17,286 bases of DNA from Candidatus Iainarchaeum sp. (GTDB lineage: Archaea > Iainarchaeota > Iainarchaeia > Iainarchaeales > GCA-2688035): contig JAQTNI010000030.1 in the NCBI GenBank assembly GCA_028713935.1, positions 1 through 17,286 on the forward strand. The letters run 5' to 3'. The notes below the pieces were generated by a model. It was not told the origin of the DNA. It made no database searches and saw nothing but the letters and a program-made list of their open reading frames with translations. The position numbers and the translations under genes were made by a program. Positions 1 to 17,286 of the stretch are shown one piece after another; the first letter of the stretch is position 1, and every line of letters starts with the position of its first letter.

Positions 1-470
1 ATTTTTTTTATTTCATCCATTTCGCACGGAAGCCCTGCAAAATGCACTGGCACAATTGCCTTTGTTTTTTTCGAAATTTTTTTTTCAATTTCTTTTGGGG
101 AAATATTGAATGTTTCTTTGTCAATGTCCGCAAAAACAGGCCTTGCACCGGAATGCACAATTGTGTTTGCAGTTGCGGAAAAAGTCATTGGCGTTGTCAC
201 TGCCTCAAAGCCTTCCTTGAGCCCTGCTGCCACTTCGCTTAGGAAAAGCGCTGTTGTGCAGGAATTCACGCTTAAGGCAAATTTTGCCCCGACGTAATTC
301 CTGAATTCTTCCTCGAATCTGAGGCATTTCGGGCCCATTGTGAGCCAGCCGGATTTCAATGTTTCGACTACCCCGTTTATTTCCTCTTCGCCAATGTCGG
401 GATTGCCGAAACGCAGGAATTCCTTTAATTCAGGCTTTCCGCCTTCAATTGCCGGCTTTTCAAGAGTCAT
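1..470 (-). CDS. DegT/DnrJ/EryC1/StrS-family PLP-dependent sugar aminotransferase. About 156 N-terminal codons are present; the 3' part lies beyond the left window edge.
   Basis: Absent from the supplied ORF track because it has no stop inside the window. Hand translation of the minus strand from ATG 470-468 stays open to position 1: MTLEKPAIEGGKPELKEFLRFGNPDIGEEEINGVVETLKSGWLTMGPKCLRFEEEFRNYVGAKFALSVNSCTTALFLSEVAAGLKEGFEAVTTPMTFSATANTIVHSGARPVFADIDKETFNISPKEIEKKISKKTKAIVPVHFAGLPCEMDEI. The block order SGW-T-GP, FE-EF, S-T-AL, TF-AT-N, GA-PVF-DID, TKAI-PVH-G is the family hallmark. An AGGAAG purine-rich site lies about 8 nt upstream. Confidence 0.85.
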   Translation of the reverse strand, partial: MTLEKPAIEGGKPELKEFLRFGNPDIGEEEINGVVETLKSGWLTMGPKCLRFEEEFRNYVGAKFALSVNSCTTALFLSEVAAGLKEGFEAVTTPMTFSATANTIVHSGARPVFADIDKETFNISPKEIEKKISKKTKAIVPVHFAGLPCEMDEIKK

Positions 471-501
471 TTTTTCGCTTCCTTTAAAAACTAAAATCAA
501 T

Positions 502-1446
502 TCATTTTATTAAACTTTTTTCGAGTTTTAAAATTTCTTCAAGGCCTTTTTCAAATTCAATTTTTGGGGCATAGCCAATTGCTTTTTTTGCCATTTCAGA
601 GGAATAGGCAATGCGCTGGTTTTTCGGCTCAGGCTTTTTAGGCCGGACATGCCCTATTTCCGCATTGAATTCTTCCGCAATTTTTTCAGCCAAAGCAATT
701 ATTTTCACTGATTTTTTTCCGCCGATATTCAGCAGGCCTGCATAACTGGAAAAAATTGCTTTTTTGTAAGCCTGCATGGCATCCATTATGTGCAAAAAGT
801 TTTTTTCCTGTTCTCCTGAGCCATAAACCTGGATTTTTTTTTCGCTTATTGCCTTTCTGATGAACACAGGAATAACAGTATCGGGCTGCCTGAAAAAACC
901 GGCCCCGAAAATATTTGCCTTCCTGAAAACAAGGCAATCCAGCTTGCTTTGAAGGCACAATTTTTCACATTCAAGTTTCTGTCTTCCATATTCCGTTATC
1001 GGGCTTGGCTGAGTCTTTTCTGTTATTCTGCCGCTGGTTGCGCCATAAATCAGGATGCTTGAAGGGAAAATAAGCCGTTTGATTTTTTTTTGCTCACATG
1101 CCCCGATTAATATTTTTGTGCCCTCCACATTGTTCCTGCGAGTTTCTTCGGGATACTTTTCGCATTCTTCCGCGTTGTGCACGTAAGCAAGATGCACTGC
1201 AATGTCAATTCCCTCAAGCAATTCCGGATTTTTTTCAAAATCCAGGACAGACGCTTTTGCAAAAACAGCCCGCGTGTTTTTTTCCATGCAGAATTTTTCA
1301 AGTTTTGAAAAGTCTTTTTCCGCGCTCCTTGAAAAATCATCTATGCATGTGAGCTCAATTTTTTTTCCGGAAAGGCAGAGTTCCCTGACTAAGGTTGAAC
1401 CCACATAGCCGTTTGCCCCTGTAATCAGAATTTTTTTTGGCTTCAT
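502..1446 (-). CDS. NAD(P)-dependent sugar epimerase/dehydratase (extended SDR family)
   Basis: 314-aa ORF. It has the N-terminal Rossmann motif ILITGANGYVGS (TGxxGxxG) and the catalytic YxxxK (YGRQK) after a SSILIYG serine block. Its ATG overlaps the stop of the upstream GT2 (ATGA at 1443-1446), which indicates co-translation. Confidence 0.85.
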   Translation of the reverse strand: MKPKKILITGANGYVGSTLVRELCLSGKKIELTCIDDFSRSAEKDFSKLEKFCMEKNTRAVFAKASVLDFEKNPELLEGIDIAVHLAYVHNAEECEKYPEETRRNNVEGTKILIGACEQKKIKRLIFPSSILIYGATSGRITEKTQPSPITEYGRQKLECEKLCLQSKLDCLVFRKANIFGAGFFRQPDTVIPVFIRKAISEKKIQVYGSGEQEKNFLHIMDAMQAYKKAIFSSYAGLLNIGGKKSVKIIALAEKIAEEFNAEIGHVRPKKPEPKNQRIAYSSEMAKKAIGYAPKIEFEKGLEEILKLEKSLIK

Positions 1447-2330
1447 ATCAACAGCTTTCCGAATTTAATGCTCCCCAAAAGCCTGTAAAATTTTATTGCC
1501 AGAACATAGCAAATCCCGATTATGCCAATCATTATTACATTCAGGGGATTGTTCCCTTCAAGGAATATCATTCCTCTCGGAGAGCTTAATTTTGGAATTT
1601 TGTGTTCCATCCAGGTGCCTGTTATGGCTTGAAAATCTTTTTTTGGATTCACAATAAATCCAAGTTTTACATCCAAAAAATCCTTTGCAAGCTTTGGGTG
1701 CTTTTTGTATAACAAGACGTCATTTTTATGGTAGGAAAGCCTGCCCAAGCCATATTTTACCATGCCAATTATGCCTTTGGGTTTTACAAGCACATGGTCG
1801 TGCAAATAATCGGCTTTTACTGTTGCATAGCTATAGCCGGCTTCAATTATTTTGAAGGTCAGGTCAGTGTCTTCCCTGTAATACCTGTATTCCTCGTCAT
1901 AGCCCCCAATTTTGTCAAGCACTTCTTTCCTGAAAGCAGTTGATGTCCCTCCAAAAGCGCCCATGCTGCTTACAACCCCAATTTTTTCAGAAGAAAACCC
2001 CGAAACAAGGCTTGTGAGCCAGTTTTTTGCAGGAAAGCAATCATGGTCCATGTTTACTACAATGGGGAACCTTGCCGCTTTTATGCCTGCATTGCGCGCA
2101 GCGCAAACCCCCAAATTTTTCGCAAAATTAATTATTTTGACTTTTTTGTTTTTTCCAAAATTTTTTTCAAGCACTTCCGCAGTGTTGTCTTTGCTGCCGT
2201 CATTTACAACAATTACTTCAAATTCCGAGGGATAATCAATTGCAAGAATGCTTTCAATCGTAGGGCAGACCTTTGCAGCATAATTATACGTTGCAACCAC
2301 AATGCTGGCTTTCGGATACTGCAGAACCAT
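1443..2330 (-). CDS. Family 2 glycosyltransferase (GT-A fold) with a C-terminal membrane anchor
   Basis: 295-aa ORF. Motifs: SIVVATYNYA...FEVIVVNDGSKDNT, then NMDHD in the DxD position, then GGYDEEYRYYREDTDL. There is a hydrophobic C-terminal helix, LNVIMIGIIGICYVLAIKFY. Confidence 0.85.
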   Translation of the reverse strand: MVLQYPKASIVVATYNYAAKVCPTIESILAIDYPSEFEVIVVNDGSKDNTAEVLEKNFGKNKKVKIINFAKNLGVCAARNAGIKAARFPIVVNMDHDCFPAKNWLTSLVSGFSSEKIGVVSSMGAFGGTSTAFRKEVLDKIGGYDEEYRYYREDTDLTFKIIEAGYSYATVKADYLHDHVLVKPKGIIGMVKYGLGRLSYHKNDVLLYKKHPKLAKDFLDVKLGFIVNPKKDFQAITGTWMEHKIPKLSSPRGMIFLEGNNPLNVIMIGIIGICYVLAIKFYRLLGSIKFGKLLI

Positions 2331-2354
2331 TAAACCACAATCAGAATTAATTTG

Positions 2355-3362
2355 CTAAATTTTTTTTGAAGTATAAGCCCCATGAGTCAATTTTGGTATT
2401 TCAGTATAATCAAAATACCTGAATTCCTGTGCACCAATTCCTTTTGCCCATTCAATTGTCCTGTCAAGCCCCTCGGAAATTGAAACCTTTGCCTTGTACC
2501 TTAAAAGTTTTTTTGCCTTGCCAGTATCGCAATACGCAATTTTCACATCAGAAGTCCTTTTCGGAATAAACTCTATTTTTGTTTCAGGGCTCATTTTTTT
2601 GATTATTTCCTCTGCGAGCTTTTTCACTGTATAAACCTTTTCAGTCCCGATATTTATTGGATTGTTGACAAGCTTTTTGTTGCCAACCATATCACAGATC
2701 GGCTCAACAACATCGGAAATGTAAGTAAAAGCCCTTTTTTGCAAACCATCGCCAAAAATCACTGGCCGCTCTCCCTTGAGGCACTTGTTAATGAAAATCG
2801 GAACCACTCCTCTATAAGGGTCATCCATTCTTTGCCTCGGCCCATACACATTGAAAAACCTTACAATGTAAGGCTCAATCTGCCCAAGCTCATGATAAAC
2901 CCTGAGATAATCCTCAAATGCCTTTTTTGTAACAGCATAAGGGTCGTCTGCATTCAAAGGCGCTGTTTCCTTTATCGGCATTTTTTTTTGCTTTCCATAA
3001 GCCGCAATGCTGCTTGTGAAAACAAAATCGTTTATGCCTGCATTGATTGTTTCAGTCAGCAAAGTCAATGACCCGATTAAATTTGTCTGTGCATTAAAAA
3101 CAGGAATAAAAACGCTCTGCCCCTCTGCAGCATGCGCCGCCAAATGAAAAACAGTGTCAACCCCTTCCAAAGCTTTTTTGCAGTCTTCCTTTTTGCAGGT
3201 GTCCCCCTCTATCAGTTCAACTCCTTCATCAAAATATTGCAGGTTTTGCTTTCCCCCGACAAAATTGTCAAGGATTTTTACCTCTATTTTTCTCCTGCGC
3301 AATTCATTGACCACATGGCTTCCGATAAAGCCGGCTCCGCCGGCAACCAAAACCTTTTTCAT
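2355..3362 (-). CDS. NAD-dependent nucleotide-sugar epimerase/dehydratase (UDP-sugar 4-epimerase-like SDR)
   Basis: 335-aa ORF with VLVAGGAGFIGSHVV (GxxGxxG), a TSSIAAYG serine block and YAVTK (YxxxK). A GGTGA Shine-Dalgarno lies 4 nt before ATG 3362. Confidence 0.85.
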   Translation of the reverse strand: MKKVLVAGGAGFIGSHVVNELRRRKIEVKILDNFVGGKQNLQYFDEGVELIEGDTCKKEDCKKALEGVDTVFHLAAHAAEGQSVFIPVFNAQTNLIGSLTLLTETINAGINDFVFTSSIAAYGKQKKMPIKETAPLNADDPYAVTKKAFEDYLRVYHELGQIEPYIVRFFNVYGPRQRMDDPYRGVVPIFINKCLKGERPVIFGDGLQKRAFTYISDVVEPICDMVGNKKLVNNPINIGTEKVYTVKKLAEEIIKKMSPETKIEFIPKRTSDVKIAYCDTGKAKKLLRYKAKVSISEGLDRTIEWAKGIGAQEFRYFDYTEIPKLTHGAYTSKKI

Positions 3363-3377
3363 TCACTCACCTTTTTC

Positions 3378-3431
3378 CTAATCAATAAATCCAGTTTTTA
3401 TGCAATTGTCACACTGCCCTTTCTTTTCTTT
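3378..3431 (-). pseudogene. Relic of the last 11 codons plus stop of a SPASM-type radical SAM gene, a degenerate copy of the 3' end of the CDS at 3499-4569
   Basis: Segment 3379-3414 matches 3500-3535 at 31 of 36 nt by hand alignment, including a 13-nt exact run gcaattgtcacac. The match is in the same orientation. Translated on the minus strand it reads (stop)KEKKGQCDNCIKTGFID(stop), against ...VCDNCIRTGFID(stop) for the intact gene. There is no start codon and an in-frame TAA lies 17 codons upstream. Confidence 0.45.
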
Positions 3432-3447
3432 TTAAAAGAAAAGAAAG
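3419..3447. repeat. Perfect 14-bp inverted repeat (homopyrimidine arm, 1 nt, homopurine arm). Candidate terminator hairpin for the upstream radical SAM gene.
   Basis: ctttcttttctttt (3419-3432), t, aaaagaaaagaaag (3434-3447); the arms are exact reverse complements. A third partial copy of the purine arm, aaagaaaagaaaa, lies at 3460-3472. On the minus-strand transcript these give two oligo-U-rich tracts within 80 nt of the stop at 3499, which fits archaeal oligo-T termination. The structure is certain; the terminator function is an inference. Confidence 0.6.
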
Positions 3448-3498
3448 TGTAAGTTGCCCAAAGAAAAGAAAACCTGAACTTTTGATAAACACTTCCGC

Positions 3499-4569
3499 TT
3501 AATCTATAAATCCTGTCCTAATGCAATTGTCACACACAGTTTTTCCGTTTGGCTGCATTTTTGCAACAGCTTTCCTTGCTGAAACATATTTTTCGTTGTT
3601 CCAAACTGTTTTAAAGCCCCTTTCAAAGGCATTTCCAAAATCAAATTTTTCATTGTAATTCGCACAGCACGGGCTCACAGAGCCGTTCCAGTTTATCACT
3701 GAAACAAACCACAAAAAAGCACATGTTTTTTTCAGGTTTTTCCTCTGCTTTTTTTCAAAATCATACCTGCTTAATTCGCCTTTGCTTGGAAGCCATTTTT
3801 CAAGGGAAGAAATTTTTTTGTCATCATTGACAAAAATTTCCTTTCCCATATCAGAGCGGACTCCGCCGATTGCAAGCCTGTCAATCCCAAGTTCCTGCCT
3901 TGTTTTTTCAAGCAATGGCAATTCATGCTCATTGTGTTTCATCACCAGGAATTGCCATACAATTTCCGGCTTTTTTGACTTTAATTCTTTTTTCTTTTCC
4001 ACAACAAGCCTGATATTTTCCCAGACAATCCGCAGTTTTCCACCAACCCTGTATTTTTCATAGGTTTCCTGCGAAATCCCATCCATTGAAATGTACAAAA
4101 CATCAAGCCCTGATTTTACAATAGATTCCGCCATTGTGTCATCAAATTTTACATTCAGGTTTGTGTTCACGCTTGTCCTTGCGCGCTTCCTGTGTGCAAA
4201 TTCAATCATCTTAACTAATTCCGAATTCAAAAATGGCTCTCCCCAGTTGTTCAGGTCAATTTCATACAAAAAAGGCGCCATTTCCTCAACAATTTTTTTG
4301 TAATTGTCAAAATTCATTTTTCCAAGGCTTCTTCCTTTCTGCCCCCGCCCTGTTGGGCAGAGCGGGCATTGCAATTGGCAGATATTGCTCGGGTCAAAGC
4401 TCAGCTTGAAAGGCCAGCCAATAATGCGGGAATTCCTGAATAAAAAAAATTGTGCCCCAAGCAGCCCAATGTTAAAAAATTTCCTGAAGCCGAAATAAGG
4501 CGTGAAAATAAATCGCCCAACTCCCCGCTCCAGCTGCATTGAAAAATAGCCCATTTTAATCACTCGCAT
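3499..4569 (-). CDS. Radical SAM enzyme with a C-terminal SPASM/twitch-like auxiliary cluster domain
   Basis: 356-aa ORF. It has the CxxxCxxC radical SAM triad in SNICQLQCPLCPTG. The C-terminal region has C-x12-G-x4-C (CAFLWFVSVINWNGSVSPC), followed by CC and a terminal CDNC, and the protein ends 8 residues later. The start is ambiguous: ATG 4569 has no Shine-Dalgarno, whereas ATG 4554 (MGYFSMQ...) is preceded by GAGTGA. Confidence 0.85.
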   Translation of the reverse strand: MRVIKMGYFSMQLERGVGRFIFTPYFGFRKFFNIGLLGAQFFLFRNSRIIGWPFKLSFDPSNICQLQCPLCPTGRGQKGRSLGKMNFDNYKKIVEEMAPFLYEIDLNNWGEPFLNSELVKMIEFAHRKRARTSVNTNLNVKFDDTMAESIVKSGLDVLYISMDGISQETYEKYRVGGKLRIVWENIRLVVEKKKELKSKKPEIVWQFLVMKHNEHELPLLEKTRQELGIDRLAIGGVRSDMGKEIFVNDDKKISSLEKWLPSKGELSRYDFEKKQRKNLKKTCAFLWFVSVINWNGSVSPCCANYNEKFDFGNAFERGFKTVWNNEKYVSARKAVAKMQPNGKTVCDNCIRTGFID

Positions 4570-4637
4570 TTATGATTAATTGAATCAAAAATTGTTTTTA
4601 ATACTCTGTGGTTCAAAACTCGAACAAGCCCTTCTTT

Positions 4638-5183
4638 CTAATGCTTTTTTCCAATTATGGAAATAAATGCGCTGCCCAAATGTTCCGGCAATAATTTGTC
4701 AATTCCCGCCTTGTAAAAAAATTCTTTTTTTATCACTTCAAGGCCTGCGAGTGCAAACAAATTTTCAAGATGGCCTGCCTGGAACATCATTTTGTGCTGC
4801 ACCTTTATGTCCCTGCTTTCCTTGAACCAAAGTGTTGAGTGATAATTCCCGAATGGCCAGCTTTTTTTGTGGAAGCGCCAGTAATCAGCATTATCAACAA
4901 TTACCTGCACAATGCCGCAAGGCTTTGAGTATCTTGCACAGTTTTCCAAAAAATTCAAAGGATTGCCTAAATGGTCCAAAACACTTGCGCTGTAAACCAA
5001 ATCATAGGAATTCCAAAATTTTTTTGGCAATATTTTTTCAAGGTCCCACTCCAAATCAGTGCCCCTGGTCTTGATAAAATCCACTCCAAAGGCATTGGGA
5101 ATTTTTTTGTCACCGCAGCCGAGGTCTAAAATTTTGCCATTTGTTTTCCAAACCCTCAAAAGGATTTCATCGTGAAAATTCAT
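4638..5183 (-). CDS. Class I SAM-dependent methyltransferase
   Basis: 181-aa ORF with motif I ILDLGCGDKK and a post-I/II region DLVYSASVLDHL. It is the first gene of the minus-strand operon. It has no Shine-Dalgarno and a TATA-like box about 30 nt upstream. Confidence 0.8.
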   Translation of the reverse strand: MNFHDEILLRVWKTNGKILDLGCGDKKIPNAFGVDFIKTRGTDLEWDLEKILPKKFWNSYDLVYSASVLDHLGNPLNFLENCARYSKPCGIVQVIVDNADYWRFHKKSWPFGNYHSTLWFKESRDIKVQHKMMFQAGHLENLFALAGLEVIKKEFFYKAGIDKLLPEHLGSAFISIIGKKH

Positions 5184-5204
5184 TGTAAAACGCCATTTCT
5201 TTTA

Positions 5205-5240
5205 TGAGAGAATAGTATAATTCCTTTTTAAATTCTTTCA
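5205..5240. promoter_or_regulatory. Divergent promoter region with two back-to-back TATA-like boxes
   Basis: The 74-nt gap lies between divergent starts at 5183 (minus) and 5258 (plus). The box agtataat (5214-5221) is about 34 nt from the minus-strand ATG. The box tttttaaa (5225-5232) is about 29 nt from the plus-strand ATG. Neither gene has a Shine-Dalgarno, which is consistent with leaderless or near-leaderless archaeal mRNAs. Sequence pattern only. Confidence 0.35.
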
Positions 5241-5257
5241 AAATTGACTTTTGTATC

Positions 5258-6403
5258 ATGAGGATTTTTTTCATTACCCATACCTACTCCCTGAAAGGAG
5301 GCGGAGGCGGAGAGCTTTTCTGCAGCGATTTCCTGAAAGAGCTTGTGAAAAGAGGCCATAAAATTTTTGTTTTCACAACAAAAAGCGAGGATTTTTCAAA
5401 AGAGGAAAAAAGCCTTGGCATTGAGGTTTTCAAGGCAAATTGCTTTGGCCATCACGCTTTCCACAAATTCGAATACCTGCTGCAAACAGGCAGGGCAGTT
5501 GAGCTTGCAAAGCAATTCAAGCCTGACATTATCCATGCACAGAACGATGCATTTCCCGCTTTGATAGGCGAAAAAGTGAAAAAGGCAACAAAAGCGCCCC
5601 TTGTTGCGAGCGTTGAATATCTTTCAGACAAGGCTGTTTCGCTTAACCTGAAAATTGTTTTTTTGTTCAACAAATTTTTTTTGCCGCGCATAAAATTTGA
5701 CAGGCTTGTTTCCTGGAGCCAGTTTGTAATTGATTCCTACTTATTGCCATGGAAAATCCCCGGCAAAAAAATTGTCCTGATTCCAGGCGCTGTTGATGTT
5801 TCAGCTTTCCTGAAAAAAGCTTCTCCACATCCTGCACTGAAAAAATTCGGTTCAACATTAATTGTTTCTGCAAAGCCCCTCCACAGCACCAATGCAATGG
5901 GGCTTTTGCAGACAATAAAGGCAATGAAAATTGTTTCAGAAAAATTCCCTGCCTGGAAATTCGTTATTGCAGGCGACGGTGAAAAAAGAAAATGGCTTGA
6001 GGGAATTGTAAAGCAAGAAGGCCTTGAAAAAAATGTTTTTTTTGTTGGGCAGGTTGCGGCAGAAGAAATTCCCAGGGTTTATTCAGCAGCTGAAATTGTT
6101 GTGCACAGCTTTGCCTTCAAGGCAACAACAAGCATTGCGCTCATTGAAAGCATGGCTTCCGCAAAGGCAATCGTTGCAACTGATTTTGGGGAAGTTGCAA
6201 GCACTGTCGGAAACACTGCTGTTCTTGTCCAGCCAAACAATCCTGAAAGCATTGCAAAGGGAATAATCAAATTAATTGAAAACCCAAAGCTGCGCGCAGA
6301 GCTTGGGGAAAAAGCAAGGGAAAGGGCAGTGAAAAATTTTTCCATGCCTGCAATTGTTGACAGGTTTGAAGAATTGTATGCAGAATTATTGAAAAAAAAT
6401 TAG
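5258..6403 (+). CDS. GT-B fold glycosyltransferase (GT4 / glycosyltransferase group 1-like)
   Basis: 381-aa ORF. The N-terminus MRIFFITHTYSLKGGGGGELFCSDFLKELVKRGHKIFVFT is typical of GT4. The C-terminal sugar-nucleotide block is SIALIESMASAKAIVATDFGEVASTV. Its stop overlaps the stop of the convergent gene by 4 nt (6400-6403). Confidence 0.85.
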   Translation: MRIFFITHTYSLKGGGGGELFCSDFLKELVKRGHKIFVFTTKSEDFSKEEKSLGIEVFKANCFGHHAFHKFEYLLQTGRAVELAKQFKPDIIHAQNDAFPALIGEKVKKATKAPLVASVEYLSDKAVSLNLKIVFLFNKFFLPRIKFDRLVSWSQFVIDSYLLPWKIPGKKIVLIPGAVDVSAFLKKASPHPALKKFGSTLIVSAKPLHSTNAMGLLQTIKAMKIVSEKFPAWKFVIAGDGEKRKWLEGIVKQEGLEKNVFFVGQVAAEEIPRVYSAAEIVVHSFAFKATTSIALIESMASAKAIVATDFGEVASTVGNTAVLVQPNNPESIAKGIIKLIENPKLRAELGEKARERAVKNFSMPAIVDRFEELYAELLKKN

Positions 6404-7188
6404 AACCCCTGGATTCCGCATCTTCCAAGAGAAGCCCGCATTATTTCATTTACCTTTGGGTCTGTTTGCCTTTGGACTTCTTCCAAAAACCCTTTCGGGT
6501 TTTTTGCCATCATTTTATTTATAATTGCATGCACATCAACGCCAGCTTTAATCAGTTCTTTTTCAAATTTTATCACTGCCTGCCTTTCCCTTGTCATTGC
6601 ATCAACCATGGCAGGGTCTTTCTGCCTCTGGCTAATCAGCAGCTTGTAAGCTGTTTCTGAAGGAATAATCCCGTTTACAAAAGTATTTCCCACTTTTACG
6701 CCCCTGCAAATATTATCTCCGAGAGCCAAAATTCTTTTTTCAAGTGGCCAATTTGCATAATTTTGCAATGACCAAGAAGCCCCTGTTCCAACTAATTTTG
6801 CAACTGCAGGCGCGCCTCTTCTCGCCCAGATAATTTGTGCCTGTGCATCCTGGTCCTTGAAATCCCTTCTTGAGTCATGAGCCAGGCCAATTTGCCCAAT
6901 TAATCCAACATCAATGCGCAGCCCCCTTGCTTTTCCTGCTTTTATATAATTTGCATTCAAAGCCTTTGCTATTGCAATGCCAAAGTTTGCGACAAGCTTG
7001 CTATGAACCTTAACAGGCCTAAAGCCAGGGTTCCTTTGCCCGATTGCAACCAGTTCCCTTCTAATTCTCCTGCCTGTTTTTCCAACATTTCCCCTTCTAA
7101 TTCCTGTTCTCCCAAGTTTTATCTGAGATTCCAGAATTTCTCCCCCAATTGTCTTCGGCTTAAATTTTTTTGAAATCTTTATTGCCAT
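6400..7188 (-). CDS. Hypothetical protein, 262 aa, soluble, basic and Arg-rich; no family recognised
   Basis: Long uninterrupted ORF in a stop-rich AT-rich background. Its ATG 7188 directly abuts the TGA of the upstream GT2 (TGAATG). An AGGTG Shine-Dalgarno lies 7 nt upstream, inside the GT2 3' end. I see no TM segment or signal peptide. The N-terminus is strongly basic: KISKKFKPK...GRTGIRRGNVGKTGRRIRR. No motif I can assign to a known fold. Confidence 0.7.
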   Translation of the reverse strand: MAIKISKKFKPKTIGGEILESQIKLGRTGIRRGNVGKTGRRIRRELVAIGQRNPGFRPVKVHSKLVANFGIAIAKALNANYIKAGKARGLRIDVGLIGQIGLAHDSRRDFKDQDAQAQIIWARRGAPAVAKLVGTGASWSLQNYANWPLEKRILALGDNICRGVKVGNTFVNGIIPSETAYKLLISQRQKDPAMVDAMTRERQAVIKFEKELIKAGVDVHAIINKMMAKNPKGFLEEVQRQTDPKVNEIMRASLGRCGIQGF

Positions 7189-8052
7189 TCAGAAACACCT
7201 TGCCTTTCTTTTTTTTCTTTCCCTGGCAATTTCCTTCAAATTTTTCAGATTGTTCCAGTATGCCTGCAAAATCAATTTTCCCTGTCCAGACCTGAAGGCA
7301 TTAACAAAAATCAATCCCAAGCCAGGAACATGCCTTATCATTTCCAAAATTGTAAGGTTGTAAAGCATTGCCTTCAGCCTGTTAGTGTTCATTAAAACAA
7401 ATTGTTTTTCTTTCCCTGTCTGCTTTGTAGTGTCATGGCTGCCATAATGGATTATTGTGCTTGAATCTGTTTCAATTATTTTGAAGCCCGCATTTCTTGC
7501 CCTGTAACACCAGTCAGTTTCCTCTCCATAGATTGGGGAAAAATGTTCCGCATCAAGAACACCGATTTTTTTTACTGCCGCTGCCCGCATTAACATTGCG
7601 CCGCCACAGACAGTCATTCTTTCCCTGTCGGGCAGGATTTTGTAATTTCCTTTTTTCCACATTGGATAATCAATAATCTTTGCGCCAATAGCGGCAGCAT
7701 TCGGATATTTTTCAGCCGCATTCAAAAGATTTTCCAGCCAGTTTTCAGTAACTTCAGTGTCATTGTTCAGCATGAAAAAAAATTCTCCCTCTGCAACTTC
7801 AAAGCCCTGGTTATTGCCCTTGCTGAAGCCGAGGTTTGTTTCATTCAGAATCAGTTTCTGCAAAAATCCCTGTTTTTTCATTTTTTGCAGAAGTTCAACG
7901 CTGCCATCCCTGCTTCCGTTGTCAATTACAATTATTTCATATTTGCCTTCCGGAGAAAATTTTTTAATCGATTCAAGGCATTTTTTTATGAATTCTTTGC
8001 CATTCCAGTTTAGTACAACAATTGAAACAATGGGTTTTTTCAAGCCAATCAC
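7189..8052 (-). CDS. Family 2 glycosyltransferase (WbbL/rhamnosyltransferase-like GT-A)
   Basis: 287-aa ORF with VSIVVLNWNGKEFIKKCLESI, IIVIDNGSRDGS, MLNNDTEV and GEETDWCYRARNAGFKI. It starts at GTG 8052; there is no in-frame ATG near the N-terminus. Confidence 0.85.
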   Translation of the reverse strand: MIGLKKPIVSIVVLNWNGKEFIKKCLESIKKFSPEGKYEIIVIDNGSRDGSVELLQKMKKQGFLQKLILNETNLGFSKGNNQGFEVAEGEFFFMLNNDTEVTENWLENLLNAAEKYPNAAAIGAKIIDYPMWKKGNYKILPDRERMTVCGGAMLMRAAAVKKIGVLDAEHFSPIYGEETDWCYRARNAGFKIIETDSSTIIHYGSHDTTKQTGKEKQFVLMNTNRLKAMLYNLTILEMIRHVPGLGLIFVNAFRSGQGKLILQAYWNNLKNLKEIARERKKRKARCF

Positions 8053-8164
8053 TCTTTAATAGATTTTATTGCATAAGAATAAAAAACAGTTTTTTTTATT
8101 ATATACTGTGGCTGGGGCAGTTTTAATGCCATTGCAGGCATTAGATTTGTAAACTAGTGGTCTT
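8053..8164. promoter_or_regulatory. Divergent intergenic region with A/T-rich TATA-like boxes and a 7-bp hairpin in the putative leader of the plus-strand operon
   Basis: tttattatata (8095-8105) lies about 65 nt upstream of ATG 8165. On the other strand, ttttttattctta (8074-8086) is about 28 nt upstream of GTG 8052. There is an inverted repeat taatgcc-attgca-ggcatta at 8124-8143. Pattern-based only. Confidence 0.3.
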
Positions 8165-9556
8165 ATGAATATTCTTTTGGTAAAGCTTAATGCCGAAGCT
8201 GATGAAATAATTCCTCCTGTAGGCCTGGGCTATTTGGCGAGCGCTGTCAGAAAAAGCCACAATGTTGAGATTCTTGATTGCCTTAAAGAGAACATGAATC
8301 TTCGGGATTTTCTTGGCTTTTTGCAGGGAAAAAAAATAGATTTGATTGGATTTCTTTTCTTTTCAATGAATTACGAGCAGATAAAGTCTTATTCAAAAGC
8401 AATAAAAGAAAAGTTTCCCGGGATTTTTATTGCTGTTGGCGGGCCCCATCCTTCCGCATTGCCCAGGGAAACACTTGAGGAAATCCAGGAAATAGATTTC
8501 GCTTTCCTGGGGGAAGCGGAATTGGGCTTTGCGCAGCTGGCAGATGTTCTTGCCAAAAAAAAATTTTTTCCAAAAGACTTGGAGAAGGTTTTTTCCCTTG
8601 CCTGGAGAAACAAAGGCAAAATCGTATTGAACCCGAAAAAAATATTGGAAAACATTGACGATGTCGGCCTGCCTGCCTGGGATTTGTTAAAGCCAGAGGC
8701 CTACCCGCAGGCCCCGCATGGAAGTTTTTCAAAGCAATTTCCGACTGCTCCGATTATAATCACAAGGGGATGTCCCTACAGCTGCACTTTCTGCGGAGGC
8801 AGCCTTGTTTCTGGCAAAAGAATAAGATACAGGGGCCTTGACAGCGTAATTGAGGAAATTGAACTGCTTGTCAAAAAGCACTGCATAAGGGAAATTCACA
8901 TTGAAGATGACAATTTTACAATGAACAAGGATTTTGTGGAAAAATTTTGCAAGGCGCTTATCAAAAAAAACTTTGGGATTACCTGGGCCTGCCCGAATGG
9001 AGTGAGGCTTGACACTCTTGACAGGGAGCTCTTGCTTCTAATGAAAAAATCCGGCCTTTATGTCATTTCAGTCGGCATAGAATCCGGAAGCGACAGGATC
9101 CTGAAAAGCGTGAAAAAAGTCCTGACCACAAAGCAGATAAGGGAAAAAATAGAGCTGATAGACAGCATAGGCTTTGACGTAATCGGCTTTGTAATGCTCG
9201 GCTTTCCCACTGAAACTGAGAAGGAAATTGAAAAGACAATTGATTTTGTCTGCAGCCTGCCCCTTAAACGCATAAATTTTTCGTGTTTGCAGCCATTTCC
9301 TGGAACAGAAATTTATGCCAATCTGATTGAAAATCACGAAATTGAAAAAGTTTCCTGGTCGAATTGTTTTCTCTTCAAGGCAAATTACGCCCCCAAAGGG
9401 CTTTCAATTGAAAAATTGCGGGCGCTCAGAAAAAAAGGCCTGAGAAAATTTTATTTGCGCCCAAAAATACTTTTTTCCATTCTTATTGAAATTAAAAATC
9501 CTAAGCAATTTTATTATGCTGCAAGAAGAGGGATAAGATGGCTTTTGCTGGCATAA
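8165..9556 (+). CDS. Cobalamin-binding-domain (class B) radical SAM enzyme, paralogue 1
   Basis: 463-aa ORF. The N-terminal Rossmann-like B12-binding-type domain has PPVGLGYLAS, DLIGF and VGGPHPS. The radical SAM core has ITRGCPYSCTFCGG (CxxxCxxC), followed by IEDDNF, GVRLDTLD, VGIESGS and MLGFPTET blocks. Confidence 0.85.
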   Translation: MNILLVKLNAEADEIIPPVGLGYLASAVRKSHNVEILDCLKENMNLRDFLGFLQGKKIDLIGFLFFSMNYEQIKSYSKAIKEKFPGIFIAVGGPHPSALPRETLEEIQEIDFAFLGEAELGFAQLADVLAKKKFFPKDLEKVFSLAWRNKGKIVLNPKKILENIDDVGLPAWDLLKPEAYPQAPHGSFSKQFPTAPIIITRGCPYSCTFCGGSLVSGKRIRYRGLDSVIEEIELLVKKHCIREIHIEDDNFTMNKDFVEKFCKALIKKNFGITWACPNGVRLDTLDRELLLLMKKSGLYVISVGIESGSDRILKSVKKVLTTKQIREKIELIDSIGFDVIGFVMLGFPTETEKEIEKTIDFVCSLPLKRINFSCLQPFPGTEIYANLIENHEIEKVSWSNCFLFKANYAPKGLSIEKLRALRKKGLRKFYLRPKILFSILIEIKNPKQFYYAARRGIRWLLLA

Positions 9557-9584
9557 TTTGGCATGGTTTGGCTCGGTGGTTCAA

Positions 9585-10982
9585 ATGAAAATTTTGTTCA
9601 TGATTCCAATACAAAGGGCATATGTAATAATGCCGCCGCTTGGGCTTGGCTATCTGGCAAGCCTTTCAATAAAAAAAGGCCATGATGCCAGGCTTCTTCA
9701 TTGTGTGCTTGAGAAAATGACTTTTGAAAAATTTTCAGAGTTCATAAGCAAAAATGATTTTGACCTGATTGGAATACAAATGAACACGATTGACGTTAAC
9801 AGTGTGAAAAAGCACATTGAAATTATAAAAAAGCTTAAGCCCAAAACAATAATTGTTGCCGGCGGCTCCCACCCGTCATGCGATCCAATAGGGACAATGG
9901 CAGAGTTTAAAAACCTGGATTTTGCCTTTCACGCCGAAGCCGAAATCGGATTTGCAAAGTTTCTTGACTGGCTTAAGAAAAACAATGCCGGCAAAAAGAA
10001 TCTTGCCGGGCTTAAAAAAATTCCCGGCCTTATCTGGCGTGACTCAAAAAAAATAGTTGCAAACCCGCCCGCCTTTGTCGATGACCTGAGCTCGCTTGAC
10101 TTTCCCGCCTGGAGCCTTATGGATCCGCGCAGCTATCCCGAAGCTCCCCACGGCGCTTTTGCAAAAAATTTTCCCACTGCCCCCATGGTAATCACAAGGG
10201 GCTGCCCTTTCCAATGCACTTTCTGCGCAGGCAAGAGAATCACTGGCCTGAAGGTAAGAAAACGCTCAATAAAAAATGCCATTGAAGAAATAGAATTTTT
10301 GAAGAAAAATTACGGAGTCAAGGAAATAATGATAGAGGATGAAAACTTCACCCTGCACAGGCATCTTGTTGAGGAGTTTTGCAGTTCGCTGATTCAAAAA
10401 AACCTTGGGATAAGCTGGAGCCTGCCTTCCGGAGTGAGGCTTGACACCCTTGACGCGGACTTGTTGAAACTTATGGAGAAAAGCGGCTGTTACAGCGTTG
10501 CAGTCGGAATAGAATTTGGCAGCCAGAGAATACTGAACCTGACCAAAAAACAGCTCACAATAGAAAAAATAAAGGAAAAAATGGGCCTTTTCAAGAAAAC
10601 CAATATCAAGGTAACGGGCTTTTTCATGATTGGTTATCCCGGGGAAACAATTGAGGAAATTAATTCCACAATAAAACTGGCCTTGGAACTGCCTCTGCAA
10701 AGGGCGCAGTTCAATGGTTTTATGCCATTGCCCGGGAGCGAGATTTATAACACCCTTGTTTCTGAAAAAAAGCTTGGCAAGCTTGACACTGACAGGTTTT
10801 TTGTGCATGATGTCGCCTTTGTGTCAGAGGGGATTACAAGGCAGCAATTGCAGAATCTGAGAAGGAAAGCATACCTCCTTTTTTATATGCGGCCTAAAAT
10901 AATTGCGCACCTGTTTGAGGAAATAAAAAGCCCGAGGCACCTGGGCCTGCTTTTGACGCGTTTTTTTGATTCTTTGAAGTGA
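9585..10982 (+). CDS. Cobalamin-binding-domain (class B) radical SAM enzyme, paralogue 2
   Basis: The track ORF starts at TTG 9558. ATG 9585 (MKILFMIP...) aligns with the paralogue N-terminus (MNILLVKL...) and has a GGTGG Shine-Dalgarno 5 nt upstream. It is collinear with paralogue 1: PPLGLGYLAS, AGGSHPS, ITRGCPFQCTFCAG, IEDENF, GVRLDTLD, VGIEFGS, MIGYPGET. Confidence 0.85.
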   Translation: MKILFMIPIQRAYVIMPPLGLGYLASLSIKKGHDARLLHCVLEKMTFEKFSEFISKNDFDLIGIQMNTIDVNSVKKHIEIIKKLKPKTIIVAGGSHPSCDPIGTMAEFKNLDFAFHAEAEIGFAKFLDWLKKNNAGKKNLAGLKKIPGLIWRDSKKIVANPPAFVDDLSSLDFPAWSLMDPRSYPEAPHGAFAKNFPTAPMVITRGCPFQCTFCAGKRITGLKVRKRSIKNAIEEIEFLKKNYGVKEIMIEDENFTLHRHLVEEFCSSLIQKNLGISWSLPSGVRLDTLDADLLKLMEKSGCYSVAVGIEFGSQRILNLTKKQLTIEKIKEKMGLFKKTNIKVTGFFMIGYPGETIEEINSTIKLALELPLQRAQFNGFMPLPGSEIYNTLVSEKKLGKLDTDRFFVHDVAFVSEGITRQQLQNLRRKAYLLFYMRPKIIAHLFEEIKSPRHLGLLLTRFFDSLK

Positions 10983-12793
10983 CAATTTTATTTTATAATG
11001 CGTTTTTATTACTTTTCTTCAGCTTATTTACTTGCAGTCAGCCAATGATTTTGCGTGGTAATTTGGAAGAAAAAAAATTATTTTTCATAATTGTAACAAT
11101 TCTTTTTTTGTCCCTGTTTGCACTGAGGTTTATTTCGCTTGAGTCGGATCCCCTGCTGCTTAAAAGAATAGGCGATGCCGGGGACGAGGGTTACTGGATT
11201 CATAATGCAAAAAATCTTGCCCTGTTCGGCCAGTTTTCCCTGGATGACTGGAATCCATTTATTTTGTCCCCCTTGAGCACTGTTTTGTTTTTCCTTTCAT
11301 TCAAGGCATTTGGAGTCGGTTTTTTTGCAATGCGTTTTGTGCAGGCCTTATTCAGTTGCCTTATTTTGCTGTTAATGTTCTTTTTTGTCAAGAAATATTC
11401 AAATATAAAAACAGCCCTGATTTCAGTTGTTCTTGCAGGGACCTCAATAACCTTTTTGGCTTTCAACAGGCTCGGCCTGCTTGAAACAGGCCAGTTGTTT
11501 TTCCTCCTGCTCTTGGTTTACCTTATCGGTGAAAAAAAATTTTTTTTGTCCGGGCTTGCCTTTGCAATCGCTGTTCTCCTAAAGGTTTCTGCAATTCTTT
11601 ATCTCCCTGCTTTTGGATTCCTTCTGCTGTTCGAGCTTTTTAAAGGAAGAGCGAAGATAAAGCAGGTTTTTTACTTTGCGGCCGCGCTTATTCCGGCCGC
11701 CGCAATCTACGCCGCAATTTTTGCCTTTTTTCCTTCTTTTGCCCAGAGCTTTTTTGGGGTTACAAATCCCGGGACAACGAGCCTCCTGAACTTTTTCTTT
11801 ATTCTTACAAATCCATTGTTCCAAAGAATTGATTTTTACCTGCTGTTTTTATTTTCGGCCTTATTCCTGCTTGGCTTGTTTGCAAAGAAAAGAACACGGG
11901 AATTAAATTTTTTGGAATATTCTTCCATAATCTGGCTTGTTGTTGGCCTTGCAGCAATGCCTTTTGGCGATTTTTCCGACAGGCGCTTCTTTGTTTTTTT
12001 AGCCCCAATGGCAATTCTTGCCGCATTGCTTCCGACTGTCCTGCCTATTAACTTCAGGGACTTGATCGGAAAAATACAGAAGCACAAATTTTTCCTGCTT
12101 TTGCCTCTTGCAATAGCCCTGTTTTCTTTTTTTAATCCTGTTTTTGCAGTTACACTTCCAGATTATTATTCTTTTATCCTGCCAATTGCATTTATTGTGG
12201 CATTGCCTGTTTTGTGGTACTTGTTGCGGTTCAATCGGGTTGCCGCTTTTCTTGTCGGCTGCCTGGTTCTTACAACGGCATTTCAGGCAATTTTTGTCCT
12301 GGCAGGCGAATTTGGCGCAGTTATTTCAAAGGACATTTTGAAACTGGCTGTTTTTGCAGGCATTATTTTACTGGCGATTTTTTATTCGCGGATAAATATC
12401 ACTGAAAATTTTTTCAGGCGCGCAATTTATGCCGCTATTGGAATTAATATTCTCCTCATAATCCTTTCTTTTGCTTTTATGGCAAACACGCTTTACCTTG
12501 AATCAAAAAATCTTGGGATTCCAAATAATAAAACACTCGCCGGGGCATTTTCCCAGGAGCTTTCCTTGGAAAACAAAAACCTGGATTTGAAAATTTATTG
12601 TTCCGGAGTAGAAAGCAATTTTAACAAGGAAATCAAGCCGGATTATATATTGGTCCCAATTGAAAGCAATTCCATGTATTGTGACGCAAACCATTTTGGA
12701 AAAACACGGCTTGTAAAAGAAATAGGGCTATTTCCTAATGCCTTTTCAGGGGAATACAGGGCGCATTTGAAATTGTATGAAATAATCAAATAG
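10979..12793 (+). CDS. Polytopic GT-C fold membrane glycosyltransferase (ArnT/PMT-like; predicted to use a polyprenyl-phosphate sugar)
   Basis: 604-aa ORF with many hydrophobic helices. The first-loop acidic motif DAGDEGYWIHNAKNLALFG follows TM1 (the DE..Y pattern of the ArnT/PMT_2 family). There is a roughly 90-aa soluble C-terminal domain. The GTG start overlaps the upstream stop (GTGA). ATG 11045 (MILRGNLEEKK...) is an alternative start. No WWDYG motif, so this is not an AglB/STT3 oligosaccharyltransferase. Confidence 0.75.
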   Translation: MTILFYNAFLLLFFSLFTCSQPMILRGNLEEKKLFFIIVTILFLSLFALRFISLESDPLLLKRIGDAGDEGYWIHNAKNLALFGQFSLDDWNPFILSPLSTVLFFLSFKAFGVGFFAMRFVQALFSCLILLLMFFFVKKYSNIKTALISVVLAGTSITFLAFNRLGLLETGQLFFLLLLVYLIGEKKFFLSGLAFAIAVLLKVSAILYLPAFGFLLLFELFKGRAKIKQVFYFAAALIPAAAIYAAIFAFFPSFAQSFFGVTNPGTTSLLNFFFILTNPLFQRIDFYLLFLFSALFLLGLFAKKRTRELNFLEYSSIIWLVVGLAAMPFGDFSDRRFFVFLAPMAILAALLPTVLPINFRDLIGKIQKHKFFLLLPLAIALFSFFNPVFAVTLPDYYSFILPIAFIVALPVLWYLLRFNRVAAFLVGCLVLTTAFQAIFVLAGEFGAVISKDILKLAVFAGIILLAIFYSRINITENFFRRAIYAAIGINILLIILSFAFMANTLYLESKNLGIPNNKTLAGAFSQELSLENKNLDLKIYCSGVESNFNKEIKPDYILVPIESNSMYCDANHFGKTRLVKEIGLFPNAFSGEYRAHLKLYEIIK

Positions 12794-12814
12794 CGCTGCA
12801 CTTTTTGCATATTG

Positions 12815-13573
12815 CTAATCAAAAAACCTGTATTTCAAAAGGGTTTTCAGCGCAACAAACCCATCGCTTATTTTTATTTTCTTGCCTTCCTTGTGTGTCC
12901 TTGCCCTGTAGGTTATGGGCACCTCAAGAATTGCATGCCCATTTTTTAGAATTTTTGCGGTAATTTCAGGCTCAAAATCAAATCTTTTTGAATGAAGCTC
13001 AATTCCCTTAATTGCTTCGCGCCTGAATGCCTTATATCCTGTTTCCATGTCAGAAATATTGTGAAAAAAAAGAATTGCTGTTGCAAGAGACAAAACCTTG
13101 TTGCCTATCAAATGGCTGATTATCTGCTTTCCGATTATTTTTCCCTTAAACCTTGAGCCAAAAACAACATTTGCCTTGCCATTGAGAATGGGGGCTATTA
13201 CCTTTCCAATTTCTTCCGGGTCATATTCAAGGTCAGCATCCTGAATAATCATTATGCTGCCAGTTGCTTTTTTCAGGCCGGCCGCAACTGCAGAGCCCTT
13301 TCCCCCGTTTTTTTTGCCGATTGCAATAATGCCCCTGTTTTTCACTGCAATTTCCTCTATTATTGCCTGGCTTTTGTCAGTGCTTCCGTCATTTACAATT
13401 ATTATTTCCTTTTCAATGGGCAATTCCAGCCCAATCACTTTTTCAAGAAGAATTTTTATTGTCCGTTCTTCGTTGAAAACAGGCATGATAATTGACAATT
13501 TTTCCCAAGGCTTTTGGAAGCGAGGCAATGGCCGAGCGCTCCGAAAAGGCTTTGACAATTTTTCTTTGTTCAT
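12815..13573 (-). CDS. Family 2 glycosyltransferase, polyprenyl/dolichyl-phosphate sugar synthase-like (Dpm1/GtrB/ArnC type)
   Basis: 252-aa ORF with LSIIMPVFNEERTI, IIIVNDGSTDKS, GKGSAVAAGL and QDADLEYDPEE (DxD). It has the short soluble architecture typical of polyprenyl-P sugar synthases and sits directly downstream of a GT-C gene. Confidence 0.8.
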   Translation of the reverse strand: MNKEKLSKPFRSARPLPRFQKPWEKLSIIMPVFNEERTIKILLEKVIGLELPIEKEIIIVNDGSTDKSQAIIEEIAVKNRGIIAIGKKNGGKGSAVAAGLKKATGSIMIIQDADLEYDPEEIGKVIAPILNGKANVVFGSRFKGKIIGKQIISHLIGNKVLSLATAILFFHNISDMETGYKAFRREAIKGIELHSKRFDFEPEITAKILKNGHAILEVPITYRARTHKEGKKIKISDGFVALKTLLKYRFFD

Positions 13574-13598
13574 TTAAAAAACCACTGAGGAAATCCTT

Positions 13599-14954
13599 TT
13601 ATTTTTTCTCAAAAGGGGTTATTTCAACGGTTATGTTCGGGTTCATTGTTATTGCCATGAAAAAAGTATTTTTTTCATCAACAATGTACTTTGTGTAATC
13701 CTCTTTTATGCTTGCAAGCTTCCTGTTTCCGAAAAACTCAGTGAAAAACATTCCAGTAAAAGGGGTTTCCTTGTATTTGCCAGAGAGAGAGGAAATTTTT
13801 TCGTCAACAATTATCAATGCGCCTTCAGGGGTTTCCGAATAAATTTTTTTGAAAACCTCGAATTTCAAATCCTGCTTTTCCTTGTGCTTGAGCATTGCAA
13901 AGCCCGAGCATGCAACCATAAGAATTATTGCAACAACAGCAATTTTTCCCATGTATTTTTCAATGGAAAATTTTTGGATTATTCTCCAAAGGCACTCCGC
14001 ATAACAAACAAGCATCAGGGGCACTATCGGCGCAAATTTATCAGCGCCTATTATCAAATCTTCCAGCCTGAACCTCGGGTAAAAGAAAAAATAGCTTCCC
14101 CAGAGCAGCACAAAAATTATGCTTGAAATTATTGTTGCATTGCGCAGCCTGTTTTTTGAGAAAAACATTGCAAAAAACATTAAAGGGAAAATAACAGACA
14201 GCAGCGCAACATAGTATGCCGCTTTCAATGGGAAATCCTGAAGCGTGAACGATGCGTATCCCAGCACAGAGTATGCTGTTGCAAAAGGGCTTCCATACAA
14301 AAAGCTGTTGAAAGCCAGTGTTATTGCAGCGCCCGGAACAGCGCCAGCAATGAAAAGCCATGCCTTTGAAACCTTTTTTTTGTCAATGAAAATTGCAATC
14401 AGGAATGCAAGCGCAATTGCGGCGTTTGTATAGCGCGAAAGAACAGAAATGCCAGCAAAAAAACCCGCCAGTGCAAATCCCTTATTGTCATTGCGCAGGA
14501 AAAAATAGGCCGTAAGGAGAACAAATGTTATTGATGACATTTCCGCCTCAAGAGTTGTTGAAAGCAGGGCAATTGCGGGAAAAAAAAGGTAAAGCAGGCT
14601 GAAAATTGCGGGCAAATCAAGTTTTTTGAGTATTTTGTAAATAATAAAAAGATTGATTAAATGCAGCACTAATCCCAATAAAAAGCTGAATTGCCAGCCG
14701 AACAGCGCAAAAGGCGCGATAAGCACTGAATGCAGCGGAGGATAAGCGCTTACATATGCGCTTCCATTGAAGGCATAGCCATAAGAGTAAAGGGGGTCTG
14801 TTATAAGCATTTTTCCAGTGAAAATCAGGTAAGCGTTCCTCAAATATGTCTGTTCGTCAGGGTAATGGTAAAAATTCGGGTAAAAGAGAAAAAACATTAA
14901 GGCGAACACTGCTGCACAGCCAATTATTATCCTCCTGTCTTCAAGAATATTCAT
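13599..14954 (-). CDS. Polytopic GT-C fold membrane glycosyltransferase (PMT_2/ArnT-like), second paralogue type
   Basis: 451-aa ORF with about 10 or more hydrophobic segments. The first loop, YHYPDEQTYLRNAYLIF, carries the DE..Y motif. Its ATG overlaps the upstream stop (ATGA at 14951-14954). No WWDYG motif. Confidence 0.75.
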   Translation of the reverse strand: MNILEDRRIIIGCAAVFALMFFLFYPNFYHYPDEQTYLRNAYLIFTGKMLITDPLYSYGYAFNGSAYVSAYPPLHSVLIAPFALFGWQFSFLLGLVLHLINLFIIYKILKKLDLPAIFSLLYLFFPAIALLSTTLEAEMSSITFVLLTAYFFLRNDNKGFALAGFFAGISVLSRYTNAAIALAFLIAIFIDKKKVSKAWLFIAGAVPGAAITLAFNSFLYGSPFATAYSVLGYASFTLQDFPLKAAYYVALLSVIFPLMFFAMFFSKNRLRNATIISSIIFVLLWGSYFFFYPRFRLEDLIIGADKFAPIVPLMLVCYAECLWRIIQKFSIEKYMGKIAVVAIILMVACSGFAMLKHKEKQDLKFEVFKKIYSETPEGALIIVDEKISSLSGKYKETPFTGMFFTEFFGNRKLASIKEDYTKYIVDEKNTFFMAITMNPNITVEITPFEKK

Positions 14955-15433
14955 TTTTTCTTCTCCAAAAATTCCTTTATTGCATTGACAAGCCCTTCCT
15001 TGTCTGAAGCGATTTTTGGCGAAAATTTTTCGGCTTCCCTGATTTTTGTTCCTAACTCTTTGATTTCAAAAACTGCAAGCGCCCTGCCTTCTTTTTCAAG
15101 CGCTTCAGCCAAATCAAGCTGGTGGTCGTTTGTATGCTCCCCAAATTTCTTCATTCTCGGCACAATTACAAGCCTTTTTTTGTTCAGCATTGCATTTATT
15201 ATTGTCCCTGCGCCGCCATGCGAGATTACAATGTCTGCCCAGCCGAATTTTTCAACAAATTCTTTTTCATCCAAAAATTTTTTGAAAGCAAAATTTTTAG
15301 GCTCATAATCTGAATTTCCCGCCTGCGCAAAAACTTCCGCATTTATTTTTTTCTCCCCGAGCAGCAAATCCATCTCCTTCAGAAGCCTGTTGAACTGCTG
15401 CGCATGAGTCCCAACGCTGACAAAAATCTTCAT
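14951..15433 (-). CDS. Alg13-like catalytic subunit (glycosyltransferase 28 C-terminal domain; PssE/CpsG type) of a split UDP-GlcNAc transferase
   Basis: The track ORF extends to 15490, but that extension overlaps the upstream gene by 58 nt. ATG 15433-15431 overlaps the upstream TGA by 1 nt (TGATG) and gives MKIFVSVGTHAQQFNRLL...ADIVISHGGAGTIINA...VIVPR...NDHQLDLAEAL. This is the Alg13/MurG C-terminal half signature. Confidence 0.8.
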   Translation of the reverse strand: MKIFVSVGTHAQQFNRLLKEMDLLLGEKKINAEVFAQAGNSDYEPKNFAFKKFLDEKEFVEKFGWADIVISHGGAGTIINAMLNKKRLVIVPRMKKFGEHTNDHQLDLAEALEKEGRALAVFEIKELGTKIREAEKFSPKIASDKEGLVNAIKEFLEKKK

Positions 15434-15879
15434 CAAAAAACACTTCCTTCGAATTTCGCCTTTGGAAAAAATTCCAGGTTCTGTTTCCACTGGACAAAAA
15501 AGGCGTCTGCAATTTTGTACATTATTTTTCCGCTTAAGCTCGGTCCCTTGACCCTGCAGAAGCTTTCAATAAAAATTATTTTTTTGAAAAACAATTTTCC
15601 AAGCAGGCAAATCGGAATTGCTGTGTCAGCCCCAGTGCTGATTATCACATCGGGCTTTTCCCTGAGCAGAACTGTCAGGCCCTGCAAAAAGTTTTTTGCC
15701 AGTTTTAAAGGGTTTCTGCGCGGGCATTCAACAAAAACAACTTTTTCTTTTTTTGAAAGCCCTATTGCATTGCCCCTGTAATCTGAAACAAAAAAATGTG
15801 TTTTTCCCTGCCAGGCTTTTTCAAGCTGCAGCAATTCAGTCAAATGCCCGCCTGCAGAGCAGGCCAAACAGATTTTCAT
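15433..15879 (-). CDS. Alg14-like membrane-association subunit (PssD/CpsF type) of a split UDP-GlcNAc transferase
   Basis: MKICLACSAGGHLTELLQL..., PDVIISTGADTAIP and IFIESFCRV are Alg14-family blocks. The track starts at TTG 15882. ATG 15879 has a GGAG Shine-Dalgarno 6 nt upstream, in the 11-nt gap after the AglH stop. Confidence 0.8.
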   Translation of the reverse strand: MKICLACSAGGHLTELLQLEKAWQGKTHFFVSDYRGNAIGLSKKEKVVFVECPRRNPLKLAKNFLQGLTVLLREKPDVIISTGADTAIPICLLGKLFFKKIIFIESFCRVKGPSLSGKIMYKIADAFFVQWKQNLEFFPKAKFEGSVF

Positions 15880-15890
15880 CAAAACTCCGC

Positions 15891-16946
15891 TCAGTAGTTT
15901 ATCTTAAGCAAAAACATTGCAAACACGATTATGCTTATTGCTGCCTGGATTGCCAGGATTCTTATTACAACTTGTTTTTCATTGAAATTCCCGAGTTTCA
16001 TTATTACATGGGTAAGGGAACCGCTTTTTTTTCCAGGCGCTTTAAGAATGCCGTTTTTTTGCGGGATTCCAAAAGATTCAACCTGCATTTTGTATCTCGC
16101 CTTGAGAAGCAATTCCACAAAGAAAAGCGCCATCAGCAAAACCCCGATTTTTTCCATGTTGCCGAGAATGACAATTGTTGCTATTCCGGCTCCAATCATG
16201 AGAGTAAGGCTGTCTCCTCCAAAAACTCTTGCGGGAAACCAATTGTAACGCAAAAAAGCGATTAATGCGCCAAGCATTGCGGCTGCAATTATTGTTGATT
16301 CAATCTGCCCGTATAAAAAGGAAATTATTAACAGAGTCAATGCAATTATTGCCCCTAATCCCGCTTCCAGGCCATTTAAGCCTGCGAGCATGTTTGTTGC
16401 ATTGCTTGCCCCTGTCACTCCTATCGGCACAAGGAACAGGGAATACACCACGCCGAATGAAACAAGCCCGAAAAATGGAATCAGGAATTCGTTTGGCAGC
16501 AGGCCAAGAAAAGGGATTTTTATTGCGGGATTCCCAATTTTTATTGCCATGAGCGGAAGCGCGGCAAACAGGGGAATAAGCGCGTGCTGCCATTGCCTTA
16601 TCCCGTCTTTCCATCCGATCAGGTCATCTATCACGCCTAAAAAGCAAACCAAAAAAATTGTTGCAAAACCCGCTAGCAGGTATGTCAAATTGAATTCAAT
16701 CCAGTGAAGATAAGTGGAGAAAAAAATTGCAAGCATTATTGCAAAGGATATTCCAAGCCAGACAGGAATTCCGCCAAGCTCAGCGATTTCAGGCCTGCCA
16801 GCCTTGTTCAGGTCTTTTCCAGTCATGCCCCTTTTTTTCATCCTTTCTATCCAGAGGGGCAACACATAATTTGTAATCAGAAAAGACGCTATTATTGCAG
16901 TTACTATCACAATTAAAAATAGTTTCAAAAAAAACACTCCTTTCAA
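15891..16946 (-). CDS. aglH: UDP-GlcNAc:dolichyl-phosphate GlcNAc-1-phosphate transferase (Alg7/AglH type, Glycos_transf_4 family)
   Basis: 351-aa polytopic ORF with MTGKDLNK after TM1, VIDDLIGW, and NATNMLAGLNGLEAG, which is the archaeal/eukaryotic GPT block (bacterial WecA/MraY have DG-x-DGL here). There is no ATG at the N-terminus. Candidate starts are TTG 16946 and TTG 16928; the latter lies 8 nt after an AAGGAG site. Confidence 0.85.
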   Translation of the reverse strand: MKGVFFLKLFLIVIVTAIIASFLITNYVLPLWIERMKKRGMTGKDLNKAGRPEIAELGGIPVWLGISFAIMLAIFFSTYLHWIEFNLTYLLAGFATIFLVCFLGVIDDLIGWKDGIRQWQHALIPLFAALPLMAIKIGNPAIKIPFLGLLPNEFLIPFFGLVSFGVVYSLFLVPIGVTGASNATNMLAGLNGLEAGLGAIIALTLLIISFLYGQIESTIIAAAMLGALIAFLRYNWFPARVFGGDSLTLMIGAGIATIVILGNMEKIGVLLMALFFVELLLKARYKMQVESFGIPQKNGILKAPGKKSGSLTHVIMKLGNFNEKQVVIRILAIQAAISIIVFAMFLLKINY

Positions 16947-16955
16947 GAAGCCAGG

Positions 16956-17102
16956 TTATGTTTTTGCCAAAGCCTGTGCAATGGCATCTTTTTTTATTCT
17001 AAATATTTTTATGCCTTCTTTTGCATAAGATTGTTCAAAAAGCTTCATTGCTTCTGTTTCATTGAACCAGAGCCTTGCAGCCATGCTGTTGTTGCATCCA
17101 TT
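16956..17102 (-). pseudogene. 3'-terminal fragment of a CDS. 48 codons are open, 42 from an internal Met. The upstream part is cut off at the compositional break near 17100.
   Basis: Hand translation of the minus strand gives (stop at 17103-17105) NGCNNSMAARLWFNETEAMKLFEQSYAKEGIKIFRIKKDAIAQALAKT (stop at 16956-16958). It ends 9 nt before the AglH ORF, which is the spacing expected for an operon member. It is below the track length cut-off. It could alternatively be a genuine 42-aa protein starting at ATG 17084. Confidence 0.35.
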
Positions 17103-17286
17103 CTAGGCGCAGGATAAACTTTCAGCGATCGAATGACCCCTGGATGCAACGCTTTGGAGGGATCAAATGCAGTGTTAGCCAGCCCAGACGATGGAATGTC
17201 CATATAAATGATGGACCCCCCATATAATCGAGCCCATTACAACCCCAGCATTAAATGCCGCTTGACATTTAGACGCTGTTCAGCCT
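17103..17286. other. Compositionally foreign terminal segment. It is higher in G+C, has no A/T homopolymers, and has no long ORF in any frame.
   Basis: By hand count, 90 of 186 nt are G+C (48%) in 17101-17286, against 65 of 180 (36%) in 16921-17100. The longest A/T run here is 3 nt, while runs of 7-9 occur throughout the rest of the window. It contains a C6 run (17216-17221) and nested hairpins: atgga/tccat/atgga at 17191-17215 and gtccat-ataaatg-atggac at 17198-17216. Minus-strand stops occur in all three frames. Confidence 0.5.

Follow-up and report, generated by a model that had tools for sequence, protein, structure and literature searches.

Introduction

Three-component glycosylation through polyprenyl phosphate, as in the ArnT, Gtr, PMT and AglS-type systems, is a universal route of surface decoration. 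The closest described systems (ArnC-ArnD-ArnE/F-ArnT, PpgS/Rv3779, GtrB/GtrA/Gtr, and AglD/AglR/AglS of Haloferax) follow one scheme, in which a small GT2 makes a polyprenyl-phosphate monosaccharide that is moved by a flippase and then transferred on the outside by a GT-C enzyme. Sugar editing on the lipid carrier has a precedent in ArnD. We know of no radical SAM step described for this route, and of no radical SAM enzyme in the ArnT, PpgS, Gtr or AglD/AglR/AglS systems.

Sugars are the substrates of several radical SAM enzymes (rSAMs). MoeK5, GenK and GenD1, all of class B, methylate unactivated carbons of sugars in the moenomycin and gentamicin pathways, and the substrate of MoeK5 is a sugar linked to lipid phosphoglycerate. 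Most often, a class-B enzyme transfers a methyl group from methylcobalamin. AprD4, a 1,2-diol dehydratase, is not known to use cobalamin, and its substrate is a soluble aminoglycoside. In a published class-B network, HpnJ, Sden_1168, BchE, MoeK5 and Fom3 fall into one main cluster, and the substrates of HpnJ and MoeK5 are sugars attached to lipids (PMC9204698). HpnJ acts after the glycosyltransferase HpnI, on the lipid-attached sugar (PMC9204698, PMC13459092).

Organization of the locus

The locus described here belongs to Candidatus Iainarchaeum, a DPANN archaeon with a reduced genome, a kind of host that had been considered in the original prediction, made from the nucleotide sequence before the source was known. 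The window, that is, the whole stretch of 17,286 nucleotides that was analyzed, is a surface-glycan island of Iainarchaeota (DPANN). At positions 8165-12793 it carries two class-B-type radical SAM genes followed by an ArnT/PMT-like GT-C gene. The features are the following:

7189..8052, minus strand: GT2 of 287 aa, divergent from rSAM1; this neighbor is also present in loci L006 and L007
8165..9556, plus strand: rSAM1, class-B-type radical SAM protein of 463 aa (Pfam, NCBIfam, AF2, Foldseek and orthologues)
9575..9579, plus strand: Shine-Dalgarno-like GGTGG, 5 nt before the ATG of rSAM2 (direct reading of the sequence)
9585..10982, plus strand: rSAM2, class-B-type radical SAM protein of 465 aa from ATG 9585; the ORF may begin at 9558
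11063..12793, plus strand: ArnT/PMT-like GT-C, with a likely start at TTG 11063 (576 aa), an alternative at ATG 11045, and the longest ORF from GTG 10979
12815..13573, minus strand: small GT2 of 252 aa, polyprenyl-phosphate glycosyltransferase type, AglJ/ArnC/Dol-P-hexose-transferase-like (Pfam, NCBIfam); the conserved partner of rSAM1 in relatives
13599..14954, minus strand: second PMT_2-type GT-C, 451 aa (Pfam PMT_2, 36.7 bits), which relatives keep together with the small GT2
14951..16946, minus strand: Alg13-like (PssE), Alg14-like (PssD) and GT4-family polyprenyl-phosphate GlcNAc-1-P transferase genes, the context of N-glycan initiation

Genes for NDP-sugar epimerases/dehydratases are also present on the island. 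Profile searches recognized no flippase (GtrA, ArnE/F or LPG_synthase_TM) within the window, and no hopanoid or tetraether lipid genes.

The window holds two cassettes. Module A consists of rSAM1, the 252-aa GT2 and the 451-aa GT-C, and relatives keep it beside N-glycosylation genes. Module B, formed by rSAM2 and the GT-C at 11063 (604 aa in its longest ORF), is an additional cassette. Of the relatives with long contigs, the closest two (L006 and L007) have rSAM1 only (77% and 69% identity). There the small GT2 directly adjoins the rSAM1 orthologue, the GT-C of module A measures 451-456 aa, and the module is contiguous with the protein N-glycosylation genes Alg13/Alg14, GPT and AglB, the initiation genes running on into AglB/STT3. 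The order rSAM-rSAM-GT-C, which the original prediction had singled out as a triplet to be sought in related genomes, is thus absent from L006 and L007. In L095 the three genes are contiguous in the rearranged order rSAM2, GT-C, rSAM1 (68%, 52% and 66% identity, respectively).

The GT-C gene

The assignment of the third gene as a GT-C glycosyltransferase held: the ORF at 10979-12793 passes the Pfam model PMT_2 (31.8 bits; cut-off 26.1), has about 16 hydrophobic segments, and is annotated by NCBI as a glycosyltransferase family 39 protein. Its AF2 model is weak (pLDDT 60, pTM 0.67, six sequences); in a Foldseek search of the PDB with this model the best 36 matches were all GT-C enzymes, with ArnT first (E 1.2e-5).

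Translational coupling had been proposed through a GTGA, in which the GTG at 10979 indeed overlaps the stop codon (TGA) of rSAM2. However, annotated starts lie downstream (TTG 11063, 576 aa, in NCBI; ATG 11045, 582 aa, in Logan), and alignment puts the start of the orthologue P0242 (52% identical) at TTG 11063, leaving the first 28 residues of the long ORF unmatched. The protein is therefore about 576-582 aa long, with its start probably at TTG 11063 and 62-80 nt from rSAM2, and the proposed coupling is unsupported. D57, D66, D69 and E70, together with G71, W73 and H75, are invariant in four GT-C sequences just past the first transmembrane helix; the predicted topology would place the acidic motif (D66, D69-E70) in the first extracytoplasmic loop.

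Domain architecture of the radical SAM proteins

Both proteins are class-B-type radical SAM proteins by domain architecture, as read from their sequences. The B12-binding model PF02310 gave 67.8 bits for rSAM1 and 49.8 bits for rSAM2 (gathering cut-off 32.1), and PF04055 (Radical_SAM) gave 99.1 and 91.4 bits (gathering cut-off 29.5), which bears out the B12-binding-type Rossmann domain and CxxxCxxC core noticed earlier in each. All of the shared motifs were likewise found in both: PPxGLGYLAS, GGxHPS, DFAFxxEAExGFA, the PAW...YPxAPHG...TRGCPxxCTFCxG block, GVRLDTLD and MxGxPxET. The separate ribosome site ascribed to rSAM2 is the GGTGG listed above, which stands in the 28-nt gap after the stop of the first gene. 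In rSAM1 the Rossmann domain (8-125) precedes the CxxxCxxC motif (C203, C207 and C210, invariant across 62 homologues), and basic helices form the C-terminus.

The AF2 model of rSAM1 (pLDDT 92.1) shows a five-stranded Rossmann fold and a β-hairpin (145-155), and then the rSAM barrel. This layout matches the description of class 1, in which a Rossmann fold and β-hairpin come before the barrel (PMC13331322). Foldseek matched the model to AprD4, MgmA, TsrM, CysS, OxsB and TokK (E 1e-28 to 1e-20), and in profile alignments the N-terminal domain aligns with the cobalamin-bound MgmA, CysS, TokK, OxsB and TsrM. By alignment alone, homologues show little or no variation in the GG(P/S)HPS loop, and the column of TokK Trp76 is variable and hydrophobic (Met68 in rSAM1, Ile in rSAM2), with no His. 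The family may use cobalamin. Caution comes from the closest structure being that of AprD4, an enzyme that is not known to use it.

With 15 K/R against 2 D/E, the amphipathic C-terminus of rSAM1 is strongly basic, as would suit an interface with a membrane or lipid phosphate. No transmembrane helices were predicted in the rSAMs, and no hydrophobic segment of 19 residues was evident from the AF2 secondary structure.

rSAM1 and rSAM2 are 43% identical over 453 aa (BLASTP, E 9e-141). They had been regarded as a duplicated module; instead they represent two old sister subfamilies of one large family, and not a recent tandem duplicate, with different preferred neighbors: the small GT2 for the rSAM1 type and GT-C for the rSAM2 type. 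The best relatives of rSAM2 are mostly bacterial (63-52% identical), and its orthologues adjoin GT-C genes.

Comparison with enzymes of known function

The profile search for a subfamily of known function revealed that no curated NCBIfam equivalog claims either rSAM, since all of the scores lie below the cut-offs. For rSAM1 and rSAM2, respectively, they were 178 and 158 bits with HpnJ (TIGR03471; cut-off 577.6), 166 and 180 with Sden_1168 (575), 158 and 170 with BchE (481), 92 and 96 with AprD4 (500), and 111 and 99 with MJ_0865 (MgmA; 360).

HpnJ resembles rSAM1 in overall length and domain order and is its top curated model, aligned nearly full length (residues 22-443). It raises the possibility, which we consider distinctly unlikely, that the rSAMs resemble HpnJ or calditol synthase in their action, contracting the ring of or otherwise modifying the sugar head group of a membrane lipid, or the polyprenyl carrier, with the GT2, GT-C and flippase-like genes building a glycolipid and not a protein glycan. 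The action of HpnJ on a lipid-linked sugar after HpnI would suit such a role, and so would the glycosylation of a lipid by ArnT, the enzyme closest in fold to the GT-C model. Genes with LPG_synthase_TM, the MprF-type lipid flippase domain, also recur beside family members (L002, L003, L005, L030 and L054). However, the HpnJ score is far under its cut-off and is roughly equaled by those of Sden_1168 and BchE, so that the likeness is one shared across the main class-B cluster. The partners differ as well: HpnJ works with HpnI and HpnK in a hopanoid context, whereas here they are a polyprenyl-phosphate-type GT2 and GT-C, in a window lacking recognizable hopanoid or tetraether lipid genes, and the module of the Iainarchaeota relatives is contiguous with Alg13/Alg14, GPT and AglB.

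AprD4 (PDB 6FD2), a sugar-modifying enzyme of similar size, ranks first by structure (E 4.5e-28, TM 0.75) and, among PDB entries, by sequence, but in sequence it aligns only through the rSAM core (167-419) and not the N-terminal domain. MoeK5, GenK and GenD1, likened here by description only, belong to actinomycete secondary-metabolite clusters and not to GT2/GT-C surface glycosylation modules.

The other partners are closest to the three-component systems. The 252-aa GT2 scored 121.6 bits with AglJ, 72.9 with ArnC, 62.3 with Dol-P hexose transferase and 41.5 with PpgS, all below the cut-offs, and the partner GT2s of five other loci gave the same pattern. For the small GT2 partners, bacterial and archaeal alike, the top models were AglJ, ArnC, Dol-P-hexose transferase, PpgS and PgfS, and ArnT is the closest fold to the GT-C model. 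The locus differs from those systems in that its GT2 and GT-C are below the equivalog cut-offs and the window has no recognizable flippase.

The reviews consulted, on N-glycosylation in archaea and on radical SAM enzymes that modify lipids, make no mention of such a step, in line with the earlier statement that no characterized archaeal glycosylation pathway was known to have one. A literature search found no paper that links this rSAM family to lipid-linked glycosylation.

Gene neighborhoods across the family

The family is large: with its profile, at least 150 clusters at 50% identity exceed 438 bits, and one genome per species was already enough to yield 566 relatives. Named matches come mostly from uncultured lineages, among them CPR bacteria, DPANN archaea and Omnitrophota. 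We counted neighbors in 35 core-family loci, each from a different species; several are from related Omnitrophota, so their independence is incomplete.

The link between rSAM and glycosylation suggested by the single locus recurs well beyond it. A GT-C or GT2 gene is the immediate neighbor in 26 of the 35 core loci, against about 17% expected from the in-locus background, and in 16 of those 26 the family member abuts a small AglJ/ArnC/PpgS-like GT2. The background was taken at six or more genes away (GT-C 13/285 and GT2 12/285 genes, or about 4-5% per gene type) and is a partial control, given that glycan islands dense in glycosyltransferases inflate chance adjacency. Within three genes, a GT-C or GT2 occurs in 28/35 loci and both occur in 17/35. 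Upstream of the rSAM1-type gene there is often a GT2 of about 231 aa, at a distance of 0-11 nt (six of seven same-strand cases). The recurrent LPG_synthase_TM genes mentioned above, being flippase-like, suit the polyprenyl-phosphate route as well. The linkage spans Patescibacteria, Omnitrophota, Elusimicrobia, Nitrospinota, DPANN and others.

Seven of the core loci, about one fifth, have no GT2 or GT-C within three genes (e.g., L016, L032, L035 and L040), and the link weakens among more distant relatives. Such loci would be expected if the adjacency were incidental and these class-B rSAMs had an unrelated role, for example in peptide or cofactor modification, with the pair being a local duplication. 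In one metagenomic study, genes for B12-binding rSAMs are counted in general terms among the tailoring enzymes of secondary metabolism (PMC9902471). We disfavor this explanation as highly improbable: the immediate GT-C/GT2 neighbors exceed expectation in a set of loci drawn from many phyla, the short junctions with the small GT2 recur, the association is seen separately in both subfamilies and in both bacteria and archaea, and genes for precursor peptides or cofactors were not seen beside family members.

Gene neighborhood fits a lipid-linked sugar, a nucleotide sugar, a lipid carrier or an acceptor as substrate alike, and cannot distinguish among them. An unlikely alternative is that the rSAMs edit a nucleotide sugar in solution, or a free sugar phosphate, before the GT2 acts, much as GenK, GenD1 and AprD4 act on the soluble sugars of aminoglycosides, and that the GT2 then loads the modified sugar onto the lipid carrier. 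The sugar substrate of AprD4, the best match in structure and PDB sequence, the NDP-sugar epimerase/dehydratase genes of the island and the lack of predicted transmembrane helices in the rSAMs all agree with it. Against it, the tightest and widest linkage is with the polyprenyl-phosphate-type GT2 and GT-C and not with nucleotidyltransferases or dehydratases; in L012 the rSAM lies between two GT-C genes only, with no sugar-nucleotide genes nearby; and the basic, amphipathic C-terminus of rSAM1 suggests a membrane interface.

Proposed role

We consider radical tailoring of a polyprenyl-phosphate-linked sugar, before flipping and transfer by GT-C, to be the most likely role, with a probability of about one half; we infer its substrate, its chemistry and the use of cobalamin. 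The family would be dedicated to extracytoplasmic glycosylation by way of polyprenyl phosphate, where a small GT2 loads the lipid phosphate with a sugar, a flippase turns it over, and a GT-C moves the sugar to a surface acceptor. Located at the cytoplasmic face of the membrane, the rSAM would cleave SAM reductively at its CxxxCxxC cluster, and the 5'-deoxyadenosyl radical would take a hydrogen from the dolichyl- or polyprenyl-phosphate-linked monosaccharide made by the GT2. The sugar could then be edited by methyl transfer from methylcobalamin, or by deoxygenation, epimerization or ring rearrangement, and the edited lipid-linked sugar would be flipped and transferred by the GT-C.

The broader claim we put forward tentatively, at somewhat short of even odds: that a class-B, probably cobalamin-dependent, rSAM edits the polyprenyl- or dolichyl-phosphate monosaccharide between GT2 and GT-C, by C-methylation, deoxygenation or rearrangement, as an unrecognized and widespread step.

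The gene neighborhoods of the family suggest a radical tailoring step, so far undescribed, in lipid-carrier-dependent surface glycosylation. If this is true, it would mean new sugar chemistry on lipid carriers and provide a genomic marker for such chemistry, and it predicts a modified Pren-P-sugar. Cell surfaces mediate episymbiosis in CPR, DPANN and Omnitrophota-type lineages, and non-canonical surface sugars would be present in DPANN archaea, Patescibacteria, Omnitrophota and many other uncultured lineages. The step would also place a demand for cobalamin and Fe-S on organisms with minimal genomes, and bears on why genome-reduced symbionts that are unable to make B12 retain B12-type enzymes.

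Gene content of the window

The window is a complete contig of 17,286 bases, assigned by NCBI to 'Candidatus ainarchaeum sp.' (DPANN, phylum Iainarchaeota), and it is nearly all a glycan-biosynthesis island. No tRNA genes were present in it, and promoter and terminator scans of the window performed no better than on shuffled sequence.

Gene order in the window (coordinates and strand, where given, and description)
Two NDP-sugar epimerase/dehydratases
Three GT2 genes
GT4-type glycosyltransferase
4638-5183 (-), small SAM methyltransferase, adjoining the radical SAM/SPASM gene
3499-4569 (-), radical SAM/SPASM protein, 356 aa
8165-9556 (+) and 9585-10982 (+), B12-type radical SAM genes (rSAM1 and rSAM2)
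Two PMT_2-type GT-C genes: 10979-12793 (+), longest ORF (GT-C-604), and 13599-14954 (-) (GT-C-451)
14951-15882 (-), split Alg13/Alg14-like transferase, PssE and PssD models each above cut-off
GT4-family polyprenyl-phosphate GlcNAc-1-P transferase

The 356-aa radical SAM/SPASM protein is encoded by the third radical SAM gene of the island, besides rSAM1 and rSAM2. Its top NCBIfam match, a tungsten-cofactor maturase, was far under the cut-off (120 bits vs 380). Among related glycan loci, L010 has a similar radical SAM/SPASM gene (3869-4903), and the radical SAM gene of L002 (15445-16527) lacks a SPASM match. A 262-aa protein (window 6400-7188, -) matched no Pfam family and had a weak NCBIfam match to the DVU_1551 NTP transferase (E 9e-6); in the related locus L007, the same place beside the GT4 gene is taken by a 261-aa gene (5983-6768). 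The longest Alg13-like ORF starts at a GTG, has 179 aa, and shares 58 nt with the Alg14-like ORF; since Alg13-like orthologues have 160 aa, the true start is probably further downstream.

The tandem radical SAM genes and GT-C-604

The original prediction described two collinear paralogues translationally coupled to a GT-C gene through a GTGA overlap. The paralogues were as described: they share 43% identity over 453 residues (E 9e-141), all the shared motifs listed were found in both, and the B12-binding and Radical_SAM domains of both scored above the Pfam curated cut-offs. The ribosome site of rSAM2 (GGTGG, 5 nt upstream of the ATG at 9585) and the 28-nt gap after rSAM1 were also found, and the third ORF matched PMT_2 above cut-off, with about 16 hydrophobic segments. 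The GTG/TGA overlap is present at 10979-10982, but it is probably not the GT-C start. The proposed coupling was rejected on the starts chosen by gene callers (576 aa in NCBI and 582 aa in Logan) and on the alignment with a 52%-identical orthologue, whose first residue falls precisely in the TTG 11063 column and which has no counterpart of the 28 extra residues of the long ORF. The spacer between rSAM2 and this likely start (window 10983-11062) is AT-rich and contains TTTTATTTTATAAT, which resembles an archaeal TATA/BRE element, so GT-C-604 may have its own promoter.

The homologue search for GT-C-604 gave just five matches and consequently a weak structure model (pLDDT 60, pTM 0.67). The best 36 PDB fold matches of this model were all GT-C enzymes, with ArnT first. 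An acidic motif after the first helix (D66, D69-E70) was invariant in 4/4 aligned GT-C sequences. The GT2 and GT-C proteins of the window are ordinary members of their superfamilies.

Fold and family of the radical SAM proteins

The AlphaFold2 model of rSAM1, built from a 62-sequence alignment, had a pLDDT of 92 and a pTM of 0.90. It consists, in order, of a five-stranded Rossmann domain, a beta-hairpin (145-155), the radical SAM barrel, and C-terminal helices, the layout of class 1 of the cobalamin-dependent radical SAM enzymes in a recent review (PMC13331322). In a Foldseek search against the PDB, the top matches were solely class-B-type enzymes: AprD4 first (E 4.5e-28, TM 0.75), and also MgmA, TsrM, CysS, OxsB, and TokK. 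With the family profile, the N-terminal domain aligns with those of cobalamin-bound MgmA, CysS, TokK, OxsB, and TsrM, whereas AprD4, which to our knowledge works without cobalamin, matches through the core only. The column of TokK Trp76, the residue under the cobalt in TokK, holds a variable hydrophobic residue in the family and never His, and the GG(P/S)HPS loop varies little or not at all. Together, these sequence features make cobalamin binding plausible.

The NCBIfam models for HpnJ, Sden_1168, and BchE scored 158-180 bits against cut-offs of 481-578, and no curated NCBIfam equivalog was reached by either protein. In a published similarity network, these three families share one main cluster with Fom3 and MoeK5 (PMC9204698). 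By architecture, rSAM1 and rSAM2 are class-B-type radical SAM proteins; judged by NCBIfam scores, they lie outside every curated functional family. The C-terminus of rSAM1 (residues 410-463) is strongly basic and amphipathic (15 K/R vs 2 D/E), a composition that would fit a membrane interface.

Orthologues of rSAM1 occur at 77-62% identity in Iainarchaeota/Diapherotrites contigs, and many Patescibacteria have relatives of about 50% identity; relatives of rSAM2 at 63-52% occur in Elusimicrobia, Actinomycetota, Omnitrophota, FCPU426, and Promethearchaeota. The pair had been regarded as a duplicated module, and it is indeed paralogous, but the duplication is not recent: the separate closer relatives and the mutual identity of 43% indicate that the two proteins belong to two old sister subfamilies. 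Scanning one genome for each species brought up 566 relatives of the family. A profile search of 1.84 billion representatives gave at least 150 clusters (50% identity); the matches listed all scored over 438 bits, and almost all of them had 440-490 aa. No Rosetta-stone fusion of a radical SAM protein with a GT2 or GT-C was found among the long ORFs or the best 150 representatives; the long ORFs were N-terminal over-extensions and not fusions. The representatives search also contained P0308 (1001 aa), in which two complete B12-binding/radical SAM modules are naturally fused in tandem. Its halves are distant class-B modules, with about 26-29% identity to rSAM1 and rSAM2, and thus give no direct evidence on the pair.

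Gene neighbourhoods

Among relatives with long contigs, the closest two (L006 and L007) each have a single rSAM1 orthologue, which faces a GT2 of about 233 aa in convergent orientation. After this GT2 come a GT-C of 451-456 aa, Alg13, Alg14, a GlcNAc-1-P transferase, and AglB, a gene that in the window falls beyond the end of the contig. In the window, rSAM2 and GT-C-604 lie as an extra cassette between rSAM1 and the small GT2 (GT2-252; 12815-13573, -). In a short contig of another relative (L095), the rSAM2 orthologue (68% identity) is followed after 4 nt by the GT-C-604 orthologue (52%), and this after 36 nt by the rSAM1 orthologue (66%). The three genes therefore travel together in one relative, though in a different order; the triplet described in the original prediction is contiguous there, and of the three genes L006 and L007 have only rSAM1. 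Distant members of both subfamilies have the same kinds of neighbour genes.

Gene order at loci of distant members
L002: rSAM, GT-C, GT2
L003: GT2, then rSAM at zero gap
L005: rSAM, GT2, GT2
L010: GT2, rSAM, GT2
L011: GT-C, rSAM
L012: GT-C, rSAM, GT-C
L013: GT-C, rSAM, GT2, PMT
L094: GT-C, then a GT2/rSAM pair with a 4-nt overlap

For the counts, ORFs were called in all fetched loci with a simple ORF caller and classified with home-grown HMMs built from Pfam-annotated seeds. The core family comprised members with a BLASTP score of 400 bits or more against rSAM1 or rSAM2, which gave 35 members at different loci, several of them from related lineages. An immediate GT-C or GT2 neighbour was present in 26/35 core members; 28/35 had one of the two within three genes, and 17/35 had both. 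In the background of the same loci, at least six genes away, GT-C made up 13/285 genes and GT2 12/285. The link weakens below about 42% identity. That the adjacency to GT2 and GT-C genes is incidental is, with these counts, quite improbable.

A GT2 of at most 260 aa directly abutted 16/35 core members. The rSAM1-type genes mostly abut the small GT2 (seven follow it directly in the same orientation, 6/7 with a gap of 0-11 nt), and the rSAM2-type genes mostly abut a GT-C. In bacteria and archaea, the best matches of the small GT2 partners were AglJ, ArnC, dolichyl-phosphate hexose transferase, PpgS, and PgfS, all under the cut-offs of those models. All these enzymes load sugar onto polyprenyl phosphate. 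Action of the radical SAM proteins on a nucleotide sugar is, beside such partners, an unlikely alternative. Flippase-like LPG_synthase_TM genes and small SAM methyltransferases also recur near family members.

Other features were seen at single loci or in single lineages. In L003 (Parcubacteria), the genes directly after the family member (window of interest 11682-14281 of that locus) encode a cysteine desulfurase, NifU, an FNR-like flavoprotein reductase, and a ferredoxin, which look like dedicated Fe-S assembly and electron-donor genes for the radical SAM enzyme. A recurrent Omnitrophota cassette consists of a GT2 (about 231 aa), the radical SAM gene, a 133-137 aa membrane protein, and a GT-C (about 460 aa). 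The membrane protein (L015 11398-11799, L017 7457-7864, L023 11464-11868, L027 10876-11289) is conserved and carries the motif AVYYLYP; a GtrA-like identity was ruled out by its single TM helix and lack of a Pfam match. The big unannotated neighbours in L040, L035, and L042 were rejected as hidden GT-Cs: they show few TM segments or none, or contain other domains. Tandem arrays of four to seven class-B-type paralogues per locus occur in Planctomycetales (L059), Smithella (L066, L068, L069, L078), and Omnitrophota (L038). The Planctomycetales and Smithella arrays adjoin GT-C and GT2 genes; near the L038 array, no such genes were recognised. These arrays suggest multi-step radical tailoring in some lineages.

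Proposed role

The three-component route begins in the cytoplasm, where a GT2 synthesises a polyprenyl-phosphate monosaccharide; a flippase then moves this product, and the sugar is transferred outside by a GT-C. The conserved neighbours of the family are parts of this route. In the simplest reading, the sugar would be edited by the radical SAM enzyme while linked to the lipid phosphate. After synthesis of the polyprenyl-phosphate monosaccharide by the GT2 in the cytoplasm, the enzyme would edit it before the flippase step, and the edited sugar would then be flipped and transferred outside by the GT-C. The window would hold two such modules: rSAM1, GT2-252, and GT-C-451, adjoining the N-glycan genes, and rSAM2 with GT-C-604. 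From gene neighbourhood and homology, we give this explanation as a whole a probability of about 0.5.

In the ArnC/ArnT pathway, ArnD carries out an edit at this stage hydrolytically. Among class-B enzymes, methylation through methylcobalamin is the most frequent outcome, but the data would equally permit deoxygenation as in AprD4 or rearrangement as in HpnJ. HpnJ and MoeK5 perform comparable radical reactions on other sugars anchored to lipids (PMC9204698). That the proteins act instead on a membrane glycolipid, or on the carrier itself (the latter also considered in the original prediction), is rather doubtful.

Literature searches of incomplete coverage, on radical SAM/B12 proteins in polyprenyl-dependent and archaeal glycosylation and in DPANN and Patescibacteria, yielded nothing on this association, and the sole Patescibacteria match was generic. 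A 2026 review on lipid modification by radical SAM enzymes makes no mention of polyprenyl or dolichol, and the term 'radical SAM' is absent from the archaeal N-glycosylation and dolichol-phosphate papers among the matches listed, a 2024 review included. The enzyme class (class-B radical SAM) and the pathway type are already known. What is new is the conserved and widespread combination of this radical SAM family with that pathway type, which predicts an undescribed tailoring step.
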